Assembly: GCF_030013205.1 (NCBI RefSeq)
Contig: NZ_CP122648.1
Source of the DNA: Escherichia coli
Lineage (GTDB): Bacteria; Pseudomonadota; Gammaproteobacteria; Enterobacterales; Enterobacteriaceae
Length of the DNA: 64,000 nucleotides
Strand: one strand, 5' to 3'
The position numbers were made by a program, and so were the translations under genes. Positions 1-64,000 of this stretch are shown piece after piece. Every line of letters starts with the position of its first letter. Positions within the stretch are counted from its first letter, which is position 1. The notes under the pieces were generated by a model. That model saw only the letters and a list, made by a program, of their open reading frames with translations. It was not told where the DNA came from and made no database searches.

Positions 1-908
1 GTACTCTGCACAAGGGCGATATCGTTCTGTGTGGCTTCGAATACGGTCGTGTTCGTGCGATGCGTAACGAACTGGGTCAGGAAGTGCTGGAAGCGGGTCC
101 GTCCATTCCGGTGGAAATCCTCGGCCTGTCCGGCGTTCCGGCTGCGGGTGATGAAGTTACCGTTGTACGTGACGAGAAGAAAGCGCGTGAAGTTGCACTC
201 TATCGTCAGGGTAAATTCCGCGAAGTTAAACTGGCGCGTCAGCAGAAATCTAAACTCGAGAACATGTTCGCCAACATGACCGAAGGCGAAGTTCACGAAG
301 TGAATATCGTCCTTAAGGCAGACGTACAGGGTTCTGTGGAAGCTATCTCCGACTCCTTGCTGAAACTGTCTACTGACGAAGTTAAAGTGAAGATCATCGG
401 TTCTGGCGTAGGTGGTATCACCGAAACCGACGCTACCCTGGCTGCGGCGTCCAACGCCATCCTGGTTGGCTTCAACGTACGTGCTGATGCCTCTGCACGT
501 AAAGTGATTGAAGCGGAAAGCTTGGATCTGCGTTACTACTCCGTCATCTATAACCTGATCGACGAAGTGAAAGCGGCAATGAGCGGTATGCTGTCTCCGG
601 AACTGAAACAACAGATTATCGGTCTGGCGGAAGTTCGTGACGTATTCAAATCACCGAAATTTGGTGCCATCGCAGGTTGTATGGTTACCGAAGGTGTGGT
701 TAAACGTCACAACCCGATCCGCGTTCTGCGCGACAACGTGGTTATCTACGAAGGCGAGCTGGAGTCCCTGCGCCGCTTCAAAGATGACGTTAACGAAGTC
801 CGTAACGGTATGGAATGTGGTATCGGCGTTAAGAACTACAACGACGTCCGCACTGGCGATGTGATCGAAGTATTCGAAATCATCGAAATCCAACGTACCA
901 TCGCTTAA
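1..908 (+). CDS. infB: translation initiation factor IF-2, C-terminal part (5' end outside window)
   Basis: ORF track 60..908; frame stays open to window start; translation matches IF-2 C-terminal domains; followed by rbfA-truB-rpsO-pnp. Confidence 0.95.
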
Positions 909-919
909 GGTTGTCTGGG

Positions 920-1000
920 TTGTAGGCCGGATAAGGCTTTTACGCCGCATCCGGCAGCCGTTGCCTGATGCGACGCTAGCGCGTCTTATCAGGCCTACAC
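920..1000. repeat. REP/BIME palindromic units (gtaggccggataaggc...gccgcatccggca and gcctgatgcg...cttatcaggcctac)
   Basis: Two inverted REP-consensus copies directly visible downstream of infB stop. Confidence 0.8.
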
Positions 1001-1026
1001 AGCCCTTTCCACCTGAGATTAATTTT

Positions 1027-1050
1027 AAAAGGGGCTATGGCCCCTTTTTT
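1027..1050 (+). terminator. GC hairpin ggggctatggcccc followed by T6, flanked by A-run (possible bidirectional terminator/attenuator)
   Basis: Perfect stem-loop with U-tract seen in sequence just upstream of rbfA. Confidence 0.55.
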
Positions 1051-1066
1051 GTCAGGAGAATTTATT

Positions 1067-1468
1067 ATGGCGAAAGAATTTGGTCGCCCGCAGCGCGTAG
1101 CGCAGGAAATGCAAAAAGAGATCGCTCTCATCCTGCAGCGTGAAATTAAAGATCCTCGTCTGGGCATGATGACCACCGTTTCCGGTGTCGAAATGTCTCG
1201 CGACCTGGCGTATGCCAAAGTATATGTAACGTTCCTCAACGACAAAGATGAAGACGCGGTTAAAGCGGGCATCAAAGCGCTGCAGGAAGCTTCTGGTTTC
1301 ATCCGCAGCCTGCTGGGGAAAGCGATGCGCCTGCGTATCGTGCCGGAACTGACCTTCTTCTACGACAACTCGCTGGTTGAAGGGATGCGCATGTCAAACC
1401 TGGTGACCAGCGTGGTCAAACATGACGAAGAACGTCGTGTTAACCCGGACGACAGCAAGGAGGACTAA
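1067..1468 (+). CDS. rbfA: ribosome-binding factor A (133 aa)
   Basis: ORF track 1037..1468; ATG at 1067 gives [11 protein letters not shown]...; operon position after infB. Confidence 0.95.
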
Positions 1469-2412
1469 TGAGTCGTCCTCGTCGTCGCGGTCGCGACATT
1501 AACGGCGTGTTGTTGCTGGATAAACCGCAGGGTATGTCCAGCAACGATGCGCTGCAAAAAGTGAAACGGATTTATAACGCCAACCGTGCTGGGCATACCG
1601 GTGCGCTGGACCCGCTGGCAACTGGCATGTTGCCAATTTGCCTCGGGGAAGCGACGAAGTTTTCCCAGTATCTGCTGGACTCCGACAAACGCTATAGGGT
1701 GATTGCGCGTCTTGGACAGCGTACCGATACGTCTGACGCCGACGGACAAATCGTTGAAGAACGTCCGGTAACCTTTAGTGCAGAGCAACTGGCGGCGGCG
1801 CTGGATACTTTCCGTGGCGATATCGAACAGATCCCTTCGATGTATTCAGCACTGAAATACCAGGGCAAAAAACTGTACGAATATGCGCGTCAGGGCATTG
1901 AAGTACCGCGTGAAGCGCGCCCGATTACCGTTTATGAATTGCTGTTTATTCGCCACGAAGGCAATGAGCTGGAGCTGGAAATTCACTGCTCAAAAGGCAC
2001 TTATATCCGCACCATCATTGATGACCTGGGTGAAAAACTCGGTTGTGGCGCGCATGTTATTTACCTGCGTCGTCTGGCGGTAAGTAAATATCCGGTTGAA
2101 CGGATGGTGACCCTGGAACATCTGCGTGAACTGGTTGAACAAGCCGAACAGCAGGATATTCCAGCCGCGGAGTTACTTGATCCATTACTGATGCCAATGG
2201 ACAGTCCAGCTTCGGACTACCCGGTGGTGAATCTTCCGTTAACGTCTTCTGTTTACTTCAAAAATGGTAACCCGGTTCGTACATCCGGTGCGCCGCTGGA
2301 AGGACTGGTTCGCGTTACAGAAGGTGAGAACGGCAAGTTTATCGGTATGGGCGAAATTGACGATGAAGGCCGCGTCGCGCCTCGTCGCCTGGTGGTTGAA
2401 TACCCGGCGTAA
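1468..2412 (+). CDS. truB: tRNA pseudouridine-55 synthase (314 aa)
   Basis: ORF track; start overlaps rbfA stop (taATGa); TruB-like translation. Confidence 0.95.
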
Positions 2413-2464
2413 TGTTAACCGTCTTGCGATAACAGGTCGCTACGAGTAGAATACTGCCGCTTAA

Positions 2465-2830
<366 letters not shown>

Positions 2831-2846
2831 TTCTTGCGAGTTTCAG

Positions 2847-2875
2847 AAAAGGGGGCCTGAGTGGCCCCTTTTTTC
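2847..2875 (+). terminator. rpsO rho-independent terminator (gggggcc tgagt ggcccc + T-tract)
   Basis: Hairpin plus U-run directly seen 20 nt after rpsO stop. Confidence 0.85.
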
Positions 2876-3020
2876 AAGCTGACGGCAGCAATTCACTGGA
2901 AACTAATGTATTGTTGCTATGAATGATCTTCCGTTGCAGAGGTTCGCGCGGCTAATGAGAGGCTTTACCCACATTGGGCTGGGTTAGGGTTGTCATTAGT
3001 CGCGAGGATGCGCAGAAGAT
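2847..3020 (-). ncRNA. sraG: candidate antisense sRNA in rpsO-pnp intergenic/pnp leader (SraG-like position)
   Basis: Placement from remembered K-12 annotation only; not independently supported by sequence features I can compute. Confidence 0.3.
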
Positions 3021-3076
3021 CGGGTATTAACACCAGTGCCGTAAGGTACTGTCTAAGAAAGAGAAAGGATATTACA

Positions 3077-5212
3077 TTGCTTAATCCGATCGTTCGTAAA
3101 TTCCAGTACGGTCAACACACCGTGACTCTGGAAACCGGCATGATGGCTCGTCAGGCTACTGCTGCTGTTATGGTTAGCATGGATGACACCGCGGTATTCG
3201 TTACCGTTGTTGGTCAGAAAAAAGCCAAACCAGGTCAGGACTTCTTCCCACTGACCGTTAACTATCAGGAGCGTACCTACGCTGCTGGTCGTATCCCGGG
3301 TAGCTTCTTCCGTCGTGAAGGCCGCCCAAGCGAAGGCGAAACCCTGATCGCGCGTCTGATTGACCGCCCGATTCGCCCGCTGTTCCCGGAAGGCTTCGTC
3401 AACGAAGTTCAGGTTATCGCCACCGTGGTTTCTGTTAACCCGCAGGTTAACCCGGATATCGTCGCGATGATTGGTGCTTCCGCAGCACTGTCTCTGTCTG
3501 GTATTCCGTTCAATGGTCCGATTGGTGCTGCCCGCGTAGGTTACATCAATGACCAGTACGTACTGAACCCGACTCAGGACGAGCTGAAAGAGAGCAAACT
3601 GGATCTGGTTGTTGCCGGTACTGAAGCCGCTGTACTGATGGTTGAATCTGAAGCTGAACTGCTGAGCGAAGACCAGATGTTGGGCGCAGTAGTGTTCGGT
3701 CATGAACAACAGCAGGTTGTCATTCAGAACATCAATGAACTGGTGAAAGAAGCCGGTAAACCGCGTTGGGACTGGCAGCCGGAGCCGGTAAACGAAGCGC
3801 TGAACGCGCGCGTTGCTGCACTGGCTGAAGCTCGTCTGAGCGATGCTTACCGCATAACCGACAAACAAGAGCGTTATGCGCAGGTTGATGTCATCAAATC
3901 TGAAACCATCGCGACGCTGCTTGCTGAAGATGAAACCCTGGACGAAAACGAACTGGGTGAAATTCTGCACGCTATCGAGAAAAACGTTGTTCGTAGCCGC
4001 GTACTGGCAGGCGAACCGCGTATCGACGGTCGTGAAAAAGATATGATTCGTGGTCTGGATGTGCGTACTGGCGTGCTGCCGCGTACTCACGGTTCTGCGC
4101 TGTTCACCCGTGGTGAAACTCAGGCGCTGGTTACCGCAACGCTGGGTACTGCACGTGACGCGCAGGTTCTTGATGAACTGATGGGCGAACGTACTGACAC
4201 CTTCCTGTTCCACTACAACTTCCCTCCGTACTCCGTAGGCGAAACCGGCATGGTCGGTTCTCCGAAGCGTCGTGAAATTGGTCACGGTCGTCTGGCGAAG
4301 CGCGGCGTGCTGGCAGTCATGCCGGATATGGACAAATTCCCGTACACCGTACGTGTTGTGTCTGAAATCACTGAATCCAACGGTTCCTCTTCTATGGCTT
4401 CCGTGTGCGGCGCGTCTCTGGCGCTGATGGACGCAGGTGTGCCGATCAAAGCTGCTGTTGCGGGTATCGCAATGGGTCTGGTGAAAGAAGGCGACAACTA
4501 CGTTGTACTGTCTGACATTTTGGGCGACGAAGATCACCTGGGCGATATGGACTTCAAAGTTGCGGGTTCCCGCGACGGTATCTCTGCATTGCAGATGGAT
4601 ATCAAAATTGAAGGTATCACCAAAGAGATCATGCAGGTTGCGCTGAACCAGGCTAAAGGTGCGCGTCTGCATATCCTGGGCGTAATGGAACAGGCGATCA
4701 ACGCGCCGCGTGGCGATATCTCTGAGTTCGCTCCGCGTATCCATACCATCAAGATCAACCCGGACAAGATCAAAGACGTTATCGGTAAAGGCGGTTCTGT
4801 TATCCGTGCTCTGACCGAAGAAACTGGCACCACCATCGAAATCGAAGATGACGGTACTGTGAAAATCGCAGCGACCGACGGCGAGAAAGCGAAACATGCT
4901 ATTCGTCGTATCGAAGAGATCACTGCAGAAATCGAAGTGGGCCGCGTCTACAATGGTAAAGTGACCCGTATCGTTGACTTTGGCGCATTTGTTGCCATCG
5001 GCGGCGGTAAAGAAGGTCTGGTACACATCTCTCAGATCGCTGACAAACGCGTTGAGAAAGTGAACGATTACCTGCAGATGGGTCAGGAAGTACCGGTGAA
5101 AGTTCTGGAAGTTGATCGCCAGGGCCGTATCCGTCTGAGCATTAAAGAAGCGACTGAGCAGTCTCAACCTGCTGCAGCACCGGAAGCTCCGGCTGCTGAA
5201 CAGGGCGAGTAA
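3077..5212 (+). CDS. pnp: polynucleotide phosphorylase (711 aa, TTG start)
   Basis: ORF track 2990..5212; canonical N-terminus [16 protein letters not shown] begins at TTG 3077; KH and S1 domains at C-terminus. Confidence 0.95.
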
Positions 5213-5221
5213 GGTTGCCAT

Positions 5222-5250
5222 TTGCCCTCCGCTGCGGCGGGGGGCTTTTA
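5222..5250 (+). terminator. putative pnp terminator (gccctccgctgcggcggggggc + tttt)
   Basis: GC-rich hairpin with short T-run after pnp stop. Confidence 0.55.
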
Positions 5251-5320
5251 ACCGGGCAGGACGCCTTGTTAGCAACCGGGAACAGGACGTTCATTCAACC
5301 GTGGTCTTCGGGAGTGGGAA

Positions 5321-6205
5321 ATGAAGCCTTTTTTGCGCTGGTGTTTCGTTGCGACAGCACTTACGCTTGCAGGATGCAGTAATACTTCCTGGCGTAAAAG
5401 TGAAGTCCTCGCGGTACCATTGCAACCGACTTTACAGCAGGAAGTGATTCTGGCACGTATGGAACAAATCCTTGCCAGTCGGGCTTTAACCGATGACGAA
5501 CGCGCACAGCTTTTATATGAGCGCGGAGTGTTGTATGATAGTCTCGGTCTGAGGGCATTAGCGCGTAACGATTTTTCGCAAGCGCTGGCAATCCGACCGG
5601 ATATGCCTGAAGTATTCAATTACTTAGGCATATATTTAACGCAGGCAGGCAATTTTGATGCTGCCTATGAAGCGTTTGATTCTGTACTTGAGCTTGATCC
5701 AACTTACAACTACGCGCACTTGAATCGCGGGATCGCATTATATTACGGCGGTCGTGACAAGTTAGCGCAAGATGATCTGCTGGCGTTTTATCAAGACGAT
5801 CCCAATGATCCTTTCCGTAGTCTGTGGCTTTATCTCGCCGAGCAGAAGCTCGATGAGAAGCAGGCTAAAGAAGTGTTGAAACAGCACTTCGAAAAATCGG
5901 ATAAGGAACAGTGGGGATGGAACATTGTCGAGTTCTACCTGGGCAACATTAGCGAACAAACGTTAATGGAAAGGCTCAAGGCGGACGCAACGGATAACAC
6001 CTCGCTCGCTGAGCATCTCAGTGAAACCAACTTCTATTTAGGTAAGTACTACCTAAGTCTGGGGGATTTGGACAGCGCCACGGCACTGTTCAAACTGGCG
6101 GTTGCCAACAACGTTCATAACTTTGTTGAGCACCGATACGCATTGTTGGAATTATCGCTCCTGGGCCAGGACCAAGATGACCTGGCAGAATCGGACCAGC
6201 AATAG
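5321..6205 (+). CDS. nlpI: lipoprotein NlpI (TPR repeats, 294 aa)
   Basis: ORF track; lipobox LTLAGC; TPR-like translation. Confidence 0.95.
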
Positions 6206-6384
6206 CTGACGTACACATCAGCCCGTAATCTTTTTTGATTGCCATCACCTTAACGGGTGAGGGCGTTGTTGTTCGTTAATACACCTACTTTGAGCCGGTT
6301 CACACTTTTCAATGAAAATTGCTGATCAATTTCATGATGAGTTATGTAGACTGGCCGCCATTAATTTTGAGGCACACGTACTAC

Positions 6385-8274
6385 ATGGCTGAATTCGAAA
6401 CCACTTTTGCAGATCTGGGCCTGAAGGCTCCTATCCTTGAAGCCCTTAACGATCTGGGTTACGAAAAACCATCTCCAATTCAGGCAGAGTGTATTCCACA
6501 TCTGCTGAATGGCCGCGACGTCCTGGGTATGGCCCAGACGGGGAGCGGAAAAACTGCAGCATTCTCTTTACCTCTGCTGCAGAATCTTGATCCTGAGCTG
6601 AAAGCACCACAGATTCTGGTGTTGGCACCGACCCGCGAACTGGCGGTACAGGTTGCTGAGGCAATGACGGATTTCTCTAAACACATGCGCGGCGTAAACG
6701 TGGTTGCCCTGTACGGCGGCCAGCGTTATGACGTGCAATTACGCGCCCTGCGTCAGGGGCCGCAGATCGTTGTCGGTACTCCGGGCCGTCTGCTGGATCA
6801 CCTGAAACGTGGCACTCTGGACCTTTCTAAACTGAGCGGTCTAGTTCTGGATGAAGCTGACGAAATGCTGCGCATGGGCTTCATCGAAGACGTTGAAACT
6901 ATTATGGCGCAGATCCCGGAAGGTCATCAGACCGCTCTGTTCTCTGCAACCATGCCGGAAGCGATTCGTCGCATTACCCGCCGCTTTATGAAAGAGCCGC
7001 AGGAAGTGCGCATTCAGTCCAGCGTGACTACCCGTCCTGACATCAGCCAGAGCTACTGGACTGTCTGGGGTATGCGTAAAAACGAAGCACTGGTACGTTT
7101 CCTGGAAGCGGAAGATTTTGATGCGGCGATTATCTTCGTTCGTACCAAAAATGCGACTCTGGAAGTGGCTGAAGCTCTTGAGCGTAACGGCTACAACAGC
7201 GCCGCGCTGAACGGTGACATGAACCAGGCGCTGCGTGAGCAGACACTGGAACGACTGAAAGATGGTCGTCTGGACATCCTGATTGCGACCGACGTTGCGG
7301 CCCGTGGCCTGGACGTTGAGCGTATCAGCCTGGTAGTTAACTACGATATCCCGATGGATTCTGAGTCTTACGTTCACCGTATCGGTCGTACTGGTCGTGC
7401 GGGCCGTGCTGGCCGTGCGCTGCTGTTCGTTGAGAACCGTGAGCGTCGTCTGCTGCGTAACATTGAACGCACCATGAAGCTGACCATTCCGGAAGTTGAA
7501 CTGCCGAACGCAGAACTGCTGGGCAAACGTCGTCTGGAAAAATTCGCCGCTAAAGTACAGCAGCAGCTGGAAAGCAGCGATCTGGATCAATACCGTGCAC
7601 TGCTGAGCAAAATTCAGCCGACGGCAGAAGGTGAAGAGCTGGATCTCGAAACTCTGGCCGCCGCACTGCTGAAAATGGCACAGGGTGAACGTACTCTGAT
7701 TGTTCCGCCAGATGCGCCGATGCGTCCGAAACGTGAATTCCGTGACCGTGATGACCGTGGTCCGCGCGATCGTAACGACCGTGGCCCGCGTGGTGACCGT
7801 GAAGATCGTCCGCGTCGTGAACGTCGTGATGTTGGCGATATGCAGCTGTACCGCATTGAAGTGGGCCGCGATGATGGTGTTGAAGTTCGTCATATCGTTG
7901 GCGCGATTGCTAACGAAGGCGACATCAGCAGCCGTTACATTGGTAACATCAAGCTGTTTGCTTCTCACTCCACCATCGAACTGCCGAAAGGTATGCCGGG
8001 TGAAGTGCTGCAACACTTTACGCGCACTCGCATTCTCAACAAGCCGATGAACATGCAGTTACTGGGCGATGCACAGCCGCATACTGGCGGTGAGCGTCGT
8101 GGCGGTGGTCGTGGTTTCGGTGGCGAACGTCGTGAAGGCGGTCGTAACTTCAGCGGTGAACGCCGTGAAGGTGGTCGTGGTGATGGTCGTCGTTTTAGCG
8201 GCGAACGTCGTGAAGGCCGCGCTCCGCGTCGTGATGACTCTACCGGTCGTCGTCGTTTCGGTGGTGATGCGTAA
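6385..8274 (+). CDS. deaD: cold-shock DEAD-box RNA helicase DeaD/CsdA (629 aa)
   Basis: ORF track 6319..8274; ATG at 6385 gives [20 protein letters not shown] motifs; Arg/Gly-rich C-terminal tail. Confidence 0.95.
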
Positions 8275-8295
8275 TCATCGCTAAACAGCGAACAC

Positions 8296-8380
8296 AATCT
8301 GTAAAATAATATATACAGCCCCGATTTTTACCATCGGGGCTTTTTTTTTGTCTTTTGTACTCGTGTACTGGTACAGTGCG
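8296..8380 (+). promoter_or_regulatory. mtr promoter region with TyrR-box-like TGTAAA-N6-TATACA (8300..8317) and TrpR-operator-like gtactcgtgtactggtac (about 8356..8376)
   Basis: Motifs visible in sequence; assignment from established knowledge of mtr regulation. Confidence 0.5.
8316..8350 (+). terminator. deaD rho-independent terminator (gccccgat...atcggggc + T9)
   Basis: Perfect hairpin and long T-run seen in sequence. Confidence 0.85.
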
Positions 8381-8427
8381 GTGCATAACAACGCAGTCGC
8401 ACTATTTTTCACTGGAGAGAAGCCCTC

Positions 8428-9672
8428 ATGGCAACACTAACCACCACCCAAACGTCACCGTCGCTGCTTGGCGGCGTGGTGATCATCGGCGGTACCATTA
8501 TTGGCGCAGGGATGTTTTCTCTGCCTGTGGTCATGTCCGGGGCGTGGTTCTTCTGGTCAATGGCGGCGCTGATCTTTACCTGGTTCTGTATGCTGCATTC
8601 CGGCTTGATGATTCTGGAAGCTAACCTGAATTATCGAATCGGTTCTAGCTTTGACACCATCACCAAAGATTTGCTGGGCAAAGGCTGGAACGTAGTCAAC
8701 GGCATTTCCATTGCCTTTGTGCTCTATATCCTGACTTACGCCTATATTTCTGCCAGCGGTTCGATTCTGCATCACACCTTCGCGGAGATGTCGCTGAACG
8801 TCCCTGCACGGGCAGCTGGATTTGGTTTTGCACTACTGGTGGCGTTTGTGGTGTGGTTGAGCACCAAAGCGGTCAGCCGGATGACGGCGATTGTGCTGGG
8901 GGCGAAAGTCATTACGTTTTTCCTCACCTTCGGTAGCCTGCTGGGACATGTGCAGCCTGCGACATTGTTCAACGTCGCCGAAAGCAATGCGTCTTATGCA
9001 CCGTATCTGCTGATGACGCTGCCATTCTGTCTGGCATCGTTTGGTTATCACGGTAACGTGCCGAGCCTGATGAAGTATTACGGCAAAGATCCGAAAACCA
9101 TCGTGAAATGCCTGGTGTACGGTACGCTGATGGCGCTGGCGCTGTATACCATCTGGTTGCTGGCGACGATGGGCAACATCCCTCGTCCGGAGTTTATCGG
9201 CATCGCCGAGAAGGGCGGTAATATTGATGTGCTGGTACAGGCATTAAGCGGCGTGCTGAACAGCCGTAGCCTGGACCTTCTGCTGGTCGTGTTCTCAAAC
9301 TTTGCGGTAGCAAGTTCGTTCCTCGGCGTAACGCTGGGTTTGTTTGACTATCTGGCAGATCTGTTTGGTTTTGACGACTCTGCCCTGGGCCGCTTTAAAA
9401 CGGCGTTGCTGACCTTTGCCCCGCCTGTTGTGGGTGGTCTGCTATTTCCGAACGGATTCCTGTATTCCATTGGTTATGCTGGCTTAGCAGCTACTATCTG
9501 GGCAGCAATTGTACCGGCGCTGTTGGCCCGCGCATCGCGTAAACGCTTTGGCAGCCCGAAATTCCGCGTCTGGGGCGGCAAGCCGATGATTGCGCTGATT
9601 CTGGTATTTGGCGTCGGCAACGCACTGGTGCATATTTTATCGAGCTTTAATTTGCTGCCGGTGTATCAGTAA
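8428..9672 (+). CDS. mtr: tryptophan-specific permease Mtr (414 aa)
   Basis: ORF track; HAAAP-family transporter translation. Confidence 0.95.
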
Positions 9673-9680
9673 TCAGCGGT

Positions 9681-11021
<1,341 letters not shown>

Positions 11022-11069
11022 GTAGGACAGCGTTGCCATCTCGGATAAGGCTTCCTACGTTAAAACACA

Positions 11070-12077
11070 CTACCCCAATAATTCTTCCTTCACATCCATC
11101 ACCAGCTCAAACGAATGCAGGCGCGCCTGGTGATCGAAAATCTGCCCGTTAACCATAATCTCATCGGCGTCGGTTTCGCGCAGGATCGACTGCAAGCCGT
11201 GACGCACTTTCGCTTTATCACCCACCAGCGACATACTCAGCGCCTGCTGCACGCCATACTGCTCGGACGGTGACCAGAACTGATCCATATTTTGAATCGG
11301 CGGCGGCAGTTGCCCGGTTTCGCCACGGCGCAGCTTCACAAAGGCTTGCTGCATTGAGGTAAAGAGAAATTCAGCGTCGCGGTTGCTGTCGGCGGCGATA
11401 ATATTGATGCACACCATCGCATACGGTTTTTCCAGCCGTGCCGACGGTTTGAAGTTGCTGCGATAAAGATGCAGCGCCTGGAACAACATATCCGGCGCGA
11501 AGTGTGAGGCAAACGCAAACGGCAGACCAAGCTGCGCCGCCAATTGCGCGCTGTAAAGGCTGGAGCCTAACAACCACACGGGGATTTTCTCGCCATAGCC
11601 TGGTACCGGGCGCACATGCGGATTGGGATCGCGGGCGTCAAACCAGTCCACCAGCTCCGCGACATCGCGGGGAAAATTATCAATATCGCCGCTCATATGA
11701 CGACGTAGAGCCATCATGGTTCGCTGGTCACTACCCGGAGCACGACCCAGCCCCAAATCGATTCGCCCCGGATAGAGCGTATTAAGCGTGCCGAACTGTT
11801 CGGCGATCACCAATGGTGAGTGATTAGGCAACATCACGCCGCCAGACCCCAGATGCAGCGTAGTGGTATTCGCCGCCAGATAGCCAATCAAAACTGATGT
11901 TGCAGCACTGGCAATGCCGGTCATATTGTGGTGTTCCGCCAGCCAGTAGCGATGATAGCCGCGCTTTTCAGCCAGACGGGCGAGGTCGAGAGAGTGGGAG
12001 AACGCTTCTCGCGCTGAAGAACCTTCGGGAATGGGGGCCAGATCGAGTAGCGAAAACGCAATGGTTTTATCAGTCAT
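11070..12077 (-). CDS. yhbW: luciferase-like monooxygenase family protein (335 aa)
   Basis: ORF track translation. Confidence 0.9.
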
Positions 12078-12157
12078 AACAGCTCACTTTGTTACCGATT
12101 AATCTTTAATACTGCATTAAAGAGTAGTTAAAGTTGTTAACAAAGTGAGCTATTTAC

Positions 12158-13036
12158 TTACGCTTGCAGCTCCAGCCCGGCCAGCCGACGCCAGTAGCCG
12201 TTACAATCGCTGTTTGCCGTCAACGGCAGTGGCGCAGCGCCATTTTCATTGGCGCGGAAGGCGTCGAGTATCGCGAAAGTGTCAGTACCCTGCGGTGACA
12301 GGCGGACCACATCAACCAGCCCCTGCATGGATGCCAGCTCGTTACCGAGGTTGTAAACGTAGCCGCTCATGGTCTGAATGCCGTTGAGTACAAACACTTG
12401 TTGGTTTTCCTGCGACAGAACGTTGCGCCCGTTCGGATACTTAATGCAGCAGGTTTCGCACTCATCTTTCGGGCGGTCTTCCGAACGCGCGGTAAAGCAG
12501 CGGGCGGAGTAGGCCAGCGGCAGATGACCGTAGCTCAAGACTTCCACTTCAAACTGGTTGCGAATGCCCAGCTCATCGCACTGATTAAGCAGATTCACCA
12601 GCCAGTCGCGGGATAGCTCCACCGGCATACACCAGCGCATCATGCCCTGTTTGAGCAATATTTTCAGTGTCACCGCGTTGTAGCAGTTCAGCGCGTGCCC
12701 GGCGACGAACGGCAGTTTGCGTTCAGCGCACATATTCACCACGCCGAGATCGCTGGCTTCAATCAGAAACTCACCGTTCTCAACATAGCGTTTCAGTTCG
12801 CCCAGTTCGGAGGATGCCTGCACCAGCGCCAGCGTGGAGAGCACAATCTGCTTACCACTTCCGGCGAGTGATTTTGCCATCTCCAGCCAGTCGCCAACTT
12901 TGGTTGCCCGGCGCTTGCTGCATACCGCTTCACCAAGATAAATCACGTCGGCGCTGCTGGCGGCGGCCTGCTGATAAAATTCTTCCAGCGTCTCTTTTGG
13001 CCAGTACCACAGCACTGGCCCTAAGGAATATTTCAT
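12158..13036 (-). CDS. ubiV: U32-family peptidase-like protein, O2-independent ubiquinone biosynthesis (292 aa)
   Basis: ORF track 12158..13054; likely start at MKYSLGPVLWYW. Confidence 0.85.
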   Translation of the reverse strand: MKYSLGPVLWYWPKETLEEFYQQAAASSADVIYLGEAVCSKRRATKVGDWLEMAKSLAGSGKQIVLSTLALVQASSELGELKRYVENGEFLIEASDLGVVNMCAERKLPFVAGHALNCYNAVTLKILLKQGMMRWCMPVELSRDWLVNLLNQCDELGIRNQFEVEVLSYGHLPLAYSARCFTARSEDRPKDECETCCIKYPNGRNVLSQENQQVFVLNGIQTMSGYVYNLGNELASMQGLVDVVRLSPQGTDTFAILDAFRANENGAAPLPLTANSDCNGYWRRLAGLELQA

Positions 13037-13044
13037 TGCTTTTC

Positions 13045-14040
13045 TCACTGCCATTTACGGTGATACGCGCCAAGGGTGGTCTGCGTGCCTTCGGACATCG
13101 ACCCGAGCGTCTCCATCCACGCGCTTTGCGGTATGAAGTTTTGCGGATCGGCCTTACAACGGTCGATAGCCTGACGCCAGACTTTCGCCACCTGGCTGAC
13201 ATACGCCGGGCTACGCTGGCGGCCTTCAATTTTCACCGAAGCAATATTCGCTGCCATTAACTCCGGCAGCAGTTCCAGGGTATTGAGACTGGTGGGTTCT
13301 TCCAGCGCGTGATAGCGCTCGCCGTCCACCAGATAACGCCCTTTACACAGCGTCGGATAACCTGCGTTTTCGCCATCCTGATAACGGTCGATCAGCACTT
13401 CGTTCAGGCGGGATTCCAGCCCCTGCGGCGTTTGTTGCCAGCGCACGAAACGGGCCGGAGAACACGCACCCACAGTGTTGGGCGACTCACCCGTCAGATA
13501 CGACGACAGATAGCAACGCCCTTCCGACATAATGCACAGGCTGCCGAAAGCAAACACTTCCAGCGGGACAGGTGTGACCCGAGCCAGTTGTTTCACCTGA
13601 TGAATCGACAACACGCGCGGCAGCACCACGCGTGCAACGTCAAAATGGCGATGATAAAAGTTAATCGCCTCTTCATTGGTCGCCGAAGCCTGCACCGATA
13701 CGTGACGTTCAATATGCGGGTAACGCTCGGCGGCGTACTCCAGCATGGCGAGGTCGGCGAGGATCAGCGCGTCGGCACCCAGCTGCGCCGCCATATCCAC
13801 GGCGCGCTGCCAACGGGCGTAACCGTCCGGATGCGCAAAAGTGTTAATCGCGATGTGAAGTTTGCGGCGATGTTGATGGACAAAACTCACCGCTTCCTGC
13901 AATTTTTTCTCGGTAAAGTTAAGGCCGGCGAAGTGACGGGCATTAGTATCATCTTTTAGCCCGATATAAACAGCATCTGCGCCGTTTTCGATGGCCGCCT
14001 TAAGCGCCGGGAGATTTCCGGCAGGGCAGAGCAGCTCCAT
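13045..14040 (-). CDS. ubiU: U32-family protein, O2-independent ubiquinone biosynthesis (331 aa)
   Basis: ORF track 13045..14067; likely start at MELLCPAGNL. Confidence 0.85.
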   Translation of the reverse strand: MELLCPAGNLPALKAAIENGADAVYIGLKDDTNARHFAGLNFTEKKLQEAVSFVHQHRRKLHIAINTFAHPDGYARWQRAVDMAAQLGADALILADLAMLEYAAERYPHIERHVSVQASATNEEAINFYHRHFDVARVVLPRVLSIHQVKQLARVTPVPLEVFAFGSLCIMSEGRCYLSSYLTGESPNTVGACSPARFVRWQQTPQGLESRLNEVLIDRYQDGENAGYPTLCKGRYLVDGERYHALEEPTSLNTLELLPELMAANIASVKIEGRQRSPAYVSQVAKVWRQAIDRCKADPQNFIPQSAWMETLGSMSEGTQTTLGAYHRKWQ

Positions 14041-14248
14041 AATTTTTCCTGAAGGTTGCGCTATCAAAGCGCAAAAATGTTAACGAACTGGGATTTTAGT
14101 TAACCTTGCTGCGACAATTTTTGATTTAAGGCAGTTAAAGTTGTATTGGTGGTAGCAGCAATTTCATATGGAATTGTTGATTTATACCGCTATGTTATTT
14201 TTCTGATATGGCAAAATAGGATGATTGTTGAAACAGGGAGTAAAACTC

Positions 14249-14773
14249 GTGTTGGATAAACTGCGTTCCCGTATTGTGCATTTGGGGCCATCTCTGTTGA
14301 GTGTACCGGTAAAACTGACGCCATTTGCGCTAAAACGCCAGGTTCTTGAGCAGGTCCTAAGCTGGCAATTCCGTCAGGCGCTGAATGATGGCGAGCTGGA
14401 GTTTCTTGAAGGCCGCTGGTTAAGTATTCATGTGCGTGATATTGACCTGCAATGGTTTACCTCGGTGGTGAATGGCAAACTGGTCGTTAGCCAGAACGCG
14501 CAAGCTGATGTGAGTTTTAGTGCCGACGCCAGCGATCTGCTGATGATTGCGGCGCGTAAACAAGATCCGGATACGCTCTTCTTCCAGCGTCGGCTGGTAA
14601 TTGAAGGCGATACGGAGCTGGGGCTGTATGTGAAAAACCTGATGGACGCCATTGAACTGGAGCAAATGCCGAAAGCCTTACGCATGATGCTGCTGCAACT
14701 GGCGGATTTTGTTGAGGCGGGAATGAAAACCGCGCCTGAAACCAAACAGACATCGGTAGGTGAACCATGCTAA
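14249..14773 (+). CDS. ubiT: SCP2-domain lipid-binding protein (174 aa, GTG start)
   Basis: ORF track 14225..14773; GTG at 14249 preceded by gggag SD. Confidence 0.8.
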   Translation: MLDKLRSRIVHLGPSLLSVPVKLTPFALKRQVLEQVLSWQFRQALNDGELEFLEGRWLSIHVRDIDLQWFTSVVNGKLVVSQNAQADVSFSADASDLLMIAARKQDPDTLFFQRRLVIEGDTELGLYVKNLMDAIELEQMPKALRMMLLQLADFVEAGMKTAPETKQTSVGEPC

Positions 14774-15270
14774 TTCGAGTAGAAATTCCCATTGATGCGC
14801 CGGGTATTGATGCCCTGCTGCGTCGTTCATTCGAAAGTGATGCGGAAGCGAAGCTGGTTCACGATCTGCGTGAAGATGGCTTTCTGACGTTGGGGCTGGT
14901 GGCGACAGATGACGAAGGTCAGGTCATTGGCTATGTGGCATTTAGTCCGGTTGATGTGCAGGGCGAAGACCTGCAATGGGTCGGCATGGCACCGTTGGCG
15001 GTTGATGAAAAATACCGTGGACAGGGGCTGGCACGCCAACTGGTCTATGAAGGACTCGATTCGCTTAATGAGTTCGGCTATGCCGCAGTGGTGACGCTGG
15101 GCGATCCGGCGCTGTACAGTCGTTTCGGCTTTGAGCTGGCGGCGCATCACGATCTGCGTTGCCGCTGGCCGGGCACCGAAAGCGCCTTCCAGGTACATCG
15201 TTTAGCGGATGACGCGCTGAACGGCGTAACCGGTCTGGTTGAGTATCACGAGCATTTCAATCGCTTTTAA
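14767..15270 (+). CDS. yhbS: GNAT-family N-acetyltransferase (167 aa)
   Basis: ORF track; overlaps ubiT stop. Confidence 0.9.
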
Positions 15271-15559
15271 TCTCCGGGGTTTGCAGGCTGCTCAACAGCT
15301 CTGCAAACCCTGCGCCTTCCGCTACCAGACGCTCTTTTTGCCGTTTGGTCAGTTGCTTAACGCGATATTCCGCCCGTAGTGCCAGCGAACGATCGCCCAC
15401 TGGCGCGGAAAACGCCAGCGTTAGTTCTCCTTTCCCGCGCAGTGCTTTCGCCCCTTTGCCGCTTTGGTGCTGCTGATAGCGGCGTTCGACATCTGTGGTG
15501 ATCCCGGTATAAAGCTTATTGTCGGCGGTACGGATCAAGTAAAGAAACCAGGGTGTCAT
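15257..15559 (-). CDS. yhbQ: GIY-YIG nuclease superfamily protein (100 aa)
   Basis: ORF track; GIY...YIG motif (LYTGITTD). Confidence 0.9.
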
Positions 15560-15609
15560 CGTCTGCGTCGCATGTTAAGGTCAGGCCCACAGTATAAAAG
15601 AGAACAGCA

Positions 15610-16032
15610 ATGGAAACACTCACCGCCATCAGCCGTTGGCTGGCAAAACAACATGTTGTCACCTGGTGTGTGCAGCAGGAAGGGGAACTCTGGTGCGCTA
15701 ATGCCTTTTATCTTTTTGATGCGCAGAAAGTCGCCTTCTACATTTTGACGGAAGAAAAAACGCGCCACGCGCAGATGAGTGGGCCGCAGGCGGCAGTTGC
15801 CGGAACGGTAAACGGTCAGCCGAAAACGGTAGCGTTAATTCGCGGCGTGCAATTTAAAGGCGAGATCCGCAGGCTTGAAGGTGAGGAAAGCGACCTCGCA
15901 CGTCACGCGTACAATCGTCGCTTTCCGGTTGCCAGAATGCTGTCGGCCCCGGTGTGGGAAATCCGGCTTGATGAAATCAAATTCACCGACAACACGCTGG
16001 GCTTTGGTAAAAAAATGATCTGGCTACGTAAC

Positions 16033-16053
<21 letters not shown>
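15610..16053 (+). CDS. yhbP: pyridoxamine 5'-phosphate oxidase-like protein (147 aa)
   Basis: ORF track. Confidence 0.9.
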
Positions 16054-16563
<510 letters not shown>

Positions 16564-16564
16564 A

Positions 16565-17314
<750 letters not shown>

Positions 17315-17386
17315 TTATTCCCAAGAATTGATAGTGAGCGTAATATTCACGCGCTCAATTATCATAACTTATTCCTGGGGAATGCT

Positions 17387-18427
17387 ATGACTGGTCAGTC
17401 TTCATCTCAGGCGGCAACGCCCATTCAGTGGTGGAAACCCGCGCTTTTCTTTCTCGTTGTCATTGCTGGTCTCTGGTATGTGAAATGGCAACCTTACTAC
17501 GGCAAAGCGTTTACTGCTGCCGAAACCCACAGTATCGGTAAATCTATCCTTGCGCAGGCGGATGCTAATCCGTGGCAGGCGGCGTTGGATTACGCGATGA
17601 TCTATTTCCTCGCGGTATGGAAAGCGGCGGTGCTGGGGGTGATCCTCGGTTCGTTGATTCAGGTGCTGATCCCGCGTGACTGGTTGCTGCGTACGCTTGG
17701 GCAATCGCGCTTTCGCGGCACGCTGCTGGGAACGCTGTTTTCGCTGCCGGGTATGATGTGTACCTGCTGTGCGGCTCCGGTCGCGGCGGGAATGCGTCGC
17801 CAACAGGTATCGATGGGCGGGGCGCTGGCATTCTGGATGGGGAATCCGTTGTTAAACCCGGCGACGCTGGTGTTTATGGGGTTTGTCCTCGGCTGGGGCT
17901 TTGCCGCGATTCGTCTGGTGGCGGGGTTGGTGATGGTATTGCTGATTGCGACGCTGGTGCAAAATTGGGTGCGTGAAACACCGCAAACGCAGGCACCGGT
18001 CGAAATTGACATACCGGAAGCGCAGGGCGGATTTTTTAGCCGCTGGGGCAGGGCGCTATGGACGCTTTTCTGGAGTACGATCCCGGTTTACATCCTTGCA
18101 GTACTGGTGTTGGGTGCCGCTCGCGTCTGGTTATTCCCCCATGCCGATGGTGCTGTCGATAGCAGCCTGATGTGGGTGGTGGCGATGGCGGTGGCAGGAT
18201 GCTTGTTTGTCATTCCCACGGCAGCAGAAATTCCGATTGTGCAAACGATGATGCTGGCAGGCATGGGAACCGCTCCGGCGCTGGCATTGTTGATGACGCT
18301 CCCGGCGGTGAGTTTGCCGTCACTGATTATGCTGCGCAAAGCGTTCCCGGCGAAAGCCTTATGGCTGACAGGGGCGATGGTGGCAGTGTCTGGTGTGATT
18401 GTCGGCGGGCTGGCGCTGTTGGCCTAA
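17387..18427 (+). CDS. yraQ: predicted permease (346 aa)
   Basis: ORF track; multiple hydrophobic segments. Confidence 0.9.
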   Translation: MTGQSSSQAATPIQWWKPALFFLVVIAGLWYVKWQPYYGKAFTAAETHSIGKSILAQADANPWQAALDYAMIYFLAVWKAAVLGVILGSLIQVLIPRDWLLRTLGQSRFRGTLLGTLFSLPGMMCTCCAAPVAAGMRRQQVSMGGALAFWMGNPLLNPATLVFMGFVLGWGFAAIRLVAGLVMVLLIATLVQNWVRETPQTQAPVEIDIPEAQGGFFSRWGRALWTLFWSTIPVYILAVLVLGAARVWLFPHADGAVDSSLMWVVAMAVAGCLFVIPTAAEIPIVQTMMLAGMGTAPALALLMTLPAVSLPSLIMLRKAFPAKALWLTGAMVAVSGVIVGGLALLA

Positions 18428-18548
18428 GATGTTGGATGCTCCTGAATACAGCACTGGACGGTCCCCTCTCCCCTTTGGGGAGAGGGTTAGGGTGAGGGGA
18501 ACAGGTCGGCTAAGGTGTGAATATTTACTTCAACGACCGATCAATGGC

Positions 18549-19124
18549 TTATTTAATAAACGTAAACGCTGTGGTTACCCGCTTCACGCCGCTTACCCGG
18601 CTGGCAATATCTGCCGCCGCTTTCGCTTCACGTTCAGTCACCAGCCCCATCAGGAACACTTCACCGTTTTCGGTGGTCACTTTCACGTTGGACGATTTCA
18701 CCAGGTCGCTGGTTAAGAGCTGCGAACGCACTTTGGTGGTGATCCACGTATCGTTAGACGCTTCGCCCAGACCAATCGGCTGGCCCTGACGAATCTCGTT
18801 ATACACTTCGTTGGCACCGTCTACGCCCATAGCAATCTGTTTGGCGCGAGCCGAAAGTTCAGCGTTTGGTGACTGCCCAACCAGCAGCACTTTGCCCTGA
18901 TAGGCCGTTACATTAATGCGCGCTTCTTTCTTAATCTGTTCGTCTTTCGACAATGCGCTGTTTACGCGCACTTCCAGGGTACCATCGTCCACCTGGGTGC
19001 CGACACTGCGTGGGTCAGTTGCGGCTTTGGTACCCACAGCAGCGGTACCCACTACGGCAGCGGCAACACAACCTTGCAACAGCAGCGCGGAAAGAAGGAC
19101 TGCGATTGGCGATAATGCCTTCAT
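18549..19124 (-). CDS. dolP: dual-BON-domain outer membrane lipoprotein (191 aa)
   Basis: ORF track; lipobox LLQGC. Confidence 0.9.
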   Translation of the reverse strand: MKALSPIAVLLSALLLQGCVAAAVVGTAAVGTKAATDPRSVGTQVDDGTLEVRVNSALSKDEQIKKEARINVTAYQGKVLLVGQSPNAELSARAKQIAMGVDGANEVYNEIRQGQPIGLGEASNDTWITTKVRSQLLTSDLVKSSNVKVTTENGEVFLMGLVTEREAKAAADIASRVSGVKRVTTAFTFIK

Positions 19125-19133
19125 GTAATCTCC

Positions 19134-19724
19134 TTAAACATCCTGGTGAGGGAAAAGCGTGTTATCGATCAGATCGCACAGGCAATTTACCGTCAGCATA
19201 TGCATTTCCTGAATGCGAGCACTACGATGCGAAGGAATGCGGATCTCCACATCCTGTGGCCCTAACAAACCTGCAAGTTCACCGCCGTCATAGCCGGTTA
19301 ATGCCACAATGGTCATATCACGCGTAACGGCAGCTTCTACCGCTTTTACAATATCGCGGCTGTTGCCACGGGTGGAAATGGCTAACAATACATCTCCCGC
19401 ATGACCCAGCGCCCGCACCTGTTTTGCATACACTTCATCATGTAAGCGATCGTTGGCAATCGCCGTTAAGACAACATTATCAGTATTTAGTGCAATGGCA
19501 GGTAAGCTGGGCCGCTCCGTTTCGAAACGGTTAATCATACTGGCAGCAAAATGCTGTGCATTGGCAGCGGAAGTTCCATTACCACAACAGAGGATTTTGT
19601 TGCCATTGAGCAGAGACTGAACCAGCGTCATGGCTGCACGGGAGATGGCATCCGGAAGCGCCTCTGCCGCCGCAATTTGAGTTTGAATGCTTTCAGTGAA
19701 GCAAGCTTTAATTCTTTCTTGCAC
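19134..19724 (-). CDS. diaA: DnaA initiator-associating protein, SIS domain (196 aa)
   Basis: ORF track. Confidence 0.9.
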
Positions 19725-19743
19725 GCTAATCCTTAAACCTTAA

Positions 19744-20139
19744 TTATGAGTGGTCATTAAAGGCATCCTTAATCCACTCAACCTCATTCCCGGTGAAGGC
19801 TACCACATCGAACCGGCAATCCACAGTATCAAAACTCCCATTATGACGCGCGAGCCACAAGCGGGCAGTCTGTAATAATTTGTGTTGTTTGCTGCGGGTC
19901 ACACTGGCTGCCGCGCCGCCATAAAGCGCAGAGCGGCGGTAACGCACCTCGACAAAAACGGTGATCCGGCCTTCACGCATTATCAGATCGATCTCGCCGC
20001 CACGCTCGTTCACGTTAGCGGCGATAAACCGCAGTCCTTTGCCTTCCAGCCAGCGACGCGCTTGTGCTTCCCACGCATCGCCGGTCTGTTTGGTGGTTAA
20101 CTGGCGGGGACTACCTGACCTTGTTGGTACTGTAGCCAT
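19744..20139 (-). CDS. yraN: UPF0102 family protein (131 aa)
   Basis: ORF track. Confidence 0.9.
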
Positions 20140-22133
20140 GATAACTTCCTGTTAATCACGCAATCCGGGTTAGCCGTCAGGCTGCCGGTATTACCGTTGA
20201 TTTCAAAACCCTGAACCTGGCGCATTTGTGAGAAATGATTTGCCAACGACCAGGCATCGACGCCCATCGCATACATGCGAGCCAGCGAATAATCGTTGTT
20301 CACCGCACTGAGCGCCTGCTGCATTAACGGCAGATTACCGCCTGCCAGCATCGGGATTTCGCTGTACTGCAAGCCTTCCATCTCCAGTCGGAAATCCGGG
20401 CCAGCGGTCCCTTGCGCACTGCGGGAGCTGGCGTACAGCGTTGCACCGCTCTGGCTACCGTTACGCATGGCGATCATCGGTTTGATAAAAGCGATTTCAC
20501 CCGGCGTTGCCACAATGTACACCGCATCGACACGACCGCCATTATTGGTGAACTGGTCATCGGTTGGCGTGGTTTGCAGCGTTGGATTGTTGGTCGTCAT
20601 GCCGGAGTCGGTTGTCGCTCTGTGAGTAATCGGGCTACCCGTTAAAGCAATACCAGAACCGCCGTTAACACCCGCGCGTAATTCATTGGTGGAACCAAAT
20701 TTCTGCTGTAAAACCGTGCCGCCGCCCAGTTTCTGCCACTCCTGCGCAAACGCATTGGCTACGCGATCGCCCAATGAACTGCGTGGGATCAGCACCAGCG
20801 GCGCTTGTTTACCCTGGTCACGAATATGACGCGCTGCATCGCGCGCTTCGTCTTCTGGTGAAAGCGCGAAGTAACAAATATTGACGCGGTTTTCGATGTT
20901 CTCCGGCTGGTTCAGTGCCAGCACGTTCAGCGGGGTGTTGCTCTTCAGCAACTCTTCAACGTTATTTTTCAGCAACGGACCGACCACAATACTCGCGCCA
21001 TCCTGTTGAACCTGGCTTAAGATCTGGCTAAGTGGTTGTGATGATGTATCGTAGATTTTCAGCTCTGCGGATGGATTCGCAGGTGCGCTTACCGCTGCGG
21101 TGGTTGCCGCCGGGGCGCTTACAGGCACCGGCTGGGCCGCAGGTTGTTCACCGGTCAGATCGCTAACCGAGGCTTGTGCCGGGCTGGCAACGCCATCCAC
21201 GGTTTGCGGCTGAGGTTGTTCTGCTACGTCTGCGGCAGGTGCGGCAGCTACCTGAGCCGCCACTGGCTGAGTGCCGATATTTTTCGCCGCTTCAAAGCCT
21301 TGCTGAATAGTGCGACCAAATACCGCTGCCTGGCCATTCAGTGGCAAAAGCAGGGCGATTTTGTTGGTCGATGCGGGTTTAAACGCTTTTACGTTAACCA
21401 ACTGCGTTGGCAGCATTTTCGCGCCCGGGTTGTTCGGATAACGTTTCTGCCAGTCGGCGATCCCGGCTTTCATCATGTCGGGATCGTTACGGTTATCAAA
21501 CCAGATGCGCTGCAGATCCAACCAGCCTTGCAGAATATTTTCGTCGGCATTGATCACCAGCGTATTCGCCTGTTCCTGAGTCATGGAGGAGAGCGCCTGC
21601 CAGGTGGCGTCAATATTCTGCTGCTTTTCTTTCGCGCCGAGCAGCGGTTCCTGAGCAATTAACGCGCGCAGTAAATCAATGGAAGGACGCCCCTGGCTGG
21701 CATCGATTTTTGCCTGCCAGTAACGCGCTTGCTGGTTTTGTTCTAAATCTGCAGGTGTGATTTTCGCCAGCAAGTTTTGCGCGCCAGCAAAATCTTTCTG
21801 CGCCAGTTTAATCTCTGCCGCCAGCAGTGTTTTCTCGCGACGCTGAGAATCGTTCAGTTCTTGCGGTAGTTGGTTAAACAACTCCACCGCCTGTCCGGTT
21901 TTATCTTCTTTCACCAGTGCACGAATGGCGAGTAATTGCCAGTTGATCCTGGTATCATCAGAACTTTGCTGCATCTGTTGCAGGTAAAAGGCAGAATCAG
22001 CCTGCGCCGTGCCCTGCATATAAGCAGTGGACTGATCGGGAGTATGGGTGCCACAACCGGCGAAAATCAGGGCTGCCAGAACAACAGGCAGACAACGCGC
22101 GGCTTTCAAACGAGAAAATGTTGAGGGTACCAT
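20097..22133 (-). CDS. lpoA: penicillin-binding protein 1A activator lipoprotein LpoA (678 aa)
   Basis: ORF track 20097..22163; likely start [15 protein letters not shown]; lipobox. Confidence 0.9.
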
Positions 22134-22197
22134 AATGTATCCAGTGATATTTTTTTTACGCAATGCTCAATATTAAATCGGCAATACGGACGACACA

Positions 22198-23061
22198 ATG
22201 AAACAACACCAATCGGCGGATAATTCTCAGGGCCAGCTTTACATTGTACCGACGCCAATCGGCAATCTGGCGGATATCACCCAGCGTGCGTTGGAGGTAT
22301 TACAGGCCGTTGATCTGATTGCCGCCGAGGATACGCGTCACACCGGTTTATTGCTGCAACATTTTGGGATTAATGCTCGGTTGTTTGCGCTGCACGACCA
22401 TAACGAACAACAAAAAGCCGAAACGCTGCTGGCGAAGCTGCAAGAGGGGCAAAACATTGCGCTGGTTTCCGATGCCGGAACGCCGCTAATTAACGATCCT
22501 GGCTACCATCTGGTGCGTACCTGCCGTGAAGCGGGGATTCGCGTGGTGCCGCTACCCGGGCCGTGTGCTGCTATCACTGCGTTAAGCGCCGCGGGTTTAC
22601 CATCCGATCGTTTTTGTTATGAAGGCTTTTTACCTGCCAAATCAAAAGGCCGCCGTGATGCGCTAAAAGCCATTGAAGCGGAGCCGCGCACGCTGATTTT
22701 TTATGAATCTACCCACCGTCTGTTAGATAGCCTGGAAGATATCGTTGCGGTATTAGGCGAATCCCGCTACGTCGTTCTGGCGCGTGAGCTGACCAAAACC
22801 TGGGAAACCATTCACGGCGCGCCCGTTGGCGAGCTGCTGGCGTGGGTCAAAGAAGATGAAAACCGTCGCAAAGGCGAAATGGTACTGATTGTCGAAGGCC
22901 ATAAAGCACAGGAAGAAGACTTACCCGCCGATGCCCTGCGCACGCTGGCGCTGCTACAGGCAGAACTGCCACTGAAAAAAGCGGCGGCGCTGGCAGCAGA
23001 AATTCACGGCGTGAAGAAAAATGCGCTGTATAAGTATGCACTGGAGCAGCAGGGAGAGTGA
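22198..23061 (+). CDS. rsmI: 16S rRNA C1402 2'-O-methyltransferase (287 aa)
   Basis: ORF track; divergent from lpoA. Confidence 0.92.
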
Positions 23062-23110
23062 TTACAGGCGTCGCAGCAGGAATAGCGCTACAACGCCTTT
23101 ACCTGGCGAG

Positions 23111-23878
23111 TTAACGACGACACATTTCATCAATCACGCATGTGAAATGGTTATGCAGCCATAAAAACGAAGCTGGGATAGCGGTGGAGACTTTAGCCGT
23201 GAGAAAACGTTCTGTCGCATCCTGCTTTCCTTCGCCAGTCACCAGTAACAAAACTTCGCGGGCATTGAGAATATCCTTCAGGCCTAAGGTGATCCCACGA
23301 GTCACGGGACGGCCCGCGGTTTTTAACATCTCATGTTGCTGTGTTCTGGCATCAAGTTGACTGATATGGCAGGCCGGTTGCAGGTTTTCTCCCGGTTCGT
23401 TCAGCCCAAGATGACCGTTTTTCCCCAATCCGAGAACGCATAAATCCAGACCGCCTTTGCGCGCAATCAGGTTCGTTACCCGTTCGCACTCTGTCTCATT
23501 TATCTCTTCGGAGCGAAAGCTGATGAGTTGGTCTTCACGTAGCCCCAGCGGCTGCACGATATGCTGTTGCAGGAAAGTTTCGCAGGTGCCAGGCATCGTT
23601 AATGGCAGATCCACCCATTCGTCGAGCTTCACGAAGGTGAGCTGGCTGACATCAACCTGCTGCTGGTGGATTTTTTCTACCAGATAATGATACGTCAGTA
23701 ATGGCGTGGCTCCGGTCGCCAGGCAAATCACGGCATCCGGTTTGCTACGGATCACGGCCAATAAATATTCGCTGGCACGTTCACTTAACGCCGTATAGTT
23801 TTCAACTTGTTGAAGGGTTTGCACAGGATGAAATTCCTTAAGTAAAGAGGCACCGCCAGACGCGGTGCCTCGTTCCAT
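23111..23878 (-). CDS. agaI: putative galactosamine-6-phosphate deaminase/isomerase (NagB-like)
   Basis: ORF track; NagB/6-phosphogluconolactonase-like fold; last gene of aga cluster. Confidence 0.85.
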   Translation of the reverse strand: MERGTASGGASLLKEFHPVQTLQQVENYTALSERASEYLLAVIRSKPDAVICLATGATPLLTYHYLVEKIHQQQVDVSQLTFVKLDEWVDLPLTMPGTCETFLQQHIVQPLGLREDQLISFRSEEINETECERVTNLIARKGGLDLCVLGLGKNGHLGLNEPGENLQPACHISQLDARTQQHEMLKTAGRPVTRGITLGLKDILNAREVLLLVTGEGKQDATERFLTAKVSTAIPASFLWLHNHFTCVIDEMCRR

Positions 23879-24670
23879 TTACAAAATGCCGAATGCAGAA
23901 CAAACAATAGAAAGAACAAACGTCACGCCGATTAACAGCACCGGATGCGCTTTTTTCACCCGCAGGAAGTAATACATCAGCAGGGTGTAGGCCATCGGTA
24001 AAATATTCGGGAAGACTTTATCGAAGAAATCCTGCTGCAGCGCGACGCTGTGGGTACTGTCGATGGCAAACGATGTCACCACGTTAATATGCACATACGA
24101 AGCGATCAGCCCGCCGATTACCGTGATCCCGAGGATGGTTGCCGAACGAGCAATCATCTGCGAGTTCTCTCGCACTTTATCGATCGCCTTCACGCCGACT
24201 GAATAACCGACGTGGGTCCAGCCGACGCGCAGGAAGAAGATAAGCAGGTAAACGGCGAAAAATAGAATCGGCCCCAGCAAGTTTCCCTGGCTGGCAAATG
24301 ATGAGCAAATTCCCGCCATAATCGGCAATAAGGTAAACCAGAAAATCGCATCGCCAATCCCGGCGATTGGGCCAAACAGTGCCACTTTGAGGCCTTTAAT
24401 GGTGTCGCGGTTTTCTCCTTTTTCTTCCATCGAAATTAATAACCCTATCAGGAATCCGACCAGATTCGGGTGGGTATTAATAAATTCGAGGTTATCTTTC
24501 ATCGCCGCGCTTAGGCCCGGTTTGTCGTCCTTATAAATCTTTTTCAGGCTCGGCAACATCGCCCAGGTAAAACCGCCCGCCTGCATCCTTTCGTAGTTAA
24601 AGCTCGCTTGCAGCAGTGACGAACGAAAGCCCAGACGGGTGATATCTTTTTTACTGATTTCAGATCCCAT
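23879..24670 (-). CDS. agaD: PTS galactosamine-specific EIID component (263 aa)
   Basis: ORF track 23879..24817; likely start MGSEISKKDITR overlapping agaC stop. Confidence 0.88.
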   Translation of the reverse strand: MGSEISKKDITRLGFRSSLLQASFNYERMQAGGFTWAMLPSLKKIYKDDKPGLSAAMKDNLEFINTHPNLVGFLIGLLISMEEKGENRDTIKGLKVALFGPIAGIGDAIFWFTLLPIMAGICSSFASQGNLLGPILFFAVYLLIFFLRVGWTHVGYSVGVKAIDKVRENSQMIARSATILGITVIGGLIASYVHINVVTSFAIDSTHSVALQQDFFDKVFPNILPMAYTLLMYYFLRVKKAHPVLLIGVTFVLSIVCSAFGIL

Positions 24671-25463
24671 TGCTGTAGTCCTCTTCTTCATTTTTACTGG
24701 CAACGGGCTGCGGTTGCGCTTGCTGCCGGGATTTCGCATTGAAAAACTCATACACCGCAAAGCCTGCGCCCAGTACGGCAACCGGCAACAGGTTGCTGAC
24801 CTGGATGTAGCAAACAAACAGGAAACCGGCGATCAGGTAAGGGATATATTGCGCTTTGAACATTACGCGCAGCAGCAAGCCAAAACCAACGGCAGGCAGA
24901 ATACCGCCAGCCACTTCAAAGCCGTGGGTCAGCCAGGCGGGCATCGCTTTCACCAGCGCCTGCATCGCCCCTTGTGCCAGGTAAGTACAGAGGAAAGCAA
25001 TCACCGCATACGCTGAAGCAACGATGAGCATCGTTGTCCAGTTAAGTCGGGAAAACGCTGCCGTATCCGCTTCTTTCGCGCATTTATCGGCTTTGGTCAT
25101 AAATAATGAGAAAGCAGAATAGAAGAACAGAATGACGTACTGCATTAACAAACTAAACGGCAGGCCAAGACCAATTGCCGTTTTGGCATCAACGCCCGTA
25201 GACCATGCAATGACGGTGGTCATCAGACCCGCCATAATCGGGTTGGGCGGCTGAACACCACCTGCAGGGGTTAATCCGGCGAAAGCCAACTCTGTCAGAC
25301 CACCGGTAATTAAGCCAGTCTGAATATCACCGAGAATAGCGCCAGTTAGGGTACAAACGATTATCGGGCGGAATAAAAATAAGGCTTCCAGCCAAAAATC
25401 AATCCCCAGAAAGAAAACTAACGCCGCCAGGGATAATCCCTGGAGTAGGGTTATTTCATGCAT
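24660..25463 (-). CDS. agaC: PTS galactosamine-specific EIIC component (267 aa)
   Basis: ORF track. Confidence 0.9.
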   Translation of the reverse strand: MHEITLLQGLSLAALVFFLGIDFWLEALFLFRPIIVCTLTGAILGDIQTGLITGGLTELAFAGLTPAGGVQPPNPIMAGLMTTVIAWSTGVDAKTAIGLGLPFSLLMQYVILFFYSAFSLFMTKADKCAKEADTAAFSRLNWTTMLIVASAYAVIAFLCTYLAQGAMQALVKAMPAWLTHGFEVAGGILPAVGFGLLLRVMFKAQYIPYLIAGFLFVCYIQVSNLLPVAVLGAGFAVYEFFNAKSRQQAQPQPVASKNEEEDYSNGI

Positions 25464-25501
25464 TTTTATTACCTCAAACCAATATTAAGGCGATTTTAGA
25501 T

Positions 25502-25978
25502 TTAGTCAGGGATTTGTTCTTTTTGATCGCCAGGGACGTCCTGAATGAAAACATTCACGCCACGTTGTTTAATAAAACGTAAGTCCGTGAGATCCTGGTC
25601 ATCGACATAAACTTTACTGCTGATTTGCTTTTTCCCTTCCGAGAAATGCATATTGCCGACGTTGACATCTTTCAGGTCAATGCCACCTTCTACCAATTTA
25701 CGTACCGTTTGTGGCGTACGGCAAATCAGGAAGATCTTTTGATGCGGTGCAGCTTTGCCGATGACATTAATGGTTTTTTCGATAGTAAAGAAACGAATGC
25801 CAAAGCCGTAGGTTTCCGCGGTAATACCCATTAATTTCTGTTGAATATCATCGTTAGCGACAACATCATCCACGACTACCAGCAGATTTGCACCGATGGT
25901 AGATGTCCAGGTCACGCCAACCTGACCGTGAACCAGACGGTTATCAATACGGGTTAAGAGAATATTTGGACTGCTCAT
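25502..25978 (-). CDS. agaB: PTS galactosamine-specific EIIB component (158 aa)
   Basis: ORF track. Confidence 0.9.
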   Translation of the reverse strand: MSSPNILLTRIDNRLVHGQVGVTWTSTIGANLLVVVDDVVANDDIQQKLMGITAETYGFGIRFFTIEKTINVIGKAAPHQKIFLICRTPQTVRKLVEGGIDLKDVNVGNMHFSEGKKQISSKVYVDDQDLTDLRFIKQRGVNVFIQDVPGDQKEQIPD

Positions 25979-26144
25979 TGTGTAATCCTCACCATAAAGT
26001 TGAATAATATAATTTTTTTAAATATATTATTGTTGCGATATTGTACTGATGTATTTATTAAGGTTTAGTTATCTCCTTTACCATTAAGGCACTCCCCGAT
26101 ATTAATCGGGAAGTACATTGGGATAAATCATAAAAAACTAATGA

Positions 26145-27017
<873 letters not shown>

Positions 27018-28172
27018 TTATGCCTGCCACGGATGAATGATTACGCCTTGCACCACGCGGTTAACGGTGCCGCTGGCTGATGGGGTATCCGGCGTATTGC
27101 CCATGTGCAGCGACTGCATAAGTGCAAACGTCTGGGCGTACATCAGGAAGCAAAATGCCTGCTCAACGTCGATAAAGTGACGGGACGGCGGCAGGATAAT
27201 ATGTGGACCGGCAGCAACGATGTCTGTGCTTTCCGCGGCGATGGCGATTACGCGCATTGCCTGGTTATCGCGGCGAAGTTCAGCCAGTAGATCAAGATCA
27301 TACTGACGGGTGTAAGGGTGGCTGGAGACAAATACCACCACCAGCGTTTCGTTATCGACCAGCGATTTCGGGCCATGACGGAATCCGGTCGGGGAATCAT
27401 AAAAGGCCGCCAGTTTACCCGCCGTCAGTTCCAGTACTTTCAGCGCCGACTCGCGTGCTGCGCCCTGTAAGCCACCGCTGCCGAGATAAACGATCCGTTT
27501 CCACGGTGCGTAACCAAACACACCTTCGCTGAAATCGCCCAGTGAGGTCAGGATCGCCTGGCAACGATCCGCCACGTCGCGGAAGCTCTGGCTGTTGATC
27601 GTCTCAGGTGCGAAAACCGCGAGGCAGCTGGCCATCATGGTGGTAATGCTGCTGGTCATCGCAAAGCCGCGATCGTGCGTTTCTGCGGGCATCAGTAGGG
27701 CAAACGCGTTGTCGCTGTTGATCGCGTTTTGGTAAAGAGCGCCCGCTTCGTTGCAGGTGATCGGCAGGTGATAGCACTCGGGTACAAATTGATTTGCCAG
27801 TTCCACGGCGGCGACGCTTTCCGGGCTGTTGCCGGATCGACCGAAGGAGATCAACAGCAGTGGATGAGTTGGATTCAGGTAGTCCATCGGATTGGTGACC
27901 AGATCGGTGGTCGGTACGGCGCTGAAGTTTTTACCGGTATGGCTGGCGAGCCACGGCGCGATAATGTCACCGATAAATGCCGAGGTTCCGGCTCCGGTCA
28001 GGATTACCCGCAGATTCTCTTTGCGCAGTAACGGTTCAAGGAAGTTATTGAGCGCGGAACGTAGTGCGTCGATGTTGGTGAGTGAACGGATCCATGCGCG
28101 AGGCTGATGGCGGATCTCTTCTTCAGTCCATGTACCGGTTGCGGCAGCAGCAGGGGGGTAATTTTCTGGCAT
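27018..28172 (-). CDS. agaS: SIS-domain putative galactosamine-6-phosphate deaminase/isomerase (384 aa)
   Basis: ORF track. Confidence 0.9.
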   Translation of the reverse strand: MPENYPPAAAATGTWTEEEIRHQPRAWIRSLTNIDALRSALNNFLEPLLRKENLRVILTGAGTSAFIGDIIAPWLASHTGKNFSAVPTTDLVTNPMDYLNPTHPLLLISFGRSGNSPESVAAVELANQFVPECYHLPITCNEAGALYQNAINSDNAFALLMPAETHDRGFAMTSSITTMMASCLAVFAPETINSQSFRDVADRCQAILTSLGDFSEGVFGYAPWKRIVYLGSGGLQGAARESALKVLELTAGKLAAFYDSPTGFRHGPKSLVDNETLVVVFVSSHPYTRQYDLDLLAELRRDNQAMRVIAIAAESTDIVAAGPHIILPPSRHFIDVEQAFCFLMYAQTFALMQSLHMGNTPDTPSASGTVNRVVQGVIIHPWQA

Positions 28173-28189
28173 AACTCAATCCTTAGTCT

Positions 28190-28360
28190 GATGAACTTGA
28201 CGTCGGGCGTTGTCGCTTTCGCTTACCTTTCGTTTCATTTCACTTGGTGATGTCTTTCGTTGATTAAAATCTATAGAAAAGAAACTGAAAGTTCAATGGA
28301 GAAAAAAGAAATAAAACGAAATTTGTGATCGTTGAAAGAAAAGACAAGGGAAGATTAAAG
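28190..28360. promoter_or_regulatory. agaS promoter region with repeated tttcgttt/aaacgaaa-type motifs (AgaR operator-like)
   Basis: Repeated motif seen in sequence; AgaR assignment is established knowledge/inference. Confidence 0.5.
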
Positions 28361-28522
28361 GATTGCGTGATAACGTCGCTATGTTCACCGATTGCCGGAT
28401 GCGGCGTACCGTAGGTCGGATCAGACGCGTTAGCGTCGCATCCGACACCGCTGCACAGATCAAAAAGAAAGAAAAAGAAAGGCCTTACGGGGGAAGTGAA
28501 GGCCCAATAATGGAGCAAACCA

Positions 28523-29656
28523 TCAAAACGAAGCTAATTGACCCTGAATCCAGATTTGTTGCACATGTAGCCCGCTATCCAGCGCAACGACGCTGGCGCG
28601 TTTGCCCGGTTTAAGCGATCCCAGAACACCATCAACACCCAGCATTCGCGCCGGATGCAGCGACGCCATATGGATGGCTTCCGCAGGCGTTACGCCCGTT
28701 AACTCGACCATGTTGCGCACTGCTGCATCGACAGATAGCGTACTGCCCGCCAGCCCACCGGACGCGGTACGGACAACGCCACCGTGCATCTGCACTTCTT
28801 CGCCACATAACGTATAGCGACCATCCGGCATCCCAGCTGCCTGCATCGCGTCGGTGATCAGTACGATTCTCTCTTTCGCACAGCAACAACACAGCGACAT
28901 CGCCGCCGGATGCACATGATGACCATCGGCTATCAGTTCCAGCCAGGCGCGCTTGTCCGTTAATCCCGCGCCAACCATTCCCGGTTCGCGGTGATGTAAA
29001 CCTGTCATCCCGTTATAGCAATGCACCAGGCCGTCGGCACCAGCATCAAATGCGGCGCGGGTTTGTTGCCAGGTCGCCGCGCTATGCCCCAGCATCACCC
29101 TTACGTTTTGCTGTTTAAGATGGCGGATGGCCTGCAATGCCCCTTCTTTTTCCGGTGCCAGCGCTACCACGCGTAAGGTGTGCTGAGAAACGGCAATCAA
29201 TTGATCCAGCTCGGCAATTTCCAGCTCGCGAAACAGCTCCGGTGGATGCGCGCCTTTATTCTGCGGCGTGAAGTACGGTCCTTCGAGATAACTCCCCAGC
29301 ACTTGCGCACCAGGTCCGCCGCGTTGGCAACGTTGAGCAATACGTTTCAGCGCCGCATGAATGGTATTAAGCGGCGCGGTTACGGTGGTCGGTAACCAAC
29401 TGCCGACACCTTCGCATGCCTTGTGCATTGCCAGCTTGTCGAGTACATCCGGCGCGTCATCCATTACATCAACGCCCGCACCACCGTGTACATGGGTGTC
29501 GATGTAAGCGGGGCAGAGCAGTTCCGCATCGCGTTCAGTCACGCCCACTGGAATCGGTTCGATTGCTGCGATGACACCGTCAGCAATACGCAACTGATGG
29601 TCATCGAGCCATCCCTCTTCAGTTAGCAGCCTTCTGGCGCGCAGAACGGGTGTCAT
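28523..29656 (-). CDS. agaA: N-acetylgalactosamine-6-phosphate deacetylase, full length (about 377 aa)
   Basis: ORF track 28523..29677; NagA-like. Confidence 0.88.
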   Translation of the reverse strand: MTPVLRARRLLTEEGWLDDHQLRIADGVIAAIEPIPVGVTERDAELLCPAYIDTHVHGGAGVDVMDDAPDVLDKLAMHKACEGVGSWLPTTVTAPLNTIHAALKRIAQRCQRGGPGAQVLGSYLEGPYFTPQNKGAHPPELFRELEIAELDQLIAVSQHTLRVVALAPEKEGALQAIRHLKQQNVRVMLGHSAATWQQTRAAFDAGADGLVHCYNGMTGLHHREPGMVGAGLTDKRAWLELIADGHHVHPAAMSLCCCCAKERIVLITDAMQAAGMPDGRYTLCGEEVQMHGGVVRTASGGLAGSTLSVDAAVRNMVELTGVTPAEAIHMASLHPARMLGVDGVLGSLKPGKRASVVALDSGLHVQQIWIQGQLASF

Positions 29657-30087
29657 ATTCCTTCCTCGACCGGACATTCTTCATGGCAGCGGCCTAACTC
29701 GTCCACCAGACTGGTCAGCCCACGGTGTCCACACTCCAGCGCCTGCACACGGAATTCTTCACCGATTAACCCTTCGCGCTCCAGCACCATCTCCAGTAGC
29801 AGTTGTAAATTGGTGCCTGTAATCACTTCACAGCCCGGTTTTTGCATCGCCAGCGTTGAAGCTACGCGAAACGGCGTGCCGCCCAGCAAATCCGTCAGAA
29901 AAACAATGCCGTCTTCACAATCCAGTTGGGCGATGGCCTCTTCAAGCTGCGATGTAAGCAGCGCGGTGCTTGAGGTTTCCGGAAAATCGATGGCGATAAA
30001 CTGCGATTGCTCGCCGAGGATTTGCTTCATTGCTTTTTCCATGCCACTGGCAAACCCGCCATGCCCTGTCAAAATAATACTTAACAT
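29653..30087 (-). CDS. agaF: PTS N-acetylgalactosamine-specific EIIA component (144 aa)
   Basis: ORF track. Confidence 0.88.
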   Translation of the reverse strand: MLSIILTGHGGFASGMEKAMKQILGEQSQFIAIDFPETSSTALLTSQLEEAIAQLDCEDGIVFLTDLLGGTPFRVASTLAMQKPGCEVITGTNLQLLLEMVLEREGLIGEEFRVQALECGHRGLTSLVDELGRCHEECPVEEGI

Positions 30088-30104
30088 CTAATACCTCATT
30101 GTAT

Positions 30105-30983
30105 TTAAAGGAAATGGCAGAATTTACCGACGATGCCGAGAACCACGGTCACTGCAATCAGGCGCAGCGGACTCCAGCCGCGGCGTACCAGCCAGAACAT
30201 GGTCAGGGTGTAGACCAGCGGTAAGAAGGCAGGCATCAGTTTGTCGATAACATCAGCCTGTAACTTAACCACTGCGTCGCCCGCTGTGATTTCCAGCGTG
30301 GTGCTTAAACGAACATAGGTTGCCACCAGCGCGCCGATTACCGTCATCCCAACGATAGACGCAGCATGGCCGACTTTTTTGGTATTCGCTTTAATGAGTG
30401 GAATCGCCGCCACGCCCATGCGGTAAGCATAATGCGCCAGACCAAAACGCAGCCCCAGGTGTACCACGTTGAACAGCACAATAAAGACGACTGCGCCAAG
30501 AATAGAGCCTTGTAGCGCGAGGCTTGCGCCTATCCCACCACAAATCGGCAGTAGCGTCAGCCAGAACATTGCATCGCCAATCCCGCCAAGTGGCGCACCG
30601 ACGGCAATTTTGGTGCTCTGAATACTGTTAACGTCCTGCTTAGAACGCTCCATCGCAAGGATAATGCCGATAACAAACGTCACCAGAAACGGATGGGTAT
30701 TGAAGAAACCCATATGCCCCTTCATGGCGCGCGCCAGGTCGCGTTTATTAGTGTGGATCTTTTTCAGAGCAGGCAGCAGACCGTACAACCAGCTAGAAGC
30801 CTGCATACGTTCGTAGTTAAAAGACGCTTGTAACAGCATGGAACGCCAGGCGACGCGGTTGATATCTTTTTTCGTCAGCTCTGCGCCAATGCTCTGATCT
30901 TCATACACGTTTTCATTGACGCCTGTCAGCAGTGTTTCTTCGTTTTCACTGACGTTCGGCAGGGTGGTTTGATTAGATGCCAT
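30105..30983 (-). CDS. agaE: PTS N-acetylgalactosamine-specific EIID component (about 292 aa)
   Basis: ORF track 30105..30989; paralog of agaD. Confidence 0.88.
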   Translation of the reverse strand: MASNQTTLPNVSENEETLLTGVNENVYEDQSIGAELTKKDINRVAWRSMLLQASFNYERMQASSWLYGLLPALKKIHTNKRDLARAMKGHMGFFNTHPFLVTFVIGIILAMERSKQDVNSIQSTKIAVGAPLGGIGDAMFWLTLLPICGGIGASLALQGSILGAVVFIVLFNVVHLGLRFGLAHYAYRMGVAAIPLIKANTKKVGHAASIVGMTVIGALVATYVRLSTTLEITAGDAVVKLQADVIDKLMPAFLPLVYTLTMFWLVRRGWSPLRLIAVTVVLGIVGKFCHFL

Positions 30984-31752
30984 CTTCAAATTCCTCTTTC
31001 TGTGCCGCAGGTTGAGTCGGTTCAGGAGATTTACGCAGCAGGTCGATCAGCGCCATCGCCAGCGCGGCGGCAGCAATAGCCAGCACCGGTAACTTGAGCC
31101 AGGCTGCGGCAACAAAGCCCAGGATGAAGTAGGGGATGTAGACGTTTTTCATCATGATTTTCAGCAGCACGGCAAAACCGATTGCTGGCATGATGCCGCC
31201 CGCGACGCCGAGGCCGTCGATTAATCGTTGCGGCAGGACATCAATGATGGTTTTGGCATGTTCTGCGCCGAAGTAGATAGGCAGGAAAGCGCAGAGAAAA
31301 TAGAAAGTGCCGAGTGCCAGCAGTGCCAGATAGTTCACGCGTTCAATGCCGCGTGTATCGGCGTTCTCCGCCATCCGGTCGCAGCGAGACATCACGCCAG
31401 ACATCACCGAGAACAGGAAGGTAATCCCCATCTGTACTGCGACAGCGAAAGGTACGGCGACACCGACCGCGACATCGGGTTTCACGCCAGTAGTAATGGC
31501 AAACGCCGTGCCGACGATAGTACCGATAATCACGTTAGGCGGTTGTGCGCCTGCCAGCGGGGCCAGCCCCATCCACACCAGTTCCAGCGTACCGCCGGTT
31601 AAAATACCGGTATGCAGATCGCCAAGTACCAGTCCGACCAACGGGCCGAGGACCACCGGGCGGTGCATATGGGTTAGGCCGTTAAACATATCCAGGCCAG
31701 CGATAAAGGCGATAATGCCCAACGCGAATGCCTGCAACAGACTGATTTCCAT
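30973..31752 (-). CDS. agaW: PTS N-acetylgalactosamine-specific EIIC component, full length (259 aa)
   Basis: ORF track. Confidence 0.88.
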   Translation of the reverse strand: MEISLLQAFALGIIAFIAGLDMFNGLTHMHRPVVLGPLVGLVLGDLHTGILTGGTLELVWMGLAPLAGAQPPNVIIGTIVGTAFAITTGVKPDVAVGVAVPFAVAVQMGITFLFSVMSGVMSRCDRMAENADTRGIERVNYLALLALGTFYFLCAFLPIYFGAEHAKTIIDVLPQRLIDGLGVAGGIMPAIGFAVLLKIMMKNVYIPYFILGFVAAAWLKLPVLAIAAAALAMALIDLLRKSPEPTQPAAQKEEFEDGI

Positions 31753-31762
31753 GATGAATCCC

Positions 31763-32236
31763 TCAAAGTAATTTAAAGAGGTCCACTGCAGGCTCTGTCG
31801 GGACGCCCTGAACGAAGCATTCCACCCCAGCGGCTTTCAGGTCGTTAAATGCTGCAATATCGCCCGCATCTACAGAAACCGTTTTGGCGATTTGTTGCTT
31901 GCCATTGGCGTAGTGCATATTGCCAACGTTAATGCGATTCACCGGAACGCCACCTTTCACCAGCGTCAGGAAATCGGCAGGTGTTTTACAAACCAGCAGG
32001 ATTTTCTGTCGATCGGCGGCGCGATGAATGTTGTCGATGACTTTTTGCAGCGTCCAGAAACGTACGGCTATCCCTTCTGCCAGTACCATTTCCATCAGGT
32101 TTTGTTGTACCGGATCTTCGGCAACCTCATCGTTGGCTACCAGCACCAGATTTGCTCCCGCAAATCCGACCCACTGAACGCCGACCTGACCGTGAATCAA
32201 GCGTTCATCAATCCGGCTTAAAACAATATTTGGCAT
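31763..32236 (-). CDS. agaV: PTS N-acetylgalactosamine-specific EIIB component (157 aa)
   Basis: ORF track 31763..32272; likely start MPNIVLSRIDERL. Confidence 0.88.
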   Translation of the reverse strand: MPNIVLSRIDERLIHGQVGVQWVGFAGANLVLVANDEVAEDPVQQNLMEMVLAEGIAVRFWTLQKVIDNIHRAADRQKILLVCKTPADFLTLVKGGVPVNRINVGNMHYANGKQQIAKTVSVDAGDIAAFNDLKAAGVECFVQGVPTEPAVDLFKLL

Positions 32237-32258
32237 AGCGTGTTCCTCTTTGTTTTGC

Positions 32259-33539
32259 TTATTGGCCTTCACAGGCTGTGTGGTACTGCGCCAGGATGTC
32301 CTGAATATGGTTGATAATGAGTTCCCGTGGCGTCGGTTGCAGCTCGCCGGAGCGAACTTTCACGTATTGCAGCGGCAGATACTGGCTGATGAGCGGCAGC
32401 GGAATCGGTGAATCCGCCAGATTACGAACCAGATGGGCGAAAGCGTCATCAATCTGGCTGTCCGGCCAGTAATAGCGCACGCGATCCGAGTAGCTATAAC
32501 CACGCGCCATACGACGCGCGTTGCCGTCACCGTGGTAGTGGCTTTGCCAGTATTCCGGGCGGTCGAGCATCACGTTTTCCAGCACCTGACGCAGACCGGA
32601 ACAGGCTTTCGCTGGTACCAGTTCTTCTTCAATCGCCGCCAGAGAAAAAAGGGCTTCACGCAGGGCGAAGGTCAGCGCCGGGCCAACTTTCAGAATGGCA
32701 AAGTGGTCAATCACTAGCTGGCGCAACGATTGCGGCGTTTGGTAATCGGTAGAGTGCGCTTCGAAAATCAGCGTTTCGTAGTTTTCGACCATCTGGCTTA
32801 AGGCGGTCGCTTTAGCTGGCTGATAATCAATAACGTTGGTGTGATCGAATTCGACGCCGGGTTGTACCACCAGAGCAATGATGCGTGGCCAGATGGCACT
32901 CAGACCTTGCTTTTCAAAGGCGTGACGATGGGCTTCCAGCGTGGCGCGGGCGGCATCTGGCGTGGTGACCGCCAGCTCGCTTAAGGTTTCATGCGCGCCG
33001 CCAGGTACCGGTACTTCGGTACCAATGACATACACCAGATCGACTTCGCCAAAGTGTTCACGGCAGCTTTCTTCCGCCACTTTCGCCAGACGGGCGGCGC
33101 GTTCAGCCACGATGTCATCAGTTAAGGGAACCGGATCGTCCTGGCAGGACATGCTGCAATCAAGGTGGATTTTTTTGAATCCTGCCGCCACGTAGCTTTT
33201 AATCAAATCATCGGCATTGGCCATTGCCTGAGCGGCTGGCTGGTTTTGCCAGCGGTTTGGCCCCAGATGGTCACCACCCAGAATCAACGCATCCTGTGGG
33301 AAATTCAACGAGTCGGCGAGCTGACAAACAAAGCCGCGAAAATCGGCGGGCGTCATTCCGGTATAACCGCCGAACTGGTCTACCTGATTGGAGGTTGCTT
33401 CAATCAGTAACGACGTTTGGTTTGCACTGGCGTAGCGGATTGCAGCTTCCAGCACCAGCGGATGTGCGGAACAAACGGCATAAATTCCATTTGTTTTGCC
33501 CGCTTTGTGCTGTCTCACCATTTCTGTCAGATGTTTCAC
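32259..33539 (-). CDS. kbaZ: tagatose-bisphosphate aldolase non-catalytic subunit (426 aa)
   Basis: ORF track. Confidence 0.9.
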
Positions 33540-33559
33540 TTTCCTCTCCAGTTCAGATT

Positions 33560-33780
33560 ACTGCGATATTAATCTTTCGTTTTGTTTCAGTTGATACTGC
33601 GCCATGGTGAGATAAAAATAAAACGAAAGATAATGGTTTTCTGATCTGATTCACAAAAGAAACATAATGAAAGCCACTGAAACGAGAGTAGCTTGCGCCA
33701 ATGGGTAAGGTGGGCTTGCATTTGCTTAATAGAAAGGCGTTAATAGGCAAAACGAAATGAAACGAAAGTTTTACGAAAGG
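33560..33780. promoter_or_regulatory. divergent kbaZ/agaR promoter region with repeated aaacgaaa/tttcgttt motifs (AgaR operator-like)
   Basis: Motif repeats visible (e.g. aaacgaaatgaaacgaaag). Confidence 0.5.
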
Positions 33781-33787
33781 ACTTACT

Positions 33788-34597
33788 ATGAGTAATACCG
33801 ACGCTTCAGGTGAGAAGCGAATGACAGGCACCAGCGAGCGACGAGAACAGATCATTCAGCGTCTGCGACAGCAAGGGAGTGTGCAGGTTAACGATCTGTC
33901 GGCATTGTATGGCGTATCTACTGTGACGATCCGCAACGATCTGGCGTTTCTGGAAAAGCAGGGGATCGCTGTGCGTGCCTATGGCGGCGCGTTGATCTGC
34001 GATAGCACGACGCCGTCAGTCGAGCCATCAGTGGAAGATAAAAGCGCGCTGAACACCGCAATGAAACGCAGCGTTGCGAAAGCTGCCGTTGAGTTGATTC
34101 AGCCAGGTCATCGGGTGATTCTCGATTCCGGGACCACCACTTTTGAGATTGCTCGTCTGATGCGCAAGCACACTGACGTAATTGCGATGACCAACGGTAT
34201 GAACGTGGCTAATGCGTTGCTGGAAGCGGAAGGCGTTGAGCTGCTGATGACCGGCGGGCATTTGCGCCGTCAGTCGCAATCTTTTTACGGCGATCAGGCT
34301 GAGCAATCGCTGCAAAATTACCACTTCGATATGCTGTTTCTTGGTGTAGATGCGATCGATCTGGAGCGCGGCGTCAGCACGCATAATGAAGATGAAGCCC
34401 GTTTAAACCGCCGGATGTGCGAAGTTGCGGAACGGATCATCGTGGTCACCGATTCCAGTAAATTCAATCGTTCCAGTTTACATAAGATCATTGATACTCA
34501 ACGTATCGACATGATCATTGTTGATGAAGGCATTCCTGCGGATAGCCTGGAAGGGCTGCGAAAGGCTGGGGTTGAAGTGATTCTGGTCGGGGAGTGA
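33788..34597 (+). CDS. agaR: DeoR-family repressor of the aga operons (269 aa)
   Basis: ORF track; N-terminal HTH, DeoR C-terminal domain. Confidence 0.92.
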
Positions 34598-34651
34598 GAA
34601 AGGGGGCCCGCTGGTCAACACGAATGCGTTCGGCGGGCATTGTGAACACCA

Positions 34652-35116
34652 TCAATCGGTTTCTTCTGTCTCTCGGGTGAGGGTTTCCCAGTCGGCAGGA
34701 GGATGTCCTCTTTTTAACATTTTGCTGAATACGGTATAAGCATCTGTTTTTTTACCGTAGGTGCGCAGAGTGTTTTCATCGTTCATCCATCCCAGAATGA
34801 TGACTTTCTCTTTTTCACTATAACGAAAGAAGAGACGATAACGACCAGCACCAAATTTTACCCGTGACCAGTCTTTATTTTTCCCAGAGCCTAACGACTT
34901 GCCATGACGGAATGCCGGTGATGATGGATTGACCGTGATATGCTCCTCAATCACTTTATGGACTACCGCCAATAACTTTGTGGCGGCTTTTCTCTGATAA
35001 TTTTCAGGATCTTTTCCCTTTAATGTCTCGACTTCGGCAACTAAAGCGTCGTAGGTTTCCTGAAAACAGGGATGAGCATATAGCGCCCAACTATTAACCC
35101 TTTGTGGAAAATCCAT
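34652..35116 (-). CDS. yhaV: toxin YhaV, ribosome-dependent mRNA interferase (154 aa)
   Basis: ORF track; 4-nt overlap with upstream prlF. Confidence 0.9.
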   Translation of the reverse strand: MDFPQRVNSWALYAHPCFQETYDALVAEVETLKGKDPENYQRKAATKLLAVVHKVIEEHITVNPSSPAFRHGKSLGSGKNKDWSRVKFGAGRYRLFFRYSEKEKVIILGWMNDENTLRTYGKKTDAYTVFSKMLKRGHPPADWETLTRETEETD

Positions 35117-35451
35117 TATTCGTCGTCGCCAATCTCATCATCAATGTTGACGTCCATGCCAGCGACAAGTTTCTTTCCTTGTTGAATGTTGAATGGACGA
35201 GTTTTTTGCGGGTTGTTCTGGATATCTGCATCCAGAAAACGCAAAAATGCATTCATAGTATGATCCTCCTGTTCATCTCCCAGTCGGCACATAAATACTT
35301 GCCCACCAGGCAGAATTTCGTAATGAATGCTGTCCTGGCCTGGCTTCAGTTTTAAGGCCTCACGCACTGGCGCGGGGATAGTTGTTTGTCCGCGTATCGT
35401 GACCTTTGATTCAGTGGTCAGTACAGCGTGAGAGCGAGCATTAGCGGGCAT
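35116..35451 (-). CDS. prlF: antitoxin PrlF (SohA), AbrB-fold (111 aa)
   Basis: ORF track; acidic C-terminal tail; paired with yhaV. Confidence 0.9.
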   Translation of the reverse strand: MPANARSHAVLTTESKVTIRGQTTIPAPVREALKLKPGQDSIHYEILPGGQVFMCRLGDEQEDHTMNAFLRFLDADIQNNPQKTRPFNIQQGKKLVAGMDVNIDDEIGDDE

Positions 35452-35549
35452 GATTCACTGTCCTTTTACAGCCTGTTTTCTGCTCAAATTATAAGCTTGA
35501 ACTAAGGTAATGCAAATGCATTATTAATGGACGTGGGGACTTTAAACAA

Positions 35550-35580
35550 TAAAAACATGGCACTAAGGCCATGTTTTGCG
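35550..35580 (-). terminator. garD rho-independent terminator (acatggc cttag tgccatgt + T-run on minus strand)
   Basis: Hairpin plus T-tract seen downstream of garD stop. Confidence 0.6.
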
Positions 35581-35599
35581 AGGGACGTTCCAAAAGAAA

Positions 35600-37171
35600 T
35601 CAGGTCACCGGTGCCGGGTTAAACACCGCCAGCTGGTTATGCAGTCCCCATTGATCTGAGAAGGTTTTCTTCTTCCCGCTGGCGACGTCGAGAATAAAGT
35701 GGAACAACTTCCAGCCCACCTCTTCAATAGTTTCTTCGCCGGTAGCGATGGTGCCCGCATTAATATCCATTAAATCAAACCAGCGGTTCGCCAGCTCGGT
35801 GCGGGTCGCCATTTTAATGACGGGTACCGCCATCAGGCCGTACGGCGTACCACGACCGGTCGTAAACACTTGCACGGTGATACCCGAAGCCACCTGTTGC
35901 GTGCCACAGACAAAATCGCTGGCTGGCGTCGCGGCGTAAATTAATCCGCGTTTAGTCGGGCGTTGACCAGGCGACAGCACTTCAACAATTGCGCTTTTAC
36001 CCGATTTAGCAATGGAGCCGAGCGCTTTCTCCACCACATTTGCCAGACCGCCTTTCTTGTTGCCCGGCGAAGGGTTGGCGCTGCGGTCGGTTTTTCCCAT
36101 ATTGAGATAGTTATCGTACCACTCCATCTCCTCCAGCAGCCGTTTGCCGACCTCTTCGTTCACTGCGCGTGGTGTCAGCAGATGGATCGCGTCACGCACT
36201 TCCGTGACTTCTGAAAACATCACCGTTGCGCCGCAGCGCACCAGTAGATCAGACGCATACCCAACCGCCGGGTTTGCCGTTACGCCAGAAAACGCATCGC
36301 TACCGCCGCACTGCATGCCGACAACCAGTTCTGAAGCCGGACAGGTTTCTCGCTGCCGTTGATTCAGTTTGTGCAAATGGCGTTCGGCGACCTGCAAAAT
36401 ATCCTCGACCATGGACTGAAAACCGACATGCTTTTCATCCTGCAAACTGACAATGCTGGCGCTTTCTACTGGAATAGCTTGCACATCATCCGTTCCAGTC
36501 AGCAGGCGTTCAGGCTGCAACTTTTCACAACCCAGACCAATCACCATTACTTCGCCGCCAAAGTTAGGGTTCAGCGAAATATTGTGAATGGTACGAATAG
36601 GCACAACTGCCGCCGGTGCGTTAATCGCCACGCCACAACCGTACAAATGATTCAGCCCCACCACGCCATCGACGTTCGGGTATTTCGGTAGCAGATCGCG
36701 TTCAATGATTTTTACTACATAGTCCACCACGCCTGCCACACAGTGGACGCTGGTGGTGATGCCGAGCAGGTTTTTAGTGCCCACGCTGCCATCGGCATTG
36801 CGATAGCCCTCAAAGGTGTATCCTTCCAGCGGCGGTAAGGGCTCCGGGACTTTGGTTGCCAGTGGCAGCGTGTGTAACGGCGGCGCTTCCGGTAGTACAA
36901 CCATTGATTCGTCGATCCAGCTTCCGCGTGGGATTGCGCGCACGGCGTAACCAATCACTTCGCCATAACGAATAATTTCACCATTAGCCGGAATGTCCAG
37001 CAATGCGACTTTATGCCCCTGGGGAATATGTTCAATTAATTCCAGCCCATCCGGAAAACGCGTTCCTGCTTTCAGGCCATTATCATTAACAATAATTGCC
37101 ACATTATCTGTGTCGTGAACTTTTATATAAAACGCAGTTGGCGTTTCTTGTCTGATTTCGATGTTGGCCAT
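35600..37171 (-). CDS. garD: galactarate dehydratase (523 aa)
   Basis: ORF track. Confidence 0.93.
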
Positions 37172-37545
37172 TGTGCAATATTCTCCAGCCAGGGGTTATT
37201 AAAATGAGGACCTGGTCTCATTTAAAAATAAATGACTTCATTGGGTGAAATAAGAATGTCAGGAGTTTAAACGCAGAAATGTGATCAATGTCAATCATTT
37301 CAGGGATTGCAGTGCCGCGCGGTAAGGTAAAGCGCAAATCTGTGCTTTAGCGCGCAACCTTATGTGCATATGCTCAAAATAATATTTAAATAGTATTAAT
37401 TAAATTAGCATTTGCACAATGATTATTATTCTCGCGCTGCTTATACTAATTCCCGAGTTCATTGCCGTAACGGCATAAATAAAACTCATAAATAACACCT
37501 TCCCCATAATAATAAAAATCAGCATAAGTACCCGAGGTAAATAAA

Positions 37546-49652: not shown

Positions 49653-51947
49653 ATGAAGGTAGATATTGATACCAGCGATAAGCTGTACGCCGACGCATGG
49701 CTTGGCTTTAAAGGTACGGACTGGAAAAACGAAATTAATGTCCGCGATTTTATTCAACATAACTATACACCGTATGAAGGCGATGAATCTTTCCTCGCTG
49801 AAGCGACGCCAGCCACCACGGAATTGTGGGAAAAGGTGATGGAAGGCATTCGTATTGAAAACGCAACCCACGCGCCGGTTGATTTCGATACTAATATTGC
49901 TACCACCATTACCGCTCATGATGCGGGATATATTAACCAGCCGCTGGAAAAAATAGTGGGCCTGCAAACGGATGCGCCATTAAAGCGTGCGCTGCATCCG
50001 TTCGGTGGCATTAATATGATTAAAAGTTCATTCCACGCCTATGGTCGTGAAATGGACAGTGAATTTGAATATCTGTTTACCGATCTGCGTAAAACCCATA
50101 ATCAGGGCGTATTTGATGTTTACTCACCGGATATGCTGCGCTGCCGTAAATCGGGTGTACTGACTGGTTTGCCAGATGGTTATGGCCGTGGGCGCATTAT
50201 CGGTGACTACCGCCGCGTGGCGCTGTATGGCATCAGTTATCTGGTGCGTGAACGCGAACTGCAATTTGCCGATCTCCAGTCTCGTCTGGAAAAAGGCGAG
50301 GATCTGGAAGCCACCATCCGTCTGCGTGAGGAGCTGGCAGAGCATCGTCATGCGCTGTTGCAGATTCAGGAAATGGCGGCGAAATATGGCTTTGATATCT
50401 CTCGCCCGGCGCAGAATGCGCAGGAAGCGGTGCAGTGGCTCTACTTCGCTTATCTGGCGGCAGTGAAATCGCAAAATGGCGGCGCGATGTCGCTGGGTCG
50501 CACGGCATCGTTCCTCGATATCTACATTGAGCGCGACTTTAAAGCTGGCGTACTCAATGAGCAGCAGGCACAGGAACTGATCGATCACTTCATCATGAAG
50601 ATCCGTATGGTACGCTTCCTGCGTACACCGGAATTTGATTCGCTGTTCTCCGGCGACCCAATCTGGGCGACGGAAGTGATCGGCGGGATGGGGCTGGACG
50701 GTCGTACGCTGGTGACCAAAAACTCCTTCCGCTATTTGCACACCCTGCACACTATGGGGCCGGCACCGGAACCTAACCTGACCATTCTTTGGTCGGAAGA
50801 ATTACCGATTGCCTTCAAAAAATATGCCGCGCAGGTGTCGATCGTCACCTCTTCCTTGCAGTATGAAAACGACGATCTGATGCGTACTGACTTCAACAGC
50901 GACGATTACGCGATTGCCTGCTGCGTCAGCCCAATGGTGATTGGTAAGCAAATGCAGTTCTTTGGTGCACGCGCTAACCTGGCGAAAACGCTGCTGTACG
51001 CAATTAACGGCGGGGTGGATGAGAAGCTGAAGATTCAGGTCGGTCCGAAAACGGCACCGCTGATGGACGACGTGCTGGATTACGACAAAGTGATGGACAG
51101 TCTCGATCACTTCATGGACTGGCTGGCGGTGCAGTACATCAGCGCGCTGAATATCATTCACTACATGCACGACAAGTACAGCTACGAAGCTTCGCTGATG
51201 GCGCTACACGATCGTGATGTCTATCGCACCATGGCGTGCGGCATCGCGGGCCTGTCGGTGGCGACGGACTCCCTGTCTGCTATCAAATATGCCCGCGTGA
51301 AACCAATCCGTGACGAAAACGGCCTGGCGGTGGATTTCGAAATCGACGGTGAATATCCGCAGTACGGCAACAACGACGAGCGCGTAGACAGTATTGCCTG
51401 CGACCTGGTTGAACGCTTTATGAAGAAAATTAAAGCGCTGCCAACCTATCGCAACGCCGTCCCTACCCAGTCGATTCTGACTATCACTTCTAACGTGGTG
51501 TACGGCCAGAAAACCGGTAACACGCCAGACGGTCGTCGTGCGGGTACACCGTTCGCACCGGGCGCTAACCCGATGCACGGTCGTGACCGCAAAGGTGCGG
51601 TAGCCTCGCTGACGTCGGTGGCGAAACTGCCGTTCACCTACGCCAAAGACGGGATCTCGTACACCTTCTCGATCGTGCCTGCGGCGCTGGGCAAAGAAGA
51701 TCCAGTACGTAAAACCAACCTTGTCGGCCTGCTGGATGGGTATTTCCACCACGAAGCGGATGTCGAAGGCGGTCAACACCTCAACGTCAACGTAATGAAT
51801 AGGGAAATGCTGCTGGATGCCATCGAGCACCCGGAAAAATATCCTAACCTGACAATCCGTGTCTCTGGCTACGCCGTGCGCTTCAACGCACTGACCCGTG
51901 AACAGCAACAGGATGTTATTTCACGTACTTTTACCCAGGCGCTCTGA
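49653..51947 (+). CDS. tdcE: 2-ketobutyrate/pyruvate formate-lyase, glycyl radical enzyme (764 aa)
   Basis: ORF track; glycyl radical motif RVSGYAV near C-terminus. Confidence 0.95.
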
Positions 51948-51960
51948 CGCCGGAGGATGT

Positions 51961-52350
51961 ATGAAAAAGATTATCGAAACGCAACGTGCCCCAGGCGCAA
52001 TCGGCCCTTATGTTCAGGGCGTTGATTTAGGCAGCATGGTCTTCACCTCCGGGCAAATTCCGGTTTGCCCACAAACCGGTGAGATCCCGGCTGATGTGCA
52101 AGATCAGGCGCGTTTAAGCCTCGAAAACGTCAAAGCGATCGTGGTTGCTGCCGGGCTGAGCGTGGGCGATATCATCAAGATGACCGTGTTCATCACCGAT
52201 CTGAATGATTTTGCCACCATCAACGAAGTCTATAAGCAGTTCTTCGATGAGCATCAGGCGACCTACCCGACCCGGAGCTGTGTACAGGTCGCGCGTTTGC
52301 CGAAAGATGTGAAGCTGGAAATTGAAGCCATCGCAGTACGTAGTGCGTAA
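51961..52350 (+). CDS. tdcF: RidA-family enamine/imine deaminase (129 aa)
   Basis: ORF track 51898..52350; start MKKIIETQRAPGAIGPY. Confidence 0.93.
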   Translation: MKKIIETQRAPGAIGPYVQGVDLGSMVFTSGQIPVCPQTGEIPADVQDQARLSLENVKAIVVAAGLSVGDIIKMTVFITDLNDFATINEVYKQFFDEHQATYPTRSCVQVARLPKDVKLEIEAIAVRSA

Positions 52351-52421
52351 AGCCTCGTGAGCGGGACGGTCGCAAGGTCGTTCCGCTCCACTTCACTGAA
52401 CGGCAATCCGAGGGTGTGGAT

Positions 52422-53786
52422 ATGATTAGTGCATTCGATATTTTCAAAATTGGGATTGGTCCCTCCAGTTCGCATACCGTGGGGCCAATGAATGCCGGAA
52501 AAAGTTTTATTGATCGGCTGGAAAGTAGCGGCTTATTAACCGCGACGAGCCATATTGTGGTCGATCTGTACGGGTCGTTGTCACTGACGGGCAAAGGCCA
52601 TGCCACGGATGTCGCCATTATCATGGGACTGGCAGGAAACAGTCCGCAGGATGTTGTCATTGATGAGATCTCTGCATTTATAGAGTTAGTAACGCGCAGC
52701 GGGCGGCTGCCAGTGGCATCTGGTGCGCATATTGTTGATTTTCCTGTAGCAAAGAACATTATCTTCCATCCCGAAATGTTGCCTCGCCATGAGAACGGAA
52801 TGCGGATCACTGCCTGGAAGGGACAGGAAGCGCTATTAAGTAAAACCTATTACTCTGTCGGCGGCGGGTTTATTGTCGAAGAAGAACACTTCGGTCTGTC
52901 GCACGATGTCGAAACGTCCGTACCTTACGATTTCCACTCAGCAGGTGAACTGCTGAAAATGTGTGATTACAACGGCCTGTCTATATCTGGTCTGATGATG
53001 CACAACGAGCTGGCGCTGCGCAGCAAAGCGGAAATTGACGCAGGGTTTGCCCGTATCTGGCAAGTGATGCATGACGGTATTGAACGCGGGATGAACACTG
53101 AAGGCGTGCTGCCTGGTCCGCTCAATGTGCCGCGTCGTGCCGTAGCGCTGCGTCGTCAGCTGGTTTCCAGCGATAACATCTCTAACGATCCGATGAATGT
53201 CATCGACTGGATCAATATGTACGCGCTGGCGGTTAGTGAAGAAAACGCAGCTGGCGGGCGTGTGGTAACGGCACCGACTAACGGTGCGTGCGGCATTATT
53301 CCGGCAGTGCTGGCTTATTACGATAAGTTCCGTCGTCCGGTAAACGAGCGGTCAATTGCCCGCTATTTTCTGGCAGCGGGGGCTATTGGCGCGCTGTATA
53401 AAATGAACGCCTCCATCTCTGGCGCGGAAGTCGGCTGTCAGGGGGAGATTGGCGTGGCCTGTTCAATGGCGGCGGCAGGGTTAACTGAACTCCTGGGCGG
53501 CAGTCCGGCGCAGGTGTGCAATGCGGCGGAAATCGCGATGGAGCATAACCTTGGGCTGACCTGCGATCCGGTTGCCGGACAGGTACAAATCCCGTGCATT
53601 GAACGTAATGCCATTAATGCCGTGAAAGCAGTAAACGCCGCGCGGATGGCGATGCGCCGCACCTCGGCACCGCGTGTTTCACTCGATAAAGTGATCGAGA
53701 CGATGTATGAAACCGGCAAAGATATGAACGATAAATACCGCGAAACATCACGCGGAGGACTGGCCATTAAAGTGGTCTGCGGCTGA
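52422..53786 (+). CDS. tdcG: L-serine dehydratase, Fe-S (454 aa)
   Basis: ORF track 52416..53786. Confidence 0.93.
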
Positions 53787-53810
53787 CATTGCTGTCAGCT
53801 TTCATCCTTG

Positions 53811-53836
53811 GGTGCACAAATGTGCACCTTTTTTTT
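53811..53836 (+). terminator. tdc operon terminator (ggtgcacaaatgtgcacc + T8)
   Basis: Perfect hairpin and T-run seen after tdcG. Confidence 0.85.
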
Positions 53837-54060
53837 GTGATCTGCCGCAAATAGAGAATGAATATTCTCTTGTGATTAATTTAGTAGAAAATTCTTATCC
53901 ATCTCCGTTATTTCAAAGTCTTGATTGTGAAGATTTTCTCTGACCTCGCGCGTATCATTTCTTTATTCTAATAACTCGCCTGCAAAAACGTAGACCGCAT
54001 ATCGCCTTGATGCGGCTCGGAAAAAAATAATAAGCCCTACAAAATATTGAGCGAGAAATT

Positions 54061-55392
54061 ATGGAAATTGCATCGAATAAAGGCGTCATTGCAGACGCTT
54101 CGACCCCGGCGGGTCGTGCTGGAATGAGTGAGAGCGAGTGGCGAGAAGCGATCAAATTCGACAGTACTGACACCGGCTGGGTGATTATGAGTATCGGGAT
54201 GGCGATTGGCGCGGGGATTGTTTTTCTCCCGGTGCAGGTCGGTTTGATGGGATTGTGGGTATTTTTGCTCTCATCGGTGATTGGTTACCCGGCAATGTAT
54301 CTGTTTCAGCGATTGTTTATTAATACGCTGGCAGAATCACCAGAATGTAAAGATTACCCGAGTGTCATTAGCGGTTATTTAGGTAAAAACTGGGGCATCC
54401 TGTTAGGTGCGCTCTATTTCGTAATGCTGGTGATTTGGATGTTCGTCTATTCCACCGCCATCACCAACGATAGTGCTTCCTACCTGCATACCTTCGGCGT
54501 GACGGAAGGGTTGCTGTCAGACAGTCCCTTTTATGGTCTGGTACTGATTTGCATTCTGGTGGCGATCTCCTCACGCGGCGAGAAATTGTTATTCAAAATT
54601 TCGACGGGGATGGTGCTGACCAAGCTGCTGGTGGTCGCGGCGCTGGGCGTGTCGATGGTGGGAATGTGGCATCTGTATAACGTCGGTTCGCTACCGCCGC
54701 TGGGGCTGCTGGTGAAAAACGCCATTATTACGCTGCCGTTTACCCTGACGTCGATTCTGTTTATCCAGACGTTAAGCCCGATGGTGATCTCTTATCGCTC
54801 GCGGGAAAAATCGATTGAAGTAGCGCGGCATAAAGCATTGCGGGCAATGAATATCGCGTTTGGCATTTTGTTTGTCACCGTCTTTTTCTACGCCGTGTCG
54901 TTCACGCTGGCGATGGGACATGACGAAGCGGTAAAAGCCTATGAGCAGAATATTTCCGCGCTGGCGATTGCCGCACAGTTTATTAGCGGTGACGGCGCAG
55001 CGTGGGTGAAAGTGGTCAGCGTCATTCTCAATATCTTTGCTGTCATGACTGCATTCTTTGGCGTCTATTTAGGCTTTCGCGAAGCAACGCAAGGGATCGT
55101 AATGAACATCCTGCGTCGCAAGATGCCTGCCGAGAAGATTAACGAAAATCTTGTTCAGCGCGGCATCATGATTTTCGCCATTTTGCTGGCCTGGAGCGCT
55201 ATCGTACTGAACGCACCGGTGTTGAGCTTCACCTCTATCTGTAGCCCGATTTTCGGCATGGTAGGGTGCCTGATCCCGGCGTGGCTGGTTTACAAAGTAC
55301 CGGCATTGCACAAATACAAAGGGATGTCTCTGTACCTGATTATCGTCACTGGTTTGTTGCTTTGTGTTTCTCCGTTCCTGGCATTTTCTTGA
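54061..55392 (+). CDS. cyuP: cysteine/D-serine transporter, HAAAP family (443 aa)
   Basis: ORF track; K-12 yhaO equivalent. Confidence 0.9.
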   Translation: MEIASNKGVIADASTPAGRAGMSESEWREAIKFDSTDTGWVIMSIGMAIGAGIVFLPVQVGLMGLWVFLLSSVIGYPAMYLFQRLFINTLAESPECKDYPSVISGYLGKNWGILLGALYFVMLVIWMFVYSTAITNDSASYLHTFGVTEGLLSDSPFYGLVLICILVAISSRGEKLLFKISTGMVLTKLLVVAALGVSMVGMWHLYNVGSLPPLGLLVKNAIITLPFTLTSILFIQTLSPMVISYRSREKSIEVARHKALRAMNIAFGILFVTVFFYAVSFTLAMGHDEAVKAYEQNISALAIAAQFISGDGAAWVKVVSVILNIFAVMTAFFGVYLGFREATQGIVMNILRRKMPAEKINENLVQRGIMIFAILLAWSAIVLNAPVLSFTSICSPIFGMVGCLIPAWLVYKVPALHKYKGMSLYLIIVTGLLLCVSPFLAFS

Positions 55393-55419
55393 TTTACCTG
55401 AAATTTTAAGGTTTTTAAT

Positions 55420-56730
55420 ATGTTTGATTCGACTTTAAATCCGTTATGGCAGCGTTACATCCTCGCCGTTCAGGAGGAAGTAAAACCGGCGCTGGGATGT
55501 ACTGAACCGATTTCACTGGCGCTGGCGGCGGCGGTTGCTGCGGCAGAACTGGAAGGTCCGGTTGAACGTGTAGAAGCCTGGGTTTCGCCAAATCTGATGA
55601 AGAACGGTCTGGGCGTCACCGTTCCCGGCACGGGAATGGTGGGGCTGCCAATTGCGGCGGCGCTGGGAGCGTTAGGTGGAAATGCTAACGCCGGGCTGGA
55701 AGTGCTGAAAGACGCAACTGCGCAGGCAATTTCCGATGCCAAAGCACTGCTGGCGGCGGGGAAAGTCTCAGTTAAGATCCAGGAACCTTGCGATGAAATC
55801 CTCTTCTCACGCGCCAAAGTCTGGAACGGTGAGAAGTGGGCGTGTGTCACCATCGTCGGCGGGCATACCAACATTGTGCATATTGAGACGCACAATGGTG
55901 TGGTGTTTACCCAGCAGGCGTGTGTGACAGAGGGCGAGCAAGAGTCGCCGCTGACGGTGCTTTCCAGAACGACGCTGGCTGAGATCCTGAAGTTTGTCAA
56001 TGAAGTGCCGTTTGCGGCGATCCGCTTTATTCTCGATTCCGCGAAGTTAAATTGCGCGTTATCGCAGGAAGGTTTGAGCGGTAACTGGGGGCTGCATATT
56101 GGCGCGACGCTGGAGAAACAGTGCGCGCGCGGCTTGCTGGCGAAAGATCTCTCTTCATCCATTGTGATTCGTACCAGCGCGGCATCCGATGCGCGTATGG
56201 GCGGCGCTACGCTTCCGGCGATGAGTAACTCCGGCTCGGGTAACCAGGGGATCACTGCAACAATGCCTGTGGTGGTGGTAGCAGAACACTTCGGGGCCGA
56301 TGATGAACGGCTGGCGCGTGCGCTGATGCTTTCGCATTTGAGCGCGATTTACATCCATAACCAGTTACCGCGTTTGTCTGCGCTGTGTGCCGCAACGACC
56401 GCAGCAATGGGGGCCGCCGCCGGGATGGCATGGCTGGTGGATGGGCGTTATGAAACCATCTCGATGGCGATCAGCAGTATGATCGGCGATGTCAGCGGCA
56501 TGATTTGCGATGGTGCGTCGAACAGCTGCGCGATGAAGGTTTCGACCAGTGCTTCGGCTGCGTGGAAAGCGGTGTTAATGGCGCTGGATGATACCGCCGT
56601 GACCGGCAATGAAGGGATCGTGGCGCATGATGTTGAGCAGTCGATTGCCAACCTGTGTGCGTTAGCAAGCCATTCGATGCAGCAAACGGATCGGCAGATT
56701 ATCGAGATTATGGCGAGCAAGGCCAGATAA
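55420..56730 (+). CDS. cyuA: L-cysteine desulfidase (436 aa)
   Basis: ORF track; K-12 yhaM equivalent. Confidence 0.9.
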
Positions 56731-56749
56731 ACGCCAGGTTTTGGGTATC

Positions 56750-56856
<107 letters not shown>

Positions 56857-56862
56857 CTGTCT

Positions 56863-57030
56863 TTACGCGGTAGCTTCATCCTCGGCTAAACGCGTTTCAG
56901 CATCCGCGACGATGGCTTCCAGCTCGCTCAACATCTCTTCATAGCCAAAATTTTTGGCGGTGCGAGCAGGTTCTTTCGCCACCACGGGCTTCACTGGCTG
57001 ACGCTTTTTGGCCGATTTTTTACTCATCAT
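56863..57030 (-). CDS. yhaL: small protein YhaL (about 54-55 aa), absent from ORF track (below 60 aa)
   Basis: Manual minus-strand translation: MMSKKSAKKRQPVKPVVAKEPARTAKNFGYEEMLSELEAIVADAETRLAEDEATA; gggag SD upstream. Confidence 0.7.
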   Translation of the reverse strand: MMSKKSAKKRQPVKPVVAKEPARTAKNFGYEEMLSELEAIVADAETRLAEDEATA

Positions 57031-57049
57031 CATCTCCCTGTTAAAACAA

Positions 57050-57751
57050 CTAGACAGGCAAATCTATCAGCAAAGCGCGCAGTGGGGAATCGGCAACCAG
57101 CGTAATGTTAGCCTCGTCACGAATAAACGCCCCATCACCGCAGGTTAGCGCCGCTTTCTCTTCATGATGCGTAAGCGCATGAAATTTCCCGTGAATCGAT
57201 TGCAAATACGCGCGTGGCCCATGCAACTGGAAATTCGCACTTTCGCCTTTGTCGAGCACGATATGGTGCAGCCACACTTGTTGGCGTAATTGCAGGCTTC
57301 CCATCGCACCCTCTGGCGAGGCGATTAATTGCTGCTTGTCCATATTAAGCGCCAGCTTTTGAATCAGCGGATTCTCTCGCTGCGGGCAGGCATCCAGCCA
57401 AAGCTGCATTCGCGTTAACGGTTTGTCTTTGCTGAGATTGTGTTCGCTATAGCTGACACCCGGCTGGGTAGAGAGCAGCAACGCCTCACCGGAGCTGGCC
57501 TGAACATGATTGCCTTCGCTGTCGCGATACTCTGCTTCTCCATCCAGAATCACATTTAAAATATCGACTTTGGGATAGGTTCGCGGCTGAAAGGCGGCAC
57601 CTGGGGCCAGCACTTCCTGGTTAAGCACGCGCAGGGAGGCATAGCCTAACAATTTCGGGTCGAAGTAGTGTCCAAAGGAAAAAGTATACCGGGCCTGCAA
57701 CCATCCGTAGTCTGCTTGTCCACACTGCCTGGCAGTTCGGGTAGTAATCAT
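57050..57751 (-). CDS. yhaK: pirin-like cupin protein (233 aa)
   Basis: ORF track. Confidence 0.9.
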   Translation of the reverse strand: MITTRTARQCGQADYGWLQARYTFSFGHYFDPKLLGYASLRVLNQEVLAPGAAFQPRTYPKVDILNVILDGEAEYRDSEGNHVQASSGEALLLSTQPGVSYSEHNLSKDKPLTRMQLWLDACPQRENPLIQKLALNMDKQQLIASPEGAMGSLQLRQQVWLHHIVLDKGESANFQLHGPRAYLQSIHGKFHALTHHEEKAALTCGDGAFIRDEANITLVADSPLRALLIDLPV

Positions 57752-57855
57752 AATTCTTGACCTCTCTTTACTTCCTTTTATGGTAAGGGGCTGGACGCTA
57801 CATTGTTAGCCAGATATTCTGCCCGGTATGTTCAAATTTCCTGAATGAGAACGAA

Positions 57856-58752
57856 ATGGCCAAAGAAAGGGCATTAACGCTGGAAGCACTACGGGTTATG
57901 GATGCGATCGATCGCCGGGGCAGTTTTGCGGCGGCGGCGGATGAGCTGGGACGCGTGCCTTCCGCACTTAGCTACACCATGCAAAAACTGGAAGAAGAGC
58001 TGGATGTGGTGCTGTTTGACCGCTCGGGCCATCGCACCAAATTCACCAATGTCGGGAGGATGTTGCTGGAGCGAGGGCGCGTTTTGCTGGAAGCCGCAGA
58101 TAAACTGACTACCGATGCGGAAGCTCTCGCGCGCGGTTGGGAAACGCATCTCACCATTGTGACCGAGGCGCTGGTACCGACACCTGCCTTTTTCCCGTTA
58201 ATCGACAAACTGGCGGCAAAAGCCAATACCCAACTGGCAATTATCACCGAAGTGCTGGCGGGGGCGTGGGAACGGCTGGAGCAGGGGCGGGCGGATATTG
58301 TTATCGCGCCGGATATGCATTTTCGTTCCTCGTCGGAGATCAACTCGCGCAAGCTCTATACGTTAATGAACGTCTACGTTGCCGCGCCTGATCACCCGAT
58401 TCATCAGGAGCCGGAACCGTTATCTGAAGTGACGCGCGTGAAATATCGTGGAATTGCGGTGGCGGATACCGCTCGTGAGCGCCCGGTGTTGACCGTACAG
58501 CTGCTGGACAAACAGCCGCGCTTAACGGTGAGCACGATTGAAGATAAACGTCAGGCATTACTGGCGGGGCTTGGCGTGGCGACGATGCCGTATCCGATGG
58601 TCGAAAAAGATATTGCGGAAGGGCGGTTGCGTGTCGTCAGCCCGGAATCGACCAGCGAGATCGATATTATTATGGCCTGGCGTCGTGACAGTATGGGGGA
58701 AGCGAAATCCTGGTGTCTGCGGGAAATTCCCAAACTTTTTAGCGGAAAATAA
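57856..58752 (+). CDS. yhaJ: LysR-family transcriptional regulator (298 aa)
   Basis: ORF track; divergent from yhaK. Confidence 0.9.
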   Translation: MAKERALTLEALRVMDAIDRRGSFAAAADELGRVPSALSYTMQKLEEELDVVLFDRSGHRTKFTNVGRMLLERGRVLLEAADKLTTDAEALARGWETHLTIVTEALVPTPAFFPLIDKLAAKANTQLAIITEVLAGAWERLEQGRADIVIAPDMHFRSSSEINSRKLYTLMNVYVAAPDHPIHQEPEPLSEVTRVKYRGIAVADTARERPVLTVQLLDKQPRLTVSTIEDKRQALLAGLGVATMPYPMVEKDIAEGRLRVVSPESTSEIDIIMAWRRDSMGEAKSWCLREIPKLFSGK

Positions 58753-58800
58753 TATTTGTTATTGTTAATAACAAGGGGCGAAATATCGCCCCAATTTTAA
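58753..58800. terminator. convergent-gene terminator region (ggggcgaaatatcgcccc hairpin; adjacent palindrome tgttattgttaataaca)
   Basis: Hairpins seen between the stops of yhaJ (+) and yhaI (-). Confidence 0.5.
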
Positions 58801-58802
58801 TA

Positions 58803-59159
58803 TTAATTTGAACCAAATTTCGGATCGTTTCCGTAACGATTGCTGCCAGAATTGCCCTCTAAACAGGCAAATACAAACAGAACTAACCAGCCAATGATCG
58901 GTACCAGATAGAGAAGCGCCCACGCACCTGAACGGTCAGTATCATGCAGACGACGAACGCACAGAGCAATGACCGGAATGATTGTTGCTGCCAGGTAAAT
59001 GAGAGAAAGGAACGGAAACTCTAAACCTAAAATCAATTGAATGACATTGATAATAGCGCCGACGATGGCGTTAATCAGAGTAAACATCCAGTACTCTTTA
59101 CGACGTGCGCGACCAGAGAAACCAACATAATTTTTTAATACGGATAAATACCACTGCAT
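58803..59159 (-). CDS. yhaI: DUF805 inner membrane protein (118 aa)
   Basis: ORF track. Confidence 0.9.
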   Translation of the reverse strand: MQWYLSVLKNYVGFSGRARRKEYWMFTLINAIVGAIINVIQLILGLEFPFLSLIYLAATIIPVIALCVRRLHDTDRSGAWALLYLVPIIGWLVLFVFACLEGNSGSNRYGNDPKFGSN

Positions 59160-59359
59160 AAAAACATCCCTTTAATTAAAAGTGACGAAAGTCTATTCCG
59201 GGTATTGTGTAAATGCTATTCGTATCTTTCTTTTTCGGATGTTATAAAGGTTTTAATATTTAAGATAAATATATGGTTGTTTTTTATATGTAATTTATAT
59301 AACGACATTGAAATATTTTAACTAAACATTAGTAAATTATTCATTCATCAACATGATGA

Positions 59360-59400
59360 TAAAAGCCGGATGAGTCAGACATCCGGCGAGCAGATTTGTT
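59360..59400 (-). terminator. yhaH terminator (gccggatg tctgactc atccggc + T-run on minus strand)
   Basis: Hairpin plus T-tract seen immediately after yhaH stop. Confidence 0.6.
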
Positions 59401-59766
59401 TTAAGGTTCCAGTTTTGGATCAGGTCCAAAGCGGTTTTCGCCTGGCGTACCCGCCTGGCAGTTAAAGACGATGATAATAAGCCAGCCGATAAACGGGATT
59501 AAGAACAGCAGTGCCCACCACGCCGAGCGGTCGGTGTCGTGCAGGCGGCGGAACTGAACCGCCCACCACGGTAAAAACACCAGAATACCGTAGATTGTTG
59601 TCAGGATGCCTTCGCCACCAGCGCGTTGCCAGCCTAACATTTTATCCAGCAGCCCCAGCACGAACGTAAAGATGATGTTGACCAGAATAAACATCCAGTA
59701 CTCTTTGCGCCGCGCACGACCCCGGAAACCGACATAATTTTTTAGTACTTTCAGATACCAGTCCAT
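59401..59766 (-). CDS. yhaH: DUF805 inner membrane protein (121 aa), paralog of yhaI
   Basis: ORF track 59401..59787; likely start MDWYLKVLKNYVGF. Confidence 0.88.
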   Translation of the reverse strand: MDWYLKVLKNYVGFRGRARRKEYWMFILVNIIFTFVLGLLDKMLGWQRAGGEGILTTIYGILVFLPWWAVQFRRLHDTDRSAWWALLFLIPFIGWLIIIVFNCQAGTPGENRFGPDPKLEP

Positions 59767-59919
59767 TTTTGCCTCAATTTTGCTCAATCACTTGTTTTTA
59801 AAGCAGCAAATTAAGAATAGACGTGAATGAAATGGCAGTAAATATTCGTTCAAGGAATTAATAAAGTGCCGTGAAGGCGCGCTAAGACTGATGACAAGCG
59901 CAAAATCGCCAGATGCGCT

Positions 59920-60015
59920 ACGCTTATCTGGCCTACGCGGCATTGTAACATATTGAATATAAACGTTTTGTAGGTTGGAGAAAACGTTCACGCCGCATCC
60001 GACATAAATAACACG
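59920..60015. repeat. REP-like palindromic units
   Basis: gatgcgctacgcttatctggcctacg and gtaggttggag...cgccgcatccgaca seen. Confidence 0.7.
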
Positions 60016-60057
60016 CACTTAGCTAATAATCAGAGGCACCTCGTAAGGTGCCTTTTT

Positions 60058-61044
60058 TTAACCGAAGCGAACATCTCGTCCATGCGGTTCATCGAGATCC
60101 TGCCACGGACCAATTGAAATAATCCCCGTAGGGTTGATGGTCTTATGGCTGCGGAAGTAGTGATTACGGATGTGATCGAAATTGACAGTTTCGGCAATCC
60201 CCGGCATCTGGTAGATATCGCGCAGGAAACCATACAGATTCAGGTAATCGCTGATGCGGTGCTTATCACACTTGAAGTGGGTGACATACACCGGATCAAA
60301 ACGCACCAGCGTGGTCCACAGGCGAATATCGGCTTCGGTTAGCTGGTTGCCGGTCAGGTAACGATGCTGGCCTAAAATCTGCTCCAGTCGCGCCAGCGAT
60401 TCAAACACTTTCACTACCGCCTCGTCGTAGGCTTGCTGGCTGGTGGCAAAACCGGCTTTATACACGCCATTGTTAACGGTGTCATAAATCCAGCCGTTAA
60501 GTTCGTCAATTTTCGTTTGCAGGGCTGATGGGTAGTAATCACCAGCTTTCGCGCCCAGCGCATCAAACGCGGTATTGAACATGCGGATGATTTCTGCTGA
60601 TTCGTTGCTGACGATGGTGTGGTTCTTTTTGTCCCACAGCACGGGAACAGTAACTCGTCCGCTGTAGTGTGGATCGGCGTGGAGATAAAGCTGATACAAA
60701 AATTCATGTTGATAGAGTGTATCGCCGGTTGCACCCGGAAAACTGTCATCAAAGGTCCAGCCGTTTTCCAGCATCAGCGGGTTCACTACGGAAACGGAAA
60801 TAAACGGTTCCAGTCCTTTGAGTTTACGCATGATCAGCGTGCGGTGCGCCCACGGGCAGGCGAGTGAAACATAGAGATGATAACGATCTTTCTCTGCGAT
60901 AAAACCGCCTGTGCCAGTGGGGCCTGGCGCGCCATCGGCAGTGAGCCAGTTACGAAATGCGGAAGCTGAACGTTGAAATTTACCGCCGGTAGATTTGGTA
61001 TCGTACCAGGTGTCATGCCAGACGCCGTCAATCAGTTGACCCAT
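60058..61044 (-). CDS. yqjG: glutathionyl-hydroquinone reductase, Xi-class GST (328 aa)
   Basis: ORF track 60058..61065; likely start MGQLIDGVWHD. Confidence 0.9.
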   Translation of the reverse strand: MGQLIDGVWHDTWYDTKSTGGKFQRSASAFRNWLTADGAPGPTGTGGFIAEKDRYHLYVSLACPWAHRTLIMRKLKGLEPFISVSVVNPLMLENGWTFDDSFPGATGDTLYQHEFLYQLYLHADPHYSGRVTVPVLWDKKNHTIVSNESAEIIRMFNTAFDALGAKAGDYYPSALQTKIDELNGWIYDTVNNGVYKAGFATSQQAYDEAVVKVFESLARLEQILGQHRYLTGNQLTEADIRLWTTLVRFDPVYVTHFKCDKHRISDYLNLYGFLRDIYQMPGIAETVNFDHIRNHYFRSHKTINPTGIISIGPWQDLDEPHGRDVRFG

Positions 61045-61113
61045 ATTTCTCTCCTCCAATAGCAAAAACGAGGAGTTTCCTCCTCGTTTTTTATCGTTAA
61101 GTATAGCGCGTGC

Positions 61114-64000: not shown

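Follow-up and report, generated by a model that had tools for sequence, protein, structure and literature searches.

A conserved inverted repeat between ubiV and yhbW in Escherichia coli may combine a predicted Mar/Sox/Rob/RamA-dependent promoter with a read-through-specific mask of the yhbW ribosome-binding site

The short gap between ubiV and yhbW in Escherichia coli is occupied by a conserved, long-loop inverted repeat in which, we propose, two functions may be combined: a stress promoter for yhbW, and a fold-back structure that would form only in RNA reading through from ubiUV and would mask the yhbW ribosome-binding site. We put the probability of this combined reading at roughly 45%. Its promoter part, a class II yhbW stress promoter that lacks a -35 element and has its marbox in the distal (ubiV-side) arm of the repeat, is very probable. 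Its RNA part, in which the Shine-Dalgarno (SD) sequence would be masked specifically in read-through transcripts, draws on modeled folds and stands at somewhat less than even odds. It is possible, though rather doubtful, that the same 14 to 17 nt are read twice, as a DNA activator box under oxidative or xenobiotic stress and as an anti-SD arm in anaerobic read-through RNA.

Locus and geometry of the repeat

The window analyzed here is a 64-kb stretch of an E. coli genome (contig NZ_CP122648.1) in which RefSeq annotation and Pfam identify, along the minus strand, the co-directional genes ubiU, ubiV, and yhbW (Table 1). Over the 351 bases tested, the locus was 100% identical to that of strain CFSAN018748 and 96.9% identical to that of K-12; ubiV is 879 nt long in RefSeq, which implies 12158-13036 in the window. 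The ubiUV genes form an Fnr-activated operon that is expressed from microaerobiosis to anaerobiosis (PMC10470549), and YhbW is a member of a family of luciferase-like, O2-using flavin monooxygenases (PMC6561319), with which Pfam agrees.

The repeat consists of two perfect 14-nt arms, agctcactttgtta at 12081-12094 and its exact reverse complement at 12138-12151, separated by a 43-nt spacer with a G+C content of 12/43 (~28%). Complementarity reaches 17 nt (the full arms in Table 1) with the inclusion of a single T/G position, which is a G.U pair in the yhbW-sense RNA, and the 80-nt gap between the two genes is almost wholly taken up by the repeat. An earlier note on this DNA had described the arms with their coordinates, the AT-rich spacer of ~43 nt, and the genes and their strand, and had the repeat filling the gap from the ubiV stop to the yhbW start, all of which agrees with the sequence, RefSeq, and Pfam. 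In a local blastn of the window, the whole 77-bp unit matches its own reverse strand at 75%, which makes it an imperfect palindrome. Inside the loop lies an inner palindrome that overlaps the -10 region of the predicted promoter and also forms an inner hairpin in the predicted fold; its core, TTTAAT-N5-ATTAAA, is kept in most of the species examined and altered in Salmonella, Cronobacter, Buttiauxella, and others.

Table 1. Window coordinates of features in and around the ubiV-yhbW gap
Feature	Position	Strand	Remarks
yhbW start codon ATG	12075..12077	-	CDS 11070-12077; Pfam Bac_luciferase
Proximal (3') arm	12078..12094	-	bears Shine-Dalgarno-like GTGAG; stops one base short of the ATG
Predicted yhbW transcription start	12100..12103	-	placed from the -10 position; MG1655 about 3,303,422-3,303,425
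Inner palindrome TAATCTTTAAT / ATTAAAGAGTA	12100..12126	no strand	inner 11-nt repeat 12100-12110 / 12116-12126
Predicted -10 hexamer CAGTAT	12109..12114	-	19 bp downstream of the marbox
Predicted Mar/Sox/Rob/RamA box ATAGCTCACTTTGTTAACAA	12134..12153	-	20 bp, forward orientation; consensus and PWM match
Core 15-mer of the predicted marbox	12136-12150	-	PWM 8.6 bits
Distal (5', ubiV-side) arm, yhbW-sense strand	12138..12154	-	arm conserved in 17 further enterobacterial sequences
ERIC/IRU insertion site	12151..12152	no strand	125 bp; some E. coli strains and E. albertii; sequence comparison
ubiV stop codon	12158..12160	-	ORF 12158-13054

When perfect inverted repeats were sought with a minimum length of 14 nt and loops of 3-60 nt, three loci qualified in the window and none in 60 block shuffles of it; the ubiV-yhbW repeat is beyond chance. 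Of the window's two further qualifying repeats, one is a REP/BIME pair and the other a hairpin with a short loop. With up to 2 mismatches allowed, the arm motif had no second copy elsewhere in the 64-kb window, and the repeat had no sequence in common with the REP pair. A second "place" returned by a sensitive search is most likely the reverse-strand self-match, given the 75% palindrome. Membership in a repeat family, or origin as a MITE copy, is ruled out by the presence of a single copy both per genome and in the window. In form the element does resemble ERIC/IRU and REP/BIME elements, being an imperfect palindrome of similar size (77 bp) within a short co-directional intergenic gap and within what would be read-through RNA; unlike them, it is single-copy, sits at one orthologous locus across genera, and carries a predicted promoter and a ribosome-binding site. 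The ERIC/IRU element that some strains carry at this locus abuts the outer edge of the distal arm directly and likewise has no sequence in common with the repeat; a 476-bp span was seen in 9 of 30 evenly sampled E. coli genomes.

Conservation across enterobacteria

Of 5426 complete E. coli genomes, 5424 carry the repeat, at one locus per genome, and 16 or more further enterobacterial genera retain its arms, with loops of 43-117 nt. By the terms of the earlier note, arms that were not conserved in related species would have counted against its reading; the arms proved to be conserved. The loci compared came from one genome-collection scan for yhbW and from contigs encoding diverged YhbW proteins, with metagenome contigs that hold a K. 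pneumoniae primer site as a later addition.

Three conserved blocks are common to E. coli, E. albertii, Citrobacter, Superficieibacter, Salmonella, Enterobacter, and Cronobacter, and they are also found in Franconibacter, Atlantibacter, Entomohabitans, Buttiauxella, Pluralibacter, Mangrovibacter, and K. pneumoniae, with weaker forms in Klebsiella sp. BIGb0407 and Tenebrionibacter. Block 1, the distal arm, has the consensus (A/G)GCTC(A/G)C(T/A)TTGTTAAC; block 2, central, contains TGCAnTAT; and block 3, the proximal arm, reads TAACAAAGTGAGC and is followed by the ATG 4-5 nt on. From the start of the core 15-mer in the distal arm to the central hexamer (CAnTAT/C), the distance is 36 bp in 15 of 18 species and 35 bp in two, the exception being Tenebrionibacter with 25 bp (K. 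pneumoniae, compared separately, also has 36 bp), and this spacing is fixed even though the 12 nt between the distal arm and the hexamer are not themselves conserved. On the other side, the distance from the hexamer to the proximal arm varies from 14 to 88 nt across species, with a conserved insertion of ~75 nt between the two in many genera, such that the arm-to-arm distance ranges from 57 to about 131 bp. A distance fixed on one side and free on the other is promoter-like and unexpected for a hairpin loop. Conservation breaks off where the distal arm ends on its outer side; past that point lie the ubiV stop codon, the ERIC element (some E. coli, E. albertii), a REP-like sequence (Salmonella), or unrelated sequence.

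A predicted class II promoter for yhbW

Read in the direction of yhbW transcription, the distal arm resembles a binding box for the activators of the Mar/Sox/Rob/RamA group. The 20-bp box matches 11 of the 14 specified positions of AYnGCACnnWnnRYYAAAYn, a moderate rather than a strong match. Against a PWM built from 32 published MarA ChIP-seq sites (PMC5684230), its 8.6 bits fall below the median of the training sites (13.2); it nevertheless ranks 51st of 127,972 window positions, and nothing within 11990-12300 scores higher. The -10 candidate downstream, CAnTAT across species, is weak, and its frame was picked by conservation: the A at -11 is invariant, and the T at -7 is present in all species but two (C in Buttiauxella and Klebsiella sp. 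BIGb0407). A generic sigma-70 scan called no site at the E. coli locus, as expected of an activator-dependent promoter without a -35 element, and none in Brenneria or Erwinia. Two other candidates were tried and rejected: the block TTTAATGCAGTATTAAA as a marbox, since in neither orientation did it match more than 10 of 14 positions, its second half being poor and its flanks unconserved, and TATTAA as the -10, since its last position is never T and varies by species, whereas CAnTAT gives class II spacing.

This arrangement is that of the class II Mar/Sox/Rob promoters (micF, fumC, sodA, nfo, and inaA), in which a forward, asymmetric, 20-bp box overlaps the -35 position and lies 18-19 bp from the -10. 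In a control on micF with its annotated start site, the offset was 35 and the gap between box and -10 measured 18 bp, compared with 19 bp for yhbW. Martin et al. reportedly set out the rule of 18-19 bp between box and -10 for this class in 1999. Like its class II counterparts, yhbW has a marbox-like sequence in forward orientation, no recognizable -35, binding of an activator (from the literature, RamA of K. pneumoniae), and a place in a published regulon. Unlike them, its box reads GCTC rather than GCAC, scores below the MarA ChIP median, and was missed in MarA ChIP-seq; unique among them, it is exactly complementary to the ribosome-binding region of the gene it would serve. In kind, the promoter half is unremarkable, a class II marbox promoter for a gene already assigned to the regulon, and it was probably already defined, reportedly by Martin and Rosner in 2002.

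Published data on the regulon bear directly on this promoter. yhbW has been reported in the MarA/SoxS/Rob network of E. coli and in the RamA regulon of K. pneumoniae, where purified RamA shifted a yhbW promoter fragment and activated it 6.9-fold in vitro (PMC4310594), and under vanillin stress no protein was induced more strongly than YhbW, which rose 77-fold (PMC6561319). We rebuilt the 261-bp fragment used for the RamA EMSA and in vitro transcription from the published primers by way of 24 metagenome contigs. Its upstream end lies 41 nt before the distal arm, whose 15-mer is the fragment's best hit to the marbox PWM, at 8.6 bits; the fragment also holds CATTAT at an offset of 36, the leader insertion, and the proximal arm, and it extends over 80 nt of yhbW. 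Because 41 nt upstream of the arm is too short for a RamA-dependent start before the arm, the start should lie inside the loop, and this fragment is the strongest single evidence for the promoter reading. In E. coli, yhbW transcription would thus probably begin within the loop and leave a 5' untranslated region of about 25 nt.

Chromatin data at this promoter were negative within their scope. The yhbW promoter was not among the sites reported by MarA ChIP-seq in ETEC (PMC5684230), whose authors expected boxes that prefer SoxS or Rob to be missed; the one site labeled "(yhbV)" in that study is not the yhbW promoter, as it maps to 12841-12855 on the plus strand, in mid-ubiV. The yhbW promoter was likewise absent from the sites listed in a four-factor ChIP-seq study of Salmonella. 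For mapped transcript ends, neither yhbW, ubiV, nor matching coordinates appeared in the supplements of SMRT-Cappable-seq, Kim 2012, Middlemiss 2023, or Adams 2021.

The proximal arm and the ribosome-binding region

The other arm carries the yhbW SD-like sequence: GTGAG lies at 12083-12087, five to six bases before the ATG, and the pairing of the stem runs to -1. The corresponding sequence is conserved even in Providencia and Brenneria (ACAAAGTGAG) and in Erwinia (ACAAGTGAG), although no distal arm was found at the loci compared in these three genera. A proximal arm kept without its partner must have a function of its own, most simply as the ribosome-binding region, and its conservation does not require the hairpin.

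The perfection of the E. coli repeat at the DNA level invites a purely DNA-based reading, in which each arm would be a protein site and the pair would serve either as inverted marboxes, one for each of two activator monomers, or as the half-sites for a regulator that is dimeric or loops the DNA. Scored in reverse as a marbox, the proximal arm does reach 4.2 bits (E. coli) and 5.9 bits (K. pneumoniae). Across species, however, that score is not conserved, running from 5.7 down to -10.9 bits, which makes a two-marbox or dimer-operator model unlikely; a loop of 43-117 nt is incompatible with a fixed two-site geometry, and in several species what would be mismatches in DNA are G.U pairs in the sense RNA. 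We regard a two-site arrangement as quite improbable, and a palindromic operator for a dimeric regulator is ruled out by the loop length together with the divergence of the second arm where the first does not diverge. Of the protein-binding operator suggested in the earlier note, what survives is the resemblance of the distal arm to a box for a monomeric activator; the spacing of 57 to about 131 bp and the second arm's lack of conservation as a marbox leave no dimer operator.

Pairing in the read-through RNA

The check that the earlier note had proposed, folding of the minus-strand RNA, gave -30.6 kcal/mol with a z-score of -4.1, and the antisense strand was slightly less stable. Pairing is preserved at 13-17 of the 17 stem positions in 15 of 18 species, with loops of 43-117 nt, and in minimum-energy folds of the read-through RNA the arms are paired in 13 of 15 species, even over loops of 90-117 nt. 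In nine of the 15 species, E. coli included, the mean probability of being unpaired from the SD to the AUG is predicted to be 0.10-0.22 in the read-through RNA versus 0.40-0.50 in the RNA from the gene's own promoter; the drop in accessibility is weak or absent in five, among them Buttiauxella, Pluralibacter, Mangrovibacter, and Klebsiella sp. BIGb0407, and the difference is reversed in Franconibacter. Most stem substitutions are G.U-compatible on the yhbW-sense strand, whereas in DNA or in antisense RNA they would give A-C mismatches. In the distal arm, five lineages have changed A to G; the proximal arm shows both A to G and C to T, in several lineages that include K. pneumoniae. Full compensatory changes from A-U to G-C occur at two stem positions, pairs 4 and 9, one of them in Mangrovibacter and the other in Enterobacter sp. 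BIGb0383/Buttiauxella, Cronobacter, and Franconibacter.

A covariation test on an arms-only alignment of 16 distinct arm pairs, a small set, did not exceed its shuffle control: 84.2% of the cells were paired versus 83.5% in the shuffles, and the covariation score was reached by 103 of 500 shuffles. A slide control gave 84% versus 33-49%, which, though strongly in favor of pairing, restates the complementarity of the arms. Since the covariation is not significant, the pairing could reflect two separately conserved sequences, and the evidence from RNA is moderate at best.

That possibility is the serious rival to a role in RNA. It holds that the repeat is an old palindrome whose arms are now maintained separately, one as an activator box and the other as a ribosome-binding region, so that the hairpin is a by-product. 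The covariation within the range of the shuffles fits such an origin, as do the proximal arms of Providencia, Brenneria, and Erwinia without a distal partner, a distal arm nearly as invariant as a protein site, and the 75% self-complementarity of the 77-bp unit. Other features of the alignment fit it less well. Positions left free (n) in the marbox consensus are as conserved here as the specified ones, and the conserved departure from consensus, GCTC instead of GCAC, places a base that pairs with the A of the SD; the substitutions in the stem are mainly of the kind that G.U pairing on the sense strand tolerates; and over the same evolutionary distances, the adjacent loop sequence has fully diverged. 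On balance we consider the by-product origin unlikely, though a rival to be taken seriously, and tentatively keep read-through-specific masking of the SD as our reading of the stem.

The stem also lies where a terminator or attenuator might be sought. Like Rho-independent terminators and attenuators, it is a stable stem-loop straight after a stop codon; unlike them, it has a loop of 43-117 nt, an AT-rich stem, and no U tract. A terminator scan over 11800-12500 called none, the stem being followed by GUUAUGAC, and none was called in Brenneria or Erwinia either, so that a Rho-independent terminator or attenuator is ruled out by the missing U tract and the missing consensus call. Rfam 15 gave a single match in the window region, to mir-1285, which at 27 bits falls far short of that family's gathering score (56) and which we attribute to chance, and it gave nothing meaningful on nine orthologous loci.

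A further reading is that the hairpin serves the 3' end of the ubiUV mRNA, as an exonuclease barrier, a site for RNase III or RNase E, or a weak terminator, with any effect on yhbW secondary. The locus offers grounds for it: the stem is long and stable (-30.6 kcal/mol) and lies directly past the ubiV stop, no other terminator is present, and hairpin elements of the ERIC and REP kinds are tolerated at the same spot. Against these stand the absence of a U tract after the stem, the absence of a 3' end at the locus in the searchable part of E. coli Term-seq supplements, and the reach of the 3' arm to the yhbW start codon, by which such a 3' end would always include the yhbW ribosome-binding site; the fixed spacing from arm to hexamer would also be left unexplained. 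A main role in stabilizing or processing the ubiUV 3' end is accordingly improbable in our estimate, though it is likewise a serious alternative, and the fold-back, by-product, and ubiUV 3'-end readings are not mutually exclusive.

Were yhbW transcription to start upstream of the distal arm, the structure could instead be a 5'-UTR element, such as a translational switch, a thermosensor, or a structure opened by a protein or sRNA. It would sequester the SD as riboregulators do, and its z-score of -4.1 is in keeping with that. We nevertheless think such an element very improbable: nothing is conserved upstream of the distal arm, which is abutted by ERIC, REP, or coding sequence; the 41 nt upstream of the arm in the RamA-activated fragment are too little for an earlier marbox-dependent start; Rfam has no match; and insertions of 75 nt are tolerated in the loop. 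The processing or attenuation element put forward in the earlier note fares in part only: the lack of a U tract and of an Rfam match, and a yhbW transcript that probably starts in the loop, count against it, while a hairpin could form in read-through RNA and would there block translation rather than attenuate transcription.

Relation to fold-back inhibition in transposons

Fold-back inhibition of read-through transcripts is described for IS10/Tn10 and IS50 (Davis, Simons, and Kleckner 1985, Cell 43:379, as cited in PMC2965389). The layout predicted for yhbW resembles that of those elements: a segment able to pair with the ribosome-binding site would come shortly before the point at which the gene's own transcription begins, a point placed here from the geometry of the promoter and the limits of the RamA fragment, and only transcripts from outside are predicted to form the hairpin that masks the SD. 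In the transposons, read-through transcripts from outside reportedly mask the ribosome site of transposase, and promoter-initiated transcripts are said to be translatable. At yhbW, the route of entry would be the co-directional ubiUV, with no terminator-like site between; the SD falls within the 3' arm, whose last base is -1; and in nine of the 15 species folded, the accessibility of the ribosome-binding site is predicted to be lowered only in the long transcript. The settings differ in that the transposases are shielded from random outside promoters, whereas yhbW is a housekeeping or stress gene of the chromosome with a co-directional operon ahead of it; the 5' arm of its element doubles as a predicted activator site, and the fold-back effect is here a prediction. 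If the element does belong with these structures, an assignment from modeled folds that we hold tentatively, what would be new is its conserved chromosomal setting and its overlap with an activator site. In a full-text literature search, the arm sequence was found only inside a primer for ubiV knockout, and the hairpin was not mentioned.

Proposed model and implications

In the model that we favor, the distal arm would be a DNA box for the monomeric activators MarA, SoxS, Rob, and RamA, set 19 bp upstream of the weak -10 CAGTAT, from which transcription would begin in the loop, ~25 nt before the ATG. The yhbW transcript from its own promoter could not form the hairpin because it starts inside the loop; lacking the 5' arm, it would leave the ribosome site open. 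RNA reading through from ubiUV, if it is made, would carry both arms, since no terminator intervenes, and may fold into the 17-bp stem, burying the SD up to the base before the AUG. YhbW, an O2-requiring monooxygenase, would in that case be left untranslated from the anaerobic ubiUV read-through message, a silencing that would make sense given its dependence on O2. The stem may additionally protect the 3' side of the ubiUV RNA. The link drawn in the earlier note to control of yhbW separately from the anaerobic ubiUV genes is, in our judgment, right, and its interpretation as a whole is partly supported.

For work on this locus, the position of the distal arm matters in two ways. Transcriptional and translational fusions of yhbW will differ by whether they include it. 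The published reverse primer LL715 for the ΔubiV knockout (PMC10470549) has its 39-nt homology arm at 12118-12156 of the window, the whole distal arm included, and the ΔubiV deletion should for that reason retain the arm, with the resistance cassette or scar adjoining it.

The architecture is tidy and testable, and it overturns nothing established. If the role in RNA is not real, the yhbW stress promoter has still been placed precisely in silico. If it is real, the element would be a conserved chromosomal counterpart of the fold-back inhibition of transposons and a clean natural case of one sequence under the constraints of both DNA binding and RNA pairing, and two neighboring genes of opposite need for oxygen would be uncoupled within an 80-bp spacer without a terminator.

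Lineage-specific leader insertions upstream of yhbW

The yhbW 5' region of several genera carries a conserved insertion of about 75 nt, located between the -10 block (the conserved block with a predicted CAnTAT hexamer) and the proximal, Shine-Dalgarno-side arm of the inverted repeat. Carriers were K. pneumoniae, Cronobacter, Franconibacter, Atlantibacter, Entomohabitans, and two "Enterobacter sp." genomes; the window is without it. In the consensus fold, the insertion is closed by a stem (ACAGC/GCUGU), a variable hairpin is borne on a second stem (UUUCYGG/CYGGAAG), and a 20-nt segment, AAGACCUUCAAUCUGAUGAC, is unpaired and almost without variation. The insertion also includes a tiny open reading frame (ATG-ACN-NNG-CTG-TAA), the end of which falls within the proximal arm. 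A search of the insertion against Rfam gave no match.

A different leader insertion occupies the same interval in Mangrovibacter (L010). It contains a hairpin, GGGCAGATG-N7-CATCTGCCC, with a run of seven T's 12 nt further on, and together these may constitute a genus-specific leader attenuator.

Mobile and repeated elements around the locus

Among 30 evenly sampled E. coli genomes, 9 carry a 125-bp ERIC/IRU element (core GTGAATCCCCAGGAGCTTACATAAGTAAGTGACTGGGGTGA) whose insertion point, window position 12151/12152, coincides exactly with the outer boundary of the distal, ubiV-side arm; the element is absent from the window strain and K-12. The first positions of the predicted marbox are kept after the insertion (ATA becoming ACA). 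E. albertii has an ERIC-like sequence at the same edge. On the other side of yhbW, between its 3' end and mtr, an open reading frame encodes a 326-aa IS110-family transposase; because the K-12 gap is only 117 bp, the window strain has an insertion sequence here.

Two other inverted repeats were observed in the window. The first, also a long-loop repeat with 14-nt arms, follows an open reading frame ending at 56730 and is an inverted REP pair, that is, an ordinary BIME. The second is a perfect hairpin with no obvious U tract 3' of its stem.

Within ubiV, one sequence exactly equals the published "(yhbV)" MarA site, an intragenic ChIP-seq site of ETEC H10407 that MarA binds in vitro (PMC5684230). 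The site, some 770 bp upstream of the yhbW gene, is on the opposite strand from both ubiV and yhbW.

Features in the window and in the compared yhbW loci (L-numbers)
Feature	Source	Position	Strand	Description
IS110-family transposase	Window	9932-10912	+	DEDD_Tnp_IS110 and Transposase_20 domains
"(yhbV)" MarA site	Window	12841-12855	+	GCACAATCTGCTTAC
Hairpin	Window	39177-39216		18-bp stem, 4-nt loop; CTTCCTGATTCCTTTTGT-AGAA-ACAAAAGGAATCAGGAAG
Inverted REP pair	Window	56774-56787 / 56821-56834		Within 56745-56855
ERIC/IRU element	L001; also L003	503-627 (L001)		
ERIC-like sequence	L008	about 2300-2440		
~75-nt leader insertion	L004, L009, L087, L088, L090, L091, L097-L120			
G+C-rich hairpins	L013 (Brenneria), L012 (Erwinia)	100-200 nt upstream of yhbW		
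REP-like sequences	L085/L086 (Salmonella)	about 1320-1470		GCCGGGTGGCGGCAGACATGCCTTATCTGATC... / GCCTGATAAGCGTAGCGCCATCAGGC

The ubiV-yhbW spacer in other genera

In Salmonella, where the ubiV-yhbW spacer is 182 nt, REP-like palindromic sequences fill the space from the ubiV stop codon to the distal arm. Brenneria and Erwinia, genera without a recognizable distal arm, have G+C-rich hairpins immediately 3' of the ubiV stop codon, which were left uncalled by a terminator scan limited to loops of at most 8 nt. The Brenneria hairpin, ATGGGCAG-N10-CTGCCCAT, is followed by TTATTTTTCT and may be a conventional terminator that provides insulation in place of the arm repeat.

Follow-up and report, generated by a model that had tools for sequence, protein, structure and literature searches.

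We hold with high confidence that the DNA considered here, part of a 64-kb stretch analysed as a whole (the window), is an ordinary and intact copy of the already well-characterised ubiT / ubiU-ubiV locus of Escherichia coli for O2-independent ubiquinone synthesis. The locus is known from K-12 (Pelosi et al., 2019, PMC6747719; Arias-Cartin, 2023, PMC10470549; Kazemzadeh Ferizhendi, 2024, PMC10990095); across Enterobacterales and Vibrionaceae the non-consensus halves of its two Fnr sites are invariant.

Identity and intactness of the locus

The genes of the locus are as follows.

12158..13036, minus strand: ubiV (yhbV), 292 aa, U32-family [4Fe-4S] protein and partner of UbiU; RefSeq CDS with the same coordinates in an identical record
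13045..14040, minus strand: ubiU (yhbU), 331 aa, U32-family [4Fe-4S] subunit of the O2-independent hydroxylase; ATG at 14040
14249..14773, plus strand: ubiT (yhbT), 174 aa, SCP2 lipid-binding accessory factor with a GTG start; RefSeq CDS
14767..15270, plus strand: yhbS (hqbA), GNAT acetyltransferase, from the annotation

Gene identity is settled by the curated models together with annotated genomes of exactly the same sequence. Over 12000..15000 the window is 100% identical to the chromosome of E. coli strain K_EC180, at least 12 complete genomes, mostly of pig isolates, are 100% identical over the same interval, and the locus is carried by 5424 of the 5426 complete E. coli genomes. UbiU matches NCBIfam NF047963 (quinone_UbiU) at 559.8 bits (cut-off 440) over profile positions 1-331 of 331, and Pfam PF01136 at 227.5 bits; UbiV matches NF047965 (quinone_UbiV) at 363 bits (cut-off 275), NF011991 at 439.7 bits and likewise PF01136; and UbiT matches NF047962 (SCP2_dom_UbiT) at 153.6 bits (cut-off 46.9) and Pfam PF02036 (SCP2) at 71.4 bits. 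An earlier note on this DNA, made from the sequence, had placed ubiT, ubiU and ubiV here and called all three intact, and this stands, as the genes have zero internal stops, are of the same lengths as in K-12 and match their equivalog HMMs end to end. The same models and the comparison with K-12 bear out its gene identities and the divergent arrangement of ubiT and ubiU; ubiV lies directly downstream of ubiU, the stop of which is 8 nt ahead of the ubiV ATG. The iron-sulfur ligand cysteines listed for these proteins (PMC6747719) are all kept: UbiU has cysteines at 5, 169, 176, 193, 232 and 295, with C169, C176, C193 and C232 (CX6CX16CX38C) as the ligands, and the 292-aa UbiV has all four of its own, C39, C180, C193 and C197 (CXnCX12CX3C).

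The outer limits given in the earlier note, 12158 and 14773, are exact, but the inner gene limits were off, the longest open reading frames having been taken. The RefSeq and K-12 starts are the ATG at 13036 rather than 13054 for ubiV, the ATG at 14040 rather than the TTG at 14067 for ubiU, and the GTG at 14249 rather than the TTG at 14225 for ubiT, and the NCBIfam profiles begin at these shorter gene starts. The long form of ubiT is ruled out because the published transcription start of ubiTp2 (~14223/14224) sits at the TTG. With the inner starts corrected, the intergenic region runs from 14041 to 14248 (208 bp), in place of the 14068..14225 (~160 bp) put forward as the promoter region. On the other side of ubiT, the yhbS ATG and the ubiT stop overlap by 7 nt, and from this overlap the two genes are probably co-transcribed; in K-12 the expression ratio of yhbS (0.47) follows that of yhbT (0.49) (Myers, 2013, PMC3688515), and yhbS is reported as dispensable for ubiquinone metabolism. 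A search of 9000..16500 against Rfam at the gathering threshold gave no matches.

Promoter elements and published evidence for FNR control

The elements of the intergenic region are as follows, where the Fnr sites are given without a strand.

14056..14074, minus strand: small hairpin in the ubiUV 5' UTR, with a 7-bp stem and a 5-nt loop
14093..14098, minus strand: ubiUVp -10 hexamer TAAAAT, transcription start ~14085/14084 from the published F1-to-start distance
14121..14134: Fnr site F1, TTGATTTAAGGCAG (CTGCCTTAAATCAA in the ubiU sense), an exact match to the published F1, which activates ubiUVp
14144..14149, plus strand: candidate -10 of ubiTp1, TATTGG, an Fnr-independent promoter with its start at ~14157/14158 from published distances
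14177..14190: Fnr site F2, TTGATTTATACCGC, an exact match to the published F2, which activates ubiTp2
14209..14217, plus strand: ubiTp2 extended -10, TGGCAAAAT, transcription start ~14223/14224 from the published distance
14235..14240, plus strand: ubiT Shine-Dalgarno sequence AGGGAG, 8 nt ahead of the GTG, read from the sequence

The start sites are derived from distances quoted in the published work and carry a 1-nt ambiguity, which places the centre of F1 at about -42.5/-43.5 relative to the ubiUVp start, with TAAAAT as the -10, and that of F2 at about -39.5/-40.5 relative to the ubiTp2 start, with TGGCAAAAT as the extended -10. TATTGG is a candidate for the -10 of ubiTp1, for which the TTGATT of F1, 17 nt upstream, would be the candidate -35.

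Anaerobic control of the FNR type had been expected for this region in the earlier note, and rightly so, in that both F1 and F2, the Fnr sites validated by experiment in K-12 (Arias-Cartin, 2023, PMC10470549), occur here base for base. Mutation of the TTGAT half of F1 abolished anaerobic UbiV production in K-12, and mutation or deletion of F2 led to loss of the anaerobic induction of UbiT with its basal level kept (PMC10470549). The five-base mutation of each site, TTGAT to GATGA in F1 and to CATGA in F2, was confined to the TTGAT half and did away with the response to FNR at the cognate promoter alone, in work with reporter fusions and chromosomal site mutants (PMC10470549). An FNR ChIP-seq peak lies at yhbT/yhbU in K-12 and yhbUV is classed as directly FNR-activated, with ratios of 0.07 for yhbU, 0.115 for yhbV and 0.49 for yhbT and, in the same table, 0.03 for nirB (Myers, 2013, PMC3688515). 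Among divergent ubiT/ubiUV loci, a published survey predicted an FNR site in 96% (PMC11707229). We accept FNR control because of the ChIP-seq, the fnr-dependent expression and the site mutagenesis in K-12, and we infer that the present strain would behave like K-12 in FNR occupancy, regulation and enzymology. The earlier note had named the lack of both an FNR-type site and anaerobic induction as what would speak against such control; F1 and F2 are present, and induction has been published for K-12.

Detection of the Fnr sites by sequence scan

F1 and F2 each pair a perfect TTGAT half with a non-consensus one, matching 7 of 10 consensus positions, and because of the latter half they are missed by eye, by a consensus scan and by the published FNR weight matrix. 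The earlier note was correct that the region lacks a convincing TTGAT-N4-ATCAA palindrome, as its best matches have 3 mismatches in 10. The position-weight-matrix scan that it proposed would not have decided the matter: the best site here by the published FNR matrix has an ln(p) of -8.72, weaker than the matrix's own genome-wide prediction threshold of -10.75. A consensus scan allowing up to three mismatches was rejected as a site finder, with 312 matches across the 64-kb window against 257 expected by chance, a difference that does not discriminate. Half-site counting over the 208 bp gave 3 where 0.83 would be expected, a marginal excess (P ~0.05) that is too weak as standalone evidence, and the mismatch count of the best site in 37 species compared with shuffles was not significant (9 against 7.1 at two or fewer mismatches). 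A generic scan of 13900..14400 for sigma-70 promoters and terminators returned one weak match over the ubiU start and missed all of the real promoters, as is to be expected where promoters are activator-dependent and have no -35. Neither F1 nor F2 is distinguishable from background by the sequence of this region alone. That experimentally proven FNR sites go uncalled by consensus and matrix scans calls for caution in taking 'no motif found' as a refutation.

Conservation of the sites across species

A cross-species signal emerged only on tracking the actual 14-mer, not its distance from the consensus. The F1 motif TTGAT-N4-GGCAG occurs exactly, and always in one orientation, in the compact divergent regions of 30 of the 37 other species compared, where 0.014 would be expected, although many of these species are related and the counts overstate independence. 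In 30 of the 31 species' regions a TANNNT hexamer, corresponding to the ubiUV -10, is at a distance of exactly 22 nt from F1, and a TTGAY-N9 site (F2) followed by a -10 block is found in 28 of 38 regions, 27 of these 28 having an 18-nt gap. The ubiTp2 extended -10 has a counterpart, TGnCAnAAT, in 29 of 38 regions. Two further blocks are conserved, gCGTATTGrT in the ubiTp1 -10 area in Enterobacterales and cagGGAGTaaag in the ubiT Shine-Dalgarno area in Enterobacteriaceae. By UbiU identity, the F1 motif is present at 16/17 loci at 90% or more, 11/12 at 80-90% and 15/22 at 70-80%, and it spans Enterobacterales, Vibrionaceae and Moritella with flanks that are largely unalignable. In Vibrionaceae it lies 66-79 nt from ubiU even where ubiT is ~2.4 kb off or absent from the stretch compared, and this spacing led us to reject the notion that the distance of F1 is steadier to ubiT than to ubiU. 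At UbiU identities under 70%, 16 of 47 loci have an FNR box with at most one mismatch 52-123 nt upstream of ubiU, compared with 0.05 in shuffles, and the intermediates CTGAT and CTGCT are seen at the F1 position in distant taxa.

These data bear on whether F1 and F2 might be chance TTGAT half-sites, with anaerobic induction arising indirectly through a regulator downstream of FNR. Such a reading could draw on the background-like behaviour of both sites in consensus scans, their place under the matrix threshold and the half-site P value, yet it has to contend with the fixed -10 spacing across genera, the excess of the exact motif and the near-canonical boxes upstream of ubiU in distant taxa, all set out above, as well as with the FNR ChIP-seq peak over the intergenic region and the loss of the cognate promoter's FNR response on site mutation. 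The published mutagenesis and ChIP effectively refute it, and we give it almost no weight.

A possible role for the non-consensus halves

Direct control by FNR through F1 and F2 remains our main explanation, and the conservation of the halves that depart from the consensus might supplement it without excluding it. We consider, as an unlikely possibility, that GGCAG in F1 and RCCGC in F2 serve as specific recognition elements of their own, bound by a second protein that acts with FNR or imposing an unusual asymmetric mode of FNR binding that would set the O2 threshold; in either case the locus would not be of the plain FNR class II. What speaks for this is that the three non-consensus positions of GGCAG are invariant at all 42 UbiU loci that have the motif, from Enterobacterales to Vibrionaceae and Moritella, a pattern in which selection for mere weakness would not fix one particular sequence. 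Overlap with ubiTp1 cannot explain it, as the motif persists in those Vibrionaceae where ubiT is distant, and the published site mutations left GGCAG and ACCGC unaltered. Against this, GGCAG and ACCGC keep the central C/G of the ATCAA half-site and so could well make the usual kind of weak contact with FNR, the intermediates in distant taxa suggest the simple decay of a canonical box, relatedness among the species inflates the apparent independence of the GGCAG counts, and the published reporter assays (PMC10470549) found FNR alone to be enough for activation. GGCAG and its flanks, compared by eye with the sigma-54, MarA/SoxS, IHF, ArcA and NarL consensus sequences, gave no convincing match. 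It is accordingly with considerable doubt that we put forward that the halves may have been held invariant since before the split of Enterobacterales and Vibrionaceae because they are specifically read, by a co-factor or by an asymmetric complex of FNR and RNA polymerase. If this were true, the halves would tune the induction of ubiUV and ubiT to a particular O2 threshold, and promoters of this kind would form a conserved sub-class of their own among those that depend on FNR; the deep conservation of the halves could in that sense be relevant to the setting of different O2 thresholds at FNR-dependent promoters.

Probable working of the locus

As in K-12, the locus would be expressed from two divergent operons. 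Active (anaerobic) FNR bound at F1, centred near -42.5, would activate ubiUVp in the class II manner, FNR at F2 (near -40) would activate ubiTp2, and the second promoter upstream, ubiTp1, would provide basal, FNR-independent expression of ubiT in air. UbiU and UbiV would form a heterodimer with one [4Fe-4S] cluster per subunit, and this would hydroxylate the ring three times in ubiquinone biosynthesis without O2; the oxygen would be donated by prephenate (PMC10990095). From the protein identity to K-12 of more than 99%, we infer that both the heterodimer and the prephenate-dependent hydroxylation, known from the biochemistry and genetics of K-12, would apply here. UbiT, the accessory factor with the SCP2 lipid-binding domain, would be needed also at the switch from anaerobic to aerobic conditions, its role in the O2 shift being that described for K-12 (PMC10470549).

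Comparison with known systems

The locus has the same gene order, orientation, lengths and starts (ATG, ATG, GTG) as ubiT (b3157) and ubiU (b3158) - ubiV (b3159) of K-12 MG1655. All iron-sulfur cysteine ligands and the overlap with yhbS are shared, the yhbS protein is identical, and 207 of the 208 intergenic positions are the same, those of F1, F2 and the two -10 elements among them. The differences are conservative substitutions in UbiV (T26A and M256I here), UbiU (I190V and V303I) and UbiT (D46N), a synonymous divergence of 0.8-2.6% across the three ubi genes, and a sole intergenic change, A to G at 14069, in the ubiUV leader and outside all promoter elements. In addition, a copy of IS621 that is absent from K-12 lies between mtr and yhbW, two genes away. 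Nothing among these differences suggests a functional change.

The five amino-acid differences and the one in the leader could nevertheless be taken to mean that the locus looks intact but is impaired in this strain, the more so as G14069 (A in K-12) makes perfect the stem of the leader hairpin and strengthens this structure, which adjoins the ribosome-binding site, by 2.4 kcal/mol. The predicted folds (-9.7 kcal/mol, compared with -7.3 in K-12) are not significant against shuffles (z-scores -1.5 and -0.7), and on that ground we rejected the hairpin and the 14069 polymorphism as a meaningful feature. The substitutions leave the iron-sulfur ligands untouched, the HMM scores are far over their cut-offs, the full 12000..15000 sequence recurs unchanged in the genomes noted above, and the exact 208-bp intergenic allele is found also in unrelated human and frog isolates. 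Impairment is thus very improbable in our view. Of 5424 genomes, 5398 have the intergenic region at 99% identity or more. On the preferred reading, an intact and ordinary locus, this pig-associated lineage would keep both the anaerobic route to ubiquinone and the control of that route intact, like essentially all E. coli.

Compared with class II FNR promoters such as nirB, narG and dmsA (-41.5 in Myers, 2013, PMC3688515), the ubi promoters are alike in having a site ~40-43 nt upstream of the start that replaces the -35, a recognisable -10 and, from K-12 data, anaerobic fnr-dependent activation. They differ from the canonical class II sites in matching only 7 of 10 consensus positions, in falling under the matrix threshold and in having non-consensus halves that are conserved across genera. 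Beyond Enterobacterales and Vibrionaceae, ubiU is preceded by a CRP/FNR-type box in Pseudomonas, Xanthomonadales, Colwellia and Neisseria, often ~60-120 nt from the ATG, in agreement with the published survey (PMC11707229), and many distant taxa have ubiT on the same strand or at another place, whereas it is divergent in E. coli. These distant Pseudomonadota have near-canonical ubiUV boxes, such as TTGATTGCCGTCAA, CTGATCCGGATCAA and TTAATATACATCAA, in which the half nearest ubiU is xTCAA, while the distal half is CTGCC in Enterobacterales and Vibrionaceae.

Gene coordinates and protein identity

Several complete E. coli chromosomes match the stretch from 12000 to 15000 at 100% identity, with NZ_CP062203.1 (strain K_EC180, swine) as the top match. 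Of the 5426 complete genomes of the species, 5424 have the region at ≥95% identity. Since the first 50 kb of the window differ from NZ_CP062203.1 by one base, at 28157, the RefSeq annotation of that record transfers directly.

Genes of the locus (RefSeq annotation)
12158..13036, minus strand: ubiV, 292 aa
13045..14040, minus strand: ubiU, 331 aa
14249..14773, plus strand: ubiT, 174 aa, GTG start
14767..15270, plus strand: yhbS, 7-nt overlap with the ubiT stop

The outer limits in the earlier note, 12158 and 14773, are exact, and its inner limits, taken from the longest ORFs (ubiV to 13054, ubiU from a TTG at 14067, ubiT from a TTG at 14225), are wrong. The shorter starts of all three genes agree with the K-12 and RefSeq annotation, and the NCBIfam profiles start at the first residues of the shorter forms. 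For ubiT, the published ubiTp2 transcription start coincides with the TTG of the long ORF, which favors the GTG, and a good Shine-Dalgarno sequence, AGGGAG, lies 8 nt 5' of that GTG. With the shorter ubiU and ubiT starts, the intergenic region is therefore 14041..14248, or 208 bp, in place of the promoter region of about 160 bp described before.

All three genes are intact, as had been claimed, with K-12 lengths and start codons and zero internal stops. The products exceed the NCBIfam equivalog cut-offs (UbiU, 559.8 bits vs 440, with the full profile covered; UbiV, 363 vs 275; UbiT, 153.6 vs 46.9), and Pfam places Peptidase_U32 in UbiU and UbiV and SCP2 in UbiT. The substitutions relative to K-12 are all conservative (UbiV T26A and M256I; UbiU I190V and V303I; UbiT D46N). 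The [4Fe-4S] ligand cysteines identified by Pelosi et al. (2019; PMC6747719) are present in full in both UbiU (C169, C176, C193, C232) and UbiV (C39, C180, C193, C197).

Fnr sites and promoter geometry

No TTGAT-N4-ATCAA palindrome occurs in the intergenic region, just as the reading by eye had reported; the best matches carry three mismatches, a level reached 312 times in the window vs 257 expected by chance. These two matches are nevertheless the Fnr sites defined in K-12 by Arias-Cartin et al. (2023; PMC10470549), namely F1, TTGATTTAAGGCAG, which precedes the ubiUV start site by 36 nt, and F2, TTGATTTATACCGC, 33 nt upstream of the FNR-dependent promoter ubiTp2 and 19 nt downstream of the Fnr-independent ubiTp1.

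Regulatory elements between ubiU and ubiT (start sites derived from the published site-to-start distances, with a 1-nt ambiguity)
14121..14134: F1, exact match to the published site, single occurrence in the window
14177..14190: F2, exact match to the published site, single occurrence in the window
~14085/14084, minus strand: ubiUVp start, F1 centered at -42.5/-43.5
14093..14098, minus strand: ubiUVp -10, TAAAAT
~14157/14158, plus strand: ubiTp1 start
14209..14217, plus strand: ubiTp2 extended -10, TGGCAAAAT
~14223/14224, plus strand: ubiTp2 start, F2 centered at -39.5/-40.5

The sole difference from K-12 in the 208 bp, at 14069, lies within the ubiUV leader. In K-12, a five-base change in F1 abolishes anaerobic UbiV production, and changes in F2 remove the anaerobic induction of UbiT while the basal level from ubiTp1 is kept (PMC10470549). 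Myers et al. (2013; PMC3688515) found an FNR ChIP-seq peak at yhbT/yhbU (ubiT/ubiU) and listed yhbUV as directly FNR-activated, with expression ratios of 0.07 (yhbU), 0.115 (yhbV), and 0.49 (yhbT). Given the value of 0.03 for nirB in that table, we take the numerator of these ratios to be the fnr mutant and the denominator the wild type. The identity of F1 and F2 with K-12, together with the published mutants, ChIP-seq, and expression, thus supports the FNR-type anaerobic control that had been expected. The matrix scan suggested as a check would not have called the site, since the best site in that peak scores ln(p) -8.72 with the published FNR matrix, which falls short of the genome-wide threshold, -10.75 (PMC3688515).

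A 17-nt gap separates the TTGATT of F1 from TATTGG (14144..14149) downstream. From this spacing, F1 may double as a candidate -35 element of ubiTp1, and FNR bound at F1 would occupy about -30 of that promoter.

Conservation across species

Half-sites in the 208 bp number three vs 0.83 expected (P ~0.05), and because these in-window statistics are weak, ubiU loci were scanned across species, using one genome per species and the UbiU N-terminal coding pattern as the query, which is unbiased as to the sites. The 120 loci gave 102 that encode UbiU, 45 with a divergent ubiT, and 37 with a compact intergenic region; the counts take in close relatives (a second E. coli, E. albertii), so that independence is overstated. 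Mismatch distance from the FNR consensus was uninformative across the 37 regions. The exact motif TTGAT-N4-GGCAG is found in 30 of them vs 0.014 expected from composition, in one orientation throughout, and in 30/31 regions its distance to a ubiU-strand TANNNT hexamer is exactly 22 nt. Vibrionaceae supply 14 more copies, 66-79 nt upstream of ubiU, with ubiT 2.4 kb off or outside the fetched stretch; the motif is therefore part of the ubiU promoter. Its occurrence was tallied by UbiU identity to the window protein (16/17 at ≥90%, 11/12 at 80-90%, 15/22 at 70-80%, and 0/47 at <70%), and 16 of these last 47 loci have a canonical FNR/ANR box (≤1 mismatch) 52-123 nt upstream of ubiU, vs 0.05 in shuffles. 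Read in the ubiU sense, the proximal half is always xTCAA and the distal half is TTGAT, CTGAT, or CTGCT by taxon, and CTGCC in Enterobacterales and Vibrionaceae. For F2 in Enterobacterales, TTGAY-N9 and a downstream TGnCAnAAT occur together in 28/38 regions, separated by 18 nt in 27 of these 28, and the right half of the site is GCCGC or ACCGC in most.

The non-consensus halves, GGCAG in F1 and GCCGC/ACCGC in F2, are as conserved across Enterobacterales as the TTGAT halves; GGCAG is also kept in Vibrionaceae and Moritella, and in taxa farther removed, the boxes at the equivalent place are near-canonical. Published mutagenesis replaced TTGAT by GATGA in F1 and by CATGA in F2 and left these halves unaltered (PMC10470549). 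Since the central C of ATCAA is preserved in both, the simplest reading is an ordinary weak FNR contact. However, the invariance of the three non-consensus positions of GGCAG across ~40 species exceeds what selection for a weak site predicts. That these halves serve a specific second function is a reading we nonetheless regard as improbable.

The intergenic region differs from K-12 at 1/208 nt (0.5%), compared with 23/996 in ubiU, 23/879 in ubiV, and 40/1008 in yhbW, which has diverged furthest among the genes compared, and is ≥99% identical in 5398/5424 E. coli genomes. This low divergence is consistent with dense regulatory constraint.

Leader hairpin and inverted repeat

The change at 14069, A in K-12 to G, makes a 7-bp stem perfect in the 5' UTR of ubiUV (hairpin 14056..14074, minus strand), just upstream of the ribosome-binding site. 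The folding energy is -9.7 vs -7.3 kcal/mol in K-12, and neither allele of this hairpin is significant against shuffles. Among 40 rows sampled from across the ranking, 5 genomes carry the 208-bp allele at 100% identity. Separately, many Enterobacteriaceae carry an inverted repeat, ATTGrT-N3-rCCAAT, ~10 nt to the right of F1 and over the ubiTp1 -10 and start (14145..14162). It is seen in the homologous loci L039 and L008 (Citrobacter), L015, L018, L077, L080, and L086; in Citrobacter sp. FP75 it reads ATTGGTGTCACCAAT, and the E. coli counterpart at 14145..14162 is ATTGGTGGTAGCAGCAAT, with arms 3 bp farther apart. We take the repeat to resemble a PdhR/GntR-type box, as a candidate.

Other features

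Features elsewhere in the window
9740..11019: IS621 copy (IS110 family), ~1280 bp; transposase ORF 9932..10912, plus strand
11070..12077, minus strand: yhbW, same strand as ubiV and 81 nt downstream of it
38896..39671: garL, "frameshifted" pseudogene
43679..44217: yhaB, "frameshifted" pseudogene

Both pseudogene flags come from the RefSeq record identical to the window there. The IS621 copy, absent from K-12 at this spacer, sits where a repeat-like stretch separates the convergent 3' ends of mtr and yhbW, and both of its junctions read CT. A similar left junction is found in at most 403/5426 complete E. coli genomes, an upper bound given the repetitive flank; the records that reach ≥99% identity to it number only 29. 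In IS621, the 5' non-coding end encodes a "bridge" RNA that guides the recombinase, and in this copy that end would presumably lie at ~9740..9931; Rfam at the gathering threshold gave zero matches at this stretch (9000..16500 searched). The ratio for yhbW is 6.78 in the table of Myers et al. (2013; PMC3688515), vs 0.07 for ubiU and 0.115 for ubiV, so its response to fnr loss is opposite to theirs in spite of its proximity to ubiV and their shared strand.

Comparison with the K-12 system

The mechanism is taken from the literature, for proteins >99% identical to those encoded in the window. The hydroxylation steps of ubiquinone synthesis that proceed independently of O2 require the UbiU-UbiV heterodimer, which has two [4Fe-4S] clusters (PMC6747719), and prephenate donates the oxygen (PMC10990095). 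UbiT, an SCP2 accessory factor, is also required when aerobic synthesis begins after an anaerobic-to-aerobic shift (PMC10470549), a role that fits its having both a constitutive and an FNR-dependent promoter. Judged from its sequence, no feature in the window would point away from the K-12 mechanism, and both the locus and its regulation by FNR have been described before. The arrangement of F1 and F2 is the class II FNR architecture, as in Myers et al. (2013; PMC3688515), and our cross-species counts are in line with a published survey in which 96% of divergent ubiT/ubiUV loci had a predicted FNR site (PMC11707229).

Follow-up and report, generated by a model that had tools for sequence, protein, structure and literature searches.

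The paper on the E. coli W genome (PMC3032704) lists the fimbrial operon yraHIJK among the chaperone-usher operons of type gamma1. In K-12, in O157:H7 and in most of the 3,523 yra-positive genomes counted here, it lies between rsmI and agaI. According to Gonzalez-Alba et al. 2019 (PMC6896753), the E. coli lineage at the root of phylogroups E, B1 and A acquired yra. Among urinary isolates, yra belongs to the genes expressed solely in phylogroups A and B1 and is restricted to non-B2 isolates (PMC4128348). Wurpel et al. 2013 (PMC3559732) described clade-specific alternative operons at fixed loci, related to each other and mutually exclusive, for example Auf/Ycb and Yqi/Yqi-like, and in the passages drawn on here they explain such pairs by ancestral acquisition followed by vertical descent, loss or homologous recombination.

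Here, we analyze the same site in a stretch of 64,000 nucleotides of E. coli DNA (contig NZ_CP122648.1), referred to as the window. It has none of the four K-12 genes and carries instead a 99-bp junction that is very probably ancestral. The presence or absence of yra among E. coli lineages, read as a gain, has already been published and is in itself an ordinary finding. What is added here is the exact breakpoints, an empty junction orthologous to that of E. albertii and the derived 3' ends of K-12 rsmI and agaI, together with a rare second operon type in E. coli and a third cassette at the site.

Results

The rsmI-agaI junction

The genes around the junction in the window are lpoA (minus strand), rsmI (plus) and agaI (minus), followed by agaD, agaC, agaB, kbaY, agaS and a full-length deacetylase gene. 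The two genes that border the junction were identified by NCBIfam equivalog profiles, rsmI with 629 bits to PRK14994 (cutoff 502) and agaI with 472 bits to PRK09762 (cutoff 271). The features are:

22198-23061, plus strand: rsmI, 16S rRNA C1402 2'-O-methyltransferase, 287 aa (ORF list, PRK14994)
23055-23153, no strand: allele-specific 99-bp segment (ungapped comparison with K-12)
23062-23110, no strand: spacer between the convergent rsmI and agaI stop codons, exactly 49 bp (sequence)
23063-23101, no strand: spacer hairpin, arms 23063-23078 and 23086-23101, loop 23079-23085
23111-23878, minus strand: agaI, galactosamine-6-phosphate isomerase, 255 aa (ORF list, PRK09762)

The 99-bp segment extends from the last rsmI codons and their stop across the spacer into agaI, of which it includes the last 14 codons and stop. 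RsmI of the window ends in YALEQQGE and its AgaI in WLHNHFTCVIDEMCRR, as seen in a comparison of C-termini over eight taxa. Neither the usher YraJ, the chaperone YraI nor the subunits YraH and YraK are encoded between the two genes, and tblastn searches of the whole 64-kb window with K-12 YraH, YraI, YraJ and YraK gave no match at E<=1e-5.

Comparison with K-12

The annotated order in K-12 BW25113 is lpoA - rsmI - yraK - yraJ - yraI - yraH - agaI - agaD. An anchored, ungapped comparison showed that homology between the window and K-12 stops at 23054 and restarts at 23154, so that 99 bp in the window are exchanged for 5,484 bp in K-12, consisting of yraKJIH and an AT-rich region between yraH and agaI. 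The difference is a replacement and not a pure insertion or deletion at one point. The two alleles differ in the ends of both neighboring proteins: RsmI ends in QQGE in the window versus QQG in K-12, which is shorter by one residue, and AgaI ends in NHFTCVIDEMCRR in the window versus SNFICLINT in K-12 (longer form WLHSNFICLINT).

An earlier note on this DNA, made from the sequence alone, had described rsmI and agaI as convergent with stop codons 49 bp apart, had placed a yraHIJK operon of about 5.5 kb at this position in K-12, and had named a different K-12 gene order as what would overturn it. The window coordinates and the BW25113 annotation agree with the first two statements, the length of the K-12-specific segment matches the stated size, and the K-12 order is as stated. 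The note had also called the absence of the operon clean; yraHIJK is indeed missing, but the word clean has to be qualified, since the replacement of 99 bp versus 5,484 bp reaches into the last codons of both genes.

The K-12 segment has a G+C content of 45%, compared to 50-54% in the flanks. In the flanks, the window and K-12 stay 94-98% identical as far as both edges, and this comparison showed no gradient of divergence toward the junction, which would be a sign of an imported tract. The flanking dS of 0.04-0.11 is ordinary between two E. coli lineages. Elsewhere in the aga region, positions 28523-29677 of the window contain a full-length N-acetylgalactosamine-6-phosphate deacetylase gene, a 384-aa ORF, and the K-12 counterpart consists of truncated agaW and agaA pseudogenes.

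The ancestral state

An outgroup scan with AgaI as the query and one genome per species yielded six loci, with E. fergusonii, E. marmotae and E. ruysiae contributing none. At four of the six loci, agaI lies next to rsmI and fimbrial genes are lacking: E. albertii, Escherichia sp. E1V33, 'E. coli' E69 (which stood in the scan for a species of its own) and Trabulsiella odontotermitis. The spacer is 49 bp long in the first three and 102 bp in T. odontotermitis. In E. albertii, E1V33 and E69, AgaI ends in HFTC(V/L)(I/T)DEMCRR and RsmI in QQGE, an RsmI end common to all empty-site Escherichia examined. The 99-bp segment of the window matches seven other E. coli empty alleles at 91-99 of 99 positions, and outside these it matches E1V33 at 94/99, E. 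albertii at 89/99 and E69 at 85/99.

A protein search found that YALEQQGE, as the end of a 287-aa protein, is the commonest end among the closest RsmI homologues, including those of Siccibacter and Jejubacter. Because QQGE is commonest among homologues from other genera, the K-12 end QQG is derived. Trabulsiella RsmI ends in QQG, as in K-12, which could be taken to speak against the ancestral reading. We rejected this objection; QQGE is common in other genera, and the match between Trabulsiella and K-12 is taken as convergence. Judged from these comparisons, K-12 is the derived form at the site, down to the last rsmI and agaI codons.

The junction in the window has two properties expected of an unoccupied allele. 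It is orthologous to junctions without an insert in E. albertii, E1V33 and E69, with agaI and rsmI adjacent in Trabulsiella as well, and it carries neither insert remnants nor a deletion scar, as no yra protein match was found. In an ungapped comparison, the 99 bp showed no alignment with the island sequence that takes their place in K-12. We conclude with considerable confidence that the window has the ancestral, never-occupied rsmI-agaI allele and that yraHIJK was inserted in another lineage. We infer the direction of change to be gain rather than loss.

The earlier note had left two alternatives, the ancestral state before acquisition and a precise deletion, and had proposed a search for fimbrial fragments or repeats at the junction. 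Under the second alternative, a yraHIJK arranged as in K-12 was cut out and the two flanking genes came to lie 49 bp apart. Deletions are known at this site, including an IS1-bounded deletion in EC25 and partial operons in other genomes. However, the 99 bp of the window are missing from the K-12-type allele and are orthologous to E. albertii; the window contains no yra fragments, and the island ends have no repeats to mediate exact excision, with only short repeats at chance level around the window junction. The window allele is considered un-inserted because deletion from a K-12-type allele could not recreate the 99 bp that E. albertii has. Excision is very improbable, and it is the ancestral state, with its orthology to E. 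albertii and two other Escherichia junctions, that the evidence bears out.

Configurations in complete genomes

The census covered 5,426 complete E. coli genomes, for which lineage distribution was taken from the literature and a few named strains. The configurations found are:

1,835/5,426 genomes: contiguous empty junction
3,523/5,426 genomes: K-12-type yra DNA, of which 3,264 have at least 80% of the K-12-type yra DNA
2/5,426 genomes: type-2 (very divergent) yra-like operon
about 31 genomes: probable third arrangement with an unrelated cassette (one read, about 30 by a 316-bp match)

The site is empty in about 34% and occupied in about 65% of these genomes. The third arrangement was read in 2020CK-00188 (locus L003, 9772-15788), in which the order is rsmI, an MBL-fold hydrolase, a LysR regulator, a PTS IIB pseudogene, a MalY/PatB-like gene, a MalX-like gene and kbaY, and in which both agaBCDI and yra are missing. 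About 30 more genomes, including O145:H28, have a 316-bp match under the same annotated features as the 2020CK-00188 cassette.

The operon is not always intact. O157:H7 F8492 has a yraK split by an IS remnant (locus L019, 20702-21626) and an agaI pseudogene with an internal stop (25942-26697). In EC25 (locus L011, 5058-6137), IS1 bounds a deletion that runs from inside mtr to yraH, just upstream of agaI, and takes with it about 20 core genes, including rsmI and lpoA, in addition to yra. Further partial yra operons are present in other complete E. coli genomes. With at least four configurations in addition to IS-disrupted and partly deleted versions, the site deserves the earlier description of a strain-variable hotspot.

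These counts also bear on the possibility that the missing operon is an assembly or annotation artefact, the operon being present in the organism and collapsed out of the sequence. Nothing in favor of this was found, and the same contiguous junction occurs in the 1,835 complete genomes with an empty site, several of which are 100% identical to the window over 25 kb. We give the artefact almost no credence and regard the empty junction as real.

Relatives of the window lineage

Several swine isolates match the first 25 kb of the window at 100% identity, and two O139:H1 genomes are near-identical to it over the same stretch. One otherwise near-identical genome, CFSAN018748, carries an inserted ISEc31 in these 25 kb, and its agaD (locus L002, 4480-5272) is annotated as two overlapping CDS due to a 1-nt indel; agaD of the window (23879-24670) is intact, encoding 263 aa with 3 differences from K-12.

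In flanks of 20 kb (left of the junction) and 14 kb (right), the window is 97.35/97.78% identical to O157:H7, 97.79/97.26% to F11 and 97.56/97.91% to K-12. F11, which we take to be a phylogroup B2 strain, has an empty junction. Over the same flanks, O157:H7 and K-12 are 98.5-98.7% identical to each other. The window is about equidistant from O157:H7, K-12 and F11 while O157:H7 and K-12 are closer to each other, and therefore the window lineage locally branches outside the yra-bearing group. This agrees with simple retention of the ancestral allele.

Counting against simple retention, O139:H1-ST1 has been assigned to phylogroup E by PCR (PMC6230658), and yra would be expected in phylogroup E. 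One alternative is allele replacement, in which the window lineage once had yra and regained an empty allele by homologous recombination with DNA of an empty-site strain, such that the sequence is ancestral without having been inherited vertically. In addition to the phylogroup E typing, this is favored by the closest non-clonal relatives over 25 kb, which include MEW (98.6%), a strain with a type-2 operon at the site, and by A_5 and AF22, two strains with an identical 99-bp segment in surroundings of 1.4 kb that are 98.9% and 97.9% identical to the window, respectively. However, no unusually close tract was found near the junction in the flanks over which the window is equidistant from the three reference strains, and identity to K-12 stays even as far as the breakpoints. 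As for the typing, phylogroup E as defined by PCR is a heterogeneous group. We consider allele replacement unlikely and prefer vertical retention of the empty allele.

Occupied alleles and their age

E. whittamii has yraHIJK at the same site, with proteins 83-90% identical to those of K-12, and Escherichia sp. MOD1-EC7003 has a far more divergent yra-like operon there, 53-65% identical to K-12. This divergent type, referred to as type 2, is also present in E. coli 18KM2445 and MEW, where it is 67-86% identical to EC7003 and 45-65% to K-12. Between type 2 and type 1 yra, protein identity is 45-65% and synonymous divergence is saturated. The type-2 operon occupies 11137-16149 of locus L008 in MOD1-EC7003 and 8675-13689 of locus L010 in 18KM2445. 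The 1 kb between the type-2 operon and agaI in 18KM2445 (L010, 13690-14736) holds an agaB-like fragment, 91% identical to window 25922-25968, and has a further resemblance, to the PTS IIB/MalY region of the third arrangement; these resemblances suggest past rearrangements between these alleles.

Occupied alleles have a common AgaI tail, WLH-x-N-F-(I/T)-C-L-(I/F)-(D/N/E), with free divergence beyond it. Since their AgaI tails diverge past that residue, the structural breakpoint on the agaI side would lie at about 23128/23129. The eight codons at 23129-23152 are homologous between the window and K-12, with about 50% nucleotide identity versus about 97% in the adjacent flank.

Between K-12 and E. 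whittamii, dS of the yra genes is 0.67-0.88, compared to 0.2-0.55 for the flanks. Given this yra dS and the presence of yra or yra-like operons in E. whittamii and EC7003, the occupied allele must be old, and may even predate E. coli. Instead of a single simple gain on one branch, there may have been a long coexistence of empty and occupied alleles.

The K-12 segment holds only yraKJIH and has none of the marks of a mobile island that we looked for (integrase, transposase, tRNA target and flanking repeats). The longest words shared between the ends of the K-12 insert were 7 nt as direct and 8 nt as inverted repeats, and words at least as long turned up in 359 and 138 of 500 shuffles, respectively. 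Separately, E1V33 compared with K-12 (locus L004) is a mosaic, with an E. coli-like dS of 0.06-0.10 on the aga side and a dS of 0.33-0.36 in rsmI and lpoA, a pattern suggestive of a recombination boundary that coincides with the junction or lies close to it.

The spacer hairpin

The 49-bp spacer contains a hairpin of 16 pairs that, in an alignment fold, is conserved in all empty alleles; E69 has one compensatory change from G:C to A:U, and most empty alleles have a G.U pair when read in the agaI sense. Single-sequence folds of the window gave -22.2 kcal/mol (z -2.7) for the minus strand and z -0.1 for the plus strand, while E1V33, E69 and E. albertii have strong hairpins on both strands (-27 to -30 kcal/mol, z -3.7 to -7.1). 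Owing to three substitutions in one arm, the window hairpin pairs well only in agaI-sense RNA, and the rsmI-sense fold is no better than that of shuffled sequence.

A search of Rfam with 22800-23400 at E<=1 returned no family, and a scan of 22600-23600 for consensus promoters and terminators found 0 promoters and 0 terminator-like sites. An intrinsic (Rho-independent) terminator was rejected; a stem is present but no T run follows it on either strand. With regard to REP/BIME elements, the hairpin is present as a single copy within the 64-kb window with up to 3 mismatches allowed, and the Trabulsiella spacer looks REP-like by eye. As a guess, the hairpin could act as a 3'-end stabilizer of agaI mRNA.

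K-12 and E. whittamii both have a hairpin core, GCGTTGC...GCAACG, downstream of rsmI, at nearly the same distance from the stop codon as the hairpin of the empty allele. This could be a target-site hairpin that was retained. The core is the one element that the window junction might have in common with the K-12 island and, if homologous, would be part of the target site and not a remnant. The word GCAGCAGG occurs at the rsmI end and in the hairpin, and explains nothing.

Discussion

The polymorphism described here is the same presence or absence of yra, with the same direction, gain, as that reported by Gonzalez-Alba et al. 2019; the passages of that paper drawn on here mention no junction sequence, outgroup junctions, second divergent operon type or third cassette. 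With phylogroups taken from the literature, our counts and local distances agree with the published gain in the E/B1/A lineage, and yra in E. whittamii and EC7003 indicates an older and more complicated history. The type-1 and type-2 yra operons at rsmI-agaI behave like the same-locus operon pairs of Wurpel et al. Differences are that the passages of that paper used here do not discuss Yra and that type 2 is very rare in our sample (2/5,426).

We propose that a gamma1-type chaperone-usher operon, yraHIJK, was inserted between rsmI and agaI in another Escherichia lineage. The insertion would have removed about 75-99 bp, made up of the last codon of rsmI with its stop, the greater part of the spacer and approximately five codons at the end of agaI. 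The occupied allele would then have become the norm in the E. coli lineage of phylogroups E, B1 and A, to which K-12 and O157:H7 belong. Elsewhere, the empty allele would have been kept: in F11, in phylogroups outside E/B1/A, according to the literature, and in the deep-branching, swine O139:H1-like lineage of the window. The old insertion probably passes between lineages with a few tightly linked flanking bases, via homologous recombination in agaI and rsmI. We infer spread by homologous recombination because the island ends have no mobile-element signature and because the eight agaI codons have about 50% identity compared to about 97% in the flank.

A broader interpretation is possible, though we hold the balance of probability to be against it: rsmI-agaI could be an old, trans-species, multi-allelic locus. 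Its alleles, of which at least three are known and deeply diverged (the empty one and the two yra types), would persist across Escherichia species, exchanged between lineages by homologous recombination within the flanking genes and possibly maintained by balancing or niche-specific selection acting on fimbriae. The window lineage would then carry the oldest of these alleles.

Beyond bookkeeping, the finding counts for little. If our preferred reading is correct, this swine-associated lineage has not lost Yra fimbriae; being without them is the original state. The junction provides a simple typing marker, as it contains either the 99-bp ancestral segment or a 5.5-kb insert. The rare second operon and the third cassette mark the site as a recurrent exchange point, which is of modest value for understanding the evolution of the E. 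coli fimbrial repertoire.

Follow-up and report, generated by a model that had tools for sequence, protein, structure and literature searches.

What does a complete aga/gam cluster tell us about the Escherichia coli strain that carries it, and does completeness suffice to predict the use of N-acetylgalactosamine (Aga) and galactosamine (Gam)? The window, i.e. the whole 64 kb stretch of DNA analysed here, contains all 13 aga/gam genes between positions 23111 and 34597, where agaI and agaR, respectively, have their stop codons, and each of them translates as one uninterrupted open reading frame without an internal stop. In a profile search, 13 of 13 products matched an NCBIfam equivalog across the entire profile and above its curated cut-off, and the annotated record identical to the window also calls all 13 genes, with zero pseudogene flags. 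The cluster is flanked by rsmI on one side and by yhaV/prlF on the other, which places it at the chromosomal position beside yhaV-prlF-garD, and its order and orientation are canonical, with agaR divergent from kbaZ-agaVWEFA, and agaS-kbaY-agaBCDI then following on the kbaZ strand. The locus is 96.7-100% identical to its counterparts in genomes with the whole locus, and, being a conserved orthologous locus, the cluster is far beyond chance; judged from its sequence, it belongs to the complete type known from E. coli C. An Rfam scan of the window gave no match inside the aga region and, elsewhere, only rnpB, SraG, an S15 leader and naRNA4. It is very likely that the window carries the complete aga/gam regulon in its canonical E. 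coli form, on a non-K-12 chromosome of a swine lineage, in a strain that we infer to be Aga+ Gam+.

On the N-acetylgalactosamine side, all genes are encoded on the minus strand. kbaZ (32259-33539) has a GTG start and encodes the non-catalytic tagatose-1,6-bisphosphate aldolase subunit (426 aa; NF012002 KbaZ, 892.6 bits against a cut-off of 707, 1-426/428). It is followed by the EIIB, EIIC and EIID genes of the N-acetylgalactosamine PTS, namely agaV (31763-32236; 157 aa; NF008508, 319.9 bits, 1-157/157), full-length agaW (30973-31752; 259 aa; NF040757 AgaW, 410.8 bits against 300) and agaE (30105-30983; 292 aa; NF040760 AgaE, 614.8 bits against 500, 1-292/292). Then come agaF, for the EIIA common to the Aga and Gam PTS (29653-30087; 144 aa; NF040761 AgaF, 216.3 bits against 130, 1-144/144), and full-length agaA, for the GalNAc-6-P deacetylase (28523-29656; 377 aa). 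AgaA scores 286.5 bits with the nagA equivalog TIGR00221 and thereby passes its cut-off of 225.65, which is why PGAP names the gene nagA.

The galactosamine side lies on the same minus strand. It begins with agaS (27018-28172; 384 aa; TIGR02815, 633.3 bits), encoding the Gam-6-P deaminase/isomerase, which aligns over its full length with the solved E. coli AgaS 3C3J, and kbaY (26145-27005; 286 aa; NF009375, 666.4 bits, 1-286/286), encoding the catalytic class II tagatose-1,6-bisphosphate aldolase, whose allele WP_000022773.1 is shared with FCI1. The EIIB, EIIC and EIID of the galactosamine PTS are encoded by agaB (25502-25978; 158 aa; NF007288, 281.6 bits), agaC (24660-25463; 267 aa; NF007289, 405.4 bits) and agaD (23879-24670; 263 aa; NF007359, 453.8 bits against a cut-off of 400), and the last gene, agaI (23111-23878; 255 aa; NF007291, 472.2 bits, profile 1-236/236), encodes a NagB-like putative Gam-6-P isomerase. 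A preceding sequence-only reading had treated all 13 genes as the pathway; agaI is indeed present, but E. coli C and O157:H7 can do without it, the Gam-6-P deaminase essential in the pathway being AgaS (PMC3668189).

In K-12 (Aga- Gam-), the orthologous locus is shorter. BLAST alignment of the window to K-12 MG1655 gave two blocks (23154-29081 and 31377-37597), whose shared parts are 97.7-98.1% identical and include the same control regions, and between them K-12 lacks 2305 bp. The equivalent segment (29078-31382), comprising 3' agaW, agaE, agaF and 5' agaA, is fully present here, and the deletion is flanked by GGTCGC microhomology at 29072-29077 and 31377-31382. As a result, K-12 has lost agaE and agaF, the C-terminus of AgaW (it matches residues 1-125 only) and the N-terminus of AgaA (residues 193-377 only), whereas AgaW of the window is 100% identical to that of 8 panel genomes. 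The K-12-type junction, in which truncated agaW is joined to truncated agaA, does not occur in the window, which is continuous across 29078-31382. The earlier description of this deletion was right in that it is real, absent here and hits agaE, agaW and agaA, but agaF is wholly removed as well. Its account of 13 full-length genes, including agaE and intact agaW and agaA, is borne out by translation, equivalog matches and the K-12 alignment, and no hidden frameshift or stop was found in agaW, agaE or agaA by translation, equivalog coverage and tblastn against the nine-genome panel.

How informative is the intact locus about strain background? Of 5426 complete E. coli genomes, 4930 (about 91%) have the segment deleted in K-12, and only 371 have the K-12 junction; the intact cluster is the E. 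coli norm and the deleted version the exception. A rare or diagnostic feature it is therefore not, and since completeness is the majority state, it says little about the background of a strain. The conclusion once drawn from it, a non-K-12 background, nevertheless stands on other grounds: all 64 kb of the window are 100% identical to the swine strain ETEC4079, the window is ~2% divergent from K-12, and it is devoid of the yraHIJK operon present in K-12. Judged by this sequence comparison, the strain is not K-12 and its chromosome is that of a swine lineage. In an additional comparison of the window with CFSAN018748, a divergent patch was seen at about 25.9-28.2 kb.

A close counterpart is found in E. 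coli C / ATCC 8739, which has the same 13 genes in the same order and orientation, including divergent agaR (Brinkkoetter et al. 2000; Hu, Patel & Mukherjee 2013, PMC3668189), all 13 of them annotated intact in the ATCC 8739 reference genome. The latter shares the yhaV-prlF-garD flank, its control regions are 96-98% identical, and its aga proteins differ from those of the window by 0-13 residues, AgaV and AgaW being identical. The window departs from it by lineage-specific missense changes, notably AgaE G64S, and by the absence of the yraHIJK fimbrial operon, which both ATCC 8739 and K-12 carry between agaI and rsmI. Because of this absence, the last 12 residues of AgaI are unlike those of ATCC 8739 (255 vs 251 aa), and the 255-aa form carries the alternative C-terminus of strains without yraHIJK. 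O157:H7 also has the full-length 13-gene layout (97.6% identical), with agaI flagged 'internal stop' and agaC shortened in the record compared. Its EDL933 and Sakai strains are Aga+ Gam-, and spinach-outbreak isolates are Aga-; the natural loss-of-function alleles are defined as agaC Q8* and agaI Q72* in O157:H7 and AgaF G91S in the outbreak isolates (PMC3668189).

The same literature bears on the transcriptional layout. The genes had been read as two operons, of which agaS-kbaY-agaBCDI holds, but agaR lies on the opposite strand with its own promoter and does not belong to kbaZ-agaVWEFA, the E. coli transcription units being three, from PR, PZ and PS (PMC3668189). agaR itself (33788-34597, plus strand; 269 aa) matches NF007316 (576.9 bits) and NF040755 AgaR (465.9 bits), both over their full length, and is annotated as such in the record identical to the window. 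Two control regions were delimited: the divergent kbaZ-agaR region with PZ and PR (33540-33787), and the agaA-agaS intergenic region (28173-28522), where a REP-like element, whose core (about 28353-28410) occurs in two forms among the strains compared, is followed by the PS control region. For the operator we scanned with WRMMTTTCRTTTYRTTTYNYTTKK, which we take to be the AgaR consensus of Ray & Larson 2004. This consensus predicted six sites in the 64 kb, where chance alone would give 0.18, and all six fall within the two aga control regions, with three in the kbaZ-agaR region (33571-33594, 33653-33676 and 33748-33771) and three in the agaA-agaS region (28224-28247, 28302-28325 and 28461-28484). 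A generic promoter scan returned 6 promoter-like sites against 11.0 in shuffles, and a terminator scan none that was convincing.

Might the locus be complete but effectively silent, for instance because AgaR is non-inducible or because promoters are damaged? Relative to the allele of K-12 and ATCC 8739, AgaR carries V12M, and the control regions contain a few SNPs with regard to the comparison genomes. However, this AgaR allele (WP_000072171.1) is common to unrelated strains, including human isolates, and residue 12 falls at the very start of the AgaR equivalog profile. Furthermore, the control regions are conserved with respect to K-12 and ATCC 8739; the kbaZ-agaR region shows 98-100% identity to the nine panel genomes and 100% to strain 22AR0747, the promoter-proximal 180 bp of PS are nearly invariant in five strains, and 6 of 6 operator matches are kept. 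Altered regulation of this kind is consequently highly improbable.

By analogy with E. coli C, O157:H7 and K-12, a functional regulon in this strain would operate as follows. AgaR would repress the three promoters PR (agaR), PZ (kbaZ-agaVWEFA) and PS (agaS-kbaY-agaBCDI), and the two sugars would act as inducers. N-acetylgalactosamine would be taken up as Aga-6-P via EIIB/C/D-Aga (AgaV/W/E) and galactosamine as Gam-6-P via EIIB/C/D-Gam (AgaB/C/D), with AgaF as the common EIIA presumably phosphorylating both transporters. Aga-6-P would be deacetylated to Gam-6-P by AgaA, which NagA could probably replace, and AgaS would convert Gam-6-P to tagatose-6-P by deamination and isomerisation. Tagatose-1,6-bisphosphate would be made by a phosphofructokinase encoded outside the cluster, and be cleaved to DHAP and glyceraldehyde-3-P by KbaY, stabilised by KbaZ, while AgaI would be present yet dispensable. 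The transport components resemble the ManXYZ system (6K1H, 7VLX): ManZ-type IID proteins can be aligned with AgaE at E 5e-51 to 3e-48, the N(Y/F)ERMQxxG motif being part of the match, and AgaF can be aligned with the IIA domain of ManX and keeps the conserved His of the N-terminal GHG/THG motif. In contrast to ManXYZ, the aga systems have another substrate, they have EIIA and EIIB as two distinct polypeptides, and a single EIIA is shared by two transporters; moreover, AgaE of the window has Ser where the motif has Gly.

An Aga+ phenotype cannot be deduced from intact reading frames alone, since one missense substitution, AgaF G91S, is enough to abolish Aga use (PMC3668189). The published loss-of-function alleles AgaF G91S, AgaC Q8* and AgaI Q72* were sought in the window and none was found, the residues being G91, Q8 and Q72. 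Substitutions absent from the panel, a nine-genome comparison by tblastn, were also inspected, and those in AgaS, AgaF, KbaZ, AgaA and AgaD were rejected as inactivating, as all lie at positions variable in solved homologues or paralogues. The six in KbaZ are at positions variable in 2FIQ and 3TXV, AgaF S108I is at a variable linker position relative to the ManX IIA 1PDO, and AgaA R81C is at a position variable among homologues. At AgaS A102T and S316T, E. coli alleles differ and the distant homologues 3I0Z and 3ODP vary too; T6P, the only residue by which AgaS departs from that of the sister strain W13-16, is at a position variable among E. coli alleles. AgaD carries I41S and M75I, and one swine-lineage relative has the identical AgaD allele. 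The only panel-absent substitution not at a position variable in solved homologues is AgaE G64S (codon at 30792-30794).

This substitution is the basis of another reading, in which the strain, its frames intact, would be Aga-negative or impaired, G64S crippling EIID-Aga while galactosamine use via AgaBCD is kept. Gly64 is invariant in 120 of 120 AgaE orthologue cluster representatives (Escherichia, Enterobacter, Serratia, Erwinia, Aeromonas), and Gly likewise occupies the equivalent position in AgaD, a paralogue, and in the solved E. coli and Listeria ManZ. The change is lineage-restricted: of about 4500 genomes, only 7, each of swine origin, contain an exact copy of the 61-mer spanning codon 64, and G64S postdates the divergence from O139:H1 W13-16, a strain only 3 SNPs away over 12 kb. 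A precedent exists, as the Gly-to-Ser change of AgaF G91S gives the Aga- O157:H7 spinach isolates (PMC3668189), and among 18 near-identical genomes, 7 carry G64S and one sister swine strain has agaE W46* together with an agaD frameshift, so that the Aga/Gam transport genes are not visibly under strict constraint in the clade. On the other hand, Gly to Ser is conservative in size, and in a diverse survey of the IID family (150 representatives) the position is Gly in 117, Ser in 8 (also given as 8/137) and Ala in 7, implying that the fold can accommodate a small polar residue here. As Ser and Ala occur naturally at this position in the wider family, the case for a clear loss of function is weakened, and we regard an impaired EIID-Aga as unlikely. 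Aga+ Gam+ appears to be the best prediction for this strain.

What, then, follows from the complete cluster? A complete aga/gam regulon is already known and is the majority state in E. coli; its genetic characterisation, by Brinkkoetter et al., reportedly dates from 2000. Its presence here confirms only that the strain does not derive from K-12, a point that the identity over the whole sequence makes much more directly. The lesson for annotation and for metabolic models is that intact open reading frames alone do not equal an Aga+ phenotype, and the swine lineage carries the AgaE G64S allele. That the membrane components of the Aga/Gam PTS are under relaxed or negative selection in the swine-adapted O139:H1/ETEC clade is a doubtful proposition at present; the driver of such selection might be GalNAc availability in the pig gut or, alternatively, escape from phage or bacteriocins that use mannose-family IIC/IID proteins as receptor. 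If it is true that G64S impairs or re-tunes transport, it would represent the second natural silencing of Aga use by a point mutation in a pathogen lineage, after AgaF G91S in O157:H7.

All 13 genes of the aga/gam cluster (23111-34597) are present and full-length, confirming the complete cluster that had been read from the sequence alone. The ORF list of 21500-36500 comprised 12 consecutive minus-strand ORFs (23111-33539) and one plus-strand ORF (33788-34597), the locus limits 23111 and 34597 coinciding exactly with the stop codons of agaI and agaR. Each of the 13 proteins translated from the window coordinates contained a single, terminal stop, and all 13 covered the whole profile of their NCBIfam equivalogs with scores above the curated cut-off. 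By megablast, the locus was matched in 5,342 of 5,426 complete E. coli genomes and was 100% identical in the swine strain ETEC4079 (NZ_CP122643.1), whose positions 575997-639996 equal the entire 64-kb window at every base. RefSeq names the genes of that strain agaI, agaD, agaC, agaB, kbaY, agaS, nagA (which corresponds to agaA), agaF, agaE, agaW, agaV, kbaZ and agaR, and flags none of the 13 as a pseudogene.

BLAST aligned K-12 MG1655 to the window in two collinear blocks (23154-29081 and 31377-37597), and inspection of the junction showed that K-12 lacks 2305 bp, corresponding to 29078-31382, a stretch bordered by a 6-bp GGTCGC direct repeat (29072-29077 and 31377-31382). This loss agrees with the published "2.3 kb deletion" to which the Aga- Gam- phenotype of K-12 is ascribed (PMC3668189). 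The sequence-only reading was right about the deletion but left out the additional loss of agaF: the K-12 annotation retains fragments of the IIC protein ("missing C-terminus") and of the deacetylase ("missing N-terminus") and lacks both agaE and agaF, and in tblastn searches of the nine-genome panel K-12 matched AgaW residues 1-125 and AgaA residues 193-377, with no match for AgaF. The deleted segment (29090-31370, coverage at least 80%) is carried by 4,930 of the 5,426 complete genomes and the K-12 junction sequence by 371, among which the listed examples are laboratory strains with genomes of K-12 size. The intact cluster is not unusual; it is the species default and says almost nothing about strain background. 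Its significance as a notable feature was thus overstated, given those 4,930 genomes. The non-K-12 background itself stands, and is shown far more directly by the ~2% divergence from K-12 and the 100% identity with ETEC4079 than by completeness, which is the majority state.

Since agaR lies on the plus strand and the remaining 12 aga genes on the minus strand, agaR is divergent and excluded from any kbaZ operon; the two-operon description was therefore right in gene content, but not in grouping agaR with kbaZ. Searching the whole 64-kb window with an AgaR operator consensus, reportedly that of Ray & Larson 2004, and allowing up to 3 mismatches returned 6 matches versus 0.18 expected. These putative operators fall in the kbaZ-agaR spacer (33571-33594, 33653-33676 and 33748-33771) and in the agaA-agaS spacer (28224-28247, 28302-28325 and 28461-28484). 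AgaR has been found to bind each of three promoters, PR (agaR), PZ (kbaZ-agaVWEFA) and PS (agaS-kbaY-agaBCDI) (PMC3668189, PMC4694137). Nine other strains share the kbaZ-agaR spacer at 98-100% identity, and the half of the agaA-agaS spacer nearest the promoter is almost invariant between strains. A REP-like core of the latter spacer (~28353-28410) exists in two versions that cannot be aligned, one shared by the window and ATCC 8739 and the other by K-12, O157:H7 and ST131, with conserved promoter and operator sequence on its flanks. A generic sigma-70 promoter and terminator scan gave no usable signal, and an Rfam scan matched no family inside the aga region.

Point mutations are known to disable this pathway: the missense change AgaF G91S alone abolishes Aga use in O157:H7 spinach-outbreak isolates, and EDL933 and Sakai are Gam- owing to amber mutations at codon 8 of agaC and codon 72 of agaI (PMC3668189). 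All three alleles are absent from the window, which encodes Gly91, Gln8 and Gln72. The proteins differ by 0-13 residues from those of the reference genome ATCC 8739, whose annotation gives all 13 aga genes as intact. Scored against the nine-genome panel, substitutions found in no panel member were AgaD I41S and M75I, AgaS A102T and S316T, AgaA R81C, AgaF S108I, AgaE G64S and six changes in KbaZ. Apart from AgaE G64S, all lie at variable positions in alignments to solved homologues (AgaS 3C3J, 3I0Z and 3ODP; ManX IIA 1PDO; GatZ 2FIQ; NagA structures).

AgaE Gly64 lies within an N(Y/F)ERMQxxG(W/F) motif and is glycine in 120 of 120 AgaE orthologue cluster representatives, as is the equivalent residue of the paralogue AgaD and of the solved ManZ proteins of E. 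coli and Listeria; furthermore, an exact 61-mer spanning codon 64 occurs in only 7 genomes, every one a swine isolate. Among 150 more diverse EIID-type (IID) representatives (31-60% identity), the position holds Gly in 117, Ser in 8, Ala in 7, Cys in 2, Thr in 2 and Asp in 1, so the IID fold tolerates serine. As serine occurs naturally there, G64S is a mild caveat and not evidence of inactivation, and we consider it quite improbable that it causes an Aga defect.

The 17 closest genomes all derive from pig or wild boar, O139:H1 and "ETEC" strains among them. Only 3 positions in 12 kb separate the window from the wild boar O139:H1 strain W13-16 (AgaS T6P, AgaE G64S and one synonymous agaV site). 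In the slightly more distant swine strain CFSAN018748, annotated with an "internal stop" in agaE and with agaD in two pieces, direct comparison revealed AgaE W46* (TGG to TAG; 7350-8228 of its sequence, L013) and, at codon 110 of agaD, an inserted nucleotide that causes a +1 frameshift (L013 1122-1914). Both IID genes are thus independently damaged in the same clade as AgaE G64S. That agaE was struck twice independently within so small a clade is suggestive, although the events are far too few to support a statistical test. The window and CFSAN018748 differ at 40 sites, most of them clustered in agaB-kbaY-agaS (25900-28220), which suggests a short recombination tract in an otherwise near-identical clade.

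Beyond the cluster, K-12 and ATCC 8739 carry the yraHIJK fimbrial operon between agaI and rsmI; the window lacks it, and its rsmI adjoins agaI across a 49-bp spacer (junction 23062-23153), an arrangement found in 1835/5426 complete genomes, ST131 included. The breakpoint lies within the agaI 3' end, and AgaI therefore has 255 aa with an altered C-terminus (versus 251 aa); RsmI is one residue longer. A 1280-bp copy of IS621 (IS110 family; 9737-11016, transposase CDS 9932-10912) is inserted, relative to ATCC 8739, in REP-like sequence between mtr and yhbW. The annotation of the identical ETEC4079 sequence lists garL (2-dehydro-3-deoxyglucarate aldolase, 38896-39671) and yhaB (43679-44217) as frameshifted pseudogenes; yhaC is intact in the window and a pseudogene in ATCC 8739.

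Following published work, AgaR would repress PR, PZ and PS, and Aga and Gam would be taken up and phosphorylated via EII-Aga (AgaVWE) and EII-Gam (AgaBCD), with AgaF probably serving as the EIIA common to both (corrected figure, PMC4049405). Aga-6-P would then be deacetylated by AgaA, for which NagA may substitute, Gam-6-P would be deaminated and isomerised to tagatose-6-P by AgaS, not AgaI, and tagatose-1,6-bisphosphate would be cleaved by KbaY with KbaZ (PMC3668189). In E. coli C, the Aga PTS, once derepressed, is able to carry glucose too (PMC9628945). The initial interpretation is thus partly supported, being right on content and the K-12 contrast, imprecise on operon grouping and predictive only on phenotype. 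The locus is the most frequent form of a system already known, with a predicted phenotype of Aga+ Gam+.

Follow-up and report, generated by a model that had tools for sequence, protein, structure and literature searches.

The stretch of DNA analysed here (the window; 64,000 nucleotides of Escherichia coli) contains the aga/gam cluster in its full version, the K-12 deletion being absent. Over positions 26000-35000 it shows 100% identity to strain ETEC4079, and more than 5300 other complete E. coli genomes share 95-99% identity with it there. Gene calls follow the RefSeq annotation of an E. coli genome with 100% identity, and those for agaR, kbaZ and agaS in an earlier reading of the window, made from the DNA letters without database searches (the sequence-only reading), agree with it (Table 1). 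The agaW, agaE, agaF and agaA genes are intact (28523-32272), unlike in K-12 MG1655, where the known deletion (L083, 4202-5126) has reduced agaW and agaA to pseudogene fragments. Directly 3' of agaR lies a prlF-yhaV toxin-antitoxin pair (~34652-35451), and garL (~38896-39671) and yhaB (~43679-44217) are frameshifted pseudogenes in the annotation of the reference strain, to which the identity of the window covers 26000-35000.

AgaR is a DeoR-type regulator, as the sequence-only reading had stated. Its Pfam domains are an N-terminal HTH_DeoR (1.9e-21) and a C-terminal DeoRC sensor domain (3.3e-55), and it scores 465.9 bits against the NCBIfam AgaR equivalog, for which the cut-off is 260. In the PDB, AgaR has one solved relative only, the sensor domain of a deoxyribose operon repressor (7l6l, E = 1.7e-12).

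Table 1. Genes, candidate operators and other features of the aga/gam locus, in window coordinates; promoter elements are predicted.
Feature	Sequence	Position	Strand	Remarks
agaI, agaD, agaC, agaB, then kbaY		kbaY 26145-27005	-	RefSeq annotation
agaS		27018-28172	-	RefSeq annotation
agaA-agaS spacer		28173-28522		350 bp; GC 0.43
Short copy	GCTTTCGCTT	28215-28224		
Operator Sc	TACCTTTCGTTTCATTTCACTTGG	28224-28247	+	0 consensus mismatches; matrix 30.1
Short copy	TCTTTCGTTG	28253-28262		
Predicted agaS promoter	-35 TTGAAC, -10 TAGATT	28268-28296	-	-35 28296-28291; 17-bp spacer; -10 28273-28268
Operator Sb	GAACTTTCAGTTTCTTTTCTATAG	28271-28294	-	Matrix 10.5; weaker copy; conserved block
Operator Sa	CAAATTTCGTTTTATTTCTTTTTT	28302-28325	-	1 consensus mismatch; matrix 23.6; conserved
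Conserved block with TCACA half-site	ACGATCACAAA	28324-28339	-	~70 bp upstream of predicted agaS start
REP-type palindromic element	arms TGCCGGATGCGGCG / CGTCGCATCCGACA	~28385-28455		Between agaA terminator and agaS promoter
Candidate distal operator Sd	GGCCTTTCTTTTTCTTTCTTTTTG	28461-28484	-	3 consensus mismatches; matrix 19.9
Terminator-like hairpin	GGGCCUUCACUUCCCCCGUAAGGCCU, then UUUCUUUUUCUUUCUUUUU	28480-28505	-	Directly 3' of agaA
agaA (nagA in RefSeq record)		28523-29656	-	RefSeq annotation
agaF, agaE, agaW, agaV		Between agaA and kbaZ	-	RefSeq annotation
kbaZ		32259-33539	-	RefSeq annotation
kbaZ-agaR spacer		33540-33787		248 bp; GC 0.37
Operator Z1	AATCTTTCGTTTTGTTTCAGTTGA	33571-33594	+	3 consensus mismatches; matrix 30.6
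Predicted kbaZ -10	CAGTAT	33594-33599	-	Conserved ATACTG block
Operator Z2	TATCTTTCGTTTTATTTTTATCTC	33609-33632	-	Matrix 29.9; conserved; over predicted kbaZ -35 region
CRP-type site	TCTGATCTGATTCACA	33640-33655		Between Z2 and Z3
Operator Z3	TGGCTTTCATTATGTTTCTTTTGT	33653-33676	-	2 consensus mismatches; matrix 25.4; conserved
Predicted agaR promoter	-35 TTGCAT, -10 GTTAAT	33716-33744	+	-35 33716-33721; 17-bp spacer; -10 33739-33744
Operator R	AAACTTTCGTTTCATTTCGTTTTG	33748-33771	-	0 consensus mismatches; matrix 31.9, best in window; conserved
Short copy	ACGAAAGGA	33773-33781		
agaR		33788-34597	+	Divergent from kbaZ; RefSeq annotation
TTTCGTTT upstream of agaS		28228 (+), 28314 (-)		Exact match
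TTTCGTTT in kbaZ-agaR region		33575 (+), 33621 (-), 33750 (-), 33760 (-)		Exact match
TTTCGTTT elsewhere		49727 in tdcE, 60511 in yqjG		Single copies within coding sequence

A short motif is concentrated in the two aga spacers

The sequence-only reading had described arrays of a tttcgttt/aaacgaaa motif, in direct and inverted orientation, upstream of agaS and in the divergent kbaZ-agaR region. Both regions do contain the motif, each in both orientations: exact TTTCGTTT occurs eight times in the window on either strand, and six of these eight copies lie in the agaA-agaS (two) and kbaZ-agaR (four) spacers. The copies in tdcE and yqjG are isolated, intragenic and below 10 bits with the matrix described below, and were treated as chance occurrences. 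The example quoted for the arrays, aaacgaaatgaaacgaaag, is located at 33750-33768.

Enrichment was assessed with 5000 dinucleotide shuffles of each intergenic region, and the observed counts were almost never reached by shuffled sequence of the same composition. Upstream of agaS, two copies of TTTCGTTT compare with a shuffle mean of 0.13 (reached in 32 of 5000 shuffles), three of TTTCRTTT with 0.23 (5 of 5000) and seven of CTTTC with 1.68 (4 of 5000). The corresponding counts in the kbaZ-agaR spacer, four, five and six (shuffle means 0.05, 0.13 and 1.03), were each reached in 0 of 5000 shuffles, and CGAAAG showed the same enrichment behaviour. In an unbiased comparison of 6-, 7- and 8-mer counts between the two spacers and the remaining window, ACGAAA, ACGAAAG and AAACGAAA came out on top; AAACGAAA/TTTCGTTT is found six times in 584 spacer positions and twice in 63381 others (p = 2e-13, Bonferroni 1e-10). 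The two 250-bp segments richest in TTTCRTT within the 64 kb are exactly these two spacers, and a repeat finder independently recovered the main copies as inverted repeats (28228-28241/28308-28321 and 33572-33587/33616-33631).

The repeated unit is an asymmetric triple pentamer

The octamer had been picked out correctly, but the true unit is longer: the operator is asymmetric and spans ~24 bp with a 15-bp core. The core, CTTTCGTTTYRTTTC, consists of three tandem NTTTC pentamers, as the peaks of the information profile across 73 species, at CTTTC, TTT and TTTC, follow one another at 5-bp intervals. Pentamers 1 and 3 sit 10 bp apart and therefore on the same helix face, and the pentamers would be the elements read by the AgaR HTH. 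A search for internal dyad symmetry within single sites gave none, the core being a direct triple repeat; dyad symmetry was found only between separate sites, namely Z1/Z2 (16 nt, 94% complementary) and Sc/Sa (14 nt, 93% complementary). AgaR sites have been termed 'palindromes' (PMC4694137), a term that does not describe the single AgaR unit.

A position matrix was trained on the four kbaZ-agaR sites only, with the agaS sites serving as cross-validation. It gives seven matches of at least 15 bits in the window, all within the two spacers: the four training sites plus three upstream of agaS (30.1, 23.6 and 19.9 bits); outside the two spacers the 64-kb window holds no match of 10 bits or more. 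The abstract of the 2004 study of Ray and Larson is said to give the AgaR consensus as WRMMTTTCRTTTYRTTTYNYTTKK, a string for which a full-text literature search returned nothing relevant. This consensus has six matches with up to three mismatches in the 64-kb window, where 0.18 are expected; all six are inside the two spacers and two are perfect. The 15-nt core of Sc is identical to the core of site R.

Three further short copies, GCTTTCGCTT, TCTTTCGTTG and ACGAAAGGA, show no conservation beyond Escherichia, and ACGAAAGGA is mostly the agaR ribosome-binding site (Shine-Dalgarno). The sequence-only reading probably counted all three.

Sites and spacing are conserved across Enterobacterales

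A scan with the AgaR protein yielded 80 loci, from Escherichia, Citrobacter, Klebsiella, Enterobacter, Salmonella arizonae/diarizonae, Kluyvera, Raoultella, Buttiauxella, Yersinia, Serratia and others. From Escherichia to Yersinia and Serratia, ~80 loci keep the same sites in the same orientation and with the same spacing, and in alignments of 73 distinct sequences the site cores are at least 95% conserved and the DNA between them varies freely. Applied to 1.51 Mb from the 80 other loci, the matrix places 330 matches between kbaZ and agaR and 194 upstream of agaS, with nine elsewhere.

The arrangement in the kbaZ-agaR spacer, Z1(+), Z2(-), Z3(-), R(-), is the same in every locus, and the distances between core centres (41 bp from Z1 to Z2, 44 bp from Z2 to Z3 and ~95 bp on to R) are essentially invariant. 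The spacer itself measures 245-251 bp in 72 of 74 sequences from many genera. It keeps this length although a central stretch of ~40 bp (33674-33712) shows hardly any sequence conservation, and a constraint on spacer length is thereby suggested.

Of the nine stray matrix matches, seven precede a second AgaR-like gene. In Citrobacter portucalensis (L031, 10880-11900) a second TTTCGTTT/CGAAAG array is located ~260 bp 3' of agaR, and the same was seen in L009, L017, L027, L029, L036 and L061. This array precedes a DeoR-type gene; its product shares 43% identity with AgaR of E. coli and scores above the cut-off of the NCBIfam AgaR equivalog. The neighbours of the Citrobacter paralog, on the opposite strand, encode a ROK-family sugar kinase, an oxidoreductase and an ABC-transporter ATPase, and the whole resembles a second, non-PTS locus for amino sugars, controlled by an AgaR-like repressor with the same type of motif.

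The sites overlap or bracket three predicted promoters

Promoter hexamers and start sites for kbaZ, agaS and agaR were predicted from phylogenetic conservation. The sequence-only reading spoke of both aga promoters, but the conserved blocks mark three, those of kbaZ, agaR and agaS.

Upstream of agaS, the predicted -35 and -10 hexamers are both conserved in the 73 sequences. A simple sigma-70 scan of this region returned no promoter under a 9-of-12 rule because these hexamers match the consensus at 8 of 12 positions. Sa is positioned just 5' of the predicted -35 (~143-146 bp from the agaS ATG in most loci) and Sb fills the predicted promoter spacer, while Sc, inverted relative to both, would lie 3' of the start at ~+18 to +35; Sc is at least 95% conserved in the 73 sequences, and nearly every locus has it ~62-66 bp from the ATG. 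Sb carries an extra base between pentamers in E. coli; elsewhere it scores 12-23 bits in most genera and keeps a constant ~112-116 bp from the ATG. The left half of the ACGATCACAAA block matches a CRP half-site at two of five positions, and the block is possibly a weak CRP site. An AgaR-type site is absent within 500 bp upstream of agaS in Citrobacter sp. NCU1 (L016) and Serratia rubidaea (L074). In the former, agaS begins 58 bp past agaA, a gap that suggests loss of the internal agaS promoter and fusion of the two operons in some lineages.

In the kbaZ-agaR region, Z1 covers the predicted kbaZ start region and its core is invariant in the 73 sequences. Z3 abuts the CRP-type site on its upstream side relative to kbaZ. 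That site, TCTGATCTGATTCACA, departs from TGTGA-N6-TCACA at one position, is one of four such matches in the window, is at least 95% conserved in most columns and is centred ~61.5 bp upstream of the predicted kbaZ start. By its match, its conservation and a distance from the predicted start that would allow activation, it qualifies as a putative CRP site, and its distance from the kbaZ -10 would fit a class I arrangement. The kbaZ promoter is reported to depend on cAMP-CRP, and the position of TCTGATCTGATTCACA fits this.

At agaR, site R, which includes the quoted example aaacgaaatgaaacgaaag, would occupy the predicted start and the bases just 3' of it (~+1 to +20), and its distance to the agaR ATG is ~28 bp in every locus. 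The spacer of the predicted agaR promoter contains a conserved single pentamer, AGAAAGG (33731-33737). Two weak plus-strand sigma-70 candidates from a simple scan of the kbaZ-agaR region did not coincide with the conserved blocks and were rejected. At all three promoters the sense strand of the start-proximal operator is its A-rich strand. At kbaZ and agaS the start-proximal operator faces oppositely oriented upstream operators, and the core promoter would thus be bracketed.

A distal copy coincides with the agaA terminator

The sequence-only reading placed the agaS array at 28190-28360; the main copies do fall inside this interval, but the candidate copy Sd lies outside it. Sd coincides with the T-tract of what looks like a typical intrinsic terminator of the kbaZ-agaA operon, directly after agaA. 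A simple terminator scan missed its hairpin; the folded 76-nt stretch gives -15.5 kcal/mol. Approximately 25 other loci from many genera have the same hairpin followed by CTTTCTTTTCCTTTCG at ~246-248 bp from the agaS ATG. In E. coli Sd is ~300 bp from the ATG, with the REP-type element between it and the promoter, and genera outside Escherichia are without this element; the ~57 bp of extra distance to the distal copy in E. coli thus reflect insertion of the REP element. Measured between Sd and the agaS operators, the distance is 160 bp in E. coli and ~100 bp in other genera. The distal half of the REP element differs from that of K-12 MG1655. No Rfam family was found over the two control regions; the search turned up just two weak matches, both to the REP-derived naRNA4 family, below threshold and located on the REP element.

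The T-tract of Sd has a C every five bases that is conserved across genera. T-tracts generally do not score with the matrix, as its nine matches outside the two promoter regions in 1.5 Mb attest. Because of this rarity and the conserved C residues, Sd may be a genuine distal operator, though it may also be only a terminator tail, or both at once, and its score may stem from the T-tract. The 3' arm of the hairpin together with CTTTCTTTTYCTTTC suggests, without certainty, that Sd is orthologous to the ~247-bp copy of other genera; the automatic spacer alignment paired the E. coli Sd with a different upstream copy in Citrobacter. If AgaR does bind Sd, the end of the first operon would be linked to the promoter of the second, either through a loop to the agaS operators or because read-through is blocked or modulated. 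We know of no description of an AgaR site that links the agaA terminator to the agaS promoter.

Agreement with K-12 and weighing of alternative explanations

Relative to K-12 MG1655, the kbaZ-agaR spacer differs by four substitutions in 248 bp, none of which falls in the 15-nt site cores, and the gene-proximal 190 bp upstream of agaS differ at two positions, outside the conserved sites. The K-12 counterparts of the two regions have the coordinates 3278666-3278913 (kbaZ-agaR) and 3281626-3281975 (upstream of agaS). The AgaR operators of the aga/gam regulon are already known, having been published in 2004. As cited in PMC3668189 and PMC4694137, AgaR binds and represses the K-12 aga promoters (Ray & Larson 2004), and PMC3668189 credits AgaR with binding at the same three promoters, kbaZ, agaS and agaR. 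Deletion of agaR in E. coli C raises agaA ~50-fold and agaS ~175-fold, and both become constitutive (PMC3668189, Table 2). Likewise, expression of the Aga PTS is raised in agaR loss-of-function mutants (PMC9628945), and evolved strains that have lost AgaR control use GalNAc, glucose and D-tagatose differently (PMC9628945, PMC10101011).

Functionless copies could in principle arise by chance in AT-rich, purine/pyrimidine-skewed intergenic DNA. Both regions are AT-rich (GC 0.43 and 0.37), the motif can be mimicked by T-rich stretches like the terminator tail at 28461-28484, and the three short copies are not conserved. However, dinucleotide shuffles almost never reach the observed counts, the top k-mer has p = 2e-13, the sites are conserved islands in the 73-sequence alignments and, of 533 matrix matches in 1.5 Mb, just 9 lie anywhere other than in the two promoter regions. 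The shuffles, the k-mer test, the alignments and the specificity of the matrix rule out this origin, the probability of which we put at practically nil. The same holds for the idea that the spacers resemble each other through duplication of one promoter region rather than through selection for shared sites. An exact 15-nt match (28227-28241 and 33754-33768) speaks for a duplication, but the likeness between the spacers is confined to scattered units of at most 19 nt in differing order and orientation, with flanks that lack similarity; the spacers are therefore not duplicates, and duplication is ruled out.

The purine-rich copies Sc, R and Z1 might instead act in RNA, as translation or stability elements of 5' leaders: from the predicted promoters they would be transcribed into the agaS, agaR and kbaZ leaders, and the mRNA always carries the A-rich strand. 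This is very improbable, given that Z2, Z3, Sa and Sb are equally conserved, lie upstream of the starts in the opposite orientation and are covered together with all other copies by a reading at the DNA level, and that the leaders have no Rfam match and no obvious structure. Slightly less remote, though still improbable, is that the operators are genuine but have another protein as their main reader, such as a paralogous DeoR-type repressor or a nucleoid protein. The 43%-identical Citrobacter paralog has the same type of motif upstream, so the motif is common to a wider subfamily and cross-talk is conceivable. Against another reader stand the published binding of AgaR to exactly these promoters and the full derepression caused by agaR deletion alone (PMC3668189), the co-occurrence of the motif with agaR in 80 of 80 loci, and the placement of the strongest site on the promoter of agaR itself, as autoregulation predicts.

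We conclude that the motif arrays are very probably AgaR operators controlling kbaZ-agaVWEFA, agaS-kbaY-agaBCDI and agaR. The consensus, the matrix, the conservation and the near identity to K-12 all bear out the proposal that AgaR acts at several operators, and textbook AgaR repression is the best explanation because the control regions barely differ in sequence from their counterparts in K-12 MG1655, the strain background of the published work.

A model for repression by AgaR

In a mechanism consistent with this arrangement, oligomeric AgaR without inducer would occupy several operators per promoter and exclude RNA polymerase. At kbaZ and agaS an operator over or just 3' of the start would point towards one to three opposed upstream operators, which would cover the -35 region, the spacer and the upstream activator region; at kbaZ, AgaR would sandwich the CRP site and block CRP-dependent activation. 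At agaR a single strong operator over the start region would provide autoregulation. Binding of a GalNAc- or GalN-derived sugar phosphate to the C-terminal DeoRC domain would then release the repressor; the physiological inducer of AgaR is reported to be unknown (PMC4694137).

Cooperative binding, which the sequence-only reading had proposed, or looping by AgaR is plausible from the layout of the sites. The title of the 2004 paper of Ray and Larson reportedly implies dominant-negative AgaR variants, and cooperativity is favoured by this, by the multiplicity of the sites and by spacing that is invariant across genera. A stronger version, in which AgaR control depends on a nucleoprotein complex of fixed geometry and not on independent operators, is suggested by the invariant orientation and spacing in the kbaZ-agaR region and by the conserved copy embedded in the terminator, but we consider it unlikely.

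AgaR repression through sites of this type is also recorded in regulatory databases. The description of the unit as a triple pentamer, the invariance of the architecture, the terminator-embedded copy and the motif at the second Citrobacter gene possibly go beyond the accessible literature. The operator array could be recognised from raw sequence and gives a clean site model across Enterobacterales, and the aga regulon has practical relevance through sugar use in evolved strains.

Comparison with known systems

The closest counterpart is the set of K-12 AgaR operators (Ray & Larson 2004, Mol Microbiol 51:813), which involves the same genes, three promoters and regulator family. Nothing essential differs between the two; the present locus has an intact agaW-agaE-agaF-agaA segment and another distal REP half.

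The 24-bp consensus reported for the K-12 operators is matched here as well. The GlpR system likewise has several tandem or dispersed operators per promoter, read by an oligomeric DeoR-type repressor that responds to a sugar phosphate, and its operators, like the AgaR sites, overlap the core promoter and CRP sites; the GlpR operators, however, are 20-bp units with an internal dyad, whereas the AgaR unit is a direct triple pentamer with none. E. coli DeoR belongs to the same family and has multiple separated operators, several of which one oligomer is thought to contact, but its sites are 16-bp palindromes hundreds of bp apart that are joined by looping, in contrast to the asymmetric AgaR sites 31-95 bp apart. 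The Citrobacter AgaR-like locus shares with the aga/gam cluster the TTTCGTTT/CGAAAG arrays in front of a DeoR-type gene that passes the AgaR equivalog, and differs from it in a protein 43% identical to AgaR and in kinase, oxidoreductase and ABC-transporter neighbours in place of PTS genes.

Follow-up and report, generated by a model that had tools for sequence, protein, structure and literature searches.

The prlF-yhaV toxin-antitoxin operon of an Escherichia coli chromosome and the distribution of its upstream palindrome across the PrlF family

Taken as a whole, the locus described here is best explained, with a confidence close to certainty, as the chromosomal type II toxin-antitoxin operon prlF-yhaV of Escherichia coli. 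It lies in a 64,000-nucleotide stretch of the E. coli contig NZ_CP122648.1, referred to below as the window. Upstream of prlF, the window carries a two-armed palindrome, the PrlF box, which on comparative sequence grounds is very probably the repressor-binding site of the operon. The operon is already known and ordinary, and it is present in almost every E. coli chromosome. The PrlF-YhaV system of E. coli K-12 was characterized by Schmidt et al. (2007, J Mol Biol 372:894; cited via PMC7781912). The locus is of little value as a discovery, given this work of 2007 and the automatic annotation of the pair by the NCBI pipeline, and a correct annotation is modestly useful. Anything mildly new is limited to the wide occurrence of the PrlF box across the family and to its variants.

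Results

The two genes are encoded on the minus strand. prlF (35116..35451; 111 amino acids) is assigned as the gene of the antitoxin and autorepressor, and yhaV (34652..35116; 154 amino acids) as that of a RelE-superfamily ribonuclease toxin, present here as a G9S/H154D allele. Both open reading frames were found at these positions with the lengths given in the initial annotation, which had also placed them correctly between agaR (33788..34597, plus strand), the neighbor of yhaV, and garD (35600..37171, minus strand), the neighbor of prlF. Both genes share one strand, with the antitoxin gene directly 5' of the toxin gene and overlapping it, which is the arrangement of type II toxin-antitoxin modules. 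This overlap had been described as 4 nt (ATGA), which needs correction. The junction on the minus strand reads GAC GAA TAA TGG, with the prlF stop codon TAA at 35118..35116 and the yhaV start codon ATG at 35116..35114, leaving an overlap of 1 nt (TAATG) with 35116 as the single common base. A 1-nt overlap of prlF and yhaV is likewise found in the RefSeq annotation of K-12. Reading of the sequence further revealed a Shine-Dalgarno-like AAGGA (35461..35465, minus strand) 9 nt 5' of the prlF ATG.

PrlF is identical to K-12 b3129 in all 111 residues, and YhaV is identical to K-12 b3130 in 152 of 154 residues (99%), the changes being G9S and H154D. Between the stop codons of garD and agaR (1002 aligned bases), the window differs from K-12 MG1655 at 8 positions without any indel, and the 148-bp promoter region is one base off K-12 (T/C at window position 35539), outside the palindrome and the promoter hexamers. 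Alignment with K-12 revealed 0 frameshifts and 0 premature stops, in agreement with the earlier statement that both open reading frames are intact. DNA of 100% identity carries the names prlF and yhaV in RefSeq. In a megablast search, the segment 34400..35800 was found in 5361 of 5426 complete E. coli genomes, 5117 of which had at least 80% of it covered, nearly always as a single copy per chromosome. Annotated E. coli genomes show the gene order agaR, yhaV, prlF, garD, as in K-12. The reading as a type II prlF-yhaV module is borne out by this orthology to b3129/b3130, by synteny, and by scores of both proteins above the family cut-offs.

PrlF scored 142.2 bits against PF15937 (cut-off, 32; E=6e-42) and, over its full length, 170 bits against the NCBIfam equivalog NF007429 (cut-off, 125; E=1e-50). 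The score against TIGR01439 was 27.1 bits, slightly below the cut-off of 28.3, and the match to Pfam MazE_antitoxin was weak (E=1e-3) and below cut-off. A small but diverse alignment of 17 sequences (26-96% identity) was used for an AF2 model of PrlF, which reached a pLDDT of 88-90 over residues 11-50 and was poor in the tail. SpoVT, AbrB-N, Sso7c4-like, MazE, and C68 structures made up the top 13 Foldseek matches in the PDB (probability, 0.63-1.0), and MazE was matched both free and DNA-bound. Among these, the domain-length matches had an rmsd of 1.3-2.8 A over 43-54 columns; the Foldseek E-values were weak (0.045-0.5) because the domain is short. With SpoVT, AbrB-N, and MazE as the best matches of the N-domain, the model upholds the AbrB fold proposed earlier and supports an AbrB/SpoVT/MazE swapped-hairpin DNA-binding domain in PrlF, as far as a monomer model reaches, the swapped dimer itself being beyond it. 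Conservation among the aligned PrlF sequences is highest in the DNA-binding loop RGQTTIP..VR, including T18, Q22, T24, P26, and R30, which fits a conserved DNA target. The antitoxin had also been described as having an acidic tail, and its C-terminus, DVNIDDEIGDDE, is indeed acidic. A sequence search of the PDB with PrlF returned no matching entry. In reviews, PrlF is classified as AbrB/MazE-like and YhaV as RelE-like (PMC7781912, PMC11980606). The protease acting on PrlF is listed as unknown in table 2 of one review (PMC3021852), and PrlF overproduction has been linked to Lon activation (PMC5408214).

YhaV scored 181.9 bits against PF11663 (cut-off, 35; E=8e-54), covering 137 of 138 profile positions, and a PDB sequence search with YhaV likewise returned no matching entry. 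From an alignment of 15 sequences (41-97% identity), again small but diverse, AF2 produced a model with a pLDDT of 92.1 and a pTM of 0.88. The first 42 Foldseek PDB matches of this model were all toxins of the RelE/ParE superfamily, among them PfiT, HigB2, RelE, M. tuberculosis RelE1 and RelE2, YoeB, and ParE, with target-normalized TM scores of up to 0.76, supporting a RelE/ParE (BECR) fold at the level of the model. Of the conserved basic and aromatic residues, K87, R94, R98, R118, and Y127 are invariant and R85 is nearly invariant in the 15 family members, and YhaV of the window has all six. Replacement of two conserved arginines of YhaV was reported to abolish activity (PMC5408214).

The G9S substitution raises the question of whether the module is intact but its toxin attenuated, the locus then serving mainly as the gene of the PrlF regulator. 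Codon 9 of yhaV (35090..35092) would encode part of the N-terminal beta-hairpin turn, and position 9, just before the invariant W10, is Gly in 13 of the 15 family members. Moreover, toxin decay with retention of the antitoxin exists in the family, as exemplified by Enterobacter sp. BIGb0383 (see below). On the other hand, YhaV of the window is full length and keeps every column that is invariant in the 15-member alignment, and its AF2 model is confident also at the N-terminus (pLDDT of 89 for residues 1-10). The G9S/H154D allele was detected on 389 public contigs, which argues for a stable lineage variant; the K-12 allele was detected on at least 1000. We therefore consider attenuation of the toxin quite improbable and retain the reading as a complete toxin-antitoxin pair, in which the activity of the G9S variant could differ from that of K-12 YhaV, judging from residue conservation. 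Among the megablast matches, G9S was common to many swine enterotoxigenic E. coli (ETEC) genomes.

In the intergenic region between garD and prlF, the best sigma-70-like promoter predicted on the minus strand by a consensus scan consists of a -35 hexamer TTTGCA (35511..35516), a 17-nt spacer, and a -10 hexamer TATAAT (35488..35493), with 10 of 12 consensus matches. A hairpin with the features of an intrinsic terminator, a 10-bp stem followed by a T run (35552..35577, minus strand), separates garD transcription from this promoter and is kept in the Escherichia and Pseudocitrobacter loci. The near-palindrome reported at about 35505..35525 upstream of prlF is real and spans exactly 35508..35523. 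It reads TAATGCAAATGCATTA on the plus strand and consists of two 7-nt arms, TAATGCA and TGCATTA, around a 2-nt center (TAATGCA-AA-TGCATTA). Even with up to 2 mismatches allowed, the 64-kb window contains no second match. A full-text literature search with the palindrome sequence returned unrelated papers only. In a lone sequence, a 7+7 palindrome is only weakly non-random, and its significance comes from its conservation across species. A second candidate box, AATGCATTTTTGC at about 35250 within prlF, was rejected as a coding constraint, since it encodes the conserved N-A-F-L motif with invariant F69 and L70.

For phylogenetic footprinting, two diverged orthologs were combined with plasmid and metagenome-assembled genome (MAG) homologs. 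A scan of genome contigs with the single protein yielded 13 loci, of which six were useful, and no chromosomal ortholog in Salmonella or Klebsiella was among these 13. The six upstream regions aligned were those of four Escherichia loci (the window and three fetched ones), of a syntenic Pseudocitrobacter ortholog with 75% PrlF identity, and of a non-syntenic Enterobacter sp. BIGb0383 ortholog with 67% PrlF identity. Across these six, the only invariant stretches of at least 6 bases were ATGCA-W-TTGCATTA and TATAAT, i.e., the core of the palindrome and the predicted -10 hexamer. The core of the Enterobacter box is a perfect 12-mer palindrome, ATGCAATTGCAT.

A tblastn search of plasmids with PrlF returned 332 records, from which twelve were taken across taxa, and two MAG loci from the genome-contig scan were added. 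A box was scored where at least 12 of the 14 positions of TAATGCANNTGCATTA were matched no more than 250 nt 5' of prlF. By this definition, a box was present in 14 of 17 non-redundant loci, compared with 0 matches when 44,720 control positions in these loci were scanned and an average of 0.0165 loci in shuffled upstream regions. Box-bearing homologs, with PrlF identities of 30-48%, were found in Rhizobium, Deinococcota, Rhodobacterales, Bradyrhizobium/Afipia, Pantoea, and Fukatsuia and on IncF plasmids. In the Rhizobium MAG (30% protein identity), the 16-mer is letter-identical, and in the Deinococcota MAG (35% protein identity), all 14 specified positions are matched. The distance from the box to the start codon ranges from 41 to 234 nt among the homologs. 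In several alphaproteobacterial loci, the box is 32-42 nt away from the start codon, and it is here more likely to cover the -10 hexamer than the -35 hexamer. The Pantoea, Fukatsuia, and IncF plasmid copies have two or three tandem boxes, 17-18 nt from start to start (L016 631..682, L017 651..684, L018 800..832, and L019 814..847). On the IncF plasmids, some 200 nt separate the boxes from the prlF start as annotated, which implies either a long leader that is unexplained or an error in the annotation of the start codon.

These data bear on whether the palindrome might be a mere promoter element or a chance AT-rich palindrome, with the true operator elsewhere. The predicted -35 hexamer indeed falls within its right half-site, shuffled sequence is expected to give 0.27 matches per window at up to 2 mismatches, and the bare 16-mer pattern arises by chance in large collections. 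The exact 16-mer was present on 80 viral contigs, and hmmsearch (E<=1e-3) detected neither a PrlF nor a YhaV homolog at these 80 loci. The PrlF N-domain alone gave two marginal matches there (E of about 0.03), neither of them suitably positioned with respect to the motif, and we take the viral occurrences as chance matches with no bearing on the operator. What a chance or promoter-only origin leaves unexplained is that the whole two-armed palindrome, beyond the -35-like hexamer, is kept upstream of homologs down to 30% identity and in other phyla, with no match in the control positions, and that its distance from the gene varies and its copies are often in tandem, unlike any promoter element. 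On these comparative grounds, such an origin is very unlikely, its probability being close to negligible. The earlier proposal of an autoregulatory operator is supported by the footprint, by the family-wide 16-mer, and by the review account in PMC7781912, and for practical purposes, comparative evidence gives good support for assigning the operator to 35508..35523.

The box is not uniform across the family. The Acetobacter locus lacks AATGCA-NN-TGCATT and carries TAAGG-N6-CCTTA at the same place, between TTGACA and TATAAA hexamers (L024 841..862), and a palindrome that resembles it but is imperfect, TAAGGAATTAATCTTA, is present in Thalassospira (L027, about 860..882). From the sequences, these palindromes may represent operators co-evolving with their antitoxins. 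A PrlF-family gene on the Klebsiella pneumoniae plasmid pKP19-3088-375k (L020 802..1173) lacks the RGQTT loop, the upstream box, and a YhaV partner, and is followed by a convergent relE/parE-phd pair. In Enterobacter sp. BIGb0383, yhaV (L007 2836..3305) is a pseudogene disrupted by a frameshift, so that its homologous fragments are spread over two frames, next to an intact prlF (111 amino acids) and an intact PrlF box. As read from its sequence, this prlF is an orphan autoregulated antitoxin gene at a non-syntenic site.

Further features of the window were recorded alongside. The convergent genes yhaV and agaR are 54 nt apart and have a hairpin between them (34606..34638; GCCCGC...GCGGGC), directly 3' of which K-12 differs (GCATCC against GCCCCC). 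This hairpin was rejected as a yhaV/agaR terminator, as it has no U run and is no more stably folded than shuffled sequences (z = -0.49). No Rfam family matched within 34400..35800. Elsewhere in the window, gathering-score matches were obtained for naRNA4 (925..995), the S15 leader (2503..2617), SraG (2847..3018), and RNase P RNA (rnpB; 41866..42242), all expected in E. coli. An intact gene for a 326-amino-acid IS110-family transposase with DEDD_Tnp_IS110 and Transposase_20 domains (9932..10912, plus strand) is located between mtr (8428..9672) and yhbW (11070..12077). In strain CFSAN018748, the corresponding IS110-family element is named IS621 by RefSeq and is interrupted by ISEc31; IS621 is known for a recombinase that is guided by a bridge RNA. 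The aga/gam cluster for N-acetylgalactosamine and galactosamine (23111..33539, minus strand) looks complete, with uninterrupted agaE (30105..30989) and agaD (23879..24817). In K-12, agaW and agaA are annotated as pseudogenes. Strain CFSAN018748, although nearly identical elsewhere, carries an agaE interrupted by a stop codon and a split agaD, so the window belongs to a different strain.

Discussion

A model of the operon can be proposed by combining the sequence features with the literature on the near-identical K-12 proteins. The predicted sigma-70 promoter downstream of the garD terminator would give rise to a bicistronic prlF-yhaV mRNA, on which the TAATG junction of the abutting genes might couple translation of yhaV to that of prlF. 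As a RelE-fold endoribonuclease, YhaV would cleave mRNA on the ribosome and thereby cause growth arrest. YhaV has been described to bind the 50S subunit and to cleave mRNA in a frame- and ribosome-dependent manner (PMC7781912, PMC11980606). An older review refers to YhaV as ribosome-independent in vitro (PMC5408214), so the ribosome-dependent mode rests on the later work. Growth arrest by the K-12 toxin and its neutralization by direct binding of the antitoxin are attributed to Schmidt et al. (2007) in PMC7781912 and PMC3021852.

PrlF would dimerize via its N-terminal swapped-hairpin domain of the AbrB/MazE type and bind and neutralize YhaV in a PrlF2-YhaV4 complex, both of which follow the literature. 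According to PMC7781912, two such hexamers bind cooperatively, as a dimer, to palindromic promoter DNA upstream of prlF. YhaV might serve as a co-repressor (PMC8138530). In the window, the complex would bind TAATGCA-NN-TGCATTA; palindrome binding as such is taken from the literature, and conservation points to this particular 16-mer as the site. One PrlF dimer might recognize each half-site. Given the overlap of the palindrome with the -35 hexamer, the bound complex would be expected to occlude RNA polymerase and repress the operon. By analogy with the general model of type II toxin-antitoxin systems, depletion of the antitoxin would then free YhaV and derepress the operon.

The physiological role of chromosomal toxin-antitoxin modules is still debated. 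[quoted passage not shown] Yet neither PrlF nor YhaV matched the PADLOC-DB models, the genes form a core syntenic chromosomal pair outside any defense island, and our search found no published phage phenotype for prlF-yhaV. A mainly anti-phage function thus appears highly improbable, and we continue to view the locus as an ordinary chromosomal toxin-antitoxin operon.

The breadth of the box, from Enterobacteriaceae to Alphaproteobacteria and a Deinococcota MAG, together with the variants in copy number, position, and operator sequence, is possibly undescribed, but we regard this as rather doubtful. The abstract of Schmidt et al. reportedly states that the complex binds 'a conserved sequence', and much of the breadth may therefore be known already. 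If breadth and variants were new, the PrlF family would offer a clean natural series for studying how AbrB-type antitoxins read DNA and would also show how the number of sites sets repression. By sequence search, the PDB is without a structure of PrlF, YhaV, or their complex with DNA, and a structure of the complex on the 16-mer would still be worth having.

Comparison with known systems places the operon of the window next to PrlF-YhaV of K-12, which occupies the same locus with the same neighbors, garD and agaR, and differs only in YhaV residues 9 and 154 and in a few silent or intergenic substitutions. The plasmid-borne modules, i.e., those on IncF plasmids of E. coli and Citrobacter, Pantoea megaplasmids, a Ca. 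Fukatsuia plasmid, and Rhodobacterales plasmids, share the protein families, the gene order, and the AATGCA-NN-TGCATT box. Their PrlF proteins are 30-48% identical to that of E. coli, and those of Pantoea, Fukatsuia, and the IncF group have two or three boxes, whereas E. coli has one. With E. coli MazE-MazF, the similarity is confined to the antitoxin side. The AbrB/SpoVT swapped-hairpin fold is common to the N-domains of MazE and PrlF, with matches of the PrlF model to the MazE structures 2mrn, 2mru, and 1ub4, and both systems autorepress through a palindromic operator. In contrast, MazF is an unrelated toxin of the CcdB/MazF fold and a ribosome-independent, ACA-specific endonuclease, while YhaV has the RelE fold. 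The reverse applies to RelB-RelE, HigBA, and YoeB-YefM, whose toxins share the RelE/ParE (BECR) fold with YhaV (target-normalized TM scores of 0.6-0.76), whereas their antitoxins are of the ribbon-helix-helix, HTH, or Phd/YefM type and PrlF is of the AbrB type. YhaV is also about 60 residues longer than RelE and has two extra long helices (H16-35 and H44-60).

Follow-up and report, generated by a model that had tools for sequence, protein, structure and literature searches.

The yhaK-yhaL locus

The window is a stretch of 64,000 nucleotides from Escherichia coli, and the small reading frame considered here lies on its minus strand, where the first-pass annotation had correctly set it between a REP cluster and yhaK, with two REP hairpins on one side and yhaK (57050-57751) on the other. 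The genes and sites referred to below are as follows, with positions given for the whole window.

55420-56730, plus strand: cyuA (yhaM), cysteine desulfidase; convergent neighbour, outside the conserved unit
56750-56856, no strand: BIME with two inverted REP hairpins, directly 3' of yhaL, between the convergent yhaL and cyuA
56863-57027, minus strand: yhaL coding sequence, 54 codons plus stop, read from the third ATG; RefSeq WP_001295544.1
56866-56949, minus strand: codons 27-54, putative acidic amphipathic helix, the conserved core
56908-56934, minus strand: codons 32-40, near-invariant motif MLSELEAIV, aligning with XseB residues 14-22 (ALSELEQIV)
56950-57027, minus strand: codons 1-26, fast-evolving tail, usually Lys/Arg-rich and predicted to be disordered
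57028-57033, minus strand: two extra in-frame ATGs before the conserved start, in Escherichia only
57034-57038, minus strand: Shine-Dalgarno sequence GGGAG, abutting the first ATG and 6 nt from the third
57028-57049, minus strand: yhaK-yhaL spacer of 22 nt, holding the Shine-Dalgarno sequence and the two extra ATGs
57050-57751, minus strand: yhaK, pirin-family bicupin of 233 aa, upstream cistron of the putative operon
57752-57855, no strand: interval whose position was deduced from gene coordinates (PMC7315121, PMC5031710)

The reading frame is yhaL (b3107), an E. coli gene annotated before, and there is no hidden gene at this position. A 501-nt query around it is matched over at least 80% of its length in 5,388 of 5,426 complete E. 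coli genomes, and the features annotated under these matches are 'yhaL: protein YhaL', 'yhaK: pirin family protein' and 'cyuA: cysteine desulfidase'. The yhaL-like small-protein gene of the first-pass annotation is yhaL itself, as RefSeq loci annotated yhaL match the window DNA at 100% identity, and its exact 54-aa sequence, found on more than 1000 contigs, bears the name 'protein YhaL' or 'hypothetical protein'. The RefSeq annotation carries the gene in essentially all of the 5,388 matching E. coli genomes; its absence from the ORF track, noted in the first-pass annotation, is due solely to the 60-aa cutoff, below which it does fall in the default ORF listing. The papers searched name the gene in lists alone. 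The y-ome survey gives YhaL as uncharacterised and 'followed by repeat sites' (PMC11551758), and a literature search that included Ribo-seq supplements found no direct translation or interaction evidence for the protein.

Both the minus-strand ORF and the GGGAG Shine-Dalgarno sequence proposed for it are present in the window. The frame ends in a TAA codon (56863-56865, minus strand) and begins with three tandem in-frame ATGs, at 57033-57031, 57030-57028 and 57027-57025 on the minus strand, that would give products of 56, 55 and 54 aa, respectively. RefSeq uses the third of these, which also has the best Shine-Dalgarno spacing (the canonical 6 nt), and its position is the sole start codon conserved in other genera, where there is no in-frame start upstream. 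In other Escherichia the two extra ATG positions vary, and read AAG-ATG, ATG-GTG or ATG only. The likely start, judged from this comparison, is therefore the third ATG (57027), so that of the 55-aa gene at 56863-57030 described earlier the ORF and its stop stand, and the start, which had been placed at the second ATG, moves to the conserved third (56863-57027).

The yhaK gene terminates with TAG at 57052-57050 (minus strand), and the 22-nt spacer that follows has the sequence TTGTTTTAACAGGGAGATGATG, after which yhaL opens with ATG AGT AAA AAA. The annotated order is yhaJ, then yhaK and yhaL on the opposite strand, and then the convergent cyuA and cyuP. Among 80 species compared, all 80 have yhaL on the same strand as an intact or recognisable yhaK and downstream of it, at a distance of 3-35 nt (median about 25), and the adjacency recurs in independently fetched loci (L002-L006 and L008-L013); in one further locus (L007) only a cut ORF is visible upstream of yhaL, and it was not identified as yhaK. 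The block yqjG-yhaH-yhaJ<>yhaK-yhaL is syntenic in every locus with enough flanking sequence. What follows yhaL is variable: Escherichia, Salmonella and Citrobacter have cyuA there, Dryocola has murA, one metagenomic lineage has a glycerate kinase gene, and still other genes occur in further lineages, with K. indica also differing. In three of the 80 genomes yhaK is disrupted and yhaL is intact, two of them (complete genomes) having multiple frameshifts in yhaK and one a stop codon, although the two multi-frameshift cases may be assembly errors and three cases are too few to interpret.

No terminator-like site or credible promoter was found in the yhaK-yhaL spacer of the window, and the single promoter-like match would start transcription inside yhaL. 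A published operon table enters 'yhaK,yhaL' as one operon (PMC4448311). The divergent LysR regulator YhaJ binds and activates the yhaK promoter, which is inducible by DNT and hydroquinone, strongly by the latter (PMC5031710, PMC7315121). Because the short same-strand linkage holds in 80 of 80 species whatever gene follows, yhaK and yhaL are probably one operon, and we strongly infer from the gene arrangement that they are co-transcribed under the control of YhaJ.

On the downstream side, one of the two inverted REP hairpins spans 56750-56790 and the other 56818-56856, and a further REP copy recurs at 922-955 in the window; the 501-nt query around the ORF matches a median of 30 places per genome. 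As a rule REPs stabilise the mRNA upstream of them, and this could explain why yhaL RNA behaves unlike that of yhaK in some data sets. In long-term stationary phase yhaL is specifically up and yhaK is not in the same list (PMC7406224), which hints at separate regulation or at differential mRNA stability. The convergent yhaL-cyuA pair has also been listed as an excludon (PMC12288877).

Conservation of yhaL and the selection acting on it

The spread of the family was examined by two routes. A word-indexed search together with an exhaustive profile search of 1.84 billion representatives yielded 76 family representatives at E <= 1e-3, nearly all of 45-60 aa, and none of the 76 matches is a fusion of YhaL to pirin or to any other domain; a few long matches (P0131, P0145) are unrelated, eukaryote-type repeat proteins and were set aside. 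A scan of one genome per species over 100,044 species, using the pattern ELEAIVx[DE]A, found 90 relatives, of which 80 were kept. These represent about 25 genera, all Enterobacteriaceae, among them Escherichia, Salmonella, Citrobacter, Klebsiella, Raoultella, Kluyvera, Kosakonia, Phytobacter, Trabulsiella, Pseudocitrobacter, Superficieibacter, Atlantibacter, Franconibacter, Pluralibacter, Buttiauxella, Cedecea, Dryocola, Entomohabitans and others. All 80 species have an intact ORF, of 49-65 aa, and the frame is kept through changes in tail length. Its start codon is ATG in 43 species, GTG in 27 and TTG in 10, and in the orthologs inspected a GGAG-type Shine-Dalgarno sequence stands 5-8 nt before it.

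We estimated dN/dS by the Nei-Gojobori method, comparing E. coli with E. albertii, E. marmotae and a further clade; this within-Escherichia comparison was used since dS is saturated between genera, which makes inter-genus dN/dS unusable. Whole yhaL has a dN/dS of 0.07-0.16 at a dS of 0.43-0.67, and yhaK a dN/dS of 0.04-0.07 at a dS of 0.33-0.69. Within yhaL the constraint is uneven, with dN/dS of 0-0.04 in codons 27-54 (the core) and 0.12-0.33 in codons 2-26 (the tail), and the same division is seen in dN between genera (0.07-0.3 for the core versus 0.4-1.5 for the tail). The conservation of the reading frame across enterobacteria, which had been put forward as the check on this gene, is thus borne out by the low dN/dS and by an ORF and Shine-Dalgarno sequence that are kept in 80 of 80 Enterobacteriaceae species. 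On this comparative evidence yhaL is a true coding gene under purifying selection, and we consider it close to certain that the coding gene is genuine and forms a unit with yhaK.

The contrary proposition is that the ORF is non-functional, a chance or decaying frame whose conservation comes from an RNA element, the yhaK 3' UTR or the REP region. In its favour there is no direct protein evidence, there is no Pfam family, and REPs adjoin the gene. However, dN/dS lies far below 1 while dS is unsaturated and at the level of the neighbouring gene; as yhaL and yhaK have about the same dS, the conservation can be explained without an embedded RNA element. The frame is kept across the 80 species through switches of start codon and with a conserved Shine-Dalgarno sequence, and a chance ORF is unlikely given that purifying selection and conservation in 80 of 80 species go far beyond expectation. 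Rfam has no match on the yhaL coding sequence, its sub-threshold naRNA4 matches falling on the REPs outside it, and the REPs are missing from most orthologous loci, where the ORF persists. The comparative data effectively refute this proposition.

The gene call alone changes nothing, as yhaL is in every E. coli annotation. What is added for this y-ome gene is that it is under purifying selection about as strong as that on its enzyme neighbour, that it is restricted to the Enterobacteriaceae, and that it is never found apart from yhaK. It follows from the last point that phenotypes of yhaK deletions, such as accumulation of DNT or hydroquinone inducers, could involve yhaL, either by polarity or through a joint function. 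In yqjF::lux induction by DNT or hydroquinone, loss of yhaK has a 66-fold effect.

Architecture of YhaL and candidate roles for its helix

AlphaFold2, run with a 38-member alignment, predicts no structure for residues 1-28 (pLDDT 60-70) and one helix at residues 29-53 (pLDDT above 90). E. coli YhaL is rich in Lys/Arg over residues 1-26 and in Glu/Asp over residues 27-54, in agreement with the earlier description of a lysine-rich N-terminus followed by an acidic helix. This composition is not uniform over the family: the tail is poorly conserved, and some lineages lack its basic character. In a set of 90 distinct orthologs it has 22-34 residues and a median net charge of +5 (range -1 to +8); in nine of them the charge is at most +1, as in the Kosakonia forms starting MNS.VTKISFES. 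The core has a median net charge of -8 across the same 90.

The most strongly conserved residues fall within the predicted helix. In an alignment assembled without any search pattern (A2), M32, L33, E35, L36, E37 and I39 never change, and A38, V40, A43 and R46 are conserved to 90% or more; in the 80 scanned loci E35-V40 and A43 do not vary at all, but part of this comes from the scan having required ELEAIVx[DE]A. The helix has a conserved hydrophobic stripe made up of Y29, M32, L33, L36, I39, V40, A43 and L47, and the conservation extends to charged residues on its other faces. Since eight of nine consecutive core residues are invariant, charged ones included, a specific interface is suggested, beyond mere amphipathicity. 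We therefore propose that the acidic helix is the conserved functional core of YhaL, and the pattern points to a helix with most of its surface buried in a specific partner rather than a generic amphipathic helix.

In Pfam scans neither the single protein nor the 38 family members matched a family, and matches such as those to a RecQ-1-like HTH model were dismissed as weak noise (E >= 0.055). The sole match in a PDB profile search was a gyrase B/A fusion with an E of 2.2, which we regard as chance, despite the topical overlap with ExoVII and quinolones. AlphaFold2 was also applied to a YhaK-(GGGGS)5-YhaL fusion, and gave a poor model, with a mean pLDDT of 64.8 and the YhaL helix lowered to 56-71. 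This lends no support to docking on YhaK, but with a shallow paired alignment of 28 species and an artificial linker the run was a weak test and does not speak against a complex either.

Three roles for these elements can be weighed against the pattern of conservation. The explanation that fits best overall, and towards which we lean with modest confidence, is that yhaL is the small-protein gene of a YhaJ-driven yhaK-yhaL operon and encodes a helix-docking accessory product; the docking mechanism itself, with a partner from the YhaK pathway, is a narrower claim that we put forward with low confidence. According to this proposal a (hydro)quinone would act through the YhaJ-activated yhaK promoter to give a yhaK-yhaL transcript with yhaL as its second cistron. 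The MLSELEAIV core of the YhaL helix would be the functional element, packing on a helix or groove of the partner in the way that helix 1 of XseB, the small subunit of exonuclease VII, packs in a three-helix bundle with XseA, and the tail would be a flexible and electrostatically active appendage. The partner would most likely come from the YhaK/YhaJ quinone-response unit, which is ranked first because of the 100% linkage.

A second role, which we think unlikely, is that of a nucleic-acid- or ribosome-associated stress protein, in which RNA, DNA or ribosomes would be bound by the basic tail, much as in small ribosome-associated proteins of stationary phase, with a regulatory or auto-inhibitory part left to the acidic helix. 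A tail that is strongly basic in most lineages (median +5) would suit such binding, and the rise of yhaL in long-term stationary phase (PMC7406224) is consistent with a stress function. In Salmonella transposon libraries yhaL was listed as one of the genes under strong selection (PMC3487940), which points the same way, although this result is weak for a target of 165 bp. What disfavours nucleic-acid or ribosome binding is that the tail is the least conserved part of the protein, with a dN of 0.4-1.5 between genera, whereas selection is concentrated on the acidic helix; moreover, the tail charge falls to +1 or less in 9 of the 90 orthologs, Kosakonia being an example.

Thirdly, the helix might self-associate into a homo-oligomeric coiled coil or bundle independently of YhaK, so that linkage of the two genes would reflect shared transcription only. 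The conserved hydrophobics M32, L33, L36, I39, V40, A43 and L47 do have a/d/g-type spacing, and yhaL is intact in the three genomes with a disrupted yhaK. However, the invariance of E35, E37 and R46 on the other faces exceeds what a simple coiled coil needs, and a median net charge of -8 in the helix disfavours homo-association without a basic partner. We consider self-association of this kind improbable, to about the same degree as the binding of nucleic acids or ribosomes. The preferred reading remains docking of the YhaL helix on a specific partner.

Resemblance to XseB and to other known systems

The near-invariant core of YhaL, FGYEEMLSELEAIV, specifically resembles helix 1 of XseB, and this nine-residue helix core, which is the sole conserved element of YhaL, is thus similar to the XseB helix that grips XseA. 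XseB is an 80-aa alpha-helical hairpin, six copies of which grip each XseA stalk helix in tandem three-helix bundles, and it reads only a few hydrophobic positions on XseA (PMC10835039). When E. coli YhaL was compared with NCBIfam, the only matches were two XseB equivalog models (E of 0.026 and 0.05), and when 38 family members were compared, six XseB models topped the list, the two best each matching 12 of the 38 with a best E of 2.5e-4. One YhaL ortholog has been automatically named 'exonuclease VII small subunit' by JGI. Alignment by hhalign to an XseB alignment from 14 genera places YhaL residues 27-43 (FGYEEMLSELEAIVADA) on XseB residues 9-25 (ASFEKALSELEQIVTRL), with 47% identity over 17 columns, a P of 7.9e-5 and a probability of 61%. 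The real score of 25.6 was not exceeded by any of 600 column shuffles (9.4 +/- 2.0, maximum 17.5), and reversed controls scored about 10. YhaL also carries the XseB helix-1 motif F-E-x-x-L-x-E-L-E-x-I-V.

Other comparisons place YhaL apart from XseB. The NCBIfam scores of about 14 bits do not reach the XseB cutoffs of 71 and 92, the Pfam XseB family PF02609 has no match to YhaL even at E <= 10, BLASTP gives no alignment of YhaL with XseB, so that the similarity is visible to profile methods only, and a PDB sequence-profile search with YhaL did not find XseB. The two-helix hairpin of about 70-80 aa is likewise lacking, as AlphaFold2 predicts the single helix 29-53 and YhaL ends 11 residues after the aligned segment. 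Because the thresholds, Pfam, BLASTP, the PDB profile, the second helix and the locus all fail to agree with XseB, we place YhaL outside the XseB family. The protein looks like the first helix of XseB and may derive from it, and a resemblance confined to 13-17 columns could be convergent.

One can nevertheless ask whether YhaL acts on exonuclease VII (ExoVII), as an XseB-derived half hairpin, consisting of helix 1, that binds XseB sites on the long helix of XseA, or pairs with XseB itself, and modulates the assembly or the activity of ExoVII upon induction of the YhaJ regulon. The specific similarity of YhaL 27-43 to XseB 9-25, the M-x-K-K with which both proteins start and the JGI name given to one ortholog are in keeping with this, as is the loose hydrophobic recognition of XseA, for which sub-stoichiometric complexes have been considered possible (PMC10835039). 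One strain evolved under fluoroquinolone was reported to carry a yhaL-truncating structural variant (PMC12363166), and quinolone-trapped gyrase is repaired by ExoVII (PMC7929499); we rejected the truncation as evidence, however, since the list in that paper holds 50 heterogeneous mutations and this one was called as a structural variant adjoining REP repeats. Against the ExoVII role are the scores far under the XseB thresholds (about 14 versus 71-92 bits) and the absence of a PF02609 match, the missing helix 2 and C-terminal tail, without which a lone helix cannot form a three-helix bundle with XseA, and the linkage of yhaL to yhaK rather than to xseA or xseB. Taken together these points leave a role in ExoVII modulation quite improbable.

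A fuller version of this idea supposes a history as well, in which YhaL would be an offshoot of XseB that arose from the 5' half of xseB in an Enterobacteriaceae ancestor, was captured behind yhaK, and now tunes the assembly or the activity of ExoVII under the YhaJ quinone-stress regulon. We regard such an origin and role as very improbable, and give no better chance to the accompanying suggestion that the single helix has kept the ability to bind where XseB docks on XseA, or else to partner XseB. If the offshoot were real, it would link quinone or electrophile stress to the repair of DNA-protein crosslinks, such as those of quinolone-trapped gyrase.

Set beside known proteins, the gene in the window corresponds to that of E. 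coli K-12 YhaL (b3107), being the same gene in the same place between yhaK and cyuA with no sequence difference. The YhaL of B. subtilis, a sporulation protein, has the name alone in common and is encoded by an unrelated Firmicutes gene; some of the 'yhaL' literature refers to it. XseB (PF02609; PDB 8TXR, 1VP7) is like YhaL in being short, acidic and helical, in starting M-x-K-K and in its identical hydrophobic spacing, whereas YhaL is without the turn, helix 2 and the C-terminal tail, has an N-terminal linker about 17 residues longer, and is encoded next to yhaK, unlike the xseB locus. A broader comparison is with the small regulatory proteins that bind larger proteins (10.1101/511675), which YhaL resembles in its size of about 50 aa, its single structured helix, its position as a tail cistron by a larger gene and its lack of room for an enzymatic domain. 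The characterised members of that group are for the most part hydrophobic helices in membranes; YhaL, by contrast, carries a high charge and is predicted to be soluble.

Start codons and termini of the yhaL product

The yhaL reading frame opens with a run of ATGs that is specific to part of its phylogenetic range.

57025-57033 (-), three tandem in-frame ATGs at the yhaL start

Within Escherichia the first two of these codons vary, being AAG-ATG in four orthologous loci (L012, L016-L018) and ATG-GTG in E. marmotae (L011), and the other genera lack both upstream ATGs. Gene callers therefore return products of 54, 55 or 56 aa for what is one gene.

The protein ends also vary. At the loci of Kosakonia and relatives (L047, L054, L058, L079 and L082-L084, at about 3426-3608 of each locus) the N-terminal tail is non-basic, for example MNSCVTKISFESV... 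or MSSTMNFMTDPTQ... as against MSKKSAKK, with the helix core unaltered; the basic-then-acidic pattern that the first-pass annotation described is therefore not universal. At the other end, an extension of about 10 residues runs past the helix in Superficieibacter (L022, L025) and Enterobacteriaceae UBA5654 (L061), ending in ...IPDGAALSRTV or ...PVPDKTALSRD, and is absent from the other orthologs.

L022, L025 and L061, 3501 to about 3698, extended yhaL

Relationship of yhaL to yhaK

Three loci carry a disrupted yhaK beside an intact yhaL, with frameshifts in Kluyvera genomosp. 3 (L028) and Enterobacter sp. EA-1 (L048), and an in-frame stop in Trabulsiella odontotermitis (L075).

L028, L048 and L075, about 2715-3476, disrupted yhaK

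These could be true pseudogenes or long-read assembly errors; if the disruptions are real, they suggest that yhaL is able to persist without YhaK. Deletion of yhaK makes yqjF induction by DNT 66-fold higher, and the inducer persists (PMC5031710). The strain behind the yhaK deletion phenotypes is a Keio deletion lying directly upstream of yhaL, and that study does not consider whether the deletion is polar on yhaL or whether YhaK and YhaL function jointly.

The sole fitness hint available for yhaL itself comes from Salmonella transposon libraries (PMC3487940), in which it figures on a list of strongly selected genes, and may be an artefact of the small target.

L002, 3001-3165, Salmonella yhaL
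L013, 1501-1665, Salmonella yhaL
L019 and L029, 3501-3665, Salmonella yhaL

Neighbouring DUF805 genes, REPs and convergent cyuA

Upstream of yhaJ lie two tandem paralogs whose products both start M..YL.VLKNYV.F.GRARRKEYWMF; in RefSeq the first of them in the block is called yhaH, and the other has no name. In every other genus examined, the conserved block includes one DUF805 gene.

58803-59159 (-), DUF805 membrane-protein gene
59401-59787 (-), DUF805 membrane-protein gene

Downstream, one 34-nt REP sequence adjoining yhaL recurs elsewhere in the window with 1 mismatch.

922-955 (-), REP copy
56821-56854 (-), REP copy

The REPs adjoining yhaL match Rfam naRNA4, a nucleoid-associated RNA derived from REP, at 41.5 and 34.2 bits, below the gathering score of 59.5. 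The BIME that they form occupies the gap of only about 130 nt between yhaL (56863-57027, -) and the convergent cyuA (55420-56730, +). On the basis of overlapping RNA-seq signal, the two genes have been listed as a transcriptional 'excludon' (PMC12288877). Given this, yhaK-yhaL read-through may interfere with how cyuA, the gene for cysteine desulfidase, is expressed, or vice versa.

Follow-up and report, generated by a model that had tools for sequence, protein, structure and literature searches.

We analysed a stretch of 64,000 nucleotides of Escherichia coli DNA (the window, whose coordinates are used throughout), in which two genes for small inner-membrane proteins of the DUF805 family lie in tandem on the minus strand. 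The order on that strand is yqjG, yhaH, a spacer of 241 bp and yhaI, with yhaJ approaching convergently on the plus strand (Table 1). The region 58700-60100 is 100% identical to the corresponding region of E. coli strain K_EC180, and it is matched in 5422 of the 5426 complete E. coli genomes. In K-12, the yhaH (b3103) and yhaI (b3104) genes of Pfam family DUF805 (PF05656) occupy the identical locus in the same order and with the same 241-bp spacer, and the neighbours of the K-12 interval 3252304-3253267 (yqjF, yqjG, yhaJ, and yhaK) recur in the window. The YhaH protein of the window is 100% identical to the O157 copy. Its yhaI, unlike that of K-12, is a non-K-12 allele that departs from the K-12 gene by 17 amino-acid changes, all of which fall in codons 48-103. 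The K_EC180 annotation lists yhaH and, at the position of the window's yhaI, a "DUF805 protein", and RefSeq gives the name yhaI to the K-12-type allele only.

An earlier note on this DNA had described the tandem DUF805 paralogs, and we confirmed both open reading frames and their membership in the family; the N-terminal strings quoted there for the two proteins are exact. The upper boundary of 59787 given for the pair needs correction, as it marks an in-frame upstream TTG at which the mechanical open reading frame begins, while RefSeq annotation and cross-genus alignment place the true start of yhaH at the ATG at 59766. Databases and papers already cover the pair, including how it is annotated and differentially regulated, so the observation contributes little that is new. 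Only for the strain-variable cassette and the two-allele core, described below, did we find no prior description, and both are ordinary kinds of bacterial genome variation.

Table 1. Genes, predicted sites and other sequence features of the yhaH-yhaI locus, in window coordinates.
Feature	Position	Strand	Basis
yqjG	61065..60058	-	annotation/ORF
yhaH -35-like TTTACT and -10-like TATTCT, 17-nt spacer	59842..59837, 59819..59814	-	cross-genus conservation
Invariant yhaH 5'UTR block	59803..59784	-	cross-genus conservation
yhaH, DUF805 inner-membrane protein, 121 aa, begins MDWYLKVLKNYVGFRGRARRKEYWMF	59766..59401	-	ORF; Pfam E = 4.5e-35
yhaI cassette: yhaH last codons, hairpin, spacer, yhaI, terminator	58754..59405	-	alignment to yhaH-only genomes
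AT-rich spacer (read as yhaI leader/control region plus yhaH 3' hairpin)	59160..59400	-	27.8% GC
REP-like hairpin directly 3' of the yhaH stop	59365..59387	-	terminator scan, folding, REP arms
CpxR-box-like CTAAACATTAGTAAA	59322..59336	+	one mismatch to GTAAA-N5-GTAAA
Candidate yhaI -10 hexamer TAGACT, at -36 from the ATG	59190..59195	-	aligned position, inferred only
yhaI, DUF805 inner-membrane protein, 118 aa, begins MQWYLSVLKNYVGFSGRARRKEYWMF	58803..59159	-	ORF; Pfam E = 2e-31
Hyper-divergent yhaI core, codons 46-103, TM2-TM3	58851..59024 (174 bp)	-	allele A vs B comparison
Hairpin GGGGCGAAATATCGCCCC in the yhaI/yhaJ convergent gap	58775..58792	.	terminator-like on both strands
yhaJ	57856..58752	+	ORF/annotation

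Against a Pfam gathering score of 25.7 bits, YhaI scores 109.1, YhaH 120.9 and the K-12/O157-type YhaI 111.3 bits. The two paralogs are 53% identical to one another (BLASTP, E = 2e-44), and orthologs of YhaH retain 73-86% identity across the Enterobacteriaceae. In an alignment of 39 sequences from several phyla, the columns of the motifs GRARRxEYW, P..A..RRLHD and N..G..P are invariant, and the invariant positions of the family comprise GR..R.E.W, P62, RRLHD, and N..G..P. An AlphaFold2 model (pLDDT 89.5) contains an N-terminal amphipathic helix and membrane helices at residues 20-44, 50-73 and 78-99. Comparison of the DUF805 model with solved structures returned nothing beyond generic three-helix bundles, and among the PADLOC defence-system models no family reached E <= 0.01 for YhaH or YhaI. 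Membrane insertion of YhaH has been found to be sensitive to YidC depletion (PMC3225971), and a 2024 survey still classes both genes among the uncharacterised genes of E. coli (PMC11551758). Gene conversion between the paralogs was considered as the cause of their similar N-termini and is not supported: the first 96 nt of yhaH and yhaI are 78% identical in E. coli, compared with 5' identities of 69-72% in two other species, and the N-terminal motif is conserved family-wide.

Upstream of yhaH, the promoter-like elements and the 5'UTR block are kept in E. coli, Escherichia sp. E2562 and E. marmotae, and also in Salmonella, Klebsiella and C. rodentium. Their position in the window fits the Salmonella yhaH start at -43 that was used for an SdsR reporter, in a study which found yhaH to be repressed by the sRNA SdsR (PMC5137417). 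As this conserved promoter and 5'UTR lie upstream of the gene, the yhaH promoter falls outside the spacer, in DNA of ~36% GC. The 20-nt block itself (59784-59803, CTTTAAAAACAAGTGATTGA) has one variable position and exceeds much coding sequence in conservation; it may serve as a pairing site for SdsR or another regulator.

The gap between yqjG and yhaH holds further structure. An inverted REP-like pair (GCCAGATGCG...TATCTGGCCTAC and its partner) occurs at 59900-59995, and because of it the gap is ~170 bp longer than in Salmonella, Klebsiella, and E. marmotae. Directly 3' of the yqjG stop, a hairpin at 60034-60058 has its T-run on the plus strand, opposite yqjG; the strand of yqjG carries an A-run only, and no plus-strand gene ends there. 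This hairpin is overlapped by a weak isrD-like Rfam match at 60014-60058, which scores 21.5 bits vs a gathering score of 37, and no Rfam family reached threshold in 58600-60200.

The spacer between the two genes was rightly described as very AT-rich. Its 241 bp have a GC content well below the 51% of the window, only 0.4% of all 241-bp segments in the 64 kb are as GC-poor, and the lowest-GC segment of that length (59124..59364, 23.2%) overlaps it. Loci silenced by H-NS typically exceed the average AT content of the genome by a wide margin across 200 bp or more, and the spacer does so. The spacer sequence is 95-100% identical across 4341 E. coli genomes, and the ~88 nt adjoining the yhaI ATG do not differ between the two alleles of yhaI (A and B, below). 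Elsewhere in the window, GC falls to <=30% over 241 bp in the stretches 25946-26235, 42584-43181 and 44460-44968, which may be further H-NS-type targets.

The hairpin that the earlier note had placed in the spacer is present immediately behind the yhaH stop codon, and consists of GCCGGATG-7 nt-CATCCGGC followed by TTTTATCATC (also given as UUUUAUCAUC). Its 8-bp stem includes 6 GC pairs and passes a terminator scan, and the 66 nt around it (59410..59345) fold with -19 kcal/mol (z = -3.1). The U-tract is short, with UUUU followed by AUCAUC, and the arms are those of the canonical REP elements at 926, 56752, and 56825 in the window; yhaH has been described as 'surrounded by repeat sites' (PMC11551758). 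With REP elements that act as 3' hairpins it shares both these arms and the location after a stop codon. It differs from a usual REP in being a perfect palindrome of 23 nt with a 7-nt loop and without the REP interior, and in the short T-run behind it, which resembles that of an intrinsic terminator. We read this hairpin as a putative terminator and insulator of yhaH, from which some read-through is possible since only four U precede an A. The hairpin between yhaI and yhaJ is likewise read as a putative bidirectional terminator.

Comparison across genomes suggests that the spacer and yhaI belong together. Alignment with the yhaH-only E. coli strain 4/1-1, Escherichia sp. E2562 and E. marmotae delimits a cassette of 652 bp, where yhaH-only genomes have 40 bp (matching region 1545-1625 of comparison locus L001). 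The yhaH-only junction was found in 992 genomes, or ~990 of the 5426 E. coli. In these genomes the C-terminus of YhaH reads ...KLEQE* rather than the ...KLEP* of the window, a different hairpin (AAGCACCTTGTAAAAGGTGCTT) lies behind yhaH, and the end of yhaJ follows directly. The exact 40-bp junction and its hairpin are common to yhaH-only E. coli, E. marmotae and Escherichia sp. E2562, and yhaH stands alone in the latter two as well as in Salmonella and Klebsiella. Among the yhaH-only E. coli are CFT073, NU14, NRG857C, BEN2908 and an APEC O2:K1:H7 strain, all of them strains of phylogroup B2. This phylogroup has been cited as ancestral (PMC4720273). The composition of yhaI is also unusual, with 43% GC and a GC3 of 0.42-0.47 vs 0.57-0.63 for its neighbours (in the window, 42% for yhaI and 63% for yhaH), so that the cassette combines the atypical composition and the patchy distribution by which xenogeneic loci are recognised.

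Outgroup loci, reached by protein searches and exact-sequence look-ups, present other arrangements. C. rodentium has both yhaH and yhaI at the locus, and in Intestinirhabdus alba the interval from yqjG to yhaJ holds a yhaI-like gene alone, with no yhaH. In Superficieibacter electus the locus contains a row of three DUF805 genes (145, 122 and 119 aa; 2619-4360 of locus L086), and REP-like repeats occur in the 464-bp gap before the last of them. The DUF805 copy number at this locus ranges from one to three among Enterobacteriaceae. The yhaI-like genes of C. rodentium, I. alba and S. electus each follow a terminator and ~150 bp of AT-rich DNA (25-27% GC). Beyond E. coli, the nearest yhaI-like proteins reach only 61-64% identity and are encoded at the same locus in other genera. 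A scan of genome contigs with YhaI found relatives at 45-58% identity in many phyla and no close one among Enterobacteriaceae, and a plasmid search for a close yhaI relative that could have been the donor of the cassette found none. Since a deletion could not recreate the junction seen in the outgroups, the yhaH-only state is most simply regarded as ancestral in Escherichia, and absence of the cassette from ~990 E. coli including B2, as well as from E. marmotae, Salmonella and Klebsiella, leads us to infer that the direction of change was probably a gain. Given that other genera carry yhaI-like genes at this locus, yhaI may instead be older and have been lost repeatedly.

Where yhaI is present, it occurs in two forms that differ in a short internal core. 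The core of allele A (>=95% identity to the window) was found in 2288 genomes and that of allele B (~73% identity) in 2078; allele B is the form of K-12, HS, O157:H7 and O145:H28, with >=99% uniformity across 2054 genomes. Between the window and O157/K-12, the core has a pS of 0.74, which is saturated, a dN of 0.21 and a dN/dS of 0.07. Outside the core there are no differences among the 135 nt of codons 1-45 and a single one among the 45 nt of codons 104-118, and yhaH and yhaJ have a dS of ~0.036 between the same two strains. All 17 amino-acid changes between A and B exchange one hydrophobic residue for another within or beside TM2 and TM3, and none affects an invariant column of the DUF805 family. 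Recombinant A/B YhaI proteins exist and are rare. This divergence carries the mark of a brief import by recombination from a distant homolog that evolves under purifying selection, and not that of diversifying selection.

Sites that could direct transcription of yhaI are faint. A strict sigma-70 scan of 58600-60200 gave no site with 9 of 12 consensus matches, and a weight-matrix scan in E. coli gave weak, AT-driven candidates only. The TAGACT hexamer aligns with the -10 elements (positions -38 to -43) of the best sigma-70 pairs of C. rodentium, I. alba and S. electus, and from this shared position we infer that it may be the -10 element of a yhaI promoter. The CpxR-box-like sequence is ~165 nt from the yhaI ATG, and it is weak evidence by itself because the window holds 8 such one-mismatch matches vs 3.0 expected (2.6 times shuffles). 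Two overlapping one-mismatch matches of the same kind were also observed at 57757-57781, in the divergent yhaK-yhaJ promoter region. The high-affinity H-NS motif TCGATAAATT is not enriched in the spacer, where it occurs once with two mismatches.

Ler acts mainly by antagonising H-NS. In EHEC, Ler activates yhaI 36-fold, which was the strongest non-LEE effect of the study concerned, and yhaH is absent from the list of affected genes (PMC3891560). In K-12, overproduction of CpxR raised yhaI 3.2-fold on arrays and 40.3-fold by qRT-PCR, and raised yhaH 1.9-fold on arrays (PMC2731931); a 2-fold induction of yhaJ on CpxR overproduction has been reported as well. The Ler and CpxR effects on yhaI are overexpression data and could be indirect, as many of the new members of the Cpx regulon may be according to the authors (PMC2731931). 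ChAP-seq in K-12, SE11, and SE15 found the yhaH coding region to overlap an H-NS-bound region (PMC4720273, S2 Table), a gene-level call that holds for yhaH in at least one of the three strains, with no separate entries for the spacer or yhaI.

These properties invite comparison with two known groups of genes. With the H-NS-silenced, Ler-activated genes of EHEC and EPEC (the LEE operons and a few non-LEE genes), yhaI shares AT-rich upstream DNA, strong activation by Ler, a low-GC coding sequence and a patchy distribution among strains. It differs from LEE-type genes in that neither a mobile element nor a pathogenicity island carries its locus, and in that the cassette is small and contains one gene. 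Like members of the Cpx regulon (spy, cpxP, and yebE), yhaI encodes a small envelope protein, and its ~40-fold induction by CpxR overproduction is similar to that of spy in the same experiment (PMC2731931). Unlike typical members, it has no perfect CpxR box, its one-mismatch match being located far upstream.

As a whole, we consider it likely that yhaH and yhaI are separately transcribed, that the cassette was gained late, and that its spacer is silenced by H-NS. Under this explanation, yhaH would be an old and conserved gene with its own promoter and 5'UTR upstream of 59766, ending at the REP-like hairpin (59387..59365). A single 652-bp cassette would comprise the AT-rich spacer together with the low-GC yhaI, and E. 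coli would have acquired it behind yhaH once phylogroup B2 had split from the rest of the lineage. As the control region of yhaI, the spacer would be silenced for the most part by H-NS bound to its AT-rich DNA. Expression of yhaI would be turned on by regulators able to dislodge H-NS or overcome its effect, namely Ler in EHEC and the envelope-stress regulator CpxR. Of this picture, the anatomy, the conservation and the distribution among populations and outgroups come from the present analysis, and the Ler, CpxR and H-NS data from the papers cited.

A single yhaH-yhaI operon, in which the REP hairpin only serves to stabilise or attenuate the message, no promoter lies in the spacer, and the differences in fold change reflect differential decay or partial termination, would accommodate several observations: yhaH and yhaI share a strand with 241 bp between them, the U-tract (UUUUAUCAU) is weak and the hairpin arms are REP-like, and no strong sigma-70 match was found. 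One paper moreover puts 'yhaH yhaI yhaJ' together as a putative operon (PMC2731931), a grouping that is unreliable because yhaJ is on the opposite strand, and 'yhaH' is tabulated elsewhere as its own transcription unit (PMC4720273). The operon is further at odds with the effect of Ler, which reaches yhaI and leaves yhaH off the list (PMC3891560), and with I. alba, where a yhaI-like gene without an upstream yhaH still lies behind a terminator and an AT-rich leader. We therefore think such an operon improbable. A literature search found no mapped start, Northern blot or hns-mutant expression for yhaI, and because no mapped start sites were retrieved, the case for independent transcription is indirect. 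That indirect evidence is nonetheless consistent and makes separate control of yhaH and yhaI very likely. Partial read-through of the weak yhaH terminator may occur.

It may also be that yhaI has its own promoter but that the AT-richness of the spacer is a conserved promoter architecture (a UP-element or curvature, and activator sites) rather than a substrate for H-NS silencing, with an indirect Ler effect and an incidental H-NS signal at yhaH. The conservation of AT-rich leaders before yhaI-like genes in three other genera is consistent with such an architecture, as is the lack of H-NS motif enrichment in the spacer, and the CpxR effect needs no H-NS. The principal mode of action of Ler argues for silencing instead, as does the reported H-NS binding over yhaH (PMC4720273), and a 240-bp tract at 23-28% GC is a typical H-NS substrate. 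We accordingly hold this alternative, too, to be unlikely.

Returning to the preferred explanation of a silenced cassette with its own control region, the evidence bears unevenly on the earlier proposal that the spacer provides independent and possibly H-NS-sensitive promoters for each paralog. Separate transcription is borne out by the conserved yhaH promoter, by the occurrence of each gene alone and by the Ler and CpxR data, but the yhaH promoter is outside the spacer. H-NS silencing is plausible for yhaI in light of the Ler effect, the AT-richness, and the ChAP-seq signal over yhaH. Extending it to each paralog goes too far, since nothing points to an H-NS-sensitive promoter for yhaH in its ~36% GC DNA beyond the spacer. 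The earlier proposal is partly supported, and we assign the spacer in function to yhaI alone.

Phages PhiWec188 and PhiWec190 are reported to need YhaH in order to infect (bioRxiv 10.1101/2024.11.29.626071; PMC12695924). A conjecture that we hold to be very doubtful is that yhaI is a horizontally acquired, H-NS-silenced copy of an ancient membrane protein whose three states (absent, A, and B, the latter two differing by an imported 174-bp membrane-core patch) are kept by selection and not by drift, possibly through phages in view of this role of YhaH.

More generally, the available evidence is consistent with a division of this pair into a core member, yhaH, with a deeply conserved promoter and 5'UTR and a known role as an sRNA target in Salmonella, and a strain-variable, AT-rich add-on, yhaI, whose behaviour resembles that of silenced foreign DNA and which reacts to envelope stress and a virulence regulator. 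For studies of DUF805 proteins, or of YhaH and phages, this means that strains differ in yhaI content and that K-12 and many wild strains differ in the allele they carry, and yhaI is probably silent under standard laboratory conditions.
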